A model generated the notes under the pieces. The model did not search any database, was not told where the DNA came from, and saw only the letters and a list, made by a program, of their open reading frames with translations. This document shows positions 1 through 32,000 of a DNA stretch of 32,000 nucleotides, piece after piece. This DNA comes from Bacillus subtilis subsp. subtilis str. 168 (GTDB lineage Bacteria > Bacillota > Bacilli > Bacillales > Bacillaceae), in NCBI RefSeq assembly GCF_000009045.1, contig NC_000964.3, forward strand, positions 2,190,001 through 2,222,000. The letters run 5' to 3'. A program made the translations under genes and the position numbers. How positions within the stretch are numbered: position 1 is the stretch's first letter; every line of letters begins with the position of its first letter.

Positions 1-785
1 ATGAATTTAGTTAGAACAGCAATATAGTCATAAAAAACTTGATTCTGCGTTCCATTGCGTCCAGCCAGTGTAAAAGTATTAAACATTTCTCTTCGTTGTT
101 CAGTGCTTATTTCAAGTTGAATACTCATACCAGTGCTATTTTTATTAGCAATGTTCTGCTCATTTGTGCCTGCTAAACGGGAATCTTCAGACAGTAATTC
201 TGCAGAAAAGCCTGCATCGGTAAGTAATGATGTGATCTTTGCTGCTTTTTCTCTGTCTGTCCCACCAACTAAAGTGTGTTTCTTACTTGATGCATACCCA
301 TGAATTGAGATTGTTAAATCATGCTTACTCAATAAATCTAAAGCTTGAGGTTCATCGAAATTCGTACTTGTAATATGCAACTCAGAAGCTCCTGGTATCC
401 TTAAACCTTCAAATAGATAGGCAGAGTAAGACTTACTTAATTCTCTTGCAAGCTCACTAGTCCCTCCTTCAATACCTCCACCATGGGGTGCCAGAATAAG
501 CACTCTCCTGTCAACATCGGTAGTTAGAATGTTATAGCTCAAAGGTGACTCATTTTCTTTCAACTCTTCAAAATTACTATACTTATCTGCAGCTAGAACT
601 GAATTGGGATTAAACAATGCAAACAATGAAGTAACTAGGATTGGAAAAGACTTCTTGTCTGTGATATACTTATATAGCTTCGTAACCTTGCGAAGTGTGC
701 GGTAGAGAAGGACTGGCCCGCCAAAGCTTGCCTTCTCTGCCCCCTTAACTCTTTTTTCTACTATTCTGTTTTTAAACTTTAACAA
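1..785 (-). CDS. yoqZ: Poly-gamma-glutamate hydrolase family protein (PghP/UPF0714-like); 3' end cut by the window edge
   Basis: Absent from the track because its stop lies left of position 1. Hand translation gives a TTG start at 785, 7 nt after AAGGAGAG (793-800). It has a signal/TM segment KKSFPILVTSLFALFNPNSVLAADKY, then LILAPHGGGIEGGTSELA and ISIHGY motifs typical of phage gamma-PGA hydrolases. Confidence 0.7.
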   Translation of the reverse strand, partial: MLKFKNRIVEKRVKGAEKASFGGPVLLYRTLRKVTKLYKYITDKKSFPILVTSLFALFNPNSVLAADKYSNFEELKENESPLSYNILTTDVDRRVLILAPHGGGIEGGTSELARELSKSYSAYLFEGLRIPGASELHITSTNFDEPQALDLLSKHDLTISIHGYASSKKHTLVGGTDREKAAKITSLLTDAGFSAELLSEDSRLAGTNEQNIANKNSTGMSIQLEISTEQRREMFNTFTLAGRNGTQNQVFYDYIAVLTKF

Positions 786-883
786 TCAACAACTCTCCTT
801 AAATAGGTTTATTTTTATTTTTTACTTTCATCTTATAAGCAATCACATTAGTACCACCCCCTTCTCCGAATAAAAAATTACTT

Positions 884-1279
884 TTATGCAGACTCAATAC
901 TGATGCCAGTATCTTTTAACAATTCAATTTGTTCCGATGGAATATCCGATTTCACCATACTCCACCCGACTAAGGTCATTCCGTAATAAAGATCGGTTAG
1001 TTCAACTTCATCATTCAACTCACCTTTTAATCGAATCATTCGATCTTTATATTTTTCATGACCAACAATATCAAAGCTCTGATTATAAATTGCATATGTT
1101 TTACCGTTTGCTTCGTTGTCTTGATATGGGGTATAGACTGCCCTGCCGTCAGACAAGCTCGGATCAGTTTTCAACCATTCATATACCTCTTCATCAGATT
1201 GAGCAAGCAAATATGTAAAGATACCCCGCTCACTTCCCTTGGGTGCAAAGTGCTCTAACATAATTTCATATAAGTTCAT
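884..1279 (-). CDS. yoqY: Hypothetical protein, 131 aa
   Basis: Track ORF with SD GGGAGGT upstream of ATG 1279. No domain recognised. Symbol from SPbeta gene order. Confidence 0.75.
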   Translation of the reverse strand: MNLYEIMLEHFAPKGSERGIFTYLLAQSDEEVYEWLKTDPSLSDGRAVYTPYQDNEANGKTYAIYNQSFDIVGHEKYKDRMIRLKGELNDEVELTDLYYGMTLVGWSMVKSDIPSEQIELLKDTGISIESA

Positions 1280-1333
1280 TTCAATTACCTCCCTGGATTC
1301 TGGTTAAAATATCGTTTTTATCTAGATTTCTGT

Positions 1334-1555
1334 TTACTTATTTCTTCTAATTTTATTTTTATCCAACAAATCAATAATGTAAGTTTCAAACATGTCATCC
1401 CAATAAGGATCTGTTCTCGCTATGTATTTCTTTGTTCTTCCGTTCTCCTCAATCTTAAAGGTTTGCCCCTTTTGAATATCGGTGAACTTTTTCTTTCTCC
1501 ATATTCCCCTAATCAACACATCAACTTCTTTAACCTCAACTGTTTGCTGCGGCAT
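1334..1555 (-). CDS. yoqX: Hypothetical protein, 73 aa
   Basis: Track ORF trimmed to ATG 1555 (MPQQTVEV...), which has SD AAAGGAGGA 5 nt upstream. The longer track start has no SD. Confidence 0.7.
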
Positions 1556-1625
1556 CACATTCCTCCTTTTTGATTTTCGTGTATCAAGCCTGTACAATAT
1601 TCAAAAACCCTAAAGGATGATGAAC

Positions 1626-2300
1626 ATGTGTGGCAGGTTCACTTTATTTTCTGAGTTTGATGACATCATTGAGCAATTCAATATAGATCAATTCTTACCT
1701 GAAGGTGAATATCACCCTAGCTATAATGTCGCTCCTTCACAAAACATCCTGACAATCATCAACGATGGATCCAATAACCGTCTGGGCAAACTTAGATGGG
1801 GTCTTATCCCTCCATGGGCTAAAGACGAAAAGATCGGCTATAAAATGATTAATGCCCGTGCTGAAACATTGTCCGAGAAACCCAGCTTTCGAAAGCCGCT
1901 CGTAAGCAAACGTTGTATCATACCGGCTGACAGTTTTTATGAATGGAAACGCCTTGATCCAAAGACTAAGATTCCTATGCGGATTAAACTTAAATCGTCC
2001 AATCTCTTCGCTTTTGCAGGCTTATACGAAAAGTGGAACACACCAGAAGGCAATCCTTTATACACTTGCACAATCATTACAACAAAGCCTAATGAGCTTA
2101 TGGAAGACATCCATGATCGGATGCCGGTTATCCTTACTGATGAGAACGAAAAGGAATGGCTCAACCCTAAAAATACTGATCCTGATTATCTACAAAGCTT
2201 ACTGCAGCCATATGATGCTGATGACATGGAAGCATACCAGGTTTCATCTTTAGTGAATTCACCTAAAAACAATTCACCTGAGCTCATTGAATCCCATTAA
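1626..2300 (+). CDS. yoqW: SOS-response-associated peptidase (SRAP, YedK/HMCES family; abasic-site DNA-protein crosslinking)
   Basis: The N-terminus is MCGRF, and the catalytic Cys2 must directly follow Met1. I therefore moved the start from track 1617 to ATG 1626 (SD AAAGGA 1612-1617). SFYEW and HDRMPVIL motifs are present. Confidence 0.9.
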   Translation: MCGRFTLFSEFDDIIEQFNIDQFLPEGEYHPSYNVAPSQNILTIINDGSNNRLGKLRWGLIPPWAKDEKIGYKMINARAETLSEKPSFRKPLVSKRCIIPADSFYEWKRLDPKTKIPMRIKLKSSNLFAFAGLYEKWNTPEGNPLYTCTIITTKPNELMEDIHDRMPVILTDENEKEWLNPKNTDPDYLQSLLQPYDADDMEAYQVSSLVNSPKNNSPELIESH

Positions 2301-2369
2301 GTACCACTGCCATATCGCTTTATATATCACCTTCGCTTAGCTAATATGTTCTAAGTAGGAGGTGATATT

Positions 2370-3182
2370 TTGTTTGTATCGCCAATGCTATTGCATTCAA
2401 TAAAAGAGCCTTTTAACGACGAGAACTATATCACTGAGCTCAAATTTGATGGAATCAGACTCATCCTTTCTAAATTTGATAATCAGATTAAGCTATACAC
2501 TCGTCACAACAACGAAGTAACAAGTAAGTTCCCAGAACTCATGGACTTAGATATTCCAGATGGAACAGTGCTCGATGGTGAAGTTATTGTAGCTGCCTCA
2601 GGTGGTGCTCCTGACTTTGAGGCTGTAATGGAACGTTTTATGTCCAAAAAATCAGCTCATAATATTGTTTACTGTGTCTTTGATGTTATCTACAAAGACG
2701 GTCAATCAATTGCAGCTAAGCCACTCACTGAGCGTAAGACAGTTCTGAATTCACTTGAACTGGATCATCCTAATGTCTTTGTTATAGAGGGAACTCAAGG
2801 TAACGGTCTTGCTTACTTCAACCTGGCCAAAGAAAAGAATTTAGAGGGAATCGTAATCAAGAAAGCTAACTCCCCTTATGAGATCAATAAACGTTCGCAT
2901 AATTGGCTTAAAGTGATTAATTACGATTACACTGAGGTTCTCATAACTGGCTACACCAAAAAGGATATAAAATTCCTTCTGTCTTATCCTGATGGAACTT
3001 CAGCTGGATTTATGGAATTTATGCCACATGCAGAACGAACTAAGTTCCACTCTATGAAACAAGTTAAGTCTGAATCTGATGAATATGTATTTATCGAACC
3101 TATCTTATGTAACGTTAAGCACAGATTTAAGACTAAGCACGGTAAACTCCGCATACCTTCCTTTGAATCCTGGAGAGTGTAA
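2370..3182 (+). CDS. ligB: Minimal ATP-dependent DNA ligase, 270 aa
   Basis: TTG start at 2370 with SD AGGAGGTG. Motif I is ELKFDGIR (KxDG), followed by LDGEVIV, CVFDVIY, EGIVIKK and WLKV. Only the adenylation and OB domains are present. This is yoqV of SPbeta. Confidence 0.9.
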   Translation: MFVSPMLLHSIKEPFNDENYITELKFDGIRLILSKFDNQIKLYTRHNNEVTSKFPELMDLDIPDGTVLDGEVIVAASGGAPDFEAVMERFMSKKSAHNIVYCVFDVIYKDGQSIAAKPLTERKTVLNSLELDHPNVFVIEGTQGNGLAYFNLAKEKNLEGIVIKKANSPYEINKRSHNWLKVINYDYTEVLITGYTKKDIKFLLSYPDGTSAGFMEFMPHAERTKFHSMKQVKSESDEYVFIEPILCNVKHRFKTKHGKLRIPSFESWRV

Positions 3183-3247
3183 TCTCTCCGTTACATAACT
3201 TCTTAGAGCCTAGCCTTTTAAAATTCAATGAAAATTTAGTACATGGA

Positions 3248-3661
3248 TCAATTAGTATTCATCCATTCATCGAAGCTATAAGGATAATCAACAGTCTCTA
3301 TAAACCCTATTTCTTTTGCCTTCTGACGGATTTTCATACATCCTTCATAGCTGTAAGCCCATATTTCTTTATAATCCCTCAGCTCGCCGCATTTCCCTGT
3401 TATGATGAACTTTCTAAAACTGTTGACCAGTTGCCACATGTTGCCTCCATGCGAAAAGCCGTTTGGACTCCCGTATCCCATTTCATACGGATAAACGTCA
3501 TCACCCGTGTAATCATCAACGAAGAACAGTTTTTTCTTAAACCTGAAATACGCTATACGATCCTTTGACTTGCGGTAGAATGTACGATGATCAATGCTTG
3601 CAATAAGCTTTATCAGATCATTAATATCGTTCATGCGTTTTATTTGCTCTTGATTTGGCAC
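3248..3661 (-). CDS. yoqU: Hypothetical protein, 137 aa
   Basis: GTG start at 3661, 7 nt after GGAGGT. No domain recognised. Confidence 0.75.
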   Translation of the reverse strand: MPNQEQIKRMNDINDLIKLIASIDHRTFYRKSKDRIAYFRFKKKLFFVDDYTGDDVYPYEMGYGSPNGFSHGGNMWQLVNSFRKFIITGKCGELRDYKEIWAYSYEGCMKIRQKAKEIGFIETVDYPYSFDEWMNTN

Positions 3662-3826
3662 TACGGTTACCTCCTTCCATTAAAATAAATATTTTATTTT
3701 AAATGCTATTTTTCTTTAAACCTTTTTAAATTTCCAAGCTTCATTTCACCTTTATTACTGCAAGCAGGTTGTCATACGCTTGCCATATAAAAGAGACTGG
3801 ACATTTTTGTCTCGGAGGTGAAATAA

Positions 3827-3976
3827 ATGGAATTAATCTTAGATTGTTTCGTGAATTGGTCATTTGACAAAATCATGGACTACATCTTAATTGCAGGACT
3901 TTATTTTGTGTTCAAATCGAAATCTAAACAGAATTATCCTGATCACTTCGAAGAAAAACGCCGGCATAGAAATTAA
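3827..3976 (+). CDS. yoqT: Small hypothetical protein, 49 aa, one hydrophobic helix
   Basis: Untracked ORF MELILDCFVNWSFDKIMDYILIAGLYFVFKSKSKQNYPDHFEEKRRHRN. SD GGAGGTG (3814-3820) lies 6 nt before the ATG. A strong hairpin follows. Confidence 0.55.
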   Translation: MELILDCFVNWSFDKIMDYILIAGLYFVFKSKSKQNYPDHFEEKRRHRN

Positions 3977-3984
3977 TACTTTAT

Positions 3985-4021
3985 GATCGTTATCGATACG
4001 TGTGCTTTTTCGATAACGATC
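3985..4021. terminator. 12-bp-stem hairpin between convergent yoqT and yoqS
   Basis: GATCGTTATCGA (3985-3996) pairs with TCGATAACGATC (4010-4021). There is no clean U-tract on either strand. Confidence 0.45.
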
Positions 4022-4052
4022 CATCCTAATATGTTTAGTTAAAAACTATCTT

Positions 4053-4400
4053 TTATTCAATCTCTATATTCAACCCAGTTGATCCAACTTTGATTTCCCT
4101 CATCTCTCCAATCTGTGGCATATATAAATGTTTCTTTTCATTAGAAACAATTTCACCCTTCCAACAACCGTTTTGCACAAAGGATTTTGTCCCGATTGGT
4201 AAAGTTTGAAGATCTGCGTTCTCTATGTATTCTCCCTCCTCTCTATAAATATCTCCTTGTTCAGAAATCCTCCTTTTCGAAACTTTAATGTCGATTTTGT
4301 AAAGTGAATTTTCATCCTCAATCATTAATTTATATAGCCAATCAGTTATTTTTGATTGCTCTTCACTACCGTTAACCATATCGAAAATCTTCCTGTACAT
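4053..4400 (-). CDS. yoqS: Hypothetical protein, 115 aa
   Basis: Track ORF with an AAGAGGAA SD. The ATG lies 1 nt after the yoqR stop, indicating coupled translation. Confidence 0.75.
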   Translation of the reverse strand: MYRKIFDMVNGSEEQSKITDWLYKLMIEDENSLYKIDIKVSKRRISEQGDIYREEGEYIENADLQTLPIGTKSFVQNGCWKGEIVSNEKKHLYMPQIGEMREIKVGSTGLNIEIE

Positions 4401-4401
4401 G

Positions 4402-4758
4402 TCATTCCTCTTCTTTTGAAAAATACTTGTCTACCACTTGTTTTTCTAAGTAAACGACACCGTCTATCAATATGCCTCTATGTATATCTACATCTTCAAC
4501 AGTAACGGTTCCGCCTTTCCAGAAGTTATTTAGGCAATCTTCTTTAACAGTTAATGTTTGACCCTTATAATAATCATTCGAATCTTCTTTATTACTATTC
4601 AATTCAAGAATCTGGTCATTAAATTGAATTGTCACACCATCAGCAATTATCTTATCTCGCCCAACTTTACTTAGCGAATCCGCTAAAATAACAAACTCCT
4701 GATTATATTCTCCTCCATTAACATCCACTGTAATTGAGTATTGATTTCTTTTTTTCAT
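4402..4758 (-). CDS. yoqR: Hypothetical protein, 118 aa
   Basis: Track ORF trimmed to ATG 4758 (MKKRNQYS...), preceded by GGAAGGGAAATCA. It overlaps the yoqP 3' end by 41 nt. Confidence 0.7.
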
Positions 4759-5059
4759 TGATTTCCCTTCCGACCCCATCAGCTTGTCTAATAGTGTCTA
4801 ACAACTCTTTCTTCTTGAAATAGGTCTTTTCCAAACGATTTACTTCCTTTTGCAATTCAGTAGCAGCATCATACTTAACGATCCATTCTCCTACTCCACA
4901 GACTTCTCTTTGTTCTTTCTCAAACGTTTTTATGTGATGGCCTTCAAACCAAACCCTTACTCTTGTTCCGTTTTCAAATTCATTATTAAAAGCAGCTGCT
5001 TTCTCAGTTCCCGCATAAATACATTTATACTTGCTGTCATCGACTACATAAGTGTTCAT
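4718..5059 (-). CDS. yoqP: Hypothetical protein, 113 aa
   Basis: Track ORF with SD AAAGGAG upstream of ATG 5059. Confidence 0.75.
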
Positions 5060-5172
5060 TATCTCCGCTCCTTTAAATCACGATTTTAATTTAACTTTAA
5101 TGTGTATCATCTTGAGAAAATCCCCTTTAATTGGTAAACTCATACTTAACTTACATAAGAGTAGGTGATTCC

Positions 5173-5547
5173 TTGAGTAAAACAATCGGTATTACTGGAT
5201 TTTTCTTAAGCATAGTAGTGCAATCATTTTCGGCGAATGATTCGCTATCCCACAAGATCGCTACGGGTTTATTATTTGTATCAATAGCAATTTATAATTT
5301 TGACCACGCTAAAGATTATTCCAAAGCATCCCTTGTCGTAATATGCCTCACCTTTTTCGTACTTGCCTTGGGTATTCATAAGCTTCTTTCCTTTTCGAGT
5401 GACTTATTTGACAATGTGAATATAAATTTCGGAGTAATATTCATCCTCCAAATCACATTAATAATTGGATCTGTTGCAATAGCTATCAGTATAATGAAAT
5501 TTATCTGTGATCGTCTAAAAAAGAAACCTAACGGTAAAGAGTGTTAA
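5173..5547 (+). CDS. yoqO: Integral membrane protein (about 4 TM helices)
   Basis: The track ORF starts at TTG 5131 without an SD. I prefer TTG 5173 after AGGTGA (5163-5168), although the 4-nt spacing is short. The start is ambiguous. Confidence 0.6.
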   Translation: MSKTIGITGFFLSIVVQSFSANDSLSHKIATGLLFVSIAIYNFDHAKDYSKASLVVICLTFFVLALGIHKLLSFSSDLFDNVNINFGVIFILQITLIIGSVAIAISIMKFICDRLKKKPNGKEC

Positions 5548-5563
5548 TTCCTCTTTGCCTTTT

Positions 5564-5785
5564 TTATGCTAAATACTTCTTCTTATGTGGTCTTCTATGT
5601 ACAAAATCAAATGCTATATCAACTTTTGCATTTTCCTTCTCCTCTGCTACTCGCTCCGTAACAACGATTAGTTGTCCATTTTCCTGGCGGTCAATGCTAT
5701 GGACTGAATATCCTTTAGCAGCGTAATATTCTCCGATAATCTCATCAACGTGGTTGCTAAGCAGATTCCTCTTTATCACCAACAT
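5564..5785 (-). CDS. yoqN: Hypothetical protein, about 71-73 aa
   Basis: The track start (GTG 5794) lies inside the SD GTGGAGG. The real start is ATG 5785, TTG 5782 or GTG 5779. Confidence 0.65.
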   Translation of the reverse strand: MLVIKRNLLSNHVDEIIGEYYAAKGYSVHSIDRQENGQLIVVTERVAEEKENAKVDIAFDFVHRRPHKKKYLA

Positions 5786-5985
5786 AACCTCCACTTATTT
5801 TATTTTTATTCTATAGTTTTTTATGATTCCATCCTATAATCCATCTCTCCATTTGCCTTCTCATCTATCACGACATTAACCGACACACAATTTCCATATG
5901 TATGGGAGTAATTTCGCTATTTTGCCTTCTTTAAAAACCATATAATGTAATTGCAATACATTAAAAGGAAATGGAGATGGTTCAA

Positions 5986-6264
5986 ATGAAATTAAGAAAA
6001 GTATTGACTGGTTCTGTTTTATCTCTTGGATTACTCGTTTCTGCTTCTCCTGCATTCGCTACTAGCCCATCTGCTATGGTTAAAGAGAATAACATTGTTC
6101 AAGACGAAATAAGTGTGAAAGAATTGCATACAAAGTATATTTACCATCACAATATTAATGATTTTAAAAATATTGAGAAAGACGAAAACGGTAGAAACTG
6201 GTACTTAAAAGGCATTGAATATAAAGATGGATGGTATGTAGGGAAGTACCAAGCAAATTATTGA
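5986..6264 (+). CDS. yoqM: Small secreted protein, 92 aa
   Basis: Start reset to ATG 5986 (SD GGAGATGG). Signal peptide is MKLRKVLTGSVLSLGLLVSASPAFA/TS. Confidence 0.75.
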   Translation: MKLRKVLTGSVLSLGLLVSASPAFATSPSAMVKENNIVQDEISVKELHTKYIYHHNINDFKNIEKDENGRNWYLKGIEYKDGWYVGKYQANY

Positions 6265-6270
6265 TTTATC

Positions 6271-6299
6271 GAGGGGGTGTTCCCCCCTCTTTCATTTTT
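6271..6299 (+). terminator. Intrinsic terminator after yoqM
   Basis: GAGGGGG-TGTT-CCCCCCTC followed by TTTCATTTTT. Confidence 0.75.
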
Positions 6300-6388
6300 A
6301 GGAGATTTTTTGCGCTCAATGTTTTCAAATTCCCCTCTATTTACTTGTGCAAGTATCATTACAGTATCAATTATGTATTTGTTGCAGC

Positions 6389-6982
6389 CTATCCTTTTGT
6401 CCTCCATTCTGAATCTTGTCGTTCCTCTTTAAAACGATTTAGCCACTCTTTGATCTTTAGTAATCTTTCGGATGAAAAGTTTTTGTTTGATGAGTTGTAC
6501 CACTCTTCAAATGCAAAGTCGTGCTTTGAGCTATTGCAAGATTTACAAGCAGGTATGCAGTTGCTTATATCATTAGCCCCTTTGTGATCTACATGCTCTT
6601 TATGAAAATCACTTTGTATATAGGTTCCTTTGAATAATATCTTATGATCTTCAATTTTCAGCCCGCAATAGGAACACTTGTTGTTAAAATAGTCTTTGCA
6701 CTTTTGCCACTGTACATCTGTAATGTTATGTTTCTTGTGAGCATCTCTTTGTAAACGGTAGTTTTTTAATTTTAGCTTGTTCTTTTCTTGCCAGATTTGT
6801 TGTGTTTTTTTCTTTTTCAAACTTGAGTTGTATTTCTTTTTGGCCTCTTTCATCCCTGGAAGAAGATTTCTTTCCCTCATTCGTTCAAGCTGTTTGTCAT
6901 AATTCTTCAACATGCTTTCTTTAGCCTTTTTTAATACACAAGCTTTACAGTATGAATGAAGTCCATCCTTATTTTTCTTCAC
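6389..6982 (-). CDS. yoqL: HNH endonuclease-like protein
   Basis: CSYCG...EHVDHKGANDISNCIPACKSCNSSKH is a CxxC/HNH/CxxC beta-beta-alpha metal motif. GTG 6982 is the only canonical start, but the frame stays open upstream to a TAG at 7121. See the yoqK/yoqL finding. Confidence 0.75.
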   Translation of the reverse strand: MKKNKDGLHSYCKACVLKKAKESMLKNYDKQLERMRERNLLPGMKEAKKKYNSSLKKKKTQQIWQEKNKLKLKNYRLQRDAHKKHNITDVQWQKCKDYFNNKCSYCGLKIEDHKILFKGTYIQSDFHKEHVDHKGANDISNCIPACKSCNSSKHDFAFEEWYNSSNKNFSSERLLKIKEWLNRFKEERQDSEWRTKG

Positions 6983-7120
6983 AGAGTAAAAATTCTCTTC
7001 AGTTGCCGGTAACCAGCTTTTACAACTTATACAATTCTTGTGATAATATCCGTTTATTATTTTATGCTTTTTACTATCAATTAATTTTTCACCTATATTA
7101 ATTGCCCCCTGCTCTTTAGT

Positions 7121-7324
7121 CTATCTGTTAAACACATAATCATCAGTTAATTCCCTCTTGAATCGATAAAACTGTTTTATTTGATTTAGATCAATCCCAA
7201 CCCAGCAATTGTCCACCATCCACCCTTTTGGTTTTAATTCACTTACGAAATGCTTTCTGGCTTCAATATCATCAGAATATATGTACAATCGTTCTTCATA
7301 TGTTCTTTCTTCTATTAGTTTCAG
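7121..7324 (-). CDS. yoqK: Small ORF (67 codons) with no canonical start after a strong SD; possibly the N-terminal part of an interrupted yoqK-yoqL gene
   Basis: SD TAAGGAGAGGTGA (7331-7343) is followed 6 nt later by CTG 7324. The frame opens after TGA 7331-7333 and ends at TAG 7121-7123, in the same frame as yoqL. Confidence 0.4.
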   Translation of the reverse strand: MKLIEERTYEERLYIYSDDIEARKHFVSELKPKGWMVDNCWVGIDLNQIKQFYRFKRELTDDYVFNR

Positions 7325-7343
7325 AAAAGTTCACCTCTCCTTA

Positions 7344-7970
7344 TCATCCAACAAAATACGTAATATCTAATTCAAAATTAAAATCAGGATGAAGTCTCCA
7401 TAGCTGATGTCCTAAGTAAGTTTTCTTGGCGTAATTTAAGCAGTTTCTTGTACCACTTTTACTTCCATCATAAACAGCTACTATTGCCTCACTGTGATCA
7501 ATCATGTATTCATTTCGCTTTTGCATCTTAGCTGGCGAAAACTCTCCTGGTTTCTCTCCACTAACTTTATATTTATCTAATTCTTCAACATTAATAATCT
7601 CATCTGCTACATTAAGCATACGTTTGTACCACATTTTTTGGTCTGCAGACCAAACTTTATCTTGTTCTTTGAAAGGTGTGGCAATTATGTTTTTGATATG
7701 AGGGTGTTTCTTCTTTAGAATATGCACACACCAACAAGCAGCCTGATCAGTTCCTAACGCTCCTCCAGTTATAAACCTATACTTGTTTTCCTTAGTGATT
7801 AATTCTTCAATTACTGCAAGCAGCTTATCTTTGAGTTTAAGCATTGTTGGATTTTTCATATCGTATCCACCCAATTTGTTCGGCCTATGACCAGTGAAGC
7901 ACACAGTTTTCTTTCTTATAGACTCCTTTTCTTGATATATCCGCTCACGTTCATTTCTCTCAATTTCCAT
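7344..7970 (-). CDS. yoqJ: DUF1273 / YpsA-like SLOG-fold protein, 208 aa
   Basis: CFTGHRPNKLGGYD and ITGGALGTDQAA motifs are typical of the YpsA/DUF1273 nucleotide-binding family. Confidence 0.75.
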   Translation of the reverse strand: MEIERNERERIYQEKESIRKKTVCFTGHRPNKLGGYDMKNPTMLKLKDKLLAVIEELITKENKYRFITGGALGTDQAACWCVHILKKKHPHIKNIIATPFKEQDKVWSADQKMWYKRMLNVADEIINVEELDKYKVSGEKPGEFSPAKMQKRNEYMIDHSEAIVAVYDGSKSGTRNCLNYAKKTYLGHQLWRLHPDFNFELDITYFVG

Positions 7971-8069
7971 CTGCTTAATATATTCTGGATCACTAAGTTT
8001 TTTGAAATTGACTATCGGTTCTCACCCTTTCTTTAAAACAGTCTTTTTATTCAACCATTATTAACAGAC

Positions 8070-8264
8070 CTATTCATACTCAACAATGACTTCATGGTTA
8101 TCTACAAATAGATCATTCCCATTTGATAAGTGTACCCAGAAAGCTTCTTCTGGTTCTTCTCTATAGTCATAAATAGCAATTACCTTTGTATTTGATTCAT
8201 CATTTATCGGTTTACCTACAGTTATTTTTGTGTTTTCTTCAGGTAAAATAATCGATTTAATCAT
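8070..8264 (-). CDS. yoqI: Hypothetical protein, 64 aa
   Basis: Track ORF with a weak SD. Symbol from gene order. Confidence 0.6.
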   Translation of the reverse strand: MIKSIILPEENTKITVGKPINDESNTKVIAIYDYREEPEEAFWVHLSNGNDLFVDNHEVIVEYE

Positions 8265-8312
8265 TTACATCAATCCAATCCAAGTTTGTTTTACACTGTT
8301 GCCCCAAGACAT

Positions 8313-8765
8313 TCAATAACAGGACTCAATATTTTTCGTTAATATACTTGGCCCCAACTTTTGTGTGCTAGAATTTGACAGACGCACTTGCACTTTAACA
8401 TTCTTCATTTCGGCCGAAATTGTGTCAATTCTTCCCGCCCAACTAGGACTCTCTTCCTCAGGAGTAGGATAAAGTTTAAACCGCCAACTAATCTCACCTG
8501 GTTTAGTAGCAAATCCTTCGTAACTGTCGTAATTTCCAAAAGAAGAAGGTGCAGGAAGATGGACAGCAAGAATACTTATATTGGTTCTGGCAGCACTCGG
8601 TGGGTTCAATTGCACCTTATAGATTAATGCTACACCTTTAGCATTTTTAAGATTTTTATCTACCGGCTCCAGTATTACACTGCAAGGCATTGGACTGGCG
8701 TTTGTTTGAATGGGATAGGCAACAATAATACTTAAAAAGGATAAAACTAAAATAAATCGTTTCAT
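8313..8765 (-). CDS. yoqH: Secreted protein, 150 aa
   Basis: SD GTGAGGAA. Signal peptide is MKRFILVLSFLSIIVAYPIQTNA/SP. Confidence 0.75.
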   Translation of the reverse strand: MKRFILVLSFLSIIVAYPIQTNASPMPCSVILEPVDKNLKNAKGVALIYKVQLNPPSAARTNISILAVHLPAPSSFGNYDSYEGFATKPGEISWRFKLYPTPEEESPSWAGRIDTISAEMKNVKVQVRLSNSSTQKLGPSILTKNIESCY

Positions 8766-8847
8766 TGAAAATTCCTCACAATTTTTTTAGTTAATTTCCC
8801 TTATTTCTGGATTGATTATTCATTTGTATTTGATTAAAACTTCAATT

Positions 8848-9105
8848 TTATTTTGATTTAATCTCAACAATTAGACTGTCAGGATAGTTTTTCAAATCAA
8901 GTGCGTTTACATGACAGTGACCTACATATCCTTCTTTATCAACGTAATTATAATAAAACTTTTCCCCATTATTAATGATAACTTCGCCATTATGTGTATA
9001 CTCCATCTCTGTTCCTTTATACCAAGTTACTTGAACTTTTGTGCCAGGTTTGATTTTATTTAAATCAAATATTGTTATTTCTTTTAGCAGGTTCATTTTC
9101 TCCAT
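8848..9105 (-). CDS. yoqG: Hypothetical protein, 85 aa
   Basis: Track ORF trimmed to ATG 9105 (MEKMNLL...), 6 nt after GGGGGAA. Confidence 0.65.
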   Translation of the reverse strand: MEKMNLLKEITIFDLNKIKPGTKVQVTWYKGTEMEYTHNGEVIINNGEKFYYNYVDKEGYVGHCHVNALDLKNYPDSLIVEIKSK

Positions 9106-9149
9106 TTTTATTCCCCCGATTCTCATTAAACTTCAATTAGACTCTGTTT

Positions 9150-9353
9150 TTAATCCCAATTAAAATGTTTGGGTCTAGCGACAAATTCGTAGTTCTCCTC
9201 CCAATCAAATTGTCTCAAACCATCTTCTTCAAATTCCCAGCATTCGCCGAGTAAAGGATCGTCTAATTCAGGAACTCTTTTTTTTAAAGTTCGAAGTTTG
9301 TTGAGATGACTAGCTGTTTTAAATTTAACTTTATCCATTGGTGCAAATTTCAT
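9150..9353 (-). CDS. yoqF: Hypothetical protein, 67 aa
   Basis: Track ORF with a weak SD, packed within the operon. Confidence 0.6.
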   Translation of the reverse strand: MKFAPMDKVKFKTASHLNKLRTLKKRVPELDDPLLGECWEFEEDGLRQFDWEENYEFVARPKHFNWD

Positions 9354-9361
9354 TTTTCCAT

Positions 9362-9526
9362 CTACTTTCTTTTAATTTTTCTTATTTCAAAACGCCATTT
9401 GTATGCATCTGTACCAATTCGATTGAATAGCTCTTTTCTTGCTTTTGTTTTTGAAGGCTCCTCAATTCCAAAGCAAAACTTTCGTGATCTAGTACTGTAA
9501 ACTCCGTATAAAACATTATTCTCCAT
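9362..9526 (-). CDS. yoqE: Hypothetical protein, 54 aa
   Basis: Track ORF trimmed to ATG 9526 (MENNVLYG...) after the GGAGGATGG SD. Confidence 0.6.
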   Translation of the reverse strand: MENNVLYGVYSTRSRKFCFGIEEPSKTKARKELFNRIGTDAYKWRFEIRKIKRK

Positions 9527-9579
9527 CTTCCATCCTCCGATTCTCTTTAAAATTTTACTTTTATCTAAAGTTTTCAAAT

Positions 9580-10335
9580 CTATGATGCTATTTCTCTTTT
9601 GTGCCCATGTTTCTTTAGAAGATCAACAATAAAATCGGCACCTTTAGGAGTAACAAGAGTAATTGTTTTAATTCCAACACTTGTCTCCTGGGTCTTCACT
9701 TGAAAGAATCCTCTTTCTACATATTTTTGATATGGGGCGTTTTTGTTTGTTCCATCAATAAGAACTTTATTTTCCCTCAAAAAGCGAAATAAATTGTTTT
9801 GGCCCATTCCTTTTATGCCAATTGCTTTTGCCACTTGTCCTATTTTCATTAATCCATCTGTATTAAGAAAGCGATCATATTTCTCCACTTTTGGTTCAGC
9901 CAATGTTAATTGCTCCTGCAATTCTCGTTTTGCTTTTCTTTCAGTGAAATAAGCAATGGCACGTTCATCTTCATTCATATCTAGATATGTATCAATTAGG
10001 GACGGTCTTGCTTTTAACGCCTTCTCCATTTCTTCAAATTTAGAAACATATTGAGCTGTGAATAATACCCCTTTAGCACCAGTCATTTTATTAGCAACCA
10101 TATCGCATCCTTTTCGGGTTAAATGGAAATGCTTCAATGAGCGACCAGTTGCATCTTTATATGTACTTTCTAAGAAAAATTCCACTGAACGCAATTTTGC
10201 GTTTAGTAAGATCGCTACATATCCATCAATACTTCTAAGTAAATCTGTATGTCTCTTACCTACCATCTCTGCCACTTCACGGCTGTCAACCAAAAGCTGT
10301 CCATTCTGTTCAATTACTGTTAGATAACTTTCCAT
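9580..10335 (-). CDS. yoqD: Phage regulatory protein: Rha-like N-terminal domain plus KilAC/antirepressor-type C-terminal domain
   Basis: Start reset to ATG 10335 (SD GGAGGT). VDSREVAEMVGKRHTDLLRSI matches the Rha family. The C-terminus (IGQVAKAIGIKGMGQNNLFRFLRENKVL...APYQKYVERGFF) matches KilAC/ORF6C antirepressor domains. Confidence 0.8.
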   Translation of the reverse strand: MESYLTVIEQNGQLLVDSREVAEMVGKRHTDLLRSIDGYVAILLNAKLRSVEFFLESTYKDATGRSLKHFHLTRKGCDMVANKMTGAKGVLFTAQYVSKFEEMEKALKARPSLIDTYLDMNEDERAIAYFTERKAKRELQEQLTLAEPKVEKYDRFLNTDGLMKIGQVAKAIGIKGMGQNNLFRFLRENKVLIDGTNKNAPYQKYVERGFFQVKTQETSVGIKTITLVTPKGADFIVDLLKKHGHKREIAS

Positions 10336-10375
10336 TAAATACCTCCGTCTCATTTAATTTAAAATGCATCTTTTA

Positions 10376-10771
10376 TCACTTCTTTGCAGCATAGCTCTCA
10401 AAGAATTCTTCAACTGATCTTAGATAACGGTATTTATTTGGATCTTCTGGGTTTCTGAATCTCTTCGATAACACCAATGACCAATTAAACATCAATGGGG
10501 AAAATCTTGCCCATTTGCTAAAGCTTAACTGTAGGCCTTTCCATTCCCTACCCGCTAGTTCTGCTAATTCTAGAATCTGATCTTCTTTTATGTTCACTTC
10601 GTCTTCAAACATCACTTGAATTTCTTCGTATGGTTTATGCCCAAAACAACAGTGGCGTGTTTTTAATCCAATTTTGAAATTTAAAATATCAATTAAATGA
10701 ATCATTTGTGTATCAAGTTCATCATATGGGATACCATTTCGGATGAATTTTTCTCTTTGGTTTGTTTTCAC
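10376..10771 (-). CDS. yoqC: Hypothetical protein, 131 aa
   Basis: The track start TTG 10783 lies inside the SD GGAGG. I reset the start to GTG 10771 (MKTNQREKF...). Confidence 0.65.
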
Positions 10772-10789
10772 ATTAACCTCCAATAACAG

Positions 10790-11128
10790 TTACACCTCCT
10801 GGCCACTCCACGCTTCAAATTTTTCTATTGCAGCCTTTTGTTTATTTTCATGATTAATTTGCTCCTTTATGGAGTTTTCATAGTTAATAACTTCATTGAT
10901 TGCCATCTGTATGTAATCGTAATCCCACTTTTCTTCGAAATAACTCGGAGCGAAGTCTCCTTCTCTTGTAAGACACTTGAATTTTTCTTTCCTGAAAAAA
11001 CCGCGCACCTTTTTATATAAAGATACTTTGACAAAACCTTTTGAGTGTCTATCGTTATAAATGCTAACGGCATACTCATTCCCTTCAACTGATGTCACGG
11101 GATATTTGTGCAAATGAAATTCCTTCAT
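10790..11128 (-). CDS. yoqB: Hypothetical protein, 112 aa
   Basis: SD GAGGAGGA. The ATG overlaps the yoqA stop (ATGA coupling). Confidence 0.75.
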   Translation of the reverse strand: MKEFHLHKYPVTSVEGNEYAVSIYNDRHSKGFVKVSLYKKVRGFFRKEKFKCLTREGDFAPSYFEEKWDYDYIQMAINEVINYENSIKEQINHENKQKAAIEKFEAWSGQEV

Positions 11129-11475
11129 TCCACGTCCTCCTCATAAAGTCGTTTGTATCTTTGAACTGCTTTTCCTTTCGAATATAAAAATTCAGGTTTA
11201 TATAAGATTAAAACCGGTAGTTTGTCTATGGTCAGAACAGTGTTGTCGTCCTTATCTACGACTAATTCAGCCCGTTCAATTGTTTCCTCCAACGGTACGT
11301 TACAGTGTTCAAATGCTTTTTTAATCTCTGCATCGAAAACCCGTTTCTGTTCATCAAACGTCTTCCAAATATCATTTTGCCAGCCTTCAATAGGTGCAGA
11401 ATTAACCAGAAATGATTCTCCATCCGGCGTAATCATTCGGAACTTCAATTCGTTGTTATCTATTTCCTCCATCAC
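11125..11475 (-). CDS. yoqA: Hypothetical protein, 116 aa
   Basis: SD AAGGAGGG. The start is GTG 11475 or ATG 11472. Confidence 0.75.
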   Translation of the reverse strand: MMEEIDNNELKFRMITPDGESFLVNSAPIEGWQNDIWKTFDEQKRVFDAEIKKAFEHCNVPLEETIERAELVVDKDDNTVLTIDKLPVLILYKPEFLYSKGKAVQRYKRLYEEDVE

Positions 11476-11487
11476 TCAACGCCCTCC

Positions 11488-11691
11488 TTATCCCCAAAGG
11501 TATTTTATAGCACTAACAATTCCATAAACGATCCAGGATGAAGCGAAAAACAACAGTCTCCAATTTTGAGTGACGATCTGTTTGTTCTGACATTCGACCG
11601 TCTGCCCTAATTCCTCATTCCTGCGACGCAATTCCTTATTTTCTTTTTCGATAACGTCGATCTGTGCCTGTAATTGCATTTCACTTGTCAC
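11488..11691 (-). CDS. yopZ: Small tail-anchored membrane protein (coiled coil plus C-terminal TM)
   Basis: GTG start after AAAGGAGGG. The C-terminus contains WRLLFFASSWIVYGIVSAI. Confidence 0.7.
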   Translation of the reverse strand: MTSEMQLQAQIDVIEKENKELRRRNEELGQTVECQNKQIVTQNWRLLFFASSWIVYGIVSAIKYLWG

Positions 11692-11704
11692 TCCGCGCCC
11701 TCCT

Positions 11705-11983
11705 TTACTCTTTCCATTGGAACCCGATATTTAAATTCACCTGTTTCGGACTTAATATCTTAATTCGGCTCCAATCTTCAAACAAACTTTTCAAATCGTT
11801 CTTTGTTGATACAGTTTTAACATGGAACGTCTCTAAATCGATTAAATGTATCTTATTTCTATTTGTAACATCCATTTTCACAATCCAAACATCGTCATTT
11901 CTTAAAATGAAGTATCCATCTTGGATATCATTAATTGATAACCCTTTGCGCTTCTCTTGTTTTACTTTCAAATTGATTGTCAT
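11705..11983 (-). CDS. yopY: Hypothetical protein, 92 aa
   Basis: SD GGAGGGTG. The start overlaps the yopX stop. Confidence 0.75.
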   Translation of the reverse strand: MTINLKVKQEKRKGLSINDIQDGYFILRNDDVWIVKMDVTNRNKIHLIDLETFHVKTVSTKNDLKSLFEDWSRIKILSPKQVNLNIGFQWKE

Positions 11984-12384
11984 TTCACACCCTCCAATAA
12001 CTCAGGATTTTGATAAACGTCTCCGATTACTTCAATAGTTGCATATTCCACCCACCCGACGGCAGTCACGTCATAATCAGCGGAAATTTTTGATACATCT
12101 ACTTGGAAAACGCCATCTGAAAACTTAACTTCGCAAACATCTGATGATTCTTTATCATCACTCGTTATTTTTACTATAGACCTATCATAAATAAATTTGC
12201 CTCTTACCTTTGCTCCCCACATGAGAGCCGCGTTTCTATTCGTGCTGTCTACAACCGGAACCAAAACATCTGTGTATAAACGTTTCAAAGTCCAATCGCC
12301 GTTGCTTTTGATGATAAGGCTCAAACCTTCATCATCCCAATAATGCATCTGCTCGCCGTCCCAAACTCTGTATGCTGTGTTCAT
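11980..12384 (-). CDS. yopX: YopX-family phage protein, 134 aa
   Basis: N-terminal YRVWDGEQMHYW is the characteristic YopX-family opening. SD GAGGAGGA. Confidence 0.85.
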   Translation of the reverse strand: MNTAYRVWDGEQMHYWDDEGLSLIIKSNGDWTLKRLYTDVLVPVVDSTNRNAALMWGAKVRGKFIYDRSIVKITSDDKESSDVCEVKFSDGVFQVDVSKISADYDVTAVGWVEYATIEVIGDVYQNPELLEGVK

Positions 12385-12716
12385 TCAACTGGATCCTCCT
12401 CATCCGTATTTATGATTGCTCCAATTAGCTTAGTTAAATGAATCACTTGATCTTTATTTACAGCTGTGATTGCACCATACGGATGCTCTATGAAACATAC
12501 TTCATTATTTTCATTGGTATATAAAGTACAATTACATGTAGTACACACATAATTTTCGTTAATCGTTTGGTCTGCTAAATTAATTAAAGACCCTTCATCA
12601 TGATCCAGCACTTCAATTTTCTTACCTTCTTCATAATCACTGATTTCAAGTTTTAACTCACCGAAAAACACTAATGGTTTAAGACAGAGCTTCAATTCAT
12701 CTAATGATAATTCCAA
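12381..12716 (-). CDS. yopW: Hypothetical Cys-rich protein, 111 aa
   Basis: TTG start at 12716, 7 nt after GGAGGGGG. Contains a CTTCNC...C cluster. Confidence 0.7.
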   Translation of the reverse strand: MELSLDELKLCLKPLVFFGELKLEISDYEEGKKIEVLDHDEGSLINLADQTINENYVCTTCNCTLYTNENNEVCFIEHPYGAITAVNKDQVIHLTKLIGAIINTDEEDPVE

Positions 12717-12804
12717 GTGATATCCCCCTCCAATTCGAATCTCGATGAAACTTACATTTTATCCACTAATTTTAATTTTGTTACCTTAGTGAAAATTACA
12801 CAAT

Positions 12805-13014
12805 TCAATATGTACTTACTTCTTTGCCCTTACTTTCTTCTTCTCTTAACATATCTTCAGCTATATACATCCCCTCGTAAGCATAATCAATTATTGAATG
12901 AAATTCTCCGATGACTCTTCGTAAATTTTCCTCTTCTTTGTATGCTTTTAATCGCAGAATCGTTTTCATTAATTTATCGAGCTTTTCATCAAGCAACATA
13001 GCTCTCTTTACCAT
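12805..13014 (-). CDS. yopV: Hypothetical helical protein, 64-69 aa
   Basis: Track ORF. ATG 13014 abuts AGGAG with zero spacing, so ATG 12999 is an alternative start. Confidence 0.6.
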   Translation of the reverse strand: MVKRAMLLDEKLDKLMKTILRLKAYKEEENLRRVIGEFHSIIDYAYEGMYIAEDMLREEESKGKEVSTY

Positions 13015-13021
13015 CTCCTAT

Positions 13022-13041
13022 ATACATATTATTTGTATTTG
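13022..13041 (-). promoter_or_regulatory. SPBRE-type repeat copy (operator-like), between the yopV -10 box and SD
   Basis: ATACATATTATTTGTATTTG, with inverted half-sites ATACA/TGTAT. This is one of six copies in the window. Confidence 0.75.
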
Positions 13042-13046
13042 AATAA

Positions 13047-13075
13047 ACTATAACCCATCATTTAATATCTGTCAA
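13047..13075 (-). promoter_or_regulatory. SigmaA-type promoter of the yopV-to-yoq operon
   Basis: On the minus strand: TTGACA, 17 nt, TATAGT. Confidence 0.65.
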
Positions 13076-13108
13076 TTAGATTCGGCCAATTTATGTGACC
13101 GAATCTAA
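13076..13108 (-). terminator. Hairpin just after the yopU stop
   Basis: TTAGATTCGG pairs with CCGAATCTAA in a 10-bp stem. The U-tract is poor. Confidence 0.45.
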
Positions 13109-13110
13109 TT

Positions 13111-13308
13111 TTAATCTGAGAACATAAAGATCAATTCATTGATGTCATCCCTAAGCTTAACGAGGCTTTGTGGTGTAACTGAAATTGTAATATCTAATTT
13201 CTCTCCCTTGAAACAAAGTAGGAATTGATAATGTTCTGAAGTCAGCAATTTTTTTGTAAGTTTCAGACTAACCTCTTTGTAATTATCTTGATCAACAAAT
13301 ATATTCAA
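13111..13308 (-). CDS. yopU: Hypothetical protein, 65 aa
   Basis: TTG start at 13308 with GAAGGT 6 nt upstream. Confidence 0.6.
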   Translation of the reverse strand: MNIFVDQDNYKEVSLKLTKKLLTSEHYQFLLCFKGEKLDITISVTPQSLVKLRDDINELIFMFSD

Positions 13309-13377
13309 AACAATACCTTCATTCTCCTCTTGCTGCTGATTACATTATGTTTAATGGAGTCTTTCTTTTTTTTATTT

Positions 13378-13596
13378 TTACTCAGGCAATTCTTCTGTAT
13401 TTGTTATTTCATATTCCATATCACTTAATTTAAAATTTTCAACTGATCCGTCAGCTTTTAAAAACGAGACTTCTTTAGATAAAAGTAAATTTTCACAAAT
13501 CCTGGTTACTAATGTTTCAGAGACTTCTGGACTATCTGCTTTGTTTTTGAGTACAATCTCCAGATTCAGTGCAATATTGTTTAAATAACCTGCCAT
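13378..13596 (-). CDS. yopT: Hypothetical protein, 72 aa
   Basis: Track ORF trimmed to the second ATG at 13596 (MAGYLNN...), 7 nt after AGGAG. Confidence 0.65.
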   Translation of the reverse strand: MAGYLNNIALNLEIVLKNKADSPEVSETLVTRICENLLLSKEVSFLKADGSVENFKLSDMEYEITNTEELPE

Positions 13597-13630
13597 CCTC
13601 ATTCTCCTATGTTCAATTTTCTGTGATAAA

Positions 13631-13762
13631 CCCTTAAGGTGTTAAGGGAACGTGCGTTCTGTTTTGTATAATCATTATACATAGAAAGTAGGTGTTATGC
13701 TAGTGGTTATTTATCGGCTTCGTATGGTATGATATGTATTATGTCTTTCCATAACAGAACGC
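13631..13762. promoter_or_regulatory. Divergent yopT / yopS control region with nested inverted repeats and back-to-back TATAAT boxes
   Basis: CCCTTAA-ggtg-TTAAGGG (13631-13648) and GAACGtgCGTTC (13648-13659). A 17-bp palindrome TGTATAAT-c-ATTATACA (13665-13681) gives TATAAT on both strands. GCGTTCTGTT (13654-13663) is inverted with AACAGAACGC (13753-13762). Confidence 0.5.
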
Positions 13763-13778
13763 AGGAGGATGTCCGATT

Positions 13779-14003
13779 ATGATTAAAGTTGAGATCGGGC
13801 AATGCTTGATACCTGAATTATGTAGAAAGAAAGACATTACAATCAATGAACTTTCAGAGATAACTGGGATTAAGAAACAGCAGCTGAGCGACTATAATCG
13901 ATTAGTTAAAGTAGATATGTCTATTCGAACTGCAAAAAGAATTGCTGCTGCTTTAGATTGTAATGTCGAAGACCTCTATGAATTCAAGGTTGAAAGGCAT
14001 TGA
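13779..14003 (+). CDS. yopS: XRE-family HTH DNA-binding protein, 74 aa
   Basis: SD AGGAGGA 9 nt upstream. The HTH is ITINELSEITGIKKQQLSDY. Confidence 0.85.
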   Translation: MIKVEIGQCLIPELCRKKDITINELSEITGIKKQQLSDYNRLVKVDMSIRTAKRIAAALDCNVEDLYEFKVERH

Positions 14004-14006
14004 AAC

Positions 14007-14028
14007 GACTAAGACTTTGGTCTTGGTC
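14007..14028 (+). terminator. Hairpin after yopS
   Basis: GACTAAGAC-tttg-GTCTTGGTC. The T-tract is weak. Confidence 0.45.
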
Positions 14029-14144
14029 TCCTCCTTAGTAAACCATATGGTTTACATGACCATCTTACTACATTTAAACATGTATTTAAAGTGATTATTT
14101 TGTCTATTTTTGTCGAAATGCGAATTTTTTCACAATTTTTTGAG

Positions 14145-14186
14145 ATAAAAGAAAAATCCATTTAACCAAAATAGTCAAATGGATTT
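14145..14186 (-). terminator. Intrinsic terminator after yopR
   Basis: On the minus RNA: AAAUCCAUUU-13 nt-AAAUGGAUUU followed by UUCUUUUAUCUC. Confidence 0.75.
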
Positions 14187-14191
14187 CATAT

Positions 14192-15169
14192 TTAAATGGT
14201 CGTCTCTTTTAGACCTAGTTCTTCTGCGTAATATTTATTAACTTCTTCCTCATTAATATAATCTTGCATTGAATAAACTGCTCGATATTTGGATTTTACC
14301 CTTAAATTAAAGTCATCTATAATCTGATACCTTACAGAGTTATCAATAACCCCTTTTTCTTTATAAAGCTGATATGCTCTATACAAATGACCAGATCTAA
14401 CAATAGTATTTGGTGTTAAAAAGTTAATTTTAAAGAACTCAGATATATCAGTAATTAGATTAGTTATGACAAATTTACTTGCTTGGCCGTCTCCTTTGTT
14501 GGACGTTCTTTTTGTTTTAACTACATAATCATTTTCAACTAAAAAGACTTCTTTTGTTTGGCCTTTTGCCTTCCCATTCTTTAATTTATATTTAGTTTCC
14601 TGAGCTGCATTTAAGGCAATAACAAGACATTCACTACTAACTTTTAGTTTTCGTTCACCGTGCTTTGAATCATAGAGGGTTAAAACGTTACCGTTAAGCA
14701 TTGCATCCTCAACTTGCTTCTTCGTTAAACTTAGCAATTCAGAATGAGCTAAACCAGAAACTCCTTCAAAAAGTAGTCTTAACACAGCCTTAGATTGATA
14801 ATTAACTAATTGATTTTCCATTTCCTCTAATTCACTATAAGTAATATATAATTTTTTGTCCCCGAGACATTCATAAAGCTCTTCTTCAGAAATAGTTCTT
14901 GCTAAATTGGTTAATCCTTTACTTAACTTATATGAAATTGCCCAATCAATATACAATGACAATAATGCTAAGGTTCTTCGAACACTACCGATAGTGGTTT
15001 GATCGAATGATCGTATAAGTTCTAAAATTTGCATTGATGTGAAATCATAAATGTCTTTATTATATAAAGTCTCAGTAATCTCTGCTTTTGCAAAAATAGG
15101 CCTCATCTGCATAACCATACCCTCAGATAAGGTATCTAAATATTTTTCCTTAATCTCACTATTGAACAT
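14192..15169 (-). CDS. yopR: Master lysogeny repressor with a degenerate tyrosine-recombinase fold (MrpR/SroF), 325 aa
   Basis: The track start TTG 15181 abuts AGGAG, so I reset to ATG 15169 (MFNSEIKEKY...). LLFEGVSGLAHSELLSLTKKQV resembles recombinase box I but lacks the catalytic Arg. Recognised as SPbeta YopR. Confidence 0.85.
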   Translation of the reverse strand: MFNSEIKEKYLDTLSEGMVMQMRPIFAKAEITETLYNKDIYDFTSMQILELIRSFDQTTIGSVRRTLALLSLYIDWAISYKLSKGLTNLARTISEEELYECLGDKKLYITYSELEEMENQLVNYQSKAVLRLLFEGVSGLAHSELLSLTKKQVEDAMLNGNVLTLYDSKHGERKLKVSSECLVIALNAAQETKYKLKNGKAKGQTKEVFLVENDYVVKTKRTSNKGDGQASKFVITNLITDISEFFKINFLTPNTIVRSGHLYRAYQLYKEKGVIDNSVRYQIIDDFNLRVKSKYRAVYSMQDYINEEEVNKYYAEELGLKETTI

Positions 15170-15192
15170 TGCAACAAACAACTCCTAAGTAA

Positions 15193-16575
15193 TTACTCGT
15201 CTATTTTTAAATTATTGAAGAAATTCCATATCTTTTGTGGTGATTTAGCATTTCCATTCTTGTCTACTACACCTAATTCATCCCACAACTTATTTTTCTT
15301 ACTAAAATCTATAGAGCCTAAAACATCAGTAATCTTACTTTCCAACTCGTCTAGGCTTACCCCATCTAATTGCAATTTCTTAGCTAATCCCACATAACCA
15401 TTAAAGAACAAATAGTTGTTTACAAAACTTCTCTTCCGTTCTTTTGCTATATCACCTAAGAACTCATCTACATATTGTGTAGCTAAAGCATCAAAGAAAG
15501 ATGTAAGGTATCTTGCAGTTTTTAAGATGTCTGCTTGAGTAGAAAAATCTTTTTTAGAATAGCTTCTTTCAATTGCCTTTTTGAAGTCAGAAAAAGTTAT
15601 AAGTAAGTTTTGATTCTGATTTATCCAGTCTCCATTTGTCTTTATATAATCACCAATTATGCTATTGTCCTGAATAAACTTAACAATTTTATTTGAATAA
15701 ACATTTTGACTCATCTCAGCCACTTTAGATTTTTTAACTGGGTTTATTGTGTTTTGTTGCCCAAAATGCTCTCTCGCCCTTTTTTGAGTGTAGTTATAGA
15801 TGTCCACTTTAAAGGTTTCTTCAAACAAATGATCTAACTCAGGATGTTGTCTTATAGCCATAGTAATGCCTATTAGCCGGTGATACCCGTCTAAAACGTC
15901 TAAAATGGTGTCTTCAGTCACTGTAAGAGACATAGTGTCGTCATCATATTTTAATTCTTCGCCACAACTTGCGCTTCCAACACGTGCATTAAACGTAAAA
16001 ACTGATTTAATTAATTTCCCATCTAAGAACAGTTCCTTTATTTCTTCAACCGATTGTTTATTGAGCTGCGGTACAGGTATCTCAATATCTGAGCCCTCTA
16101 GTTTTTTCGTTTTGTTCGTTCTTTGAGCATTAGGATTATAGTGCAATAACTTATTTTCAAATAGCATAAACAACTCTTTAGCAGTGATGGGGAAGAAATA
16201 ATTATCATCCGAATACTTTACAACTTGTTTGAATGTATACGGAAATTTTATATCTTCCTCCACAGATCCTTCCCATAACGTTTCAATTTCTCTCATATCC
16301 GTTTCTGTGAAGTAATTTCGTGGATTAAACCTTTCACTTTCAAGAACTGAGTATAGGGACTTGGCTAAAAAGTACATATATTCTTTAGAAATTTCGACTT
16401 CTGGATTTTCTATATCATAAATTAATTTTTGTGTTGTCCCTGGAGTAATTTTATTTTTAGCCATCTCTAATTGAATATCGTTAATAAAAGATCTTATGTG
16501 TTTATTTTTCGAGATAGCATCTTTCATTTCTGAAAGCAGTTTCTCATTTGCAGACTGATCAAAGATCACTGTCAT
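15193..16575 (-). CDS. yopQ: DGQHR/DndB-like (ParB-Srx fold) protein, 460 aa
   Basis: Start reset to ATG 16575 (SD GAGGTGAAAGG). The LDVLDGYHRLIGI motif matches the DGQHR domain signature. Confidence 0.8.
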   Translation of the reverse strand: MTVIFDQSANEKLLSEMKDAISKNKHIRSFINDIQLEMAKNKITPGTTQKLIYDIENPEVEISKEYMYFLAKSLYSVLESERFNPRNYFTETDMREIETLWEGSVEEDIKFPYTFKQVVKYSDDNYFFPITAKELFMLFENKLLHYNPNAQRTNKTKKLEGSDIEIPVPQLNKQSVEEIKELFLDGKLIKSVFTFNARVGSASCGEELKYDDDTMSLTVTEDTILDVLDGYHRLIGITMAIRQHPELDHLFEETFKVDIYNYTQKRAREHFGQQNTINPVKKSKVAEMSQNVYSNKIVKFIQDNSIIGDYIKTNGDWINQNQNLLITFSDFKKAIERSYSKKDFSTQADILKTARYLTSFFDALATQYVDEFLGDIAKERKRSFVNNYLFFNGYVGLAKKLQLDGVSLDELESKITDVLGSIDFSKKNKLWDELGVVDKNGNAKSPQKIWNFFNNLKIDE

Positions 16576-16681
16576 ATAGCCTTTCACCTCATGTCATGTT
16601 GCTAAATTTAAAGTTACCAAAGGCAATCTGGTTAATCAAGAAGAATTATCATTTGAACTGAGTAATATACCGAAAAAATGA

Positions 16682-17758
16682 TTATCGCTCATTTACATGC
16701 TTTATAAACTTTTTTAATGTAACAAGATCAGCGTTTTCAAAAAAACTAATAAAATCCTCTTGGGTTGCTTCATATAGTGGATTTAAATCGATTTTTTCAT
16801 CCATTGTTACACCAGCAGAGTTCGCTATGTTAATCTTTCTGCTCATATATCTCTCTGTTGTTAATGTGTTTTTATGATTTCCTTGTTCTTTTGCTGCAAG
16901 TAAATCGTGACCAGAATTCTCATAGACATAGTCAATTCCTACACCCTTAAATGAGTGTAAGACTAATTCTCTTTCAGGAGGTATTCCTAACCTTTTTTTC
17001 GACCTTTTTAAGGAGTGTCGTAAAGATTGTTCCGAAAGCCCCTGAAAAACCAATTCAGTTTCGCTGTCATCCTCTTCCTTCAGCTGCAACAATTCCTCAT
17101 AAAATACCTGGTTAATGCCTGTAGACACAACCTGAGATCCTTTATCAATAACTGTTACTATATAATGGCCTGTACTTTCATCAAGCTGTATGTCTTTCCA
17201 TCTTACTCGCAAAATCGCACTTACACGAAAAGAAGTTCTGATGGCGAATTTAACAAACAGCTTTTTCATTAAAGGTTTCTGTCTTTCATTTATATACATA
17301 TCCTGAGCGATTCTTTCGGCTTCTGTCTGGGTTGTTTTATCCCAGTTTTTAGTTACTGTTTTAAGCCTTTCGACAGTATTAAACACCGACAAGTCAATAT
17401 AGTCCTTATAATCATGCTCCAAATATGTATAGAGCATCTTCAAGGAGGTCATTTTTCTGTTAATACTATTATTAACTAATCCCTTTTCCTGAAGATACTT
17501 CACATAGTTGCTTAATTCGCTTTTACTTACAACTAAATCATCGGGAACTAAACTTTTGACATCTTTACCTTTAATCACACTAAAGAACTGCTTAATATCC
17601 CCTTCATAATTCTTTCTGGTGTTCGACACCCTTCTAGTTGATGAAGGCATCATATAGTTAGAATTCCCTGAGCTACTTCTTATATCTTTATTGATTAAAA
17701 AGCCCTCGATATCATCGTAAACCGCATAATTTTTTAATTGTTTAATTTTATTTTGCAT
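16682..17758 (-). CDS. yopP: Tyrosine-recombinase (phage integrase family)-like protein, 358 aa
   Basis: Start reset to ATG 17758 (SD AAAGGAGGAG). Contains AIRTSFRVSAILRVRWKDI (Arg I), DKGSQ (Lys), HSFKG (HxxR with R to K) and GNHKNTLTTERY (His and Tyr). Confidence 0.85.
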   Translation of the reverse strand: MQNKIKQLKNYAVYDDIEGFLINKDIRSSSGNSNYMMPSSTRRVSNTRKNYEGDIKQFFSVIKGKDVKSLVPDDLVVSKSELSNYVKYLQEKGLVNNSINRKMTSLKMLYTYLEHDYKDYIDLSVFNTVERLKTVTKNWDKTTQTEAERIAQDMYINERQKPLMKKLFVKFAIRTSFRVSAILRVRWKDIQLDESTGHYIVTVIDKGSQVVSTGINQVFYEELLQLKEEDDSETELVFQGLSEQSLRHSLKRSKKRLGIPPERELVLHSFKGVGIDYVYENSGHDLLAAKEQGNHKNTLTTERYMSRKINIANSAGVTMDEKIDLNPLYEATQEDFISFFENADLVTLKKFIKHVNER

Positions 17759-17960
17759 TATCTTCTCCTCCTTTCTCATCTAATAACTCATCAATAGAGA
17801 CATTCAACACCAGAGCGATAAGCTTTATGGTTGTAACATCTGATTCATCTGGCATTTCAATGATTTTGTTTAATGTCTGCATATCAATCATTGTCTCCCT
17901 CGACAATTCCTCTATTGTGATGCCACGTTTGACCATTAGCTGTTTTATTCGCTCTGACAT
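17748..17960 (-). CDS. yopO: Small XRE-type HTH protein, 70 aa
   Basis: SD GGAGGT. The HTH is ITIEELSRETMIDMQTLNKI. The 3' end overlaps the yopP start by 11 nt. Confidence 0.8.
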   Translation of the reverse strand: MSERIKQLMVKRGITIEELSRETMIDMQTLNKIIEMPDESDVTTIKLIALVLNVSIDELLDEKGGEDNAK

Positions 17961-18007
17961 GTCAACCTCCTATTTTTATGTATACTATAGACTGCAGTGC
18001 GTATATG

Positions 18008-18328
18008 TTATGGTTGATAAATAAACTCTTCAAATTCAATTGCAATGTGTCGTTTTAAATTCTTCACAAAATGTATTAGGGATCTAAAATGCGGATTATT
18101 TTCAATGCTTCTTTTTAATCCATCTCCACCTAATAATACTCTATTTAGATCTTTTAATAATGCTGCTATCTCTATTTTTGCACCATGTAGATCATCTTCA
18201 GTTTTTGCATTAACAATCATTTTCCTAATGTTTAGTACACTCTCTATGTAAGTTTGTTTAGCATTTAATACAAAATCGGCATCAATATCTTTATGATTTG
18301 TAGACCTAAGTTCTACAACATGCATCAT
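18008..18328 (-). CDS. yopN: Hypothetical helical protein, 106 aa
   Basis: The ATG overlaps the yopM stop (TAATG). SD GGAGGA. Confidence 0.75.
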
Positions 18329-18528
18329 TAATCCTCCTTGTATTCGCTTAGCAATTTCATGTATCCTTTAGTTAGTTGTTTTCGAACATTTTCATTCTTC
18401 ATTATTTTTGACTTTTCAATGCTTTTTTCATGAAAAAACAAATCATTTTTAACTAAGCTTTCAACTTTCTTTTGGTAAATGGTTTTATGCATTGTCATAC
18501 TGTTTTTTAAGTAACTAATTGCGGACAT
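18328..18528 (-). CDS. yopM: Hypothetical helical protein, 66 aa
   Basis: SD TAGGAGGTTGG upstream of ATG 18528. Confidence 0.75.
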
Positions 18529-18544
18529 ACCACCAACCTCCTAT

Positions 18545-18565
18545 ATACATATTTTTTATCTTTTG
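18545..18565 (-). promoter_or_regulatory. Degenerate SPBRE-type repeat abutting the yopM SD
   Basis: ATACATATTTTTTATCTTTTG. The first 13 nt are identical to the consensus, and the right half-site is degenerate. Confidence 0.5.
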
Positions 18566-18705
18566 CATCTATAGCAATTGTAATGCATTACAAAAGGGAA
18601 GTAAAGATTTTTTTAACGACAAATAGCACATTCTACGCAATTTTTTTGCGAATGTGCTGCTTTGTAATGCATTTCATTTAATTAGGGTGTATGTATTTGA
18701 AGTTG
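18566..18705 (-). ncRNA. aimX: AimR-controlled leader / aimX-equivalent transcript region (boundaries approximate)
   Basis: This 140-nt stretch lies between the operator and yopM and has no SD-led ORF. It holds a long hairpin (18625-18658) flanked by TTGTAATGCA motifs. By analogy, arbitrium aimX lies directly downstream of the AimR site. Confidence 0.35.
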
Positions 18706-18742
18706 ATCACTAGATGTTATTAAAACCTAATATTTAAGTGAT
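18706..18742. promoter_or_regulatory. AimR operator: ATCACT-N25-AGTGAT
   Basis: Perfect 6-bp inverted repeats at 18706-18711 and 18737-18742, separated by 25 bp, just downstream of the aimP terminator. This matches the spaced site I recall for SPbeta AimR. Confidence 0.75.
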
Positions 18743-18756
18743 GGCCTTAAAACTAC

Positions 18757-18790
18757 AAAAGACGCTTAGCTCAAAAGAGCCAAACGTCTT
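18757..18790 (-). terminator. Intrinsic terminator after aimP
   Basis: On the minus RNA: GACGUUUGGCUC-UUUU-GAGCUAAGCGUC then UUUUGUAGUUUU. Two G-U pairs become C-A mismatches on the plus strand, so the hairpin is minus-strand specific. Confidence 0.75.
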
Positions 18791-18854
18791 CCTTTTCTCT
18801 GTTTAATTTAATTAAATAAATAATAATACTAATAACTTTATGTGTCAATGGATT

Positions 18855-18980
18855 TTATGCTCCACGTGGCATTCCAGCAACCTCATAATCACCTGAAGCT
18901 TGTTGGATTGAAGAATCTGCACTTATGTAAGAAGTGCCTAGTGCGCCCAAGATAACTAAAGCCATAATAAGTTTTTTCAT
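18855..18980 (-). CDS. aimP: Arbitrium pro-peptide, 41 aa (mature signal = C-terminal GMPRGA)
   Basis: Untracked ORF MKKLIMALVILGALGTSYISADSSIQQASGDYEVAGMPRGA. SD AAAGGAGGTGA. It has a Sec signal peptide and lies 13 nt downstream of aimR. Confidence 0.92.
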   Translation of the reverse strand: MKKLIMALVILGALGTSYISADSSIQQASGDYEVAGMPRGA

Positions 18981-18993
18981 TGTCTCACCTCCT

Positions 18994-20154
18994 TTAAAGT
19001 AAAAGTAATTCTAAAAGTTTTTGATTTTCACCCATCTTTTGCAGTTCTAACAGTGGCAGCCTAATAAGGAATTTGTCATTAGACTTTTTAAAATACTCGA
19101 TTGAAGAATAGAAACATGCTTTATTTTGTTCGAGTCTTCCTTTCAAATAATAATGCATTGCAAGCTCATTATCGTTGTGAACTAAAAGATCTAGTTTATC
19201 CAAAACTTCTTTTGCTTTGGAATTTTCATTAAAGTTGATAAAACAATGAGCTTGCTCCTGCAAATCCATAATTGAATCAGATTCAAAATTAATCCACTTA
19301 TTTTCTTTGCGCCATACATTATTTAAGAAGCACAAAGCCTGCTGGAAAATCATGTTGTAATTTTCATTTTGAACAGAAATGCTTAGCCCTTTTAAAAAGT
19401 TTTCTTGAGCCAATTCATAATTCGAAAATAATAGAGAGTTGCCAATAGTTAAGTAGCTGAAAACCTGAAATCTCAGGATATTTGTACTTTCCAATGCCTT
19501 TTTAGAGTACTCTCTGCACTCCTCTAATGAATTTTCATTTAACTTTATATTAGACATTAGAACATGAACTCTTGTTTGATATGTATTTCTAATGTACATG
19601 TTCTCAGAAATCTCACTTAGGTCAATTTGTTTTATAAGTTGGGCCATCGGAGAAAAGTTACCAGTGCTTAAATAATGATAAAGCAGCAAGAGTCTTGAGA
19701 AAGAATTCATTTCAGGTGTTTTTATATTTAATTTGCCGAGTCTTTTCACTGCCTCAAATTCAGTAATAACACTGTTAGACAGTTCTCTATGTATTTTATA
19801 CACTTTTCCATATTCTTTACTTTTCATATTGCTGCAAGAAATCATTGAATCTATTAAAACATCTTCTATTTCAAAAAACATATTTGCATCAGCATACTCC
19901 AATGCACTTCTTGCTGCCTTTGTCTTAACATCTAGGTTTAAACAGTAATCTTTCATTAATTCATATTCACGGTCTGGATACTGACTCTTAACAATGTTGA
20001 CTATTGAAGAAAATTCATTAAATGTTTTCCCATCATGGTTTAAGAAGTCATAAAGAGGATTGGGGTTTTTAAGGCCAGCTACTGTTGCCCATTTATTCAT
20101 TAAAGAGTTGTCATTTTCCAAGTCTTTCTTCATAGCTATCCTTATTAACTCCAT
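18994..20154 (-). CDS. aimR: Arbitrium receptor / transcription regulator (N-terminal HTH plus TPR-like peptide-binding domain), 386 aa
   Basis: Track ORF MELIRIAMKKDLEN... It is all-helical and repeat-rich, with RRNPP-like architecture, and is recognised as SPbeta AimR (yopK). SD GAGGGGA. Confidence 0.92.
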   Translation of the reverse strand: MELIRIAMKKDLENDNSLMNKWATVAGLKNPNPLYDFLNHDGKTFNEFSSIVNIVKSQYPDREYELMKDYCLNLDVKTKAARSALEYADANMFFEIEDVLIDSMISCSNMKSKEYGKVYKIHRELSNSVITEFEAVKRLGKLNIKTPEMNSFSRLLLLYHYLSTGNFSPMAQLIKQIDLSEISENMYIRNTYQTRVHVLMSNIKLNENSLEECREYSKKALESTNILRFQVFSYLTIGNSLLFSNYELAQENFLKGLSISVQNENYNMIFQQALCFLNNVWRKENKWINFESDSIMDLQEQAHCFINFNENSKAKEVLDKLDLLVHNDNELAMHYYLKGRLEQNKACFYSSIEYFKKSNDKFLIRLPLLELQKMGENQKLLELLLL

Positions 20155-20197
20155 TATTTCCCCTCATTTCTTTTTGTTGTCTTTATTGGTTAACTTA

Positions 20198-20226
20198 ATA
20201 ATACTATAGATCACATTACGAGTCAA
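20198..20226 (-). promoter_or_regulatory. SigmaA-type promoter of aimR-aimP
   Basis: On the minus strand: TTGACT, 17 nt, TATTAT. Confidence 0.65.
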
Positions 20227-20233
20227 TTATTTT

Positions 20234-20253
20234 ATACATATTTTTTGTATTTG
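20234..20253 (-). promoter_or_regulatory. SPBRE-type repeat copy, 7 nt upstream of the aimR -35 box
   Basis: ATACATATTTTTTGTATTTG, identical to the consensus. Confidence 0.75.
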
Positions 20254-20283
20254 TAATCTCTTTAAAATTCCAATTTTAACTAG

Positions 20284-20311
20284 ACACAATGAGGACTAAA
20301 CCTCATTGTGT
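20284..20311 (-). terminator. Hairpin after yopJ
   Basis: ACACAATGAGG-6 nt-CCTCATTGTGT forms an 11-bp stem. The U-tract is weak. Confidence 0.5.
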
Positions 20312-20330
20312 TCTTCTAAAGCAAAAGGTC

Positions 20331-20747
20331 CTACTTAAGGCTATAATACACCTCTTCCGCAATATCCTTTGCAAACCTAGCGAAAATTTCTCTATCAAAA
20401 CTTCTTAAGCATTTAGCTAAGGACAGGATATTCTGCACATGGTCAAGTGTATTAGTCAAATCTAATGCCGTTACCAAAGAAAGCAACATGTCTTTGTAGT
20501 TCATATCTCCGGCAACGCCTTTATAAACCACATGTTGCCGTTCATCGAAAACTGGGGCATTCTCAGATAGGTGTATATCAAATTTCGCAGCGATATCCTC
20601 CCGCTCTATAGATATCAACTCTTTAATTAACTCTACTAATTGCTGTTCACTCAAATTAGAATAACTTGCTCTCAATAAATTAAAGGAATCAACACCTATT
20701 TCACCATGGAGGTCTTCCCATCTAAAATATAAAAATGTGTTTTTCAT
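20331..20747 (-). CDS. yopJ: Hypothetical protein, 138 aa
   Basis: Track ORF with SD GGGGAG. It starts 1 nt after the yopI stop. Confidence 0.7.
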   Translation of the reverse strand: MKNTFLYFRWEDLHGEIGVDSFNLLRASYSNLSEQQLVELIKELISIEREDIAAKFDIHLSENAPVFDERQHVVYKGVAGDMNYKDMLLSLVTALDLTNTLDHVQNILSLAKCLRSFDREIFARFAKDIAEEVYYSLK

Positions 20748-20748
20748 T

Positions 20749-21282
20749 TTAAAACTCCCCTAAGAATACTTTGTACATTTTCCCGTTATGATCTTTTGCC
20801 TCAAGATAAACCCTATTGCATTTTTTCACTTGTTTAGTTTCCTTTTCGTTTAAAAATTTTATTATATTAATAGCGATGATTTGCTTAGAAGGCAAATTAA
20901 TATTAAATAACTTATCCCTGTAATAGCCAAACTCAGCAAACTCTTCAGTTGTTGCTTTATCATCAGGGGTAACAGAAACAATTAAATTTGTGTTTTTGTA
21001 AAAGCAAAATTTAATTTCCCGTAGAACCTTGGGGATCTCAGCGCCATTGTATATTTCAATCTGGGAGTGTATTTCTATTTGCTTTGCTTCATCTTTAGAT
21101 GGCATAACATTAGTTCCCCAACCATCATTATCGGTTTTAAAATATATTTCAAAGTCAACTATATAAAATTTAATTTGCCCAAAGTGCTTTAATATGTGAG
21201 TAAGAATTAAAGTGACTATAACTCCCAATAAAGCCCCAATGATACCTTCAAAATTAGAAATTATTTCTCCTATATTATTCAA
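20749..21282 (-). CDS. yopI: N-terminally membrane-anchored protein, 177 aa
   Basis: TTG start at 21282. The TM helix is IIGALLGVIVTLILTHIL. Confidence 0.65.
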   Translation of the reverse strand: MNNIGEIISNFEGIIGALLGVIVTLILTHILKHFGQIKFYIVDFEIYFKTDNDGWGTNVMPSKDEAKQIEIHSQIEIYNGAEIPKVLREIKFCFYKNTNLIVSVTPDDKATTEEFAEFGYYRDKLFNINLPSKQIIAINIIKFLNEKETKQVKKCNRVYLEAKDHNGKMYKVFLGEF

Positions 21283-21308
21283 ATTTGAATATTTCCTTTC
21301 TGTATGTC

Positions 21309-21845
21309 TTATAAGATGTGATCTATTGACTCATGTAATAAATGCTTGTTTTTTGTTAAATATCCCCTCGCCCAAGGCTGTATGTTGTATGCAAAATAAG
21401 AACCACGATTACTAATATTAGAACTTCTATAAATAATCTTTAAATGTTCTAATTCCTGAGCTGTCCCATCAGTTATACTTAATTCCACAGACCGAACATC
21501 GTCAAAGATGTAGGGGCTTAATATTTGTTTTTCCCTCCTATTAAGATTTCGGAGTCTTTCTTTTTGCAGTTTATAACTGTATTTTTGGTCAATTTTATTT
21601 TTTATCCCCAAACTTATCCACCAAATAAAGTGAGATAAAATGAAACTGGTTGATGCTAAGAAAACAAGCCCTAGGTAAAGTTTATAGCTATTTATAGCAT
21701 CTTTTATACCAAGTGTTTTTCCTAATCCAACATTCCCTAACCAAAGCCCAATTCCAGAAAAAACTGCTAGTCCCAATAAATATTTAGGGCTCAGCTTAAT
21801 AATGTCACCTACCCATGAAGGACTTTTTTCATTTTGGTCACTCAT
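21309..21845 (-). CDS. yopH: Membrane protein (2-3 TM) with a cytoplasmic C-terminal domain, 178 aa
   Basis: Track ORF trimmed to ATG 21845 (MSDQNEK...) after GAGGTGG. The architecture is reminiscent of SieB-type exclusion proteins, but this is weak. Confidence 0.65.
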
Positions 21846-21883
21846 ATAATCAACCACCTCATATTTATAGAATAGTGAAGATG

Positions 21884-22015
21884 TTATAGCCGCTTCCATT
21901 CAACATACTCGAACCGCTTCTGATACAAGTCTTCAAGTATAGCAGCCCATTCAATCCAACCTTCTGCAACAATGTTTTTCTTTTCTCCATTCTCAATCCA
22001 CTCTATCCAATACAC
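21884..22015 (-). CDS. Small Trp/Glu-rich ORF, 43 aa
   Basis: Untracked. GTG 22015 lies 5 nt after TTAGGAGTG. Sequence: [43 protein letters not shown]. Confidence 0.45.
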
Positions 22016-22025
22016 CTGAACACTC

Positions 22026-22241
22026 CTAACGCTTTACGACTTGAATTTCCCTTACCTCACATTGCACATTACACTTCGTTTTAAGCTCACTTGCTACCTC
22101 GATGACTTCTAACATATTATGTATTTTAGAAGCTTCATGGAGGTCGCTAGATGTCAAATAACCACTCTCATCTAATTTAAATGCTTTAAAGTATTCCTTG
22201 TTTTCAAACTGCAGTACATAAAAATAATCAATCAAAGGCAT
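22026..22241 (-). CDS. yopG: Hypothetical protein, 71 aa
   Basis: Track ORF with SD AGAGGT. Symbol by counting ORFs of 60 aa or more between yopH and yopC, so it is tentative. Confidence 0.6.
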   Translation of the reverse strand: MPLIDYFYVLQFENKEYFKAFKLDESGYLTSSDLHEASKIHNMLEVIEVASELKTKCNVQCEVREIQVVKR

Positions 22242-22244
22242 AAA

Positions 22245-22496
22245 TCAACCTCTTTTAAATAATTTTGTAATCCTCATTGCCAATGGCAGTAAACCAATTA
22301 ACATAAAAAAAGCAATCACATTAAGCTTATTTTTGAAAAACAGGCTGGCCAAATTCCTTTCCATGCCCGCTGCTGTTTCTTTATCCATGAGTTCTTTAAA
22401 CTCTTCATCATAGACCTGATCAACAAAAATAAACTTAATGCCAGTCAATAATCCAACTCCAAGCCAAATAATTAAAAAATAAGCTAATCCAATCAT
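22245..22496 (-). CDS. yopF: Small membrane protein (2 TM), 83 aa
   Basis: SD GGGAGGGA. The symbol is tentative, from gene order. Confidence 0.65.
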   Translation of the reverse strand: MIGLAYFLIIWLGVGLLTGIKFIFVDQVYDEEFKELMDKETAAGMERNLASLFFKNKLNVIAFFMLIGLLPLAMRITKLFKRG

Positions 22497-22566
22497 TTGT
22501 TCCCTCCCTATATCGAACGAAATTTGGTATTCTTGAGTATGTTGAATAAATTATGTAGGTGATCTT

Positions 22567-22746
22567 GTGGAAGAGAAATACGAAACAAACGGATATGACA
22601 CTTCAATCGTATATGATTACAAAGAATATCCTGATGTAAAATACGGCCGCTGCGACAATTGTGATTACACTTTGTTTAAAAGCTCTGTGAAGAGTGGAAT
22701 ATTTTTACGTGAATGCAGAAGGTGTGGCATGAAAAAGAGCATTTAG
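22567..22746 (+). CDS. Small zinc-ribbon protein, 59 aa
   Basis: Untracked. GTG 22567 follows AGGTGAT. Contains CDNC...CRRC and is followed by a good terminator. Confidence 0.5.
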   Translation: MEEKYETNGYDTSIVYDYKEYPDVKYGRCDNCDYTLFKSSVKSGIFLRECRRCGMKKSI

Positions 22747-22765
22747 TGTAATGCTCTTTTTGTTT
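22734..22765 (+). terminator. Intrinsic terminator
   Basis: AAAGAGCATT-tagtgt-AATGCTCTTT followed by TTGTTT. Confidence 0.7.
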
Positions 22766-22847
22766 AAAACACTTCTTTTATCTTGATTCTTTATGCTCTC
22801 GGATTAAGACGCGTAATCGTGTTAAGGTTAGCATAAGGAGTGATACC

Positions 22848-23078
22848 TTGCTAAAAGTTGCAAAAATTTCGGTTTCTTGCATTGTATTAGTCTTGTGCAT
22901 ATACTCATTGTTCAATCAAAATGAATTATTGTTGATTGTTGTGCAATTATTTGTTGCCGCCCTTTTATCATTAGTCGGAGTTGAAGCGATATTAAGCAAA
23001 CAAAAACTGTCCGAATATTTACTGTTTGGATCAGCAGCCTTCTTACTTGTTGTAAACGGTGTGAAATTCATAATTTAA
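22848..23078 (+). CDS. yopE: Small membrane protein (3 TM), 76 aa
   Basis: TTG start after AAGGAGTGA. It converges on yopD with a 4-nt gap. Confidence 0.65.
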   Translation: MLKVAKISVSCIVLVLCIYSLFNQNELLLIVVQLFVAALLSLVGVEAILSKQKLSEYLLFGSAAFLLVVNGVKFII

Positions 23079-23082
23079 TATG

Positions 23083-23478
23083 TTAATTTCGTAGGAATAT
23101 CGAATCCCAAAACCAATAAATAAACGCAGCTACAATACTCATAATGTAATACTCAAAGCTTCTGAACATGGTAAGAGCATTTGGCGGATAATCAACAAAC
23201 CAGAACAAAAACACAGCTGAAAAGGCCACTGCAATATAAATTAAAAAATTGATCAAACTGAATTTTCTGCGCCTTCTTCTTAGCCACACTTGCAAAGGGG
23301 CAGCAAACACCAAGTAAGTGATTAAAGCGTAAAATGCAATGATGGCAATTGTGACTAATGCTATTGCCATAAATCCAGAGTAAACAAACAGATACAGACC
23401 AAAAATTAGACCAAATGACAAACTTGAAAACGCCAGAGTATAAACATAACTGTTTAACGCTTTTTGATTGAGGCTCAA
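23083..23478 (-). CDS. yopD: Integral membrane protein (4 TM), 131 aa
   Basis: TTG start after GGAGGTG. Confidence 0.7.
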   Translation of the reverse strand: MSLNQKALNSYVYTLAFSSLSFGLIFGLYLFVYSGFMAIALVTIAIIAFYALITYLVFAAPLQVWLRRRRRKFSLINFLIYIAVAFSAVFLFWFVDYPPNALTMFRSFEYYIMSIVAAFIYWFWDSIFLRN

Positions 23479-23535
23479 ATCAGCACCTCCGCTTGTTTCA
23501 CATTTCCCTTTAAAATCGTAGTTTTTAGATTTCAG

Positions 23536-24864
23536 TTACAGTTGGTCTTTAACAACTGATCTATATCTAATTAAAAAGGCCTCTAGTCTCCCCAACTCTG
23601 TTTTATGGTAATCATGATGAGTCCCTTCGGTTTCTGGAAATAATGGATTTTTGATAGGAAGCGATTCTGGTGAGTCCTTATGACTTTGGAACGTTTCCCA
23701 AGCTACGGGGTCAGATATTTGGAATGTCTCGCCCAATAACGAACAATGTCCACTGTCTTTTCTTTGCCTAACAGGAATAGCATAATTCTTATATAGCTTG
23801 TAATTTTCAATTGTTTGTCTGTTAATCTTAGAAGACAAATAACAGATTCCCCAGTATTCCGAAGACTCTGTCTGTTTAACCCATTCAAGCAAAAATTGAG
23901 GAATGATATATTCTGGTTTAAAAATGTCTTTTTGTTTTTTTACTCTAATTAGGCATGCAGATATTAAAATCCATGTCATAAAGTATGCATTAAATTTATA
24001 TATTTTTCTTCTAAATGTTATTTCAAAAAATTTCTTTAGATTATCTGCCAGTTCCGTAGGTGAAACACTTAAATCCAGAATTTTTATATCTTCATCCTCA
24101 AGGTGAAAAACCGAAGTGTAGGTAGTATTTAAGTCAGGCCTTCCTAGTTCTTCCCAACAAACAAGTGATGAACTTCCAAGGTAAAGACATGGAAATCCTG
24201 GTATACTAAAACGATTTGTGCGTATTATTCCTCTCTTCTCAAATGGTATATGAAACATATCATCTTTAGAAAAAACCTCTGTGTTACTGGTTCTCATTCT
24301 AAAGAATTTACAAGGAATACGAATACTATCAATGTTATATAAGAGCAGCTCTTCAATGTTAACCTCTTCAGAAAAGATATTCATTCCTTTATCAAATTCA
24401 GCATATGCTAAATGCACATAACCATCTAAGTAAAGTTCAATTGTTTTAGTAATTTGTTGCGCAAAAGATTCTATCTTTGTGATTTTTGATGAATCGAATG
24501 ATTTTCTATTTGGTAGCTTATGCAATTCTTCTATATATTCTGTATAAACATTCTCCATAAAAGCATCTAAATCATCCCCACCCGTTCTTTCTATTGGAAT
24601 ATCGCATTTATCAATAATAAAACTTAATATTGGATCTATTTCAATAGTCCATTCAATTAAAATGTCTAACCTTTCTTTATTTGAAAAGGTGCTGGTGTTA
24701 ATTTTTTCCTCCCCAATAACATCATTGGTGTTTTTGTCTATAAATTCAGGTTTTACTGTTAACTCTTTAAAAATATCAAATGCAAGCTCTTTCAAAGAAT
24801 CATTAATTTCCTCATGTTTCGATAATTCTTTTTTTAGCCTTTTAGCTTTTCTATACAAATCCAT
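23536..24864 (-). CDS. yopC: RES-domain protein with about 200-aa N-terminal extension, 442 aa (candidate NAD-targeting toxin/effector)
   Basis: SD AAGGAGAA. IIRTNRFSIPGFPCLYLGSSSLVCWEELG plus WGICYLSSKI...NYAIPV fit the R-E-S signature and spacing of RES domains. This was read by eye only. Confidence 0.6.
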   Translation of the reverse strand: MDLYRKAKRLKKELSKHEEINDSLKELAFDIFKELTVKPEFIDKNTNDVIGEEKINTSTFSNKERLDILIEWTIEIDPILSFIIDKCDIPIERTGGDDLDAFMENVYTEYIEELHKLPNRKSFDSSKITKIESFAQQITKTIELYLDGYVHLAYAEFDKGMNIFSEEVNIEELLLYNIDSIRIPCKFFRMRTSNTEVFSKDDMFHIPFEKRGIIRTNRFSIPGFPCLYLGSSSLVCWEELGRPDLNTTYTSVFHLEDEDIKILDLSVSPTELADNLKKFFEITFRRKIYKFNAYFMTWILISACLIRVKKQKDIFKPEYIIPQFLLEWVKQTESSEYWGICYLSSKINRQTIENYKLYKNYAIPVRQRKDSGHCSLLGETFQISDPVAWETFQSHKDSPESLPIKNPLFPETEGTHHDYHKTELGRLEAFLIRYRSVVKDQL

Positions 24865-24971
24865 TTATGTTCTCCTTATTAATTTTTCACCTTTTCCATA
24901 TAAGTACGATTTTATGTAGACCTGGAAAACTTGTAATTCCTTCCTATGCTTGTAACTTTAGTATACCATTT

Positions 24972-25199
24972 TCATCCTGAGTGATCGATATGGTTATGGC
25001 TTTTTTCGAATATCAGCAATTCCTGCAGCTCGATGTTTAGGTATGTACAGACTTTATCTAACAGATCTCTTGGATACCGCTCCATTTCGTCATTATAAAG
25101 CTTTCTGACAGTTGGATACTCATGATCAATATCTCTAGATAGCTTCCGGATACTGATCTTTCTTTCGTCTATTATGGACTTTAAATTTGATCTAATCAT
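24972..25199 (-). CDS. yopB: XRE-type HTH protein, 75 aa
   Basis: The HTH is [22 protein letters not shown]. It lies upstream of the RES-domain gene. Confidence 0.75.
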
Positions 25200-25256
25200 A
25201 ATTCCACTCTTTTCATTTGTCTTTTATTGATACCTTATAGTAATCAACTGATACAT

Positions 25257-25282
25257 AAAAAAGACCAAGATAAGACTTGGTC
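25257..25282 (-). terminator. Intrinsic terminator about 180 nt downstream of yopA
   Basis: On the minus RNA: GACCAAG-ucuuau-CUUGGUC followed by UUUUUU. Confidence 0.7.
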
Positions 25283-25459
25283 AATAATGCATAAATCTAA
25301 GTTCGTTTTATCGTTCTTATTCGTGATCTAAATCGAAAACCGTTTAAACCTTTTTAACTTCTTACAACATAGATACTTAGTCAAAAGCAAATGTTTTTTG
25401 TATGGCAACTCTGAGAAATTTTTATCGCCAACTGACTGTAAATCCTTATAAAGACATTT

Positions 25460-26785
25460 TTAATTGTCTCTTGTTTTCCAAGGGACAAATTCATATACTC
25501 CTTCTATTATAGGTACCTTTAAACGGTTTACATAACTTCCTTCATATCCCAATATTCCAAGTGTTAGTAATTCAAGATACCAAACACCAAGATAAAGTAC
25601 ATGGAGCTTATCTATCGGATTGTCAAAATCAAGTTCCCTTGTAGGATGGACTATCTTATTCCTAAATACAGTAAAAAGGTGTGGGCCATCGTCATAATTA
25701 TCCTTAATGTCAATAAAGAGTTTTGGTATTGATAAGTCAATTGAAAATCTAGATAATATTTCTCTAAATTTCTCTGCTGCATTCATATACTTATATTTCG
25801 ATTTACTAATATTGGATTTTCTGTCTACAATAAGATACACCCACGCCAAAGTTTCCAATGCAACCTGAACAGATACCACCTTGTTTTCTACTATACTTGA
25901 TGAATGTGCTTGGGAGTACCAACTCAACACTTCCCATAAAACTTTATTCCAAAAAGGATCTTCTTGCTTCTCAATCACCTTTGGAAATAAATGTTCTAAG
26001 GATGGAGATTTTTGTTTTGGAAACCAAGTAATATTATTAGTCCAGCCATCTATTAATGGAACTTGGTATTTACTCCATATTACCTCCTCGTTGTGGTATC
26101 CTTCCAATGTAGGGATAGCAACATGTCTACCTGCTGAAAAGGATAATAACCAATAAAGCCCTGAAATAAGTGGTTCTACTTCTTTAGTATCAAATAATTT
26201 ATCATCCACTCTTTTTAAATATCCCACATGTGTTATTAAGTATCCACCCGAATTTTTTAATCTATCAAAGATTTTTTTGTTTGAATAGTCATATCGCTTA
26301 TCCAAAATTATTTCCCAATCTTTATATTTTAATTTTGTTCTCCCTGAAAATTTAAACCTTCCATGCACAATCCTTCTACCTAAATCATTCACGAAGTTAA
26401 CCACCGTGAATTCCATTCTATTCACTTTAGTTTCAGCTGAGGTTAAAATAGATCGTTTTAGTATCCCTGATACTTTGTTCCCTTTACTTCCGTCTGTTAT
26501 ACCTGAAATAAGAACTTCAGATTTCATAAATCCAGGTACATTAATCATCATATTATTACTTTTCATTGCCTTTTCAAATTCGAAAAGCTTGCTAAGATTG
26601 CCTGAAATGGCTCCTTCAAATATTAGTCTAGCTTTTGGTAAAAATGCAATTTTAACTTCTCCCAAGATTTCAAAAAAATCATCAGCAACTTCAATTGTAA
26701 AGTGGCCGGTATAGATTTTAATCGGTTCATTAATATCGTACTCTAAAAAGGAGGATTCAAGAGCTATATTTTCCAAATTTATCAC
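25460..26785 (-). CDS. yopA: Large protein with a C-terminal HEPN-like RNxxxH motif, about 438-441 aa (candidate abortive-infection RNase)
   Basis: Track ORF. The start is GTG 26785 (inside AGGTGA) or TTG 26776. The FRNKIVHPTRE motif lies near the C-terminus within a helical region. Confidence 0.6.
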   Translation of the reverse strand: MINLENIALESSFLEYDINEPIKIYTGHFTIEVADDFFEILGEVKIAFLPKARLIFEGAISGNLSKLFEFEKAMKSNNMMINVPGFMKSEVLISGITDGSKGNKVSGILKRSILTSAETKVNRMEFTVVNFVNDLGRRIVHGRFKFSGRTKLKYKDWEIILDKRYDYSNKKIFDRLKNSGGYLITHVGYLKRVDDKLFDTKEVEPLISGLYWLLSFSAGRHVAIPTLEGYHNEEVIWSKYQVPLIDGWTNNITWFPKQKSPSLEHLFPKVIEKQEDPFWNKVLWEVLSWYSQAHSSSIVENKVVSVQVALETLAWVYLIVDRKSNISKSKYKYMNAAEKFREILSRFSIDLSIPKLFIDIKDNYDDGPHLFTVFRNKIVHPTRELDFDNPIDKLHVLYLGVWYLELLTLGILGYEGSYVNRLKVPIIEGVYEFVPWKTRDN

Positions 26786-27132
26786 CTAATTATTTTCTCA
26801 AATTTTAAAGTCTATTATTTAAGTTCTTCATTACTTTTGCAATTCCTTCACTAAGGAGGTCATTCCCCATAGAGTTCCAAACCTGCTTCTTTTCTTTTAA
26901 TTCTCTGTCCCTAATTCTATGCGATTATTTAATGAACCTGTCTTCTTGAAGATCAATCATGACCATCTCCAATTTTGTTCTGTACAGCTTTCACTATCCA
27001 TATTCTATTTAAAATATGCATTTTATTTTGATATATATCTGAAGCTAAACATTCTTTATTCAAGAAAAGAATCGCTGCTTTGAACTATTGTGACTCATTT
27101 AAAACGGTATAATCACTTGTTAAAGCTAATTC

Positions 27133-27639
27133 CTATCCTTCCCAGGTAATAATATAATTGAGTGGTTCTAACCCCTTTTCTAAACAAAGAACCGTGTACT
27201 CAAATTCTAAATCAAGGATTTCTCCTTCCCATGCCTCATCGAAATTCCCTGACCCTCTTTCTTTTCGATCAATGAAATAGTCCCTCTTCATCTCAATGAT
27301 TTGTTTTTCAAGATCTTCAAATCCCGTAGAATAATCTTGATCAGTATTATGAATTTCTTCATCAATTTTATCGAGTGCAGCGTAAACTTCTTCGTCAGAC
27401 ATGCAATCAACTTGTGAATGCGTGTATCCCAGATTAAGCAGGTCATTTCGGCAGTTATTTGAAATGCTTCCTTGTAATCTATTTGTAAGACTAGACTCAA
27501 ATTTTTCAAGCTGTGATTCCAGCTCAATACGATTGGATTTAAGAGCATCAAGATTAGTATCTAACTCACAGTATTGTGTATTAATTTCATTTTCCAATTC
27601 ATCAAGTCTAGACTCCAGATTAAAAAGTTGCGCATTCAT
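27133..27639 (-). CDS. yonX: Coiled-coil protein, 168 aa
   Basis: SD AGGAGGT. Heptad-rich N-terminal half. Confidence 0.75.
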   Translation of the reverse strand: MNAQLFNLESRLDELENEINTQYCELDTNLDALKSNRIELESQLEKFESSLTNRLQGSISNNCRNDLLNLGYTHSQVDCMSDEEVYAALDKIDEEIHNTDQDYSTGFEDLEKQIIEMKRDYFIDRKERGSGNFDEAWEGEILDLEFEYTVLCLEKGLEPLNYIITWEG

Positions 27640-27659
27640 TTTAACTACCTCCTGTTTTT

Positions 27660-27679
27660 ATACATATTATTTGTATTTG
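27660..27679 (-). promoter_or_regulatory. SPBRE-type repeat, promoter-proximal copy (between -10 and SD of yonX)
   Basis: ATACATATTATTTGTATTTG. Confidence 0.75.
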
Positions 27680-27687
27680 TTATTTAT

Positions 27688-27716
27688 ATTATAACTTGAT
27701 AATCTATAATAATCAA
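27688..27716 (-). promoter_or_regulatory. SigmaA-type promoter of yonX
   Basis: On the minus strand: TTGATT, 17 nt, TATAAT. SPBRE copies flank it on both sides. Confidence 0.7.
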
Positions 27717-27723
27717 TAATTAA

Positions 27724-27743
27724 ATACATATTTTTTGTATTTG
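27724..27743 (-). promoter_or_regulatory. SPBRE-type repeat, distal copy (7 nt upstream of the yonX -35 box)
   Basis: ATACATATTTTTTGTATTTG. Confidence 0.75.
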
Positions 27744-27761
27744 ATATAGCGTTAATATTAA

Positions 27762-27860
27762 TTGCTCATGAGGGGGTTTGGGGGTGGTGTGAGCAAAAAT
27801 TGTTCAGGTGAGGAACGAACCGTTTTGAACAATTAGCAGCACCCCCATTCTCTTATTTTA
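27762..27860 (+). other. Nested-hairpin, G5/C5-containing intergenic element (candidate small RNA or attenuator; strand uncertain)
   Basis: TTGCTCA/TGAGCAA (27762-68 / 27790-96), GGGGGTG/CACCCCC (27780-86 / 27840-46) and ATTGTTCA/TGAACAAT (27799-806 / 27826-33). A T-rich tail follows on the plus strand. Confidence 0.35.
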
Positions 27861-27902
27861 TTATTTAATTTATTTACTTCTTTTCTTCTACGAGAGACCC
27901 CT

Positions 27903-27930
27903 ATAAAACCCTTATGTACCAAGGGTTTCA
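27903..27930 (-). terminator. Intrinsic terminator after yonV
   Basis: On the minus RNA: AAACCCUU-ggtacat-AAGGGUUU followed by UAUAG. Confidence 0.65.
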
Positions 27931-27966
27931 AAAACGATTTATTGCTTTTTTTTTCATACGCTATTC

Positions 27967-29199
27967 TTATCTCTGGTTCTCTAACCAATCCATTAACAGC
28001 TTTCTCATTCGTGATGATGGGACATATATATTAATATCCTGTCCATTTCTTATAGCTGATCTCCAAATCCATTGAATCATCTCAGATAAAGCAAAATTGT
28101 CCTCGTTTATGATTATTCCCTTGGATCTAAAATAATCATCAATTGCAGGATTAACGAATCTGTTTATTGAATAAACCAAAGATCTTTTGTGACTGTATTC
28201 GTTCGTTGCTTTGATGTTACAGGCTAAAAAGCCTTTCGTATAACCTTTCCCACTTAGTTTACTTTTATGTGATTTAAAAGTTGTCCAAAGATTACCCTTA
28301 GACTTTGATTTAAGTATATTCTGGTAGTAATTCAGAATATTATTCTTAAGCCGTTTATGTAACACTGAACGTTTTTCAAACCAGTTTTTTGATAATGCAT
28401 AATAATCATCACCAATTTTATTCAAGTCACCTTCATATATTTTAATTTTATGTCTTAGGACATCCTTCTTTGCTTTATCAAATTGCCTACTGTGCTGCAT
28501 TAATTTATAACTGTCATTGTCTTTGACTACTGCATAAAGTTCATATTCTATTCCGTTAATGTCATAATAATATTTCTGAATCTGAGCATCAAACAAATAT
28601 GTAAGATTATAGACCTGTTTAAATTGGGCAAAGATGTCTGCAGGAAACTGCCAAAACAATACAGACTCATTATGCAAAATTAAGTTTTTACTCTTGGCCA
28701 AATGTTTAAGTGTTTGGAACTCTCCTTTATATTCCCTATTAAGATTTCTTTCTTGTTCATCATTCCAAATGATTGTGCCATTATTGTTCTTAATCCATTC
28801 ATTTTGGAACAGCATATCCAGATCATCCTTGGATATATTTAATTTCTTAACCACTTCCATAGTTTCATCCAGGATAAGAGTATAATTGCCTGAGTAAATC
28901 AATTCTTTAGTTGTTTCATTAGCCATACTGAATAAAGCATGAGTTGTTACAATGTCATTGTTATCTGCTAAATGTTTATGTAATGAATCCAGTTTATAGA
29001 GCGTTTCCCCTTCCTCACTATGTATTTTTGGTTCGTAAAACTTTCTATTCGTACATGACCTCTTTATTCTTGTTACCTCATCAAGATATGGTGTGATAAA
29101 GATAAAATGCTCATTCTTTGGTGCCTCATTCATCATCTTAATAATGTAAGTTGTTTTACCAGATCCCATAATAGAATCGATAACTTTAACTCTTTCCAT
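27967..29199 (-). CDS. yonV: P-loop NTPase with an SF2-helicase-like N-terminal ATPase core, 410 aa
   Basis: SD AAGGAGGA. Contains Walker A MGSGKTT, DIVTTHALF (motif Ic-like) and Walker B LILDET. No second RecA-like domain is recognisable. Confidence 0.7.
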   Translation of the reverse strand: MERVKVIDSIMGSGKTTYIIKMMNEAPKNEHFIFITPYLDEVTRIKRSCTNRKFYEPKIHSEEGETLYKLDSLHKHLADNNDIVTTHALFSMANETTKELIYSGNYTLILDETMEVVKKLNISKDDLDMLFQNEWIKNNNGTIIWNDEQERNLNREYKGEFQTLKHLAKSKNLILHNESVLFWQFPADIFAQFKQVYNLTYLFDAQIQKYYYDINGIEYELYAVVKDNDSYKLMQHSRQFDKAKKDVLRHKIKIYEGDLNKIGDDYYALSKNWFEKRSVLHKRLKNNILNYYQNILKSKSKGNLWTTFKSHKSKLSGKGYTKGFLACNIKATNEYSHKRSLVYSINRFVNPAIDDYFRSKGIIINEDNFALSEMIQWIWRSAIRNGQDINIYVPSSRMRKLLMDWLENQR

Positions 29200-29227
29200 A
29201 TATCCTCCTTATATTTTAATTTTGTAT

Positions 29228-29268
29228 CGAAAAATAAGGAACGATAATTGCCTTACCGCTCCCTTATT
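29228..29268 (-). terminator. Hairpin plus U-tract after yonU
   Basis: On the minus RNA: AAUAAGGGAGCG...CGUUCCUUAUU then UUUCGAU. Confidence 0.5.
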
Positions 29269-29280
29269 TATAACGCATAT

Positions 29281-29469
29281 TTAATTATCCTTGTGTTGCT
29301 GCATGATTAATACTGAATCATCTTGTTTTACTTTGCTTATCTCTTCTCTGTACTCTAAAAGGTCTTTATCAATTCTGACAGTTGCTTCTTTGATGGAGTC
29401 AATATCTTTCTTGAGCATTTCCAATTCCTTTGTTAGCTGCTGAATAGCATCCAGGAATTTTTTCTCCAA
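29281..29469 (-). CDS. yonU: Small coiled-coil protein, 62 aa
   Basis: TTG start at 29469, 5 nt after GAGGTGA. Confidence 0.65.
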   Translation of the reverse strand: MEKKFLDAIQQLTKELEMLKKDIDSIKEATVRIDKDLLEYREEISKVKQDDSVLIMQQHKDN

Positions 29470-29490
29470 TCATCTCACCTCAATGATTTA

Positions 29491-29499
29491 ATTATACCA
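29491..29499 (-). promoter_or_regulatory. Extended -10 element (TGgTATAAT) upstream of yonU
   Basis: The minus strand reads TGGTATAAT. The -35 box is poor. Confidence 0.45.
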
Positions 29500-29513
29500 T
29501 GAGGCCTATATGA

Positions 29514-29765
29514 TTAGTGTGACTTGTTTCTTAGTTTAAGGAATACACAATAGATGATCCATAACAATATGGCAATGATACATGTGACAACAAAAATTGT
29601 GTTGATTAGCGCCTGTCCTTCGCTGCTGAAGTAATCTTTGATGAGTTGAAACATTAAGAATAAGCCAATGAATGTGATATGGGTAAACCATAATGAGAAT
29701 CGTTTCATGTTTGCAATGTGCTTGATCATGTTATAATATGGGTAGGAACTAAAGGAGAAGTTCAT
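29514..29765 (-). CDS. yoyJ: Small membrane protein, 83 aa (second toxin of the yonT locus)
   Basis: Track ORF with two TM helices. It sits immediately downstream of yonT, as I recall for yoyJ. Confidence 0.7.
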   Translation of the reverse strand: MNFSFSSYPYYNMIKHIANMKRFSLWFTHITFIGLFLMFQLIKDYFSSEGQALINTIFVVTCIIAILLWIIYCVFLKLRNKSH

Positions 29766-29850
29766 TCCCCTTTAGCTTAGCTCTCATCGGCGTATACGTT
29801 GGCGTTGTCTCTTTGGTCGGAGCCGCTTGCGTATACGCTTTTTCTTTTTG
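29744..29850 (+). ncRNA. Antisense RNA over the yoyJ 5' end and yonT 3' end (SR6-type type I antitoxin); ends approximate
   Basis: The plus strand carries an extended -10 box, TGtTATAAT (29729-29737). Two palindromic GCGTATACG copies (29790-98 / 29829-38) can pair, followed by TTTTTCTTTTT. The inferred length is about 100 nt. Confidence 0.55.
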
Positions 29851-29960
29851 CTTGTCCCATTCTTTAGGTTTCTTACCTTCTCAACTATTGTTAGACTGTT
29901 GATTGTAAGAACCGTTAAAGATATGAGGAAAGCAACTACGATACCCATTTTCTCAAGCAC
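29784..29960 (-). CDS. yonT: Type I toxin YonT, 58 aa (TM helix plus Arg/Lys-rich tail)
   Basis: The track start lies inside the SD. I reset it to GTG 29960, 6 nt after AAAGGAGGTG. The sequence is MLEKMGIVVAFLISLTVLTINSL...KKKKRIRKRLRPKRQRQRIRR. Confidence 0.88.
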   Translation of the reverse strand: MLEKMGIVVAFLISLTVLTINSLTIVEKVRNLKNGTSKKKKRIRKRLRPKRQRQRIRR

Positions 29961-29987
29961 TATGTACACCTCCTTTCCTATGACTCT

Positions 29988-29996
29988 ATTATAACA
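29988..29996 (-). promoter_or_regulatory. Extended -10 element (TGtTATAAT) of yonT
   Basis: The minus strand reads TGTTATAAT, about 28 nt upstream of the yonT start. Confidence 0.55.
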
Positions 29997-30013
29997 TAAT
30001 TCATGATTTTTAT

Positions 30014-30033
30014 ATACATATTTTTTATATTTG
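30014..30033 (-). promoter_or_regulatory. SPBRE-type repeat over the -35 region of yonT
   Basis: ATACATATTTTTTATATTTG, with one mismatch in the right half-site. Confidence 0.65.
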
Positions 30034-30303
30034 TGGTAAGTTATTTGTGTGTTGATGGATGGTATTAAGATGCCTTGTGTGCTGTTTGAATGAACAAGAA
30101 TACAATTGGATTGGGAATTGATTAAGGATGCTTAGAGAGGTGTTATATTGGCTCTGAGAGCGTGTTAATGTATGAGTGTGATTAGGTGGAATGTATGATG
30201 GGATCCGGTGTAAATTTTTCGTCTTCTTTCCTCAAGAAGTGAAATATGATACAAGGTAAAGCCTCCTACCAACAAAATAAAAACTTATGTTCGACTTTAT
30301 TTT

Positions 30304-30336
30304 CTAAAGAAAAGCCCCAAAATAGGGCTTGTTTTT
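30304..30336. terminator. Bidirectional terminator after yonS
   Basis: AAGCCC-caaaata-GGGCTT with U-tracts on both strands. Confidence 0.7.
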
Positions 30337-30946
30337 AATGCTCTAAGTTAATTTTTAAGTCTAGCTTGTCCCCTAAATTCTTTAAGTCCTCATTAAATGG
30401 AGAAGAGATTCTCAGCCGAATTGATTCTAAATCTTTTATATCCTCTTCGTTATCAAAAACATATATGATGGATCCACTATCATTTACTTTTCCTACGTAC
30501 TCGTCGAGAAGCCTGTCACTTTCCAACAATGATGGCTCATCGATTTGTACCCCAGTGCTTGTTGCTAATTGTGCTAGACTTGGTCTGAAACGAACTACTT
30601 CATCAGATGTATTTTCTGATTCAATTTGAACATCAATAAAAGGTAGTTGTTCGTTGGCAACAGCGGCAATTACTTTTTTTACAGTAAATTGGATCGGGCC
30701 AGTTTTCACAGTGGTTTCTTTATTGCTGATGGCCATTACTTTAGCTGTACCACCATCAATTTCATAAACATCCCCAACTTTTTCAGGACCATTAACTGAG
30801 ATGTCTTGGCTTTCTGATGTGTTGGTATCAGTTGCATTGTTTGTGTCTTCTGATGATGAAGAAGACTCTTCACTATTTTTGCAAGCTGCGAGCAATATCA
30901 GTGAAGTGATTAATAGTAAAATCCCCAATTTTTTAAACAATTTCAT
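30335..30946 (-). CDS. yonS: Lipoprotein, 203 aa
   Basis: Signal peptide with lipobox LLAAC, then a Ser/Thr/Asp-rich linker and a beta-rich domain. Confidence 0.8.
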   Translation of the reverse strand: MKLFKKLGILLLITSLILLAACKNSEESSSSSEDTNNATDTNTSESQDISVNGPEKVGDVYEIDGGTAKVMAISNKETTVKTGPIQFTVKKVIAAVANEQLPFIDVQIESENTSDEVVRFRPSLAQLATSTGVQIDEPSLLESDRLLDEYVGKVNDSGSIIYVFDNEEDIKDLESIRLRISSPFNEDLKNLGDKLDLKINLEH

Positions 30947-31060
30947 TTCCCCTTTTTACTCCAGTTATTTTTTCTTTTCTTTCATTTAACTTAATGGTGT
31001 TAAACAGTTTGTTTTCTTTTTATTAAACAAATGTTTTACCAGAAGAATTAAGAATAGCTA

Positions 31061-31387
31061 CTAATGTTCTTCGAACTCTTTTTTTAAAAGATAATACAGT
31101 AACTCTTTAGCTTGCTCTTCCGAGATCATTCCATTATATCCAGCAATTAAAGTCTCTGGATCATTTAATATCTCATCGAGATCAAATTGTGCATGTGTGC
31201 CTTTTAGAAGAAAGTCAGTAGATACTCCTAATATATTGCTTAATTTAGTAAGGGTTTTTAAATCAGGTTCAGCCTTACCAATTTCATATTTCCCATATCC
31301 CTGTCTCGTAATTCCTAAGAAATCCGCCATCCGTTGCTGGCTATATCCTTTGGAGGTACGGCATTTTTTTAAACGTTCTCCAAACAT
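31061..31387 (-). CDS. yonR: XRE-family HTH transcriptional regulator, 108 aa
   Basis: Track ORF trimmed to ATG 31387 (MFGERLKK...) after GTGAGGAA. The HTH is YSQQRMADFLGITRQGYGKYE. Confidence 0.85.
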   Translation of the reverse strand: MFGERLKKCRTSKGYSQQRMADFLGITRQGYGKYEIGKAEPDLKTLTKLSNILGVSTDFLLKGTHAQFDLDEILNDPETLIAGYNGMISEEQAKELLYYLLKKEFEEH

Positions 31388-31411
31388 AGTAGGTTCCTCA
31401 CTTTGACAATT

Positions 31412-31440
31412 ATTATATAAGCAAATAGTTTCGTAAACAA
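31412..31440 (-). promoter_or_regulatory. SigmaA-type promoter of yonR, overlapped by a GTTTCGTAAAC site
   Basis: On the minus strand: TTGTTT, 17 nt, TATAAT. GTTTCGTAAAC lies at 31428-31438. Confidence 0.55.
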
Positions 31441-31473
31441 AAAGAAGCAAAAAGTTTCATAAAATATATCGGG

Positions 31474-31490
31474 AGAAACTAAAGGTTTCT
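31474..31490. promoter_or_regulatory. Palindrome AGAAAC-N5-GTTTCT (candidate YonR operator)
   Basis: Perfect 6-bp inverted repeat. Further GAAAC/GTTTC half-sites lie at 31454-58 and 31509-13. Confidence 0.45.
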
Positions 31491-32000
31491 TTAATTGTTA
31501 ACAGTGTAGAAACAAACTGTTTACAGAAGGAGATGTTGATTTGAAAAAGAGAACCTTAGTTAAAGACAAGTTGCTGACTACCTTTCAAGGCTGAGATGGT
31601 CAGTAAATACAAGGGTTATATATGAAGATATGATATAGTAATGTAAGTGGATAAGAATAAATTATGTCTTCGATTCCCTCGGATTCGTTATAAATACGAT
31701 TATTTTTAATGAATGGTTATTCATTTTTAAATTGAAAAACAATTTATTTTTTAAAAATTAATTCTTGTGTTTGACCTGGAATTATGATAGCATTGGTGCA
31801 GACCTGCCCAAGTCATTAAATGCACGTATAATGTTCCTTATACACGCATTACAATACCAATATATGGGGGTATATTTACATCTAATGGTAAAATTAAGGG
31901 AACAGATGTACCCATAGCACTTCCATTTCCACACCCTATCCAAATTTTCATTTTCCTAATTCCACCTCAAAATCACCCTTTTTCACATCGTAATCGCTAT

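Follow-up and report, generated by a model that had tools for sequence, protein, structure and literature searches.

The 32-kb window (the whole stretch of DNA analysed here) is 100% identical at the DNA level to Bacillus phage SPβ (SPBc2). At 14192–18528 it carries six minus-strand ORFs, yopM to yopR, whose coordinates and strand match the deposited annotation of NC_001884. The first, yopM (sroA, 18328–18528), encodes a 66-aa protein that falls in phrog_23684 but in no Pfam or NCBIfam family. It is followed by yopN (sroB, 18008–18325), encoding a small lysogeny-favouring protein that likewise belongs to no Pfam or NCBIfam family (phrog_31968, function unknown) and whose positional counterpart in phage phi3T, phi3T_93, binds MazE. 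The product of yopO (sroC, 17748–17960) is, as previously noted, a 70-aa HTH protein, here of Xre type (Pfam HTH_3, 2.7e-11, 43.7 bits; HTH_26, 8.7e-10). Three larger genes complete the set: yopP (sroD, 16682–17758), encoding a tyrosine-recombinase homologue with a near-complete active-site set; yopQ (sroE, 15193–16575), encoding a DndB-like protein (DGQHR-type, ParB/Srx-related); and yopR (mrpR or sroF, 14192–15169), encoding the master repressor, a protein with a tyrosine-recombinase fold and a degenerate active site. We conclude, with a probability of roughly 0.88, that yopMNOPQR is the already characterised lysogeny repression operon of SPβ, sroABCDEF (Brady 2021, Curr Biol, PMC8612738; Kohm 2023, NAR, PMC10516654; see also the bioRxiv preprint of Chmielowska 2025, 10.1101/2025.11.27.690993). 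It is the very same locus and the crystallised protein is identical, with nothing differing between them; the earlier note described the sequence correctly, and there is nothing new in that description.

The arbitrium genes aimP (18855–18980, minus strand, C-terminus GMPRGA) and aimR (18994–20154, minus strand) adjoin yopM upstream, so that the operon does lie directly downstream of a communication module. Its 3′ boundary is marked by an intrinsic-terminator-like hairpin, also annotated as a stem-loop, at 14153–14187 (minus strand; a 16-pair stem followed by a T-run), which begins 5 nt past the yopR stop codon. Four of the five junctions (a 2-nt gap, a 47-nt gap, an 11-nt overlap and a 23-nt gap) bear out the description of the six genes as tightly coupled, but that between yopP and yopQ does not: here the gap is 106 nt (16576–16681, minus strand) and an annotated stem-loop (16676–16694) overlaps the 3′ end of yopP. 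A consensus scan places a promoter-like site, TTTACT-17-TACAAT, ahead of yopM (18577–18605, minus strand) and a weak one, TTTATA-16-GATAAT, at the yopP–yopQ gap (16708–16681); these are no more than matches to the consensus, of which the scan gave a total no higher than in shuffled sequence. A palindrome search found a perfect 16-bp palindrome, TTGTAATGCATTACAA, at 18578–18593, overlapping the −10 element of the yopM site. Published transcriptomes show that the dormant prophage transcribes yopQ and yopR, plus yopP on arrays, and the yopP–yopQ gap is a candidate internal start for yopQR transcription.

YopR matches the two dedicated Pfam families (PF22823 MrpR_C_cat, 4.9e-147; PF22822 MrpR_N_CB, 1e-22) and is identical in sequence to the protein in PDB entries 8BJV, 8BPZ, 8A0A and 8BJ6. 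The two-domain fold (CB plus CAT) is common to YopP, YopR and the tyrosine recombinases Cre, XerC/D, XerH and lambda Int, but YopR has lost catalysis and does not recombine; unlike the enzymes, it recognises DNA in monomeric form through extensive base read-out. The box-I position lacks the arginine, the residue numbering agreeing with Table 3 of Kohm 2023 (PMC10516654), and this, together with the published MrpR structures and binding data, bears out the suggestion that a recombinase fold without its catalytic Arg has been reused as a DNA binder. Equally sound was the statement that YopR is the master repressor and that the heat-inducible c2 allele maps here: c2 is G136E in yopR. Across six lineages all of the catalytic-equivalent positions of YopR have drifted, while G136 is invariant.

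The proposal that YopR acts on dispersed SPBRE repeats agrees with published ChAP-seq, EMSA and ITC data. A pattern search of the window returned six SPBRE copies against 0.04 expected, a number reached in none of 100 shuffles. The copies, none of which is assigned a strand, lie upstream of yopV (13021–13040), in the interval separating the Shine–Dalgarno sequence of yopM from its promoter-like site (18544–18563, 16 nt from the yopM start codon), upstream of aimR (20233–20252), upstream of yonX (two copies, 27659–27678 and 27723–27742) and upstream of yonT, the spbT toxin gene (30013–30032). ChAP-seq peaks have been published for yopV, yopM, yonX and spbT, and the aimR promoter region was studied by ChAP-seq, EMSA and ITC; of the ten ChAP-seq peaks published, these genes account for five. 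Each copy lies either downstream of a promoter-like site and ahead of the ribosome-binding site, or immediately 5′ of the promoter, which would suit a promoter-proximal block, and the position of the yopM copy implies that the operon would be autoregulated.

YopQ scores well above the Pfam DndB cut-off (58.6 bits against 29.1), and its D229-G230-Y-H232-R233 motif falls within that match. It is, however, below the cut-off of the NCBIfam DGQHR model (TIGR03187, 39.5 bits against 58.85) and far from the DndB equivalog (23 bits against 328), the motif of its own family being DGYHR or DGFHR as opposed to DGQHR. A Q-R motif accompanies the D-G-x-H-R motif, and the invariant positions are Q151, R152, N196, D229, G230, H232 and R233. 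In the AlphaFold2 model (pLDDT 83) the protein has an extra helical N-terminal region of ~110 residues, and the best Foldseek matches are ParB and Noc (E~0.02, probability 0.96), the relevant structural neighbour being their N-terminal, Srx-like domain. The Pfam and Foldseek results agree with the earlier reading of YopQ from its sequence as a DndB-like protein of DGQHR type, related to ParB/Srx. No dndACDE genes are annotated in the 32-kb window. SroE is reported to act as a second repressor, needed for lysogeny to be established, yet in one study deletion of yopQ from an established prophage did not cause induction. The sroA–F nomenclature given in the earlier note is in published use, but the requirement that it stated for yopQ needs qualification: because of the deletion result, the repressor role of YopQ may be one of establishment more than maintenance.

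In YopP both a Phage_integrase domain (41.3 bits) and a SAM_1 domain (26.9 bits) exceed their Pfam cut-offs. The almost complete tyrosine-recombinase signature that had been read from its sequence, R178 (SFRVS), K206 (DKGSQ), H268 and K271 (HSFK), and H295 and Y304 (GNH...ERY), aligns to XerD R148/K172/H244/R247/H270/Y279 and was also mapped to Cre. The best 43 Foldseek matches to the AlphaFold2 model of YopP come exclusively from Cre, Tn1549 Int, lambda Int and XerH (E down to 3e-6); the catalytic half of this model is poor (pLDDT <50 for residues 263–323). An alignment of YopP-like proteins (eight sequences from six lineages, to 26% identity) contains 19 invariant positions that include five of the six active-site residues; the sixth is always Arg (phi3T, E3, Perkons) or Lys (SPβ, Staphylococcus, Mammaliicoccus). 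Since the active site is intact and strongly conserved, YopP may either still cut and rejoin DNA or be an auxiliary factor in which these residues serve to hold DNA tightly.

The YopP–YopQ–YopR triad persists with unchanged gene order across six lineages, at identities as low as ~21–26%, including Staphylococcus, Mammaliicoccus, Psychrobacillus and Geobacillus phages, in which no AimR was found within ~3.5 kb upstream of the triad; a weak YopM-like ORF precedes that of Geobacillus E3. The closest counterpart of the whole locus is the sro operon of phi3T (phi3T_92–97) with its antirepressor Sar (phi3T_99): the order aimR–aimP–aimX, six genes, divergent HTH gene and antirepressor gene is the same, and a dispersed operator is found upstream of both aimR and the operon. 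The operator sequence differs, however, and the proteins are only 29–38% identical. In addition, at the position of the second Arg phi3T SroD is canonical while SPβ YopP has Lys, phi3T_94 is 39 aa long as against 70 for YopO, and phi3T aimX encodes a MazE-like peptide whereas SPβ aimX has no clear ORF.

Outside the operon, yopT (sar, 13378–13596, minus strand) encodes a 72-aa antirepressor (Pfam PF09467 Yopt, 5.9e-51). Sar, which is under LexA control, acts as a DNA mimic in binding SroF. The structure with DNA and most of the Sar and MazF data were obtained with phi3T, whose SroF shares only ~30% identity with YopR. A LexA (SOS) box core, GAAC-N4-GTTC, with no strand assigned, lies at 13648–13659, ~50 nt upstream of yopT and, read by eye, just downstream of a TATAAT-like hexamer. 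It is the single exact match in 32 kb, but as 23 of 100 shuffles hold at least one, the argument rests on its position and not on the count. Between yopR and yopT is the divergent yopS (13779–14003, plus strand), encoding a 74-aa HTH protein conserved in phi3T (phi3T_98, 56% identity). On the other side of the operon, the aimX control region contains an inverted repeat, ATCACT-N25-AGTGAT (18706–18742, minus strand), downstream of the aimP terminator (18757–18792). This repeat resembles the published SPβ AimR box and is a putative AimR operator. Switching by the arbitrium output, as proposed earlier, stands as a second, permissive layer acting downstream of Sar (via MazF in phi3T, the influence of MazEF on SPβ being only partial), while the direct off-switch is LexA-controlled YopT/Sar.

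That YopP, YopQ and YopR form one multi-protein repressor complex on SPBRE, flipped directly by aimX, was the inference of the earlier note. Co-inheritance of the triad over six lineages suggests functional coupling; MrpR alone discriminates only modestly between SPBRE and other DNA in EMSA, binding weakly in vitro without SPBRE, and its authors suspected additional specificity factors; and stabilisation of SroF on DNA by SroE is one published hypothesis, whose authors describe the relationship between the two proteins as one that 'is still to be elucidated'. Nevertheless, SroF is monomeric, both free in solution and in the crystal of the phi3T protein with DNA; there it wraps almost all the way round the DNA and, unaided, reads 24 of 26 bp. 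The papers examined report no interaction among the three proteins, yopQ deletion leaves the prophage uninduced, the demonstrated direct switch of SroF is Sar/YopT and not aimX, and a test for pairing between aimX RNA and the yopM 5′ UTR was negative. We therefore consider such a complex unlikely and do not uphold it. A somewhat better case, though one we still doubt, can be made for YopP as a working tyrosine recombinase, co-expressed with the repressors without being a repressor subunit and carrying out a DNA transaction of its own, such as resolution of replicon multimers or inversion or nicking of a regulatory site. Its active site is retained where the paralogous YopR let every equivalent position drift, its domains and fold match those of active enzymes, and yopP is reported as a core gene among SPβ-like phages, integration being carried out by another enzyme, the serine recombinase SprA. 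On the other hand, 'catalytic' residues can serve binding, as seen with Y304F, which weakens DNA binding by MrpR although MrpR does not recombine; the second Arg is Lys in SPβ; the catalytic half is poorly modelled; and no candidate recombination site was identified. Another publication on the sro operon, by Brady in Cell Host Microbe in 2023, is said to term SroD an auxiliary repressor.

It is very improbable that the recombinase-like proteins are bystanders to a conventional small HTH repressor. The window encodes four HTH proteins, all single-domain: YonR (108 aa), YopB (75 aa), YopS (74 aa) and YopO (70 aa). YopO and YopS adjoin the operon, where a palindrome overlaps the yopM −10 element, and the Xre-type YonR (31061–31387, minus strand), to which the earlier note makes no reference, is annotated as a transcriptional repressor and was historically proposed as the repressor of SPβ. 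YonR is missing from many SPβ-like phages, however, and published deletions without induction reject it in this role, whereas it is yopR that carries the clear-plaque and ts mutations, and immunity returns when YopR is supplied ectopically. As the earlier note held, no CI/LexA-type (HTH plus S24) repressor was found, either in the PGAP annotation of the 32 kb or among the larger proteins that were domain-scanned. YopR does the same job as repressors of the lambda CI/LexA type, maintaining lysogeny with SOS-linked induction, but has neither the HTH plus S24 architecture nor autocleavage and is instead inactivated by a DNA-mimicking antirepressor.

In the sro reading that we favour, assembled largely from published work, YopR monomers silence the prophage by occupying long A/T-rich SPBRE sites before early and lytic operons, aimR and their own operon. 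YopQ is reported as the second repressor needed at establishment, and YopN in SPβ, like phi3T_93 in phi3T, biases the outcome towards lysogeny, in phi3T through host MazEF. A weak internal promoter in the yopP–yopQ gap may maintain yopQR transcription in the lysogen. Inactivation of LexA by DNA damage allows expression of yopT, two genes downstream, whereupon Sar, mimicking the DNA of SroF, binds the repressor and releases it; full induction further requires a permissive arbitrium state, with low AimP, active AimR and aimX expressed.

Taken together, these results support a recombinase-fold protein as the core of a non-canonical lysogeny repression system, with a DndB/ParB-like partner. The additions made here are modest: conservation of the YopP active site set against its drift in YopR, and the presence of the triad also in phages without a nearby AimR.

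Megablast matched positions 14000-20200 over their full length and at 100% identity to Bacillus phage SPBc2 (SPβ; AF020713 / NC_001884), with twelve SPβ relatives matching the same stretch at 97-99% identity; positions in the SPBc2 record are obtained as 96449−w from window positions w, with the strands reversed. The six minus-strand open reading frames obtained by mechanical listing are the deposited SPBc2 genes yopM (18328-18528), yopN (18008-18325), yopO (17748-17960), yopP (16682-17758), yopQ (15193-16575) and yopR (14192-15169). The six-gene yopM-yopR arrangement described in the earlier note is therefore sound at 14192-18528, limits that run exactly from the stop codon of yopR to the start codon of yopM. 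Directly upstream of the operon, which later acquired the name sroA-F, lie aimP (18855-18980), whose peptide has the C-terminus GMPRGA, and aimR (18994-20154). At the 3′ end of the operon is a strong terminator-like hairpin (14187-14153), and an inverted repeat of the form ATCACT-N25-AGTGAT, similar to an AimR box, is found 3′ of the aimP terminator.

YopR (MrpR, SroF) has been characterised in published work. The operon was described by Brady et al. 2021 (PMC8612738), who arrived at matching domain assignments (Xre, XerC-type integrase and ParB_N_Srx) and demonstrated YopR to be the master repressor of SPβ. The structure of MrpR comes from Kohm et al. 2023 (PMC10516654), who also reported that recombinase activity has been lost and identified the heat-inducible c2 allele as G136E. 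Both Pfam families matched by YopR carry that protein's own name: PF22823 MrpR_C_cat (487.6 bits, 4.9e-147) and PF22822 MrpR_N_CB (81 bits, 1e-22), each against a Pfam cut-off of 27. Four PDB entries (8BJV, 8BPZ, 8A0A and 8BJ6) are identical to YopR and the ϕ3T homologue has likewise been solved (9RD5, 9RGL); in a ϕ3T SroF–DNA structure the monomer wraps almost all the way round the DNA, with 24 of the 26 bp being read (2025 preprint, 10.1101/2025.11.27.690993). The YopR active site is degenerate, with V137/S138, N254, V257/R258 and V291 at the places equivalent to catalytic residues and with no Arg-I, His, Arg-II or His/Trp, in agreement with Table 3 of Kohm 2023 (PMC10516654). Among the YopR-like proteins of the compared loci (six lineages), all of the catalytic-equivalent positions vary, and among those that are invariant are G136, where the c2 change lies, G139 and E144. 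Both the proposal of a recombinase fold without its catalytic arginine and the statement that YopR is the master repressor to which c2 maps are thus borne out, the latter by published genetics and G136E.

The operator of this repressor is readily found in the window. The SPBRE consensus TATACATATTWTTTRTMTTT occurs six times against 0.04 expected (at least six copies in 0 of 100 shuffles). All six copies point the same way, each 16-84 nt before the start codon of yopV, yopM, aimR, yonX (two copies) or yonT. Kohm et al. 2023 (PMC10516654) reported ten ChAP-seq peaks, each at an SPBRE element and including the aimR, spbT (yonT), yonX, yopV and yopM promoters, and confirmed MrpR binding by EMSA and ITC; half of these ten peaks correspond to the genes with SPBRE copies in the window. 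The yopM copy is flanked by a promoter-like site (18605-18577) on one side and the Shine-Dalgarno sequence on the other.

Several further features accompany these elements. The Rfam SR6 antitoxin RNA (29746-29849, plus strand; 128 bits against a gathering score of 55) is antisense to the yonT/spbT toxin gene (29784-29960, minus strand), and since an SPBRE copy (30013-30032) lies upstream of yonT, this type I toxin-antitoxin pair appears to be under MrpR control. A perfect 16-bp palindrome, TTGTAATGCATTACAA, at 18578-18593 overlaps the −10 element of the promoter-like site upstream of yopM, and a second copy with two mismatches is found 84 bp upstream (18662-18677), within the aimX region; it looks like a putative operator for a dimeric HTH protein, with YopO or YopS as candidates. 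A perfect 18-bp palindrome, GTAAACCATATGGTTTAC, is present as a single copy in the window at 14038-14055, in the stretch separating the yopR terminator from the 3′ end of yopS.

How repression is lifted was less well captured by the earlier note, which envisaged a multi-protein repressor complex flipped by the arbitrium output. Non-canonical repression by a recombinase-fold protein stands, but the complex goes further than the evidence and the role of YopT was missed. According to the 2025 preprint (10.1101/2025.11.27.690993), Sar, an antirepressor under LexA control that corresponds to YopT in SPβ, mimics the DNA that SroF binds, and arbitrium forms a second gate downstream of Sar, acting via MazF in ϕ3T. 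The actual switch is YopT/Sar under LexA control, encoded two genes beyond the 14192-18528 interval. Only one exact GAAC-N4-GTTC core is present in the 32 kb, around 50 nt upstream of yopT, where it directly follows what by eye is a TATAAT-like −10 hexamer. The count alone is not significant (at least one in 23 of 100 shuffles) and it is the position upstream of yopT that gives this core its meaning; so placed, it fits LexA control of sar. A loose SOS-box pattern allowing two mismatches was uninformative (seven matches against 3.95 expected).

Repressors and antirepressors of more familiar types were also considered. No protein combining an HTH with an S24 domain (CI/LexA-type) is annotated in the 32 kb, the HTH proteins (70-108 amino acids) are single-domain, and no S24 domain was detected in the larger proteins that were scanned, in line with what had been noted from the sequence. 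The earlier note did omit YonR (31061-31387, minus strand), an Xre-type HTH protein (HTH_3, 3e-16) annotated as 'transcriptional repressor' and once proposed as the SPβ repressor. Published genetics show YonR to be poorly conserved and dispensable, and we reject it as the lysogeny repressor. The product of yoqD (9580-10335, minus strand) has an Ant-type antirepressor architecture, with Phage_pRha and KilAC/ANT domains, and is conserved in ϕ3T (phi3T_109); the demonstrated antirepressor is the unrelated YopT.

Two ways in which the operon transcript might itself be controlled were explored. RNA from the aimP-yopM intergenic region has a predicted fold with long-range pairing (z = −5.6). The duplex between aimX RNA and the yopM ribosome-binding site (−16.2 kcal/mol against a shuffle mean of −18.7, with 398 of 500 shuffles at least as good) ranked 432nd among 638 windows; pairing is no better than chance and an antisense action of aimX RNA at this site is rejected. 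Depletion of MazF cleavage sites has been reported for the ϕ3T operon. The SPβ operon transcript contains nine UACAU and three UACAUA sites, which is not below shuffle expectation, so a similar depletion in SPβ is unsupported by the shuffle test. UACAUA is absent only from the 3′ 3.2 kb (14188-17428, minus strand), comprising yopQ, yopR and most of yopP (marginal, at P≈0.03 by a rough Poisson estimate based on the density over the whole window, uncorrected), and is found in yopN and in the yopN-yopO spacer. Such a distribution could allow the 5′ and 3′ halves of the transcript to decay differently.

YopQ (SroE) is DndB-like, as had been noted, with a possible resemblance to the ParB/Srx fold. 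Residues 137-461 match PF14072 DndB (58.6 bits; Pfam cut-off 29.1), and the D229-G230-Y-H232-R233 motif is invariant in 17 homologues save at the Y/F/W position. In a structural model (pLDDT 83), ParB and Noc account for five of the seven best PDB matches, at probabilities of 0.54-0.96 although with E-values of only 0.02-0.1 and low TM-scores. Against this, YopQ, whose motif reads DGYHR, falls below the cut-offs of both NCBIfam TIGR03187 (DGQHR; 39.5 bits against 58.85) and TIGR03233 (the DndB equivalog; 23.1 bits against 328). Association with dndACDE was likewise not seen, no dnd gene being annotated in the 32 kb; in all six lineages the yopQ-like genes are instead neighboured by two integrase-like genes. 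On the basis of the NCBIfam scores and the lack of dnd genes nearby, we reject the reading of YopQ as a true DndB; its likeness to DndB is one of fold. The 2025 preprint (10.1101/2025.11.27.690993) presents SroE as a second repressor that is required to establish lysogeny; how it relates to SroF is, in the authors' words, "still to be elucidated". In a separate study, deletion of yopQ did not induce the prophage; that study also found yopQ and yopR (and, on microarrays, yopP) to be transcribed in the dormant prophage. The smaller YopO is an HTH protein as had been supposed, and of the Xre type according to Pfam (PF01381 HTH_3, 43.7 bits, cut-off 23; PF13443, 39.1 bits, cut-off 22).

YopP (SroD), reportedly termed an auxiliary repressor, with SroABC said to form a transducer module, differs from YopR in the state of its active site. 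It matches both PF00589 Phage_integrase (41.3 bits, cut-off 27.1) and the SAM-like N-terminal core-binding domain PF02899 (26.9 bits, cut-off 22.3). When YopP was aligned with Cre and XerD by MAFFT (the catalytic positions of both being verified by index), its R178, K206, H268, K271, H295 and Y304 shared columns with XerD R148, K172, H244, R247, H270 and Y279. Five of the six residues of the R-K-H-R-H/W-Y set are therefore identical, with Lys271 at Arg-II in SPβ, exactly the near-complete signature with an R to K change that had been read from the sequence; the ϕ3T, E3 and Perkons orthologues have arginine at this position. When the family was aligned from eight sources (SPβ, B. atrophaeus, B. 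pumilus, ϕ3T, Geobacillus E3, Psychrobacillus Perkons, Staphylococcus phage SPbeta-like and Mammaliicoccus phi6255), identity to YopP fell as low as 26% and only 19 positions were invariant. R178, K206, H268, H295 and Y304 are among them, and only K or R occurs at position 271; no other feature of the family is as well conserved in this alignment as the putative active site. That the YopP site is conserved whilst the equivalent YopR positions vary indicates that one operon encodes a recombinase paralogue that has kept its active site and another that has lost it. The structural model of YopP is of lower quality (pLDDT 65.6, with the catalytic half poorly predicted); its best 43 Foldseek matches are all tyrosine recombinases, with E-values down to 3e-6 and TM-scores of around 0.2-0.28. 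Searches of the PDB with the YopP and YopQ family profiles gave no significant match, and no candidate recombination site for YopP was found.

Genes for YopP-, DndB- and YopR-like proteins keep a common order and strand in ϕ3T, Staphylococcus phage SPbeta-like (locus L004, 3346-6996), Psychrobacillus phage Perkons (L005, 3518-6951), Mammaliicoccus phage phi6255 (L006, 3379-7005) and Geobacillus virus E3 (L007, 3543-6993). Earlier papers described the operon as specific to arbitrium phages; when around 3.5 kb upstream of the triad was searched by tblastn in each locus, an AimR homologue was found only in ϕ3T. The ϕ3T locus, serving as a positive control, contains five copies of the published SroF box. 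In phi6255, a 17-mer, ACAAARATAAAATATAA, is present in five copies against 0.01 expected (L006 352-368, 3319-3335, 7121-7137, 8615-8631 and 11336-11352), always upstream of genes; one copy immediately precedes the YopP-like gene and another lies a short way past the YopR-like gene. Given its TATAAT-like core, this repeat may be either an SPBRE analogue or a plain promoter element. Directly upstream of the E3 triad is an unannotated 59-amino-acid ORF (L007 3342-3521) whose C-terminus, IRQQMIKGYMELL, resembles that of YopM (tblastn E 0.002, in a very small database).

Active-site conservation in YopP, the AimR-less triads of four phage groups (in the fetched upstream flank) and the phi6255 repeat beside the triad are compatible with a reading in which YopP/SroD would be a catalytically competent tyrosine recombinase, and the triad an ancient, arbitrium-independent module that brings an enzymatic DNA step to lysogeny control or prophage maintenance. 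We regard this reading as unlikely, with roughly one chance in five of being correct. Were it true, the module would combine a live recombinase, a repressor whose recombinase fold is dead and a protein of ParB/DndB-like type, and would span large siphoviruses of the Bacillota from Bacillus, Geobacillus, Psychrobacillus, Staphylococcus and Mammaliicoccus.

Taken as a whole, the earlier note is confirmed as correct in observation, and the system it describes has been covered in detail in the literature from 2021 onwards, through genetics, ChAP-seq and crystal structures. Pointers to the roles of YopP/SroD and YopQ/SroE come from the differing active sites of YopP and YopR, the presence of the triad beyond arbitrium phages and the invariant YopQ residues. 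The biology is that of a master repressor made from a dead integrase, with a DNA-mimic antirepressor as its off-switch and phage-to-phage signalling as a gate.

Follow-up and report, generated by a model that had tools for sequence, protein, structure and literature searches.

What is encoded by the stretch of the Bacillus subtilis 168 chromosome in which a peptide receptor, a tiny pro-peptide, a transcription terminator and a widely spaced inverted repeat follow one another, and what might be done by the RNA that extends beyond them? In the window analyzed—the whole stretch of 32,000 nucleotides—the first part of the question can be answered with near certainty: the locus is the arbitrium module of wild-type SPbeta, consisting of aimR (yopK), aimP (yopL), a terminator, the AimR operator and the non-coding aimX, with the sroA-F (yopM-R) repressor operon next to it (Table 1). 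The second part meets with tentative answers, which we weigh below.

The window thus holds the type example of arbitrium, whose sequence dates from 1999, whose description appeared in 2017 and whose structures were solved in 2018–2019. The SPbeta system (AimR, YopK; AimP, YopL; and aimX) reportedly goes back to Erez et al. 2017. By means of arbitrium a phage counts recent infections and decides between killing and dormancy, and the system is biologically remarkable because the virus senses prior infections via a secreted peptide and then chooses lysogeny. Further sources are Gallego del Sol et al. 2019 (PMC6458997), Brady et al. 2021 (PMC8612738) and Zamora-Caballero et al. 2024 (PMC10769878); under laboratory conditions, arbitrium has been reported to be non-essential fine-tuning (PMC8612738).

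Table 1. Features of the arbitrium module and the adjoining operon leader, in order of transcription
Feature	Position	Strand	Description
SPBRE (SPbeta repeated element) core	20246..20233	-	AAAAAATATGTATA; pattern search; just upstream of the aimR promoter-like site (joint feature 20198..20246)
aimR promoter-like site	20226..20198	-	TTGACT-17-TATTAT; promoter scan, 10/12 matches
aimR (yopK)	18994..20154	-	386-aa ORF; arbitrium receptor, N-terminal HTH and TPR-like peptide-binding domain
aimP (yopL)	18855..18980	-	41-codon ORF, pro-peptide; mature GMPRGA is the last six codons, 18875..18858
Sigma-A promoter-like site	18820..18848	-	TTGACA-17-TATTAT; 11/12 matches; between aimP stop and terminator
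Intrinsic terminator	18747..18792	-	Stem-loop 18792..18757 and U-rich tail GTAGTTTTAA; target of AimR antitermination
AimR operator	18706..18742	.	ATCACT-N25-AGTGAT; 25-bp AT-rich spacer; starts 14 bp past the terminator stem
aimX region	18529..18705	-	177 nt, operator to yopM ATG; apparently non-coding; AimR-dependent read-through
Second palindrome copy	18662-18677		Imperfect; 84 bp upstream of the 18578..18593 copy
Hairpin 2	18615..18658	-	AGCACATTC-GCAA(A7)TTGC-GTA-GAATGTGCT, then AUUUGUCGUU; inverted repeat
Palindrome	18578..18593	.	TTGTAATGCATTACAA, perfect, 16 bp; covers the -10 of TTTACT-17-TACAAT (18605..18577), a weak promoter-like site ahead of yopM
SPBRE core	18544..18557	-	AAAAAATATGTATA; immediately ahead of the SD of yopM, AGGAGG (18542..18537), in the yopM/sroA leader
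yopM (sroA)	18328..18528	-	Opens the sroA-F (yopMNOPQR) repressor operon

Identity of the locus

The window matches the genome of Bacillus phage SPBc2 (SPbeta) at 31,999 of its 32,000 bases, and between 18300 and 20400 the two are 100% identical. The sole mismatch lies outside the module, in yopR, where codon 136 is Gly in the window but Glu in the c2 mutant. The 386-aa protein that opens the module agrees at 386/386 residues with the AimR/YopK chains deposited as PDB 5ZW5, 6HP3, 5XYB and 6JG5—the comparison that the preliminary description of this DNA had proposed as a check—and it is matched by the AimR model of Pfam (PF22871, residues 63–373; 3.8e-109, 365 bits versus a cut-off of 26.7) and by the AimR equivalog of NCBIfam (NF038310, 272 bits versus a cut-off of 70). 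Nothing in the sequence was found to contradict the assignment. All of the module's features lie on the minus strand.

The preliminary description, made from the sequence alone, had named the locus AimR/AimP of an SPbeta-group phage and had regarded the system as described already, and it was right on both counts: this is the very locus of the published SPbeta system, which belongs to the SPbeta-like clade 2 of arbitrium. The arbitrium module here is therefore known, and finding it again contributes nothing new. It is useful, instead, as a positive control, since receptor, pro-peptide, terminator and operator were all rightly recognized from raw sequence. The identity of the sequence and its anatomy come from the present analysis. 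For exactly this sequence, others have published the binding of the peptide, the footprint on the operator and the antitermination by AimR (PMC6458997, PMC10769878); for export and processing of AimP we rely on published studies of the family.

Receptor and peptide

That the receptor is a TPR-like protein of 386 aa with an N-terminal HTH had been read from the letters alone. The ORF and its position are as first described, but the HTH is supported by the structures solved for the identical protein, because the Pfam search finds no separate HTH model in it. The Pfam TPR_8 match falls below threshold (18.1 bits versus a cut-off of 25.7), and besides the AimR models, no RRNPP model of Pfam or NCBIfam matches; AimR was assigned to the RRNPP family structurally (PMC6458997). 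The SPBRE core at the aimR promoter is bound by the repressor MrpR/YopR, both in ChAP-seq and in EMSA (PMC10516654).

The aimR stop codon (TAA, 18996-18994) is followed, after a gap of 13 nt, by the ATG of aimP at 18980, preceded by a strong Shine-Dalgarno sequence, AAAGGAGGTGA, at 18995-18985. The 41 codons translate exactly to MKKLIMALVILGALGTSYISADSSIQQASGDYEVAGMPRGA, so that the position, SD and translation of this small ORF, all of which had been called beforehand, hold good. RefSeq annotates the product as 'lysogeny pheromone peptide AimP', and NCBIfam AimP_fam (NF033802) matches it with 70.1 bits versus a cut-off of 35. Its N-terminus reads as the Sec signal peptide and short pro-region that had been suspected: MKK, a hydrophobic core of 12 residues (Kyte-Doolittle mean over nine residues, up to 3.1), and then ISA|D, a putative cleavage site as read by eye. 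The C-terminus is GMPRGA, a hexapeptide of the xxxRGA type. This had been taken for the mature signal, and published work on the identical protein bears that out: the apparent Kd of GMPRGA for AimR is 53.8 nM, the peptide takes AimR off the DNA in EMSA, and crystal structures have been determined (PMC6458997). The phenotypes of delta-aimR and delta-aimP have been published, too (PMC8612738), and addition of peptide is reported in the literature to block induction.

Terminator, operator and antitermination

Downstream of aimP lies a strong terminator that the terminator scan calls, as anticipated, on the minus strand only. Its stem comprises 16 pairs, six of them G-C, and folds with a predicted -24.7 kcal/mol (z = -5.4), which none of 200 shuffled sequences equaled. 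It is annotated as a stem_loop in the SPBc2 record, and in relatives the stem is invariant except for one change at its base and a 3-nt insertion in the loop. The inverted repeat beyond it, also noticed at the outset, occurs once in the window (0.04 matches are expected per window) and is letter for letter the AimR operator that has been DNase-footprinted and crystallized, ATCACTAGATGTTATTAAAACCTAATATTTAAGTGAT (PMC6458997). Relatives retain both hexamers and differ at three to four positions in the spacer. A scan of 596 Gb of genome contigs for the 14-base form of the operator, CATCACT-N25-AGTGATC, was uninformative because the pattern is too short for a search of that size: the matches listed are in unrelated taxa (Pseudomonas, metagenome-assembled genomes, actinomycetes) and look like chance.

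The terminator and the operator are the two elements on which AimR acts. AimR is an antiterminator, in SPbeta included, and suppresses the terminator upstream of aimX; delta-aimR is itself suppressed in SPbeta by single-base mutations of the terminator, and altering the distance between terminator and operator abolishes the effect (PMC10769878). Transcribed onto the present sequence, the module would work as follows. AimP would be made as a 41-aa pre-pro-peptide, exported through Sec, trimmed outside the cell to GMPRGA, and brought back in by the Opp permease. As long as peptide is lacking, an AimR dimer would sit on ATCACT-N25-AGTGAT, 14 bp past the terminator stem, and antiterminate, and the read-through into aimX would set the phage on its lytic course. 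Once GMPRGA has accumulated, its binding in the TPR groove would lock AimR into a compact form unable to span both hexamers; AimR would leave the DNA, transcripts would stop at the terminator, aimX would not be made, and lysogeny, or maintenance of the prophage, would be favored. We infer that RNA polymerase, on arriving at the termination point, would already be in contact with AimR on its operator, and that termination would be hindered by this contact, in agreement with the published sensitivity to terminator-operator distance.

Where the terminated or antiterminated transcript begins is suggested by the near-consensus sigma-A promoter-like site between aimP and the terminator, a candidate for its start. 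An 11/12 match alone is not significant, because the window contains three sites of this quality and shuffled sequences contain 2.2. Position and conservation are suggestive, nonetheless: both hexamers are invariant in five aligned phages, those with swapped aimR/aimP cassettes included, and among 19 sequences compared, one has a single change in the -10 (18822 T>C). The published antitermination reporter for SPbeta was driven by Pspank.

The aimX region

Some 170 nt without an SD-led ORF had been said to precede the downstream regulatory operon. The interval measures 177 nt, and no SD-led ORF occurs in it on the minus strand. Among ORFs of 20 codons or more, just one is fully contained in the interval on that strand: it has 23 codons (18640..18569), starts with TTG inside the loop of hairpin 2, and has no SD; a natural 1-nt deletion at 18614 shifts its frame in one relative (L140). 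Across 18300-20400, Rfam gave no match at E <= 1. SPbeta aimX has been described as a non-coding RNA, and the literature of 2025-26 reports no mechanism by which it promotes lysis.

Hairpin 2 has a predicted free energy of -17.2 kcal/mol (z = -3.7; 0/200 shuffles fold as well). In relatives, the loop's run of A is 7 to 10 nt long, and one C>U change in the stem keeps a G-U pair. The hairpin is not among the calls of the terminator scan, and we consider it a candidate 3' terminus for an aimX small RNA. The palindrome farther downstream is annotated as 'palindrome' in the SPBc2 record, and the motif is essentially limited to this locus within the 134-kb genome. Beyond the leader, the non-coding stretch gives way to yopM, yopN, yopO (HTH_3), yopP (integrase fold) and further genes. 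The stop codon of yopM overlaps a possible start of yopN (TAATG), a ChAP-seq peak of MrpR has been reported at the yopM promoter (PMC10516654), and the role of the sroA-F operon has been described (PMC8612738, PMC10769878).

How the aimX RNA could act

One way in which aimX could promote lysis is by masking the ribosome-binding site of yopM/sroA, either in cis, within the read-through RNA, or as a small RNA acting in trans, and so lowering the synthesis of YopM and of the translationally coupled, lysogeny-promoting YopN. We think this unlikely, if worth spelling out. The pairing on which it would depend is that of 5'-CAACUUC-AA-AUACAUA-3' (18705..18690) with 5'-UAUGUAU-AUAG-GAGGUUG-3' (18551..18534). 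When the fold of the read-through RNA is predicted, 18699-18702 pair with four of the six SD bases at a probability of 0.99, and the mean unpaired probability of the SD bases is 0.33, versus 0.64 in the transcript from the weak sro promoter. In its favor, too, the yopM stop and yopN start overlap; loss of yopN function suppresses delta-aimR (PMC8612738), and yopMNOPQR is reportedly activated by peptide (PMC10516654). The relatives speak against such masking, however: substitutions in L134 (18700 T>C and 18699 C>A) and L138 (18537 G>T) break the first helix and are not compensated. As a trans target, moreover, yopM comes no higher than 5th to 12th among the initiation regions of 185 SPbeta genes, four of 40 dinucleotide-shuffled aimX sequences pair with the yopM region at least equally well, and the RNA may end at hairpin 2 before it reaches the leader at all.

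A wider search for targets, by cofold ddG over the translation-initiation regions of the 185 SPbeta genes, placed yorO first at -18.7 kcal/mol, a score reached by six of 40 dinucleotide shuffles. Neither target prediction nor anti-Shine-Dalgarno pairing beats the shuffled controls, and neither is significant. Plain duplex prediction was set aside as a method, swamped as it was by long AT-rich pseudo-duplexes. Covariation offers no test of the structure of aimX because the relatives are too similar: a distant blastn search of phages with the aimP-yopM spacer gave 13 records, all of them at least 95.8% identical, and a search of IMG/VR with YopM gave 15 loci, with 98–100% protein identity.

Put together with the rest of the anatomy, masking would belong to a larger and equally doubtful scheme. 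The near-consensus promoter-like site at 18848..18820 would feed aimX independently of aimP; 18705..18690 of the RNA would cover both the SPBRE and the SD of the sroA/yopM leader (18551..18534), cutting YopM and YopN; and the paired ATGCATTACAA sites would add a second layer of control at the sro promoter. If this were true, the masking aimX RNA of SPbeta would be the counterpart of the AimX protein of phi3T, an inhibitor of the YopN homologue.

A second proposal, that of Zamora-Caballero et al. (PMC10769878), makes aimX RNA a decoy substrate for the host endoribonuclease MazF. MazEF is reported in the literature to affect the dynamics of SPbeta infection, and one UACAU(A) site is present (18695..18691) within 18815-18529, but one site in 287 nt is no enrichment when about 0.5 are expected (59 sites in the 32 kb of the window), and this one is base-paired in the predicted fold. 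Lysogenization by SPbeta, in contrast to that by phi3T, is reported to be unchanged by MazEF. For these reasons we judge the decoy function quite unlikely.

That the region encodes a small effector protein, like the 51-aa MazE-like AimX of phi3T or the small antirepressors of 'extended' arbitrium systems, is very improbable: aimX codes for protein in phi3T and in about 80% of arbitrium systems according to the literature, and the TTG ORF described above is there to be considered, but we reject it because it is without an SD and frameshifted in a relative, and against it stand also its start within a hairpin loop, the variable length of the A-run just upstream, and the statement of authors working on SPbeta that there is no clear ORF.

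There remains the question of how AimR brings aimX about in the first place. The classical view of 2017–2019, in which operator-bound AimR brings RNA polymerase to a promoter of aimX located beyond the operator, was implied in the preliminary description, whose placing of the binding site downstream of aimP stands while its notion of activation is outdated. AimR is indeed an HTH protein bound upstream of aimX, and papers up to 2023 speak of a 'PaimX' promoter (PMC6458997, PMC10516654), yet the promoter scan calls nothing promoter-like from the operator to hairpin 2, the sole site downstream (18605..18577) is weak (9/12) and about 100 bp off, a phi3T fragment spanning terminator and aimX was not expressed whether AimR was present or absent, and AimR of SPbeta has been shown to antiterminate (PMC10769878), all of which leaves recruitment hardly credible.

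Comparison with related systems

With the SPbeta/SPBc2 arbitrium system there is nothing to contrast: the locus is the same, the DNA is 100% identical, the receptor is that of the solved structures, the operator is identical, and within the module there is no difference. The phi3T system shares the order of elements—aimR, aimP, terminator, 6-N25-6 operator, aimX, and a six-gene sro operon—and the mechanism of antitermination (PMC10769878), and its terminator and operator are similarly spaced, by 17 nt versus 14. Its AimR is only about 40% identical to that of SPbeta, its operator hexamers are different (ATGTTC type), and its peptide is SAIRGA. Its aimX contains an SD-led ORF of 51 codons for a MazE-like protein of 51 aa, whereas aimX of SPbeta has no such ORF.

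Goe11, Goe14 and SPbetaL4 differ from SPbeta in another way. Residues 1–126 of their AimR proteins are identical to those of SPbeta, save for V99A in Goe11 and Goe14, whereas residues 127–386 are only about 50% identical, and the peptide is GIVRGA. The operator hexamers are as in SPbeta, the terminator is invariant or nearly so, and the aimX region and yopM are nearly identical. In these phages, the 3' part of aimR and aimP have been exchanged jointly, as a specificity cassette, a natural swap that agrees with Brady et al. 2021 (PMC8612738).

Beyond the phages, AimR would, on its published structural assignment (PMC6458997), have in common with the receptors of the RRNPP family (Rap-Phr, NprR-NprX, PlcR-PapR, PrgX) a cytoplasmic TPR protein that binds a re-imported oligopeptide, and a peptide gene directly downstream that encodes a Sec-exported pro-peptide; the N-terminal HTH is found in PlcR and PrgX, as well. 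Unlike them, AimR is encoded by a phage, it recognizes an operator with an unusually long spacer of 25 bp that contacts the TPR domain, and its output is antitermination, not activation of a promoter.

Identity of the module

The arbitrium module on the minus strand of the window is that of phage SPbeta. By megablast it matches SPBc2, the phage record used here as the SPbeta reference, with 100% identity over 2101 nt; the SPBc2 annotation names the two ORFs yopK and yopL, the latter as 'lysogeny pheromone peptide AimP'. The 386-aa protein is identical to chains deposited as AimR/YopK (PDB 5ZW5, 6HP3, 5XYB and 6JG5), matches the Pfam AimR family (3.8e-109) and the NCBIfam AimR equivalog (272 bits; cut-off 70), and is followed by a 41-aa ORF that matches NCBIfam AimP_fam (70.1 bits; cut-off 35). 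The preliminary description, made from sequence alone, had assigned the pair to AimR and AimP of an SPbeta-group phage and proposed comparison with AimR structures. The assignment holds, and so do the positions of both ORFs and of the Shine–Dalgarno sequence of the smaller one (see table). The translated product of aimP, MKKLIMALVILGALGTSYISADSSIQQASGDYEVAGMPRGA, has the layout expected of a signal peptide: a pair of lysines, a hydrophobic core of 12 residues (mean hydropathy up to 3.1 over 9 residues), and then ISA|D, which, read by eye, would be the cleavage site.

The whole 32-kb window corresponds to SPBc2 96448..64449 with a single mismatch, at 14763, where codon 136 of yopR is GGA (Gly) in the window and GAA (Glu) in SPBc2. 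Because codon 136 is Gly, and the published heat-sensitive c2 repressor mutation is G136E (PMC10516654), the window represents wild-type SPbeta, as in B. subtilis 168, rather than the c2 mutant.

Features of the arbitrium locus and its surroundings (window positions)
Feature	Position	Strand	Details
aimR promoter-like site TTGACT-17-TATTAT	20226..20198	minus	promoter scan
SPBRE core AAAAAATATGTATA, upstream of aimR promoter-like site	20246..20233	minus	pattern search
aimR (yopK)	18994-20154	minus	386-aa ORF, stop TAA 18996-18994; strand reading and mechanical ORF list (18300-20400)
aimP Shine–Dalgarno AAAGGAGGTGA	18995-18985	minus	strand reading
aimP (yopL)	18855-18980	minus	41 codons, ATG at 18980
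Promoter-like site TTGACA-17-TATTAT	18848-18820	minus	11/12; between aimP stop and terminator
Intrinsic terminator	18792..18757	minus only	16-pair stem and U-rich tail; terminator scan
AimR operator ATCACT-N25-AGTGAT	18706-18742	both	single occurrence in 32 kb; 0.04 expected
Hairpin 2 (second hairpin, in aimX region)	18658..18625	minus	-17.2 kcal/mol, z = -3.7; then AUUUGUCGUU
Perfect 16-bp palindrome TTGTAATGCATTACAA	18578-18593	both	over -10 of weak yopM/sro promoter-like site
SPBRE core in yopM leader (same 14-mer as upstream of aimR)	18557..18544	minus	pattern search
SPBRE core copies, AAA[AT]AATATGTAT[AT] (the two in other rows included)	13021-13034, 18544-18557, 20233-20246, 27659-27672, 27723-27736, 30013-30026	minus	
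sroA-F operon	downstream		yopM, yopN, yopO (HTH_3), yopP (integrase fold), yopQ, yopR; ORF list, domains, annotation

Operator, terminator and antitermination

GMPRGA, the hexapeptide put forward as the signal, binds SPbeta AimR with an apparent Kd of 53.8 nM and releases it from DNA, which SAIRGA, the peptide of the related phage phi3T, does not (Gallego del Sol et al. 2019, PMC6458997). Added peptide blocks SPbeta induction in vivo (PMC13220667), and the delta-aimR and delta-aimP phenotypes have been described (PMC8612738). The inverted repeat picked out at the outset is the operator itself: the plus strand at 18706-18742 is exactly the sequence, ATCACTAGATGTTATTAAAACCTAATATTTAAGTGAT, on which SPbeta AimR leaves a DNase footprint, and binding is lost upon mutation of the hexamers (PMC6458997). 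Two IMG/VR prophage contigs (L130 and L139) have GTCACT in place of ATCACT, a change at position 1 of the terminator-proximal hexamer (window 18742).

The terminator after aimP, called on the minus strand only, as first described, has a folding energy of -24.7 kcal/mol (z = -5.4), which none of 200 shuffles equals. Among relatives, the loop has gained 3 nt by insertion in one locus (L134), and the stem is altered at its base in another (L133). From the end of the stem at 18757 to the start of the operator at 18742 the gap is 14 bp; the corresponding gap in phi3T is 17 bp.

AimR had been taken to bind downstream of aimP and to drive aimX. The binding site is indeed there; the driving belongs to the activator view of 2017–2019, and AimR is now regarded as an antiterminator (Zamora-Caballero et al. 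2024, PMC10769878). That study places no promoter downstream of the operator in phi3T. For aimX to be expressed, a promoter is needed upstream, together with AimR bound at the proper spacing from the terminator; lengthening this spacing by 69 bp or shortening it by 8 bp abolishes the effect. SPbeta AimR is an antiterminator too, and three suppressors of delta-aimR that evolved in SPbeta have single-base changes in this very terminator (PMC10769878). The anatomy of SPbeta, terminator first and operator 14 bp on, fits this model. RNA polymerase at the U-tract, we infer, would already abut operator-bound AimR, and the contact would disfavour termination.

The aimX region

From 18705 to the yopM ATG at 18528 there are 177 nt, in line with the roughly 170 nt free of Shine–Dalgarno-led ORFs noted earlier: among ORFs of at least 20 codons wholly inside this spacer on the same strand, there is only a 23-codon TTG ORF, without a Shine–Dalgarno sequence. 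Papers of 2023–2026 see no clear ORF in SPbeta aimX and describe it as acting at the RNA level, by a mechanism that they call unknown (including PMC10516654, PMC13220667). Features of aimX were sought in 18815..18529; no Rfam family matches 18300-20400 at E <= 1.

The promoter-like site ahead of the terminator could be a source of the antiterminated transcript that does not depend on aimP. Both its hexamers are the same in all five phages aligned; of 19 sequences compared later, one departs from them, by a single -10 change (18822 T>C). Sites of this quality are no rarer than chance in the window (three observed, 2.2 in shuffles). The equivalent position in phi3T holds a weaker site (9/12). 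The SPbeta reporter in published work was driven by Pspank.

Hairpin 2 could be the 3' end of aimX. The A-run in its loop is 7 to 10 nt long among relatives, and one C>U change in the stem preserves pairing as G-U. The hairpin lies between the TTGTAATGCATTACAA palindrome and a two-mismatch copy located 84 bp, or 8 helical turns, upstream of the palindrome (18662-18677), and RNA copies of the two are predicted to pair with each other. Elsewhere in the 134-kb SPbeta genome the palindrome motif is all but absent, apart from a weak relative upstream of yorO, and we found no reported binding protein for it.

The fold predicted for read-through RNA brings 18705..18690 together with 18551..18534, so that the yopM Shine–Dalgarno sequence is covered by pairing (probability 0.99). 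This suggested that aimX might mask the yopM ribosome-binding site, as would suit the suppression of delta-aimR by yopN mutations (PMC8612738), the reported activation of yopMNOPQR by peptide (PMC10516654), and the overlap of the yopM stop with a possible yopN start (TAATG, 18326-18330), which itself suggests translational coupling. Tests did not support the masking model, however: yopM ranks 5th to 12th among 185 SPbeta translation-initiation regions, 4 of 40 shuffled aimX sequences pair with it equally well (6 of 40 match the best real target, yorO), and in two natural variants the helix is disrupted with no compensating change. Known relatives, all at least 95.8% identical, are too alike for covariation to be assessed. 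A reading of aimX RNA as a MazF decoy gains nothing from site density.

Flanking promoters and the repressor operon

SPBRE, the SPbeta repeated element, is bound by the master repressor MrpR (YopR, SroF), with ChAP-seq peaks that include the aimR and yopM promoters (PMC10516654). The core copies in the window fit this published regulon; CAAATAC usually precedes them, and several adjoin promoter-like sites or Shine–Dalgarno sequences. Within the operon, yopN begins MMHVV in the mechanical ORF list and MHVV, one codon later, in RefSeq. Between yopR and yopS lies a second annotated palindrome, GTAAACCATATGGTTTAC (14038-14055), unrelated in sequence to that at yopM. Brady et al. mention a further AimR-recognised operator in the yopR-yopS intergenic region (PMC8612738).

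Exchange of receptor and signal among relatives

Thirteen phage records contain this locus, and three with chimeric arbitrium systems—Goe11, Goe14 and SPbetaL4—were aligned against SPbeta. In all three, AimR residues 1-126 are the same as in SPbeta, save for V99A in Goe11 and Goe14, residues 127-386 are only ~50% identical, and AimP is altered, its mature end being GIVRGA. Just beyond the aimP stop codon the DNA is nearly identical again: the terminator and the two operator hexamers show no changes, and two or three positions differ in the 25-bp spacer. Because the divergence is confined between near-identical flanks, the 3' part of aimR and aimP form one exchanged recombination cassette. The mosaic boundaries in these loci (L002, L003 and L005) are sharp: the diverged stretch runs from about codon 127 of aimR to shortly after the aimP stop (~19775 to ~18850).

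As a discovery, the module is of low interest; what interest remains lies in the mechanism of SPbeta aimX, for which we offer only weak leads. The exchange is the same as in the chimeric AimR of Brady et al. (PMC8612738) and supports a split of functions between the part of AimR that binds DNA and the part that binds peptide. The module is the type arbitrium system of SPbeta, already described, and the interpretation first given to it is supported with one mechanistic correction.

Follow-up and report, generated by a model that had tools for sequence, protein, structure and literature searches.

To our knowledge, RES enzymes have been understood almost solely in the setting of two-gene Xre-RES modules, in which they are the toxin half; examples are MbcT-MbcA of M. 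tuberculosis, ParT-ParS of Sphingobium, Res-Xre of P. putida, and NatT-NatR of P. aeruginosa. The toxins of these systems are proteins of approximately 160 to 190 aa with a RES/ART fold, and the two genes of each module are tightly coupled. Neutralisation of MbcT requires the C-terminal region and residues of MbcA, and within the toxin the replacement Y58A abolished toxicity, while E69A kept limited toxicity only. RES domains are characterised by R-Y-N (PMC9503650), the Asn standing in for the Glu of ARTs. The yopB and yopC genes of phage SPBc2/SPβ share with these modules a protein with a predicted RES/ART fold, which keeps the Arg, Tyr, Glu, Ser, and Asn of the signature at corresponding positions, and an HTH gene placed directly upstream of it. 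However, compared to the Xre-RES toxins, YopC is much longer (442 aa): its N-terminal helical domain is obligatory, and it also contains a KPEYIxPQ insert and ends in a C-terminal helix. YopB is devoid of the C-terminal toxin-binding domain of the antitoxins, and yopB, lying 107 nt from the RES gene with a promoter-like element between them, neither co-occurs nor co-varies with it.

The window that we analysed, a stretch of 32,000 nucleotides from the chromosome of B. subtilis 168, corresponds to the SPBc2/SPβ prophage, and the placing of yopB and yopC in a prophage accessory region by a preliminary description of this DNA was correct. The gene models given there were also confirmed: yopC occupies positions 23536..24864 of the minus strand (442 aa, ATG start) and yopB positions 24972..25199 of the same strand (75 aa), with a spacer of 107 nt (24865-24971) that contains TATACT at 24965-24960, and each of the peptides quoted from YopC (IIRTNRFSIPGFPCLYLGSSSLVCWEELG, WGICYLSSKI, and NYAIPV) was found in the translation. 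The RefSeq product names are "RES domain-containing protein" for yopC and "helix-turn-helix transcriptional regulator" for yopB. Neither gene is a chance ORF, given at least 863 detected homologs of yopC and 90 clusters for yopB. Between yopA and yopB, a terminator-like hairpin followed by a T-run (25263..25282, minus strand), also recorded as a stem_loop in the SPBc2 entry, sets the yopB-yopC-yopD unit apart from yopA. The AF2 model of YopA, built from a 4-sequence alignment, had a pLDDT of 45.8 and was too poor for a fold search.

To assess the identity of the catalytic region, YopC was compared with the Pfam RES profile (PF08808), which aligned to residues 210-347 over profile positions 17-126 of 157 (E = 1.4e-4). 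The score of 22.4 bits is narrowly below the gathering score of 23.2 bits, and the single-sequence match is therefore borderline. Thirty-three of 41 aligned homologs match PF08808 (E ≤ 0.01; best 1.6e-8), and PF08808 is also among the precomputed domain assignments of several homologs; the RES homology claimed in the preliminary description thus stands for the family, with YopC on its own just under the cutoff. Using the AF2 model of YopC in Foldseek, the top 3 PDB matches were all the RES toxin ParT (6d0h/6d0i), with a probability of 0.90-0.93 and a TM on target of 0.53-0.60 but individually weak E values (0.12-0.34), and cholera and LT toxins ranked weakly after it. Matches in a viral structure library were weak and mostly unannotated. 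A full-length profile of the YopC family retrieved from the PDB only designed helical proteins, which matched the YxxGxPxxAY helix, and a RES-only sub-profile was therefore needed to reach MbcT. This sub-profile matched only MbcT (6fkg) among 177,635 PDB sequences, weakly (E = 2.2), and aligned YopC Y228 with MbcT Y58 and E239 with E69. The spacing of R218-Y228-E239 in YopC is similar to that of R47-Y58-E69 in MbcT, and R191 probably corresponds to MbcT R27.

Comparison of 65 YopC-family sequences from Bacillota, Bacteroidota, Acidobacteriota, Planctomycetota, and other phyla revealed that R191, R211, R218, Y228, E239, and N360 are 100% invariant and that position 344 is always S or T (S344 in YopC), in agreement with the R-Y-N description of RES domains (PMC9503650). 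The RES/ART-type catalytic domain with signature residues that had been read from the sequence was borne out by the invariance of R191, R218, Y228, E239, and N360. Together, these results demonstrate that the RES identity of YopC is real at the family level though divergent, and that the catalytic residues are invariant in the family. YopC also matched phrog_7835 (3e-137), a group annotated as of unknown function.

The AF2 model of the whole YopC chain (pLDDT 89.8, pTM 0.89) suggests a single integrated protein, in which 4 segments could be distinguished. Residues 1-85 (24610..24864, minus strand) form a helical N-terminal extension that, judging from alignment A1 and N-terminal lengths, occurs in the Bacillales long forms only. 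Most homologs (~365 aa) begin near YopC residue ~85 in the same alignment, the family median is ~375 aa, and the stretch ahead of the RES domain is usually ~109 aa long, reaching 180-220 aa in the long forms. Residues 86-185 (24310..24609, minus strand) make up a family-wide helical domain carrying an LP...YxxGxPxxAY motif with P90 and G148 invariant. The catalytic domain, with a predicted RES/ART fold, follows at residues 186-400 (23665..24309, minus strand) and carries the invariant residues and a family-specific KPEYIxPQ motif, with residue roles assigned by analogy to MbcT and from the R-Y-N description of RES. The chain ends in a C-terminal helix at residues 419-441 (23542..23610, minus strand), modelled by AF2 as H423-441, which starts from Y419, a residue invariant in the 65 sequences.

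The N-terminal extension of roughly 200 aa, which the preliminary description singled out as a possible sensor, is present, but about half of it is the helical domain common to the whole family. This domain (residues 86-185) gave no match to MbcA/ParS or to known domains, and Foldseek found nothing for the N-terminal domain. The idea of a shuffled sensor module was rejected, as a phmmer search against 1.84 billion representatives returned only full-length family members. The domain occurs in the YopC family alone, at a constant position, and is never fused to other effectors, and a sensor role for the N-terminal part therefore stays a conjecture. A fused DUF2384-like cis-antitoxin was also considered and discarded, since there was no MbcA/ParS match and only generic helical bundles were retrieved.

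YopB matched the Pfam family HTH_26 over residues 5-66 (E = 3.6e-17), which confirms the Xre/Cro-type HTH assignment made earlier; no Xre_MbcA_ParS_C/DUF2384-type or other second domain was detected even at E ≤ 1. In the yopB-yopC spacer, yopC has its own good ribosome-binding site, an AAGGAG (24872..24877, minus strand) 7 nt before the ATG. Upstream of it lies a promoter-like block (24898..24971, minus strand), delimited by megablast boundaries, the nine-phage alignment A5, and a promoter scan, that is kept among SPβ-like phages whatever the downstream cargo. Within this block, AAAATGGTATACTAAAGTT (24972-24954) does not vary among nine phages whose cargo differs (alignment A5) and contains an extended −10-like TGgTATACT at 24968-24960, in which a TG (24968-24967) precedes the TATACT; a second promoter-like element, ATTACA-17-TAAAAT, is found at 24937-24909. 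From its sequence and conservation, the block may act as a promoter, and YopB could regulate this slot promoter. The spacer held no convincing operator-like repeats, only weak ones, and no convincing RNA structure (folding z = +1.25).

Conservation of yopB extends to 21 phage records and 66 viral contigs, in which its neighbours vary, making it an anchor gene of SPβ-like phages. Together with yopE/yopF, yopB is conserved in 45 of the 66 contigs, and these genes bracket 1.1-4.6 kb of differing cargo. The genes in this slot are different in each of nine annotated phages, and the yopB-yopE cargo differs among all SPβ-like phages examined, which demonstrates a variable-slot architecture between yopB and yopE/yopF. 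The cargo includes a KAP-NTPase (PADLOC candidate PDC-S49), a HIRAN protein, DUF1643, and RES, most of it being without annotation, and at the position of yopA related phages encode an Mrr-type endonuclease (Mrr_cat) or AbiH. Conserved flanks around varying cargo that includes defence-type genes are likewise a feature of P2/P4-like defence hotspots; the yopB-headed slot is confined to the SPβ-like phages found in the B. subtilis group. As a small HTH gene accompanying accessory cargo, yopB also resembles the Aca-type regulators of anti-CRISPR loci and the C-proteins of R-M systems, although aca genes are downstream of their cargo and yopB is upstream. Since yopB is the conserved anchor of a swappable slot, yopC most likely stands alone rather than forming a toxin-antitoxin pair.

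The majority of the YopC family, which includes 262 genomic yopC homologs, lies on bacterial chromosomes, where genes for restriction, TIR, STAND, and nuclease proteins adjoin the family members. The neighbours of the homologs include type I/III restriction systems, TIR proteins, PLD nucleases, STAND NTPases, Uma2, DUF4145, a BamHI R-M system, and integrases, so that the homologs reside in defence-island neighbourhoods, an association that is suggestive of a defence role for YopC. PADLOC-DB v2.0.0 gave no match for YopC, YopA, or YopD, and only weak generic HTH matches for YopB.

On balance, we favour the interpretation that YopC, a long-form RES protein carried in a swappable slot, works as an effector by itself and is a candidate abortive-infection or exclusion gene, and that YopB is not its antitoxin. 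The defence or abortive-infection role that the preliminary description had raised for yopC is plausible, the function being inferred. In the mechanism that we propose, YopC residues ~186-400 would constitute a competent RES domain that consumes NAD+ by phosphorolysis or hydrolysis, or that ADP-ribosylates a target, by analogy with MbcT, Res, and ParT. The RES domain is predicted to pack against the N-terminal helical domain and the C-terminal helix, and these packed elements would presumably silence YopC until a trigger is sensed, such silencing in cis taking the place of a separate antitoxin. The yopC gene would be one of many interchangeable cargo genes between yopB and yopE/yopF, and most likely it would serve as a prophage-encoded single-gene defence that acts through abortive infection or superinfection exclusion. 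YopB would act as a small Cro/C1-type regulator at the head of the slot, beside the conserved promoter-like block, which probably drives any cargo that comes next. We attribute to YopC a putative enzymatic activity, a putative autoinhibition, and a putative defence function. YopC would share its proposed logic, a regulatory region and an NAD+-consuming domain joined in one protein on a mobile element, with SpbK (a TIR-NADase of ICEBs1) and DSR2 (a SIR2-NADase of B. subtilis), which both play a part in the B. subtilis/SPβ arms race; their folds are TIR and SIR2 whereas that of YopC is predicted to be RES/ART, and the proposed likeness is functional only.

A broader proposal is tentative, and we regard it as possible rather than probable. 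The YopC family, with at least 863 members in several phyla, might represent a widespread single-gene anti-phage system, an antitoxin-less RES NAD+-phosphorylase or ART that inhibits itself through its N-terminal domain until a cue from a phage releases it; at the same time, the yopB slot might be a dedicated, HTH-controlled hotspot for the exchange of defence cargo, a Bacillus counterpart of those of P2/P4, with YopB as the shared brake on the cargo promoter. NAD+-targeting immunity is known from TIR, SIR2, and other NADase domains, and, if this proposal is true, partnerless RES proteins in defence islands would add a further catalytic fold to it and would raise the question of how a potentially lethal NAD+ phosphorylase is silenced in cis. 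SPβ is resident in B. subtilis 168, and deletion strains, cured strains, and SPβ-like phages with other cargo exist, so the question is directly testable.

The preliminary description had interpreted yopB-yopC as a candidate type II Xre-RES toxin-antitoxin pair of the ParST/MbcTA kind. In such a model, YopB would bind and neutralise YopC and autoregulate the operon, and YopC would deplete NAD+ once YopB is lost or degraded. We consider this quite unlikely. The gene order agrees with it, the HTH gene being first and the RES gene second, adjacent and on the same strand, and the adjacency is kept in one close relative (L115), where a yopC homolog with 81% identity lies ~116 nt after yopB. In addition, yopC homologs at three divergence levels were found in yopB-headed slots, and phage-borne RES and HTH toxin-antitoxin modules have been described in general terms (PMC9503650). 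A literature search found no experimental work on yopB/yopC, in line with the preliminary description, and the toxin-antitoxin idea exists as the name "Putative antitoxin YopB" in a database record. However, YopB is an HTH-only protein of 75 aa, whereas MbcA acts through its C-terminal region, and a yopC homolog is present on only 3 of the 66 yopB-bearing viral contigs and absent from the other 63. Nor do YopB alleles co-vary with yopC: at least 6 contigs that lack a yopC homolog have alleles with 100% identity to that of L115. In another contig (L156) yopB is a doubly frameshifted pseudogene, and the yopC homolog that follows is intact and retains every catalytic motif. In B. licheniformis prophages 6-7 genes separate the HTH gene from the yopC homolog, and one gene does so in B. 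amyloliquefaciens-group prophages, while among the 62 upstream and the 63 downstream neighbours of genomic yopC homologs, any one Xre-type HTH family was matched by 2 at most on either side. The 107-nt spacer, with its own yopC SD and a promoter-like block conserved independently of the downstream gene, does not resemble a compact bicistronic operon. As an indirect indication, the antitoxin genes wapI, yqcF, yxxD, and yezG are among the B. subtilis 168 essential genes, unlike yopB, which is missing from the 18 non-universal essential genes of the Kobayashi 2003 and Koo 2017 screens as given in a secondary source (PMC8156514), with the qualification that yopC is possibly silent in the lysogen. 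The stand-alone reading corrects the tempting label "antitoxin YopB", which is already spreading in databases.

Alternatively, YopC could be an offensive or counter-defence ART of the phage that, early in infection or induction, modifies a host protein in the manner of T4 Alt/Mod or destroys an NAD-derived immune signal or substrate. This is unlikely in our estimation, although YopC is phage-encoded with a predicted ART-superfamily fold, polyvalent-protein ARTs were among the weak viral structure matches, ParT is described in its Foldseek match as a RES enzyme modifying proteins and not merely degrading NAD+, and SPβ-like phages carry counter-defence genes such as Gad1/Gad2 and Nip in dedicated variable loci. 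The known counter-defence locus of this phage group is a different one, phi3T_120, located elsewhere in the genome, and an equation of the yopC locus with it was rejected. Moreover, most YopC relatives are chromosomal and near defence-type genes rather than in phage early regions, the slot-mates look defensive (KAP NTPase/PDC-S49, Mrr-type endonuclease, AbiH), and the SieB gene (yopH) is close by, 1.7 kb downstream. We regard as very improbable that YopC requires a partner other than YopB, either as a unit with YopD, a membrane protein (UPF0715), or with an antitoxin encoded elsewhere in SPβ. In SPβ, yopD is co-oriented with yopC and lies 57 nt behind it, ahead of the next terminator. In a 7-member Bacteroidota clade the RES gene belongs to a module with a GHKL ATPase, located next to R-M genes, and is translationally coupled to the ATPase and to a 220-aa protein, so the YopC family can work in multi-gene modules. 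Against a required partner, yopD homologs occur in 14 of the 66 slots and none of these has a yopC homolog, and the yopC homologs of loci L115, L133, L156, L004-L008, and L011 have no yopD-like neighbour. The immediate neighbours of 62-63 genomic yopC homologs share no family, and across 64 genomic loci a shared neighbour family was seen only inside the Bacteroidota clade, so that YopC has no conserved partner gene. A conserved upstream partner of ~220 aa was discarded as a candidate, because such ORFs belong to unrelated families (DUF4145, Uma2, PIG-L, CoA-transferase, and TonB_C). Upstream ORFs near 220 aa are common at yopC homologs, and some of them overlap the RES start.

Window positions 23000-27000 correspond, at 100% identity and reverse-complemented, to positions 69449-73449 of the record of Bacillus phage SPβ (SPBc2). 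On re-reading the sequence, yopC (23536-24864, minus strand, 442 aa) and yopB (24972-25199, minus strand, 75 aa) were found as ORFs exactly where the preliminary description had placed them, with the same 107 nt between them, and all the peptide strings it had quoted were present in YopC. RefSeq names the products 'RES domain-containing protein' and 'helix-turn-helix transcriptional regulator', this domain annotation being already public, and one homolog appears in an NCBI record as 'Putative antitoxin YopB'. Three toxin-antitoxin systems are counted in SPβ reviews, yopBC not among them, and our literature search found no experimental paper on yopB or yopC, just as the earlier reading had known of none.

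The proposal that YopC carries a RES domain was borne out at the level of the family. With YopC itself, the suggested Pfam search returned RES at residues 210-347 (E = 1.4e-4) with 22.4 bits, below the gathering score of 23.2 bits, and the assignment from this sequence by itself would be borderline. Among 41 aligned homologs, 33 matched RES at E ≤ 0.01 (best 1.6e-8). An AlphaFold2 model based on this 41-homolog alignment was confident (pLDDT 89.8, pTM 0.89), and its best three PDB matches were all the RES toxin ParT (probability 0.90-0.93; TM on target 0.53-0.60; weak E values of 0.12-0.34), with cholera-type ADP-ribosyltransferases next in rank. A profile of the RES region only, compared with 177,635 PDB sequences, matched a single protein, the RES toxin MbcT, with an E value of 2.2 that alone is not significant. 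This alignment places Y228 and E239 of YopC on Y58 and E69 of MbcT, where Y58A abolishes toxicity and E69A leaves only limited toxicity, and the R47-Y58-E69 spacing of MbcT agrees with R218-Y228-E239 of YopC. A separate alignment, built from 65 sequences of several phyla, showed R191, R211, R218, S220, Y228, E239 and N360 to be invariant and S344 to be S or T. According to Iyer et al., RES is an ART whose R-S-E triad turned into R-Y-N (PMC9503650), and all three residues are retained in the yopC family. Together, these results make the assignment solid at the family level, where the YopC family is a member of the RES superfamily, and we conclude that the RES domain of YopC is real, divergent and apparently selected as an active enzyme, whose chemistry we infer.

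Typical family members have ~365-375 aa, aligned to YopC residues ~86-442, and comprise a helical domain of ~100 aa conserved family-wide (LP...YxxGxPxxAY motif; P90 and G148 invariant), the RES domain with an invariant KPEYIxPQ motif peculiar to the family, and a C-terminal helix beginning past the invariant Y419. An additional ~85 N-terminal residues occur in Bacillales forms only, YopC among them; half of the 200-aa extension noted earlier is thus common to the family and half is lineage-specific. Residues 1-185 matched 12 of 1.84 billion representative proteins: nine RES-carrying yopC-family proteins (eight of ~440-470 aa and one 305-aa fragment), always at the same N-terminal position, two short fragments and one unrelated 1954-aa repeat protein. 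This search ruled out a module shuffled among effectors. The N-terminal domain had no match to MbcA/ParS or to known domains, and 'sensor' or 'cis-inhibitor' is a reasonable guess at its role. Outside the B. subtilis group, the genomic match that ranks best is a long form, 42% identical over residues 3-432, on a contig labelled Streptomyces sp. NPDC058103 (L012, 4001-5314); this label is taxonomically odd, the long form being otherwise confined to Bacillales, and could reflect horizontal transfer, or else an assembly that is mislabelled or contaminated.

Phage-borne modules of RES and HTH genes have been mentioned in general terms (PMC9503650), and yopB-yopC had been proposed to be such an Xre-RES toxin-antitoxin pair. 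Several independent lines of evidence speak against it. Antitoxins of the MbcA/ParS type neutralise the toxin by plugging its cleft with their C-terminal region; YopB is a bare HTH_26 domain (residues 5-66 of 75), with no further domain even at E ≤ 1. About 20 records of SPβ-like phages carry yopB at ~90-98% DNA conservation, and among them only SPβ itself has yopC. The downstream yopE/yopF anchor is retained in 45 of the 66 viral contigs with a yopB homolog, and a yopC homolog lies between the two in only 3 of the 66 (81%, 42% and 39% identity), one of which has other genes in between. The spacing varies as well: prophages of B. licheniformis have 2.1 kb and 6-7 genes between the HTH gene and the yopC homolog downstream, and those of the B. 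amyloliquefaciens group have a 210-aa gene there. The YopB allele adjoining the 81% homolog is 100% identical to alleles of at least 6 contigs devoid of a yopC homolog. Three independent viral contigs (L156, L158 and L160; L156:4980-5205) share two identical frameshifts in their yopB homolog, which, judged from its sequence, is a pseudogene; L156 nevertheless encodes a yopC homolog of 455 aa that is intact and has all the catalytic motifs. The neighbours of yopC homologs were compared at 64 genomic loci of other bacteria: at most 2 of the 62 upstream or 63 downstream neighbours belonged to any one Xre-type HTH family, and no neighbour family was common to the loci, one small clade excepted. 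An indirect argument comes from a secondary source on essential, not species-universal genes of strain 168, in which the antitoxins wapI, yqcF, yxxD and yezG are present and yopB is absent; yopC may be silent in the lysogen. The pair lacks the defining features of an Xre-RES module in antitoxin domain, co-inheritance and operon compactness, and we consider this explanation quite improbable.

The region from yopB to yopE/yopF spans 1.1-4.6 kb and differs in gene content in every phage inspected, with a KAP-family NTPase matching the PADLOC candidate PDC-S49 in Goe12, a HIRAN protein and DUF1643 in SPβL3, and RES in SPβ. On the opposite flank of yopB, the place of yopA is taken by an Mrr-type endonuclease in phi3T and by AbiH in prophages of B. 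licheniformis. Nucleotide conservation runs ~70 nt beyond the yopB stop codon and ends abruptly. The sequence AAAATGGTATACTAAAGTT (24972-24954) is invariant in nine phages, two of which diverge completely ~45 nt farther on, and the TATACT proposed earlier as a promoter proved to be part of an extended -10-like motif, TGgTATACT, in this block. A second promoter-like pair (ATTACA-17-TAAAAT, 24937-24909) is conserved in 7 of the 9, a terminator-like hairpin (25282-25263) lies between yopA and yopB, and no clear operator repeats or RNA structure were found in the yopB-yopC spacer. On the simplest reading of these sequences, yopB would be a conserved small regulator heading a cargo slot, and the block past it would be the cargo promoter and/or its operator. 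In L156 the conserved TATACT reads CATACT, and a 56-aa ORF and the intact yopC homolog follow directly; this single observation could be a compensatory promoter-down change.

In other bacteria, yopC homologs neighbour BamHI, type I/III restriction systems, TIR proteins, PLD nucleases, STAND NTPases, Uma2, DUF4145, integrases and transposases. These neighbourhoods agree with the invariant active site and with the location in a prophage slot, and the best-supported model, which we regard as modestly probable, is that YopC is a stand-alone abortive-infection or exclusion effector that would attack NAD+ or ADP-ribosylate a target, resembling RES toxins in chemistry and single-chain NADase defence proteins such as SpbK or DSR2 in logic. 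PADLOC has no model for the family, and the literature search found no paper on a long-form RES defence protein. A rival reading, in which YopC would be an ART for phage takeover or counter-defence, we think unlikely. Dependence on another partner, such as the UPF0715 membrane protein YopD (23083-23478, minus strand, E = 2e-55), appears very improbable. The yopD gene begins 57 nt after yopC, and its homologs occupy 14 of 66 yopB-headed slots, none of the 14 with a yopC homolog. Weaker copies (~35% identity) are in some cases upstream of yopB, and yopD is a separate, mobile cargo gene. New, beyond the public annotation, is evidence for three points: yopB and yopC are juxtaposed and do not form a module; the proteins of the yopC family are a long-form RES variant that lacks a partner and is associated with defence islands; and yopB is the anchor of a slot with variable cargo and a promoter-like block that is conserved. 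This reading corrects a misleading annotation and can be tested directly in B. subtilis 168.

Seven Bacteroidota genomes (L024, L028, L032, L039, L042, L050 and L082; e.g. L024:1764-5032) share a three-gene module of a GHKL ATPase (HATPase_c_3, ~505 aa), a 220-aa protein without a Pfam match and a long-form RES protein. Its genes are translationally coupled, with starts and stops overlapping or nearly abutting (-14 to +1 nt), and it adjoins DpnII or D12-methylase restriction-modification, HNH and AAA_21 genes, making it a candidate multi-gene defence system with the same effector family.

Among the other genes of the window, yopH (21309-21845, minus strand), co-oriented with yopC and 1.7 kb downstream of it, clearly matches the SieB superinfection-exclusion protein (PF14163, E = 3e-44), and this part of SPβ therefore holds at least one recognised exclusion gene. 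yopA (25460-26785, minus strand) is very rare, represented by 5 protein clusters in 5.8 billion and by 1 of the 66 yopB-bearing contigs; PADLOC, PHROGs and the local Pfam gave no match, though it carries the precomputed tags PF26308 and PF27216, and its AlphaFold2 model (pLDDT 45.8) was too poor for interpretation. Between yopD and yopE, on the opposite strand, a 59-aa Cys-rich ORF (22567-22746, plus strand; CxxC...CxxC) without a match in the local Pfam copy resembles in size, strand and position the slot-closing 59-60-aa PF26372 (DUF8096) genes of B. licheniformis and B. amyloliquefaciens prophages (L004, L006 and L008). In the 410-aa yonV product (27967-29199, minus strand), the N-terminus is Walker-A-like and the match to the ResIII helicase/ATPase is weak and sub-threshold (E = 7e-4, 20.0 vs 22.5 bits). 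The sole Rfam match in the window, SR6_antitoxin (29746-29849, plus strand, 128 bits, E = 7.5e-24), is the antisense RNA that belongs to a known type I toxin-antitoxin system of SPβ, yonT/yoyJ/SR6.

Follow-up and report, generated by a model that had tools for sequence, protein, structure and literature searches.

The SPBRE repeats of prophage SPβ as asymmetric, co-oriented operators of the repressor MrpR

The SPβ window and its SPBRE copies

The window, that is, the whole analysed stretch of 32,000 nucleotides from Bacillus subtilis subsp. subtilis str. 168, was aligned end to end with the record of phage SPBc2. It corresponded to positions 96448..64449 of this record in reverse complement, with 1 mismatch in 32,000 bases, and a 3-kb piece around the yonX copies of the repeat described below matched the reverse strand of Bacillus phage SPBc2 (SPβ) with 100% identity. 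Coordinates were converted by subtraction (SPBc2 record = 96449 - window coordinate), and gene names were taken from the annotation of the record. The sole differing base, at window position 14763, is nucleotide 407 of yopR and specifies Gly136 in the window versus Glu136 in SPBc2. Glu136 (G136E) is the heat-sensitive c2 allele of yopR (Kohm et al. 2023, PMC10516654). Since the only difference from SPBc2 is the c2 site of yopR, the window represents wild-type SPβ.

The gene yopR (also called mrpR and sroF) encodes the master repressor. Its product of 325 aa is identical to SPBc2 YopR except for Gly136 and matched the Pfam families MrpR_N_CB (E 1e-22) and MrpR_C_cat (E 5e-147) as well as the PDB entries 8A0A and 8BJV. 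Only these MrpR-specific families were found; no match of YopR to Pfam Phage_integrase was obtained at E up to 1. The repressor operon is yopMNOPQR (sroA-F), of which yopP, yopQ and yopR are neighbours in the window, and yopP is annotated as a second integrase-like gene of this operon. The products of yopK and yopL are annotated as AimR and AimP, respectively. The gene yonT encodes a type I toxin, and its mRNA is detectable in lysogens (Reif et al. 2018); a transcription start site of yonT, determined by primer extension, has been published in the same study. Because yonT mRNA was found in lysogens, repression of this gene is incomplete. When the conserved GC-rich stretch that precedes the yonX module and other parts of the sequence were compared with Rfam, the only structured RNA detected was the SR6 antitoxin, which pairs with yonT.

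YopT (Sar) is the SPβ antirepressor, which is controlled by LexA and removes the repressor from the SPBRE (preprint 10.1101/2025.11.27.690993). The LexA box near yopT (Table 1) is consistent with this published circuit. An action of LexA at the SPBRE promoters themselves was considered and rejected, as the only good box of these regions was the one at yopT and the other matches were at chance level.

The window was searched for the 20-mer ATACATATTTTTTGTATTTG with up to 3 mismatches. Six matches were found, all on the plus strand, compared with a chance expectation of 0.04, and none of 100 shuffled sequences reached six matches. With a weight matrix of 27 nt derived from all 12 genomic copies of SPβ, the six copies scored 29.5-37.6 bits. 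The next-best position of the window fell to 16.4 bits, and the list for the window is therefore complete. Every copy was located in a gap between annotated genes with a minus-strand gene downstream, namely, yopV, yopM, aimR/yopK, yonX (two copies) and yonT. The six positions, the single orientation and the intergenic placement upstream of minus-strand units had all been described in an earlier note made from the sequence alone and were recovered here, with one correction: the degenerate copy spans 18545-18564 and does not extend to 18565. The arbitrium receptor gene and the type I toxin gene, which the same note had named as targets, are identified by the AimR annotation and by the SR6 match of Rfam at yonT. 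The bare pattern ATACA-N7-TGTAT was also counted in the window. It was only weakly enriched, with 6 matches where 1.98 were expected, a count that was also attained in 3 of 100 shuffles. The signal resides in the whole box and not in the dyad.

Table 1. Positions of the SPBRE copies, predicted promoters and related features in the window
Feature	Position	Strand	Basis and remarks
SPBRE, yopV	13022..13041	-	35.7 bits; published ChAP-seq peak at yopV
Predicted promoter of yopV, TTGACA-17-TATAGT	13075..13047		consensus scan
yopT = Sar(SPβ), published antirepressor	13378..13596	-	annotation and preprint 10.1101/2025.11.27.690993
LexA box, GAACGCACGTTC	13647-13660		just 3' of TATAAT, upstream of yopT
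yopR = mrpR = sroF, master repressor	14192..15169	-	annotation, Pfam, PDB; wild-type Gly136
SPBRE, yopM, degenerate	18545..18564	-	29.5 bits; published ChAP-seq peak at yopM
Predicted promoter of yopM, TTTACT-17-TACAAT	18605..18577		consensus scan
SPBRE, aimR/yopK	20234..20253	-	perfect 20-mer; 37.6 bits; published EMSA, five-fold PaimR-lacZ repression
Predicted promoter of aimR, TTGACT-17-TATTAT	20226..20198		consensus scan
SPBRE, yonX proximal	27660..27679	-	1 mismatch; 33.0 bits
Predicted sigma-A promoter of yonX, TTGATT-17-TATAAT	27688..27716	-	consensus scan, 10/12 matches
SPBRE, yonX distal	27724..27743	-	perfect 20-mer; 33.9 bits; published ChAP-seq peak at yonX
SR6 antitoxin RNA	29746-29849	+	Rfam match; pairs with yonT
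Extended -10 of yonT, TGTTATAAT	29988-29996		read by eye
SPBRE, yonT/spbT	30014..30033	-	35.4 bits; upstream of type I toxin gene

The position of each copy relative to its promoter was determined by a consensus scan. The predicted promoter of yonX sits between two SPBRE copies, which lie 64 bp apart from start to start, in agreement with the distance given before. This promoter had been called perfect; its -10 hexamer is so, but the -35 hexamer is TTGATT, so that 10 of the 12 positions follow the consensus. The distal 20-mer begins 7 nt upstream of the -35 hexamer, and together with its 3' extension (27717-27743), it adjoins this hexamer. The proximal copy starts 8 nt 3' of the -10 hexamer and spans the expected transcription start region; 20 nt separate its end from the yonX ATG. 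At aimR, the 20-mer is also 7 nt upstream of the predicted -35 hexamer, and the 27-nt box (20227-20253) adjoins it; a weaker alternative promoter called by the scan, ATTACA-17-TAAAAT, would place the box in the spacer. Thus, the 7-nt gap noticed earlier at aimR and at the distal yonX copy was reproduced, and it is the 3' remainder of a 27-bp box that adjoins the -35 hexamer.

Location between the -10 hexamer and the ribosome-binding site, which had been proposed for yopV, the proximal yonX copy and yopM, was likewise obtained by the scan. The yopV copy lies 5 nt and the yopM copy 12 nt 3' of the predicted -10 hexamer, both before the ribosome-binding site. The yopM copy, with 3 mismatches that are all in its 5' part, is the weakest site of the window and heads the repressor's own operon. 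At yonT, no minus-strand promoter was called by the consensus scan. The extended -10 element read by eye implies a -35 position that the yonT copy covers and beyond which it extends upstream; the proposed overlap of this copy with the -35 region therefore fits the reading by eye, whereas it was not reproduced by the scan.

Two annotated palindromes of the window, 18578-18593 (over the yopM -10 hexamer) and 14038-14055 (after yopR), were set aside, as they differ in sequence and bear no relation to the SPBRE.

The SPBRE set of the whole phage and the extent of the box

The complete SPβ record was assembled and scanned with the 20-mer and the 27-nt weight matrix. Twelve sites were found at 24-38.6 bits, with a background of at most 16.4 bits: yonP, yonT, yonX (two), aimR, yopM, yopV, yorE, yorM, yorZ and yosX (two). 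They coincide exactly with the ten published MrpR ChAP-seq loci, five of which, with six copies, are in the window. Eleven of the 12 sites are intergenic, compared with 13.8% of the genome (P = 3.6e-9); the prophage-wide motif search suggested in the earlier note thus yielded a clear intergenic enrichment. The twelfth site lies 20 nt inside the annotated start of yorM. Since the start of the homologous gene in phage phi3T is annotated downstream of an identical site, the SPβ yorM start was probably mis-called. Each of the 12 sites points the same way as the gene that follows it; this also holds at yonP, where both the site and its gene are on the opposite strand. Outside the window, at yonP, yorE, yorM, yorZ and the distal yosX copy, the promoters have the form TAGACA-17-TAtAAT and their spacer is filled by the box, and this spacer-embedded form was also the consensus in SPβ-like prophages among the IMG/VR matches listed.

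These results agree with what has been published on the element. PMC10516654 credits Lazarevic et al. 1999 with the in silico discovery of the element and with the proposal that it is a repressor site; the name SPBRE (SPβ repeated element) also dates from 1999. By ChAP-seq, MrpR was detected at all ten SPBRE loci in vivo (Kohm et al. 2023, PMC10516654), and a 15-bp MEME motif derived from the ChAP-seq peaks is stated there to match the SPBRE. A PaimR fragment was bound by MrpR in EMSA and ITC, and PaimR and PyosX lacZ fusions at amyE were repressed about five-fold by MrpR alone (PMC10516654). The inference of the earlier note that one phage DNA-binding protein acts at these promoters is borne out by the identity of the published MrpR loci with the ten loci of the scan, and its statement that YopR/MrpR binds the SPBRE agrees with the published work, the gene being present in the window. 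Therefore, the six repeats are the SPBRE, the operator of MrpR: this identification is correct but not new, since the sequence, the genome, the ten loci and the cognate repressor gene are identical and there is no essential difference. What is added to the published SPBRE is a box of ~27-31 bp, compared with the 15-bp MEME motif, that is asymmetric and strictly co-oriented.

The extent of the box was deduced from the conservation of its positions. Read along transcription, the 12 copies give CAAAnAyAAAwAATATGTAT, with little or no variation at positions 1-4, 6, 8-10 and 12-20, while positions 5, 7 and 11 are variable. The dyad pairs positions 4-8 with positions 20-16, and the partners are unequally conserved: positions 17 and 19 are kept in 11/12 and 12/12 copies, whereas positions 7 and 5 are kept in 8/12 and 7/12, respectively. 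The half-site TGTAT is intact in 11 copies and ATACA in 6. The literal dyad is present in 6 of the 12 copies; of the six copies in the window, five have it. Because the dyad partners are unequally conserved, symmetry is not what selection preserves. The claim of functional inverted half-sites, made in the earlier note, did not hold in view of this unequal conservation, of the intact ATACA in only 6/12 copies and of the shared orientation of all 12.

Conservation extends beyond the 20-mer. On the 3' side only, a flank ATAATAA (+21 to +27) is kept in 8-10 of the 12 copies. In at least 52 unique sites of SPβ-like prophages from IMG/VR, information was found from about -3 to +27 (tAgA...AtaAtaA), and in at least 54 chance matches in unrelated viral contigs from the same database, the flanks carried no information. 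This pattern scan of IMG/VR served as a control for flank conservation and not as a census, about half of the listed loci being chance AT-rich matches. Judged by these patterns of conservation, the functional box is ~27-31 bp long, asymmetric and co-oriented with transcription, and the extended box read along transcription is (tAGA)CAAAnAyAAAwAATATGTAT(ATAATAA). Such a shape fits a long operator bound by a monomer, as in phi3T, rather than a 17-bp palindrome.

The distances between paired sites were also compared. They are 64 bp at yonX of SPβ and SPR, 66 bp in Goe12, 68 bp at yosX of SPβ, and 87 and 89 bp in phi3T, corresponding to 6.1, 6.3, 6.5, 8.3 and 8.5 helical turns, with phases spread over about 0.4 turn. 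DNA looping between the two yonX copies, which had been thought compatible with their arrangement, is unsupported, as the pair spacings have no common helical phase, MrpR is monomeric and phi3T SroF binds as a monomer.

Co-variation of the box with the repressor in related phages

Among the matches listed, the YopR homologues of phages fell into two classes, one with at least 99% and the other with about 30% (<35%) identity to YopR. In these matches, the class with at least 99% identity comprised SPβ, SPR, Goe11, Goe13 and several SPbetaL phages, and the class below 35% comprised phi3T and others. The SPR protein was 100% identical, and those of Goe11 and Goe13, which are relatives of Goe12, were at least 99.7% identical, again among the matches listed. 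In SPR and Goe12, the yonX-type promoter with a double SPBRE is kept and the downstream genes are different; the homology between SPβ and SPR/Goe12 stops immediately after the proximal yonX copy.

When the phi3T genome was scanned, the SPBRE was absent save for one relic at the yorM homologue. At the homologous promoters, phi3T carries the published SroF box, with the core AGAATAAAAATAAAAT along transcription, in a co-oriented arrangement. The phi3T boxes were found at yonP, yonT, the yonX position (two), aimR, sroA/yopM, the yopV position, yorE, yorZ and yosX (two). The pair at the yonX position is 89 bp apart, around a TTGTTA-17-TATACT promoter, and the yosX pair is 87 bp apart, while the aimR box is next to the -35 hexamer TTGAAA. 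Alignment of the upstream regions of yosX and aimR from SPβ and phi3T demonstrated that the flanks are conserved and the operator is exchanged. At yosX, the two boxes are placed differently: the SPBRE occupies the spacer of the promoter, and the phi3T box lies 5' of TAGACA.

The SroF box of phi3T (CAGTAATTTTATTTTTATTCTTAATG; preprint 10.1101/2025.11.27.690993) thus resembles the SPBRE in its homologous promoters, its co-orientation, its central A-tract, its pairing at the yonX position and at yosX and its homologous integrase-fold repressor; it differs in its unrelated sequence and in its repressor, which shares only about 30% identity. No cross-immunity between SPβ and phi3T has been reported (preprint 10.1101/2025.11.27.690993). 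The promoters, the copy number and the orientation are thus the same, and the box differs with the repressor; this co-variation is strong comparative evidence for the repeat being the operator of the repressor.

Proposed mode of repression and alternative readings

The six repeats very probably act as asymmetric operators through which MrpR holds lysogeny, in the manner proposed here. MrpR has a tyrosine-recombinase fold, has lost the recombinase function and the catalytic residues and is monomeric in solution according to SEC (PMC10516654). In phi3T, the homologue SroF occupies a 26-bp box as a monomer and wraps almost completely around the DNA; in the crystal, 24 of the 26 bp are read, the central A-tract is present and there is no crystallographic oligomer (preprint 10.1101/2025.11.27.690993). 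Most likely, each box is held by a single MrpR monomer, the core-binding and catalytic-like domains of which close around the DNA; for the SPβ protein, such a clamp is extrapolated from the phi3T homologue, which is 30% identical. Repression would then consist in steric exclusion of RNA polymerase from three box positions. The box would adjoin the -35 hexamer (aimR and yonX distal) or overlap it (yonT), cover the start site and the early transcribed region (yopV, yonX proximal and yopM), or fill the spacer (yonP, yorE, yorM, yorZ and yosX distal). The weakest site of the window (yopM, 29.5 bits) heads the repressor operon, which suggests negative autoregulation only at a high repressor level. 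Upon cleavage of LexA, YopT/Sar is expressed and pulls the repressor off the DNA, with derepression as the result. Relief of repression by YopT/Sar after SOS induction has been reported (preprint 10.1101/2025.11.27.690993).

Alternative readings were weighed against these data. A two-fold symmetric operator for a repressor dimer, with the yonX copies bridged by oligomers into a loop that traps the promoter, would account for the literal dyad in half of the copies (five of them in the window) and for the paired sites that flank or overlap the promoter at yonX and yosX; moreover, tyrosine-recombinase family proteins usually bind inverted arms as dimers and synapse as tetramers. However, the dyad partners are unequal (17 and 19 versus 7 and 5) and the half-site pattern is barely enriched, all 12 sites share one orientation to transcription, which a symmetric site need not do, and the additional conservation of 7 nt is on the 3' side only. 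Considering also the lack of a common helical phase among the pair spacings, the monomeric state of MrpR in SEC and the binding of phi3T SroF as a monomer to an asymmetric 26-bp box, this reading is very unlikely. The SPBRE might also be read by MrpR together with a product of the sro operon (SroE/YopQ or SroD/YopP), or such a partner might stabilise MrpR. Indeed, the preference of MrpR for the SPBRE over attR DNA in EMSA was only ~2- to 4-fold, and Kohm et al. suggested extra specificity factors in vivo (PMC10516654). SroE/YopQ is a second repressor that is needed for lysogeny (preprint 10.1101/2025.11.27.690993), stabilisation of SroF on DNA by SroE is one published hypothesis, and the genes yopP, yopQ and yopR lie side by side in the window. 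Nevertheless, phi3T SroF alone reads 24 of 26 bp in the crystal, the repressor gene expressed alone blocks phage reproduction according to the literature, and MrpR alone repressed the PaimR and PyosX reporters at amyE. This reading is unlikely, though a co-factor may contribute.

Two further readings do not involve repression at the promoter. As the yopV, proximal yonX and yopM copies lie between the predicted -10 hexamer and the Shine-Dalgarno sequence, a hairpin AUACA...UGUAU in the 5'UTRs could control translation or mRNA stability. But the predicted hairpins had energies of -0.7 to -3.4 kcal/mol, with z values of -0.22, -0.10 and +0.91 relative to shuffled sequences, no Rfam match was found at the transcribed copies, and the remaining copies are upstream of or inside promoters and are untranscribed. 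Being no better than shuffled sequence, the hairpins led to rejection of an RNA-level role of the dyad, the probability of which is close to nil. Alternatively, the repeats could be recombination sites, relic or active, that mark the limits of gene cassettes exchanged among SPβ-like phages, with a protein of the integrase family, for example YopP, acting on them. In favour of this are the break of homology between SPβ and SPR/Goe12 right after the proximal yonX copy, with other genes beyond it, the recombinase fold of the binding protein and the integrase-like yopP in the same operon. On the other hand, MrpR has reportedly lost the catalytic residues and the recombinase function, the sites have no symmetry of the crossover type and a Pfam Phage_integrase match was not obtained; the break of homology was seen at a single breakpoint, and promoters often bound mosaic segments in phages that have no dedicated recombinase. 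Recombination as the function of the repeats is therefore extremely unlikely.

The operator function of the SPBRE was compared with that of other systems. The operators OR and OL of lambda CI are similar in that a master repressor acts at promoter-overlapping operators and the weakest site is probably autoregulatory. They differ in that they are 17-bp near-palindromes at two loci, bound cooperatively by dimers with long-range looping, and in that CI undergoes RecA-mediated cleavage, whereas MrpR is removed by an antirepressor. With loxP, dif and the attP core, the SPBRE would share a clamp of core-binding and catalytic-type domains, and ATACA-N7-TGTAT resembles recombinase arms around a 6-8 bp spacer; in contrast to these sites, it shows no symmetric conservation, catalysis, dimer or tetramer, and the base read-out is extensive instead of sparse.

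The stoperators of mycobacteriophage L5 are said to have been described by Brown and co-workers in 1997 (EMBO J). Reportedly, they are many dispersed, asymmetric, intergenic and orientation-locked sites for the monomeric repressor gp71, a helix-turn-helix protein; they are said to be 13 bp long and about 30 in number, with some downstream of promoters and able to block transcription. The SPBRE is similarly dispersed, asymmetric and co-oriented with transcription in 12 of 12 copies; it differs from the L5 sites in number (12 versus about 30), in its longer box and in the integrase fold of its repressor. The three window copies between the -10 hexamer and the ribosome-binding site would be compatible with a stoperator-like block of elongation, although they are not diagnostic of it. 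By these analogies, the SPBRE appears functionally nearer to the phi3T SroF boxes and the L5 stoperators than to lambda operators or recombinase core sites.

The SPBRE regulon, which ties the master repressor to aimR, a toxin gene, its own operon and the early lytic operons, is the core of the lysis-lysogeny switch of SPβ; this has already been published and is no new biology. The value added here is a site that is longer, asymmetric, orientation-locked and adjoining promoter hexamers, an argument against the dimer and looping model for paired sites, and the comparison with phi3T, where the operator is swapped and the promoter positions and copy number are kept.

Boxes of the phi3T type were also observed in SPβ. 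An intact core of this type lies at window positions 5797-5812, upstream of yoqN, a near-intact box is located beside the yosX SPBRE, and another lies upstream of yotJ; the SPBRE of phi3T at its yorM homologue is the converse case. It is conceivable, although rather improbable, that mixtures of cognate and foreign SroF boxes let SPβ-like repressors cross-regulate subsets of genes, giving partial cross-immunity, with co-orientation reflecting a stoperator-like roadblock formed by a monomer clamp. If so, SPβ-like phages that share a host or superinfect it would each control some of the other's genes. The simpler reading is that the extra phi3T-type boxes are inert leftovers of mosaic recombination.

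Operator types at SPβ and phi3T promoters

A perfect core of the box recognised by SroF, the repressor of the SPβ-like phage phi3T, was found immediately 5' of the ribosome-binding site of yoqN, in the same orientation as this gene. The chance expectation for such a perfect core was 0.01, and the phi3T homologue of yoqN was preceded by the same box. The yoqN box may have remained after recombination, or it may serve a heterologous repressor as an orphan operator. Further phi3T-type boxes were present in SPβ outside the window, and a single SPBRE, the operator of the SPβ master repressor MrpR (YopR), was present in phi3T (see the table). Therefore, the operator types are mixed in both phages.

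The SPβ yorM start codon was probably mis-annotated, because in phi3T the annotated start of the homologous gene was placed 17 nt downstream of an SPBRE site identical to that of SPβ yorM. At aimR, the SPBRE box also formed the spacer of a weak promoter-like pattern; this arrangement resembles the TAGACA-17-TATAAT promoters elsewhere in SPβ, the spacer of which is filled by SPBRE.

Coordinates of the sites and features (window coordinates unless another sequence is named)
Feature	Coordinates	Strand	Position and details
phi3T-type SroF box, perfect core AGAATAAAAATAAAAT	5797-5812	-	upstream of yoqN (5564-5782)
LexA (Cheo) box GAACGCACGTTC	13647-13660		upstream of yopT, shortly 3' of a TATAAT
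Perfect palindrome GTAAACCATATGGTTTAC	14038-14055		between yopR and yopS; annotated in SPβ record
Perfect palindrome TTGTAATGCATTACAA	18578-18593		overlaps yopM -10; annotated in SPβ record
ATTACA-17-TAAAAT, weak promoter-like (9/12)	20229-20257	-	aimR; made by SPBRE and flanks
yonX module (two SPBRE copies, promoter) and upstream GC-rich block	27654-27830		compared with SPR and Goe12
SR6 antitoxin RNA	29746-29849	+	Rfam match, 128 bits; antisense to yonT 3' end
yorM start with SPBRE	SPβ record 110881-110920		SPBRE 20 nt inside annotated yorM CDS; outside window
phi3T-type box	SPβ record 120654-120679		within bnrdI; outside window
phi3T-type box	SPβ record 129175-129200		directly 5' of TAGACA, beside yosX distal SPBRE; outside window
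phi3T-type box	SPβ record 132761-132786		upstream of yotJ; outside window
Single SPBRE	phi3T 101478-101497		yorM homologue

The yonX module and the yonT locus

In the SPβ-like phages SPR and Goe12, the yonX module and the 67-bp GC-rich block upstream of it (approximately 27764-27830) were near-identical to those of the window. The homology ended directly past the proximal yonX SPBRE, and the genes beyond differed. The 67-bp block contained the inverted repeat TTGTTCA...TGAACAA, and no Rfam family match was found for it. The Rfam SR6 match antisense to the 3' end of yonT confirmed the type I toxin-antitoxin pair beside the yonT SPBRE.

The yopR allele and other putative regulatory sites

Over 32,000 bases, the window departed from the SPBc2 record only at 14763, in yopR codon 136, which is the site of the c2 mutation (G407A, G136E). 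Since this codon encoded the wild-type Gly in the window, the window represents SPβ in its wild-type form, such as B. subtilis 168 carries, rather than the sequenced c2 mutant.

The LexA box before yopT matches the recently reported SOS-controlled SPβ antirepressor Sar. The palindromes TTGTAATGCATTACAA and GTAAACCATATGGTTTAC were unlike each other in sequence, and both were unrelated to SPBRE. The small HTH proteins YopO or YopS may use them as operators.
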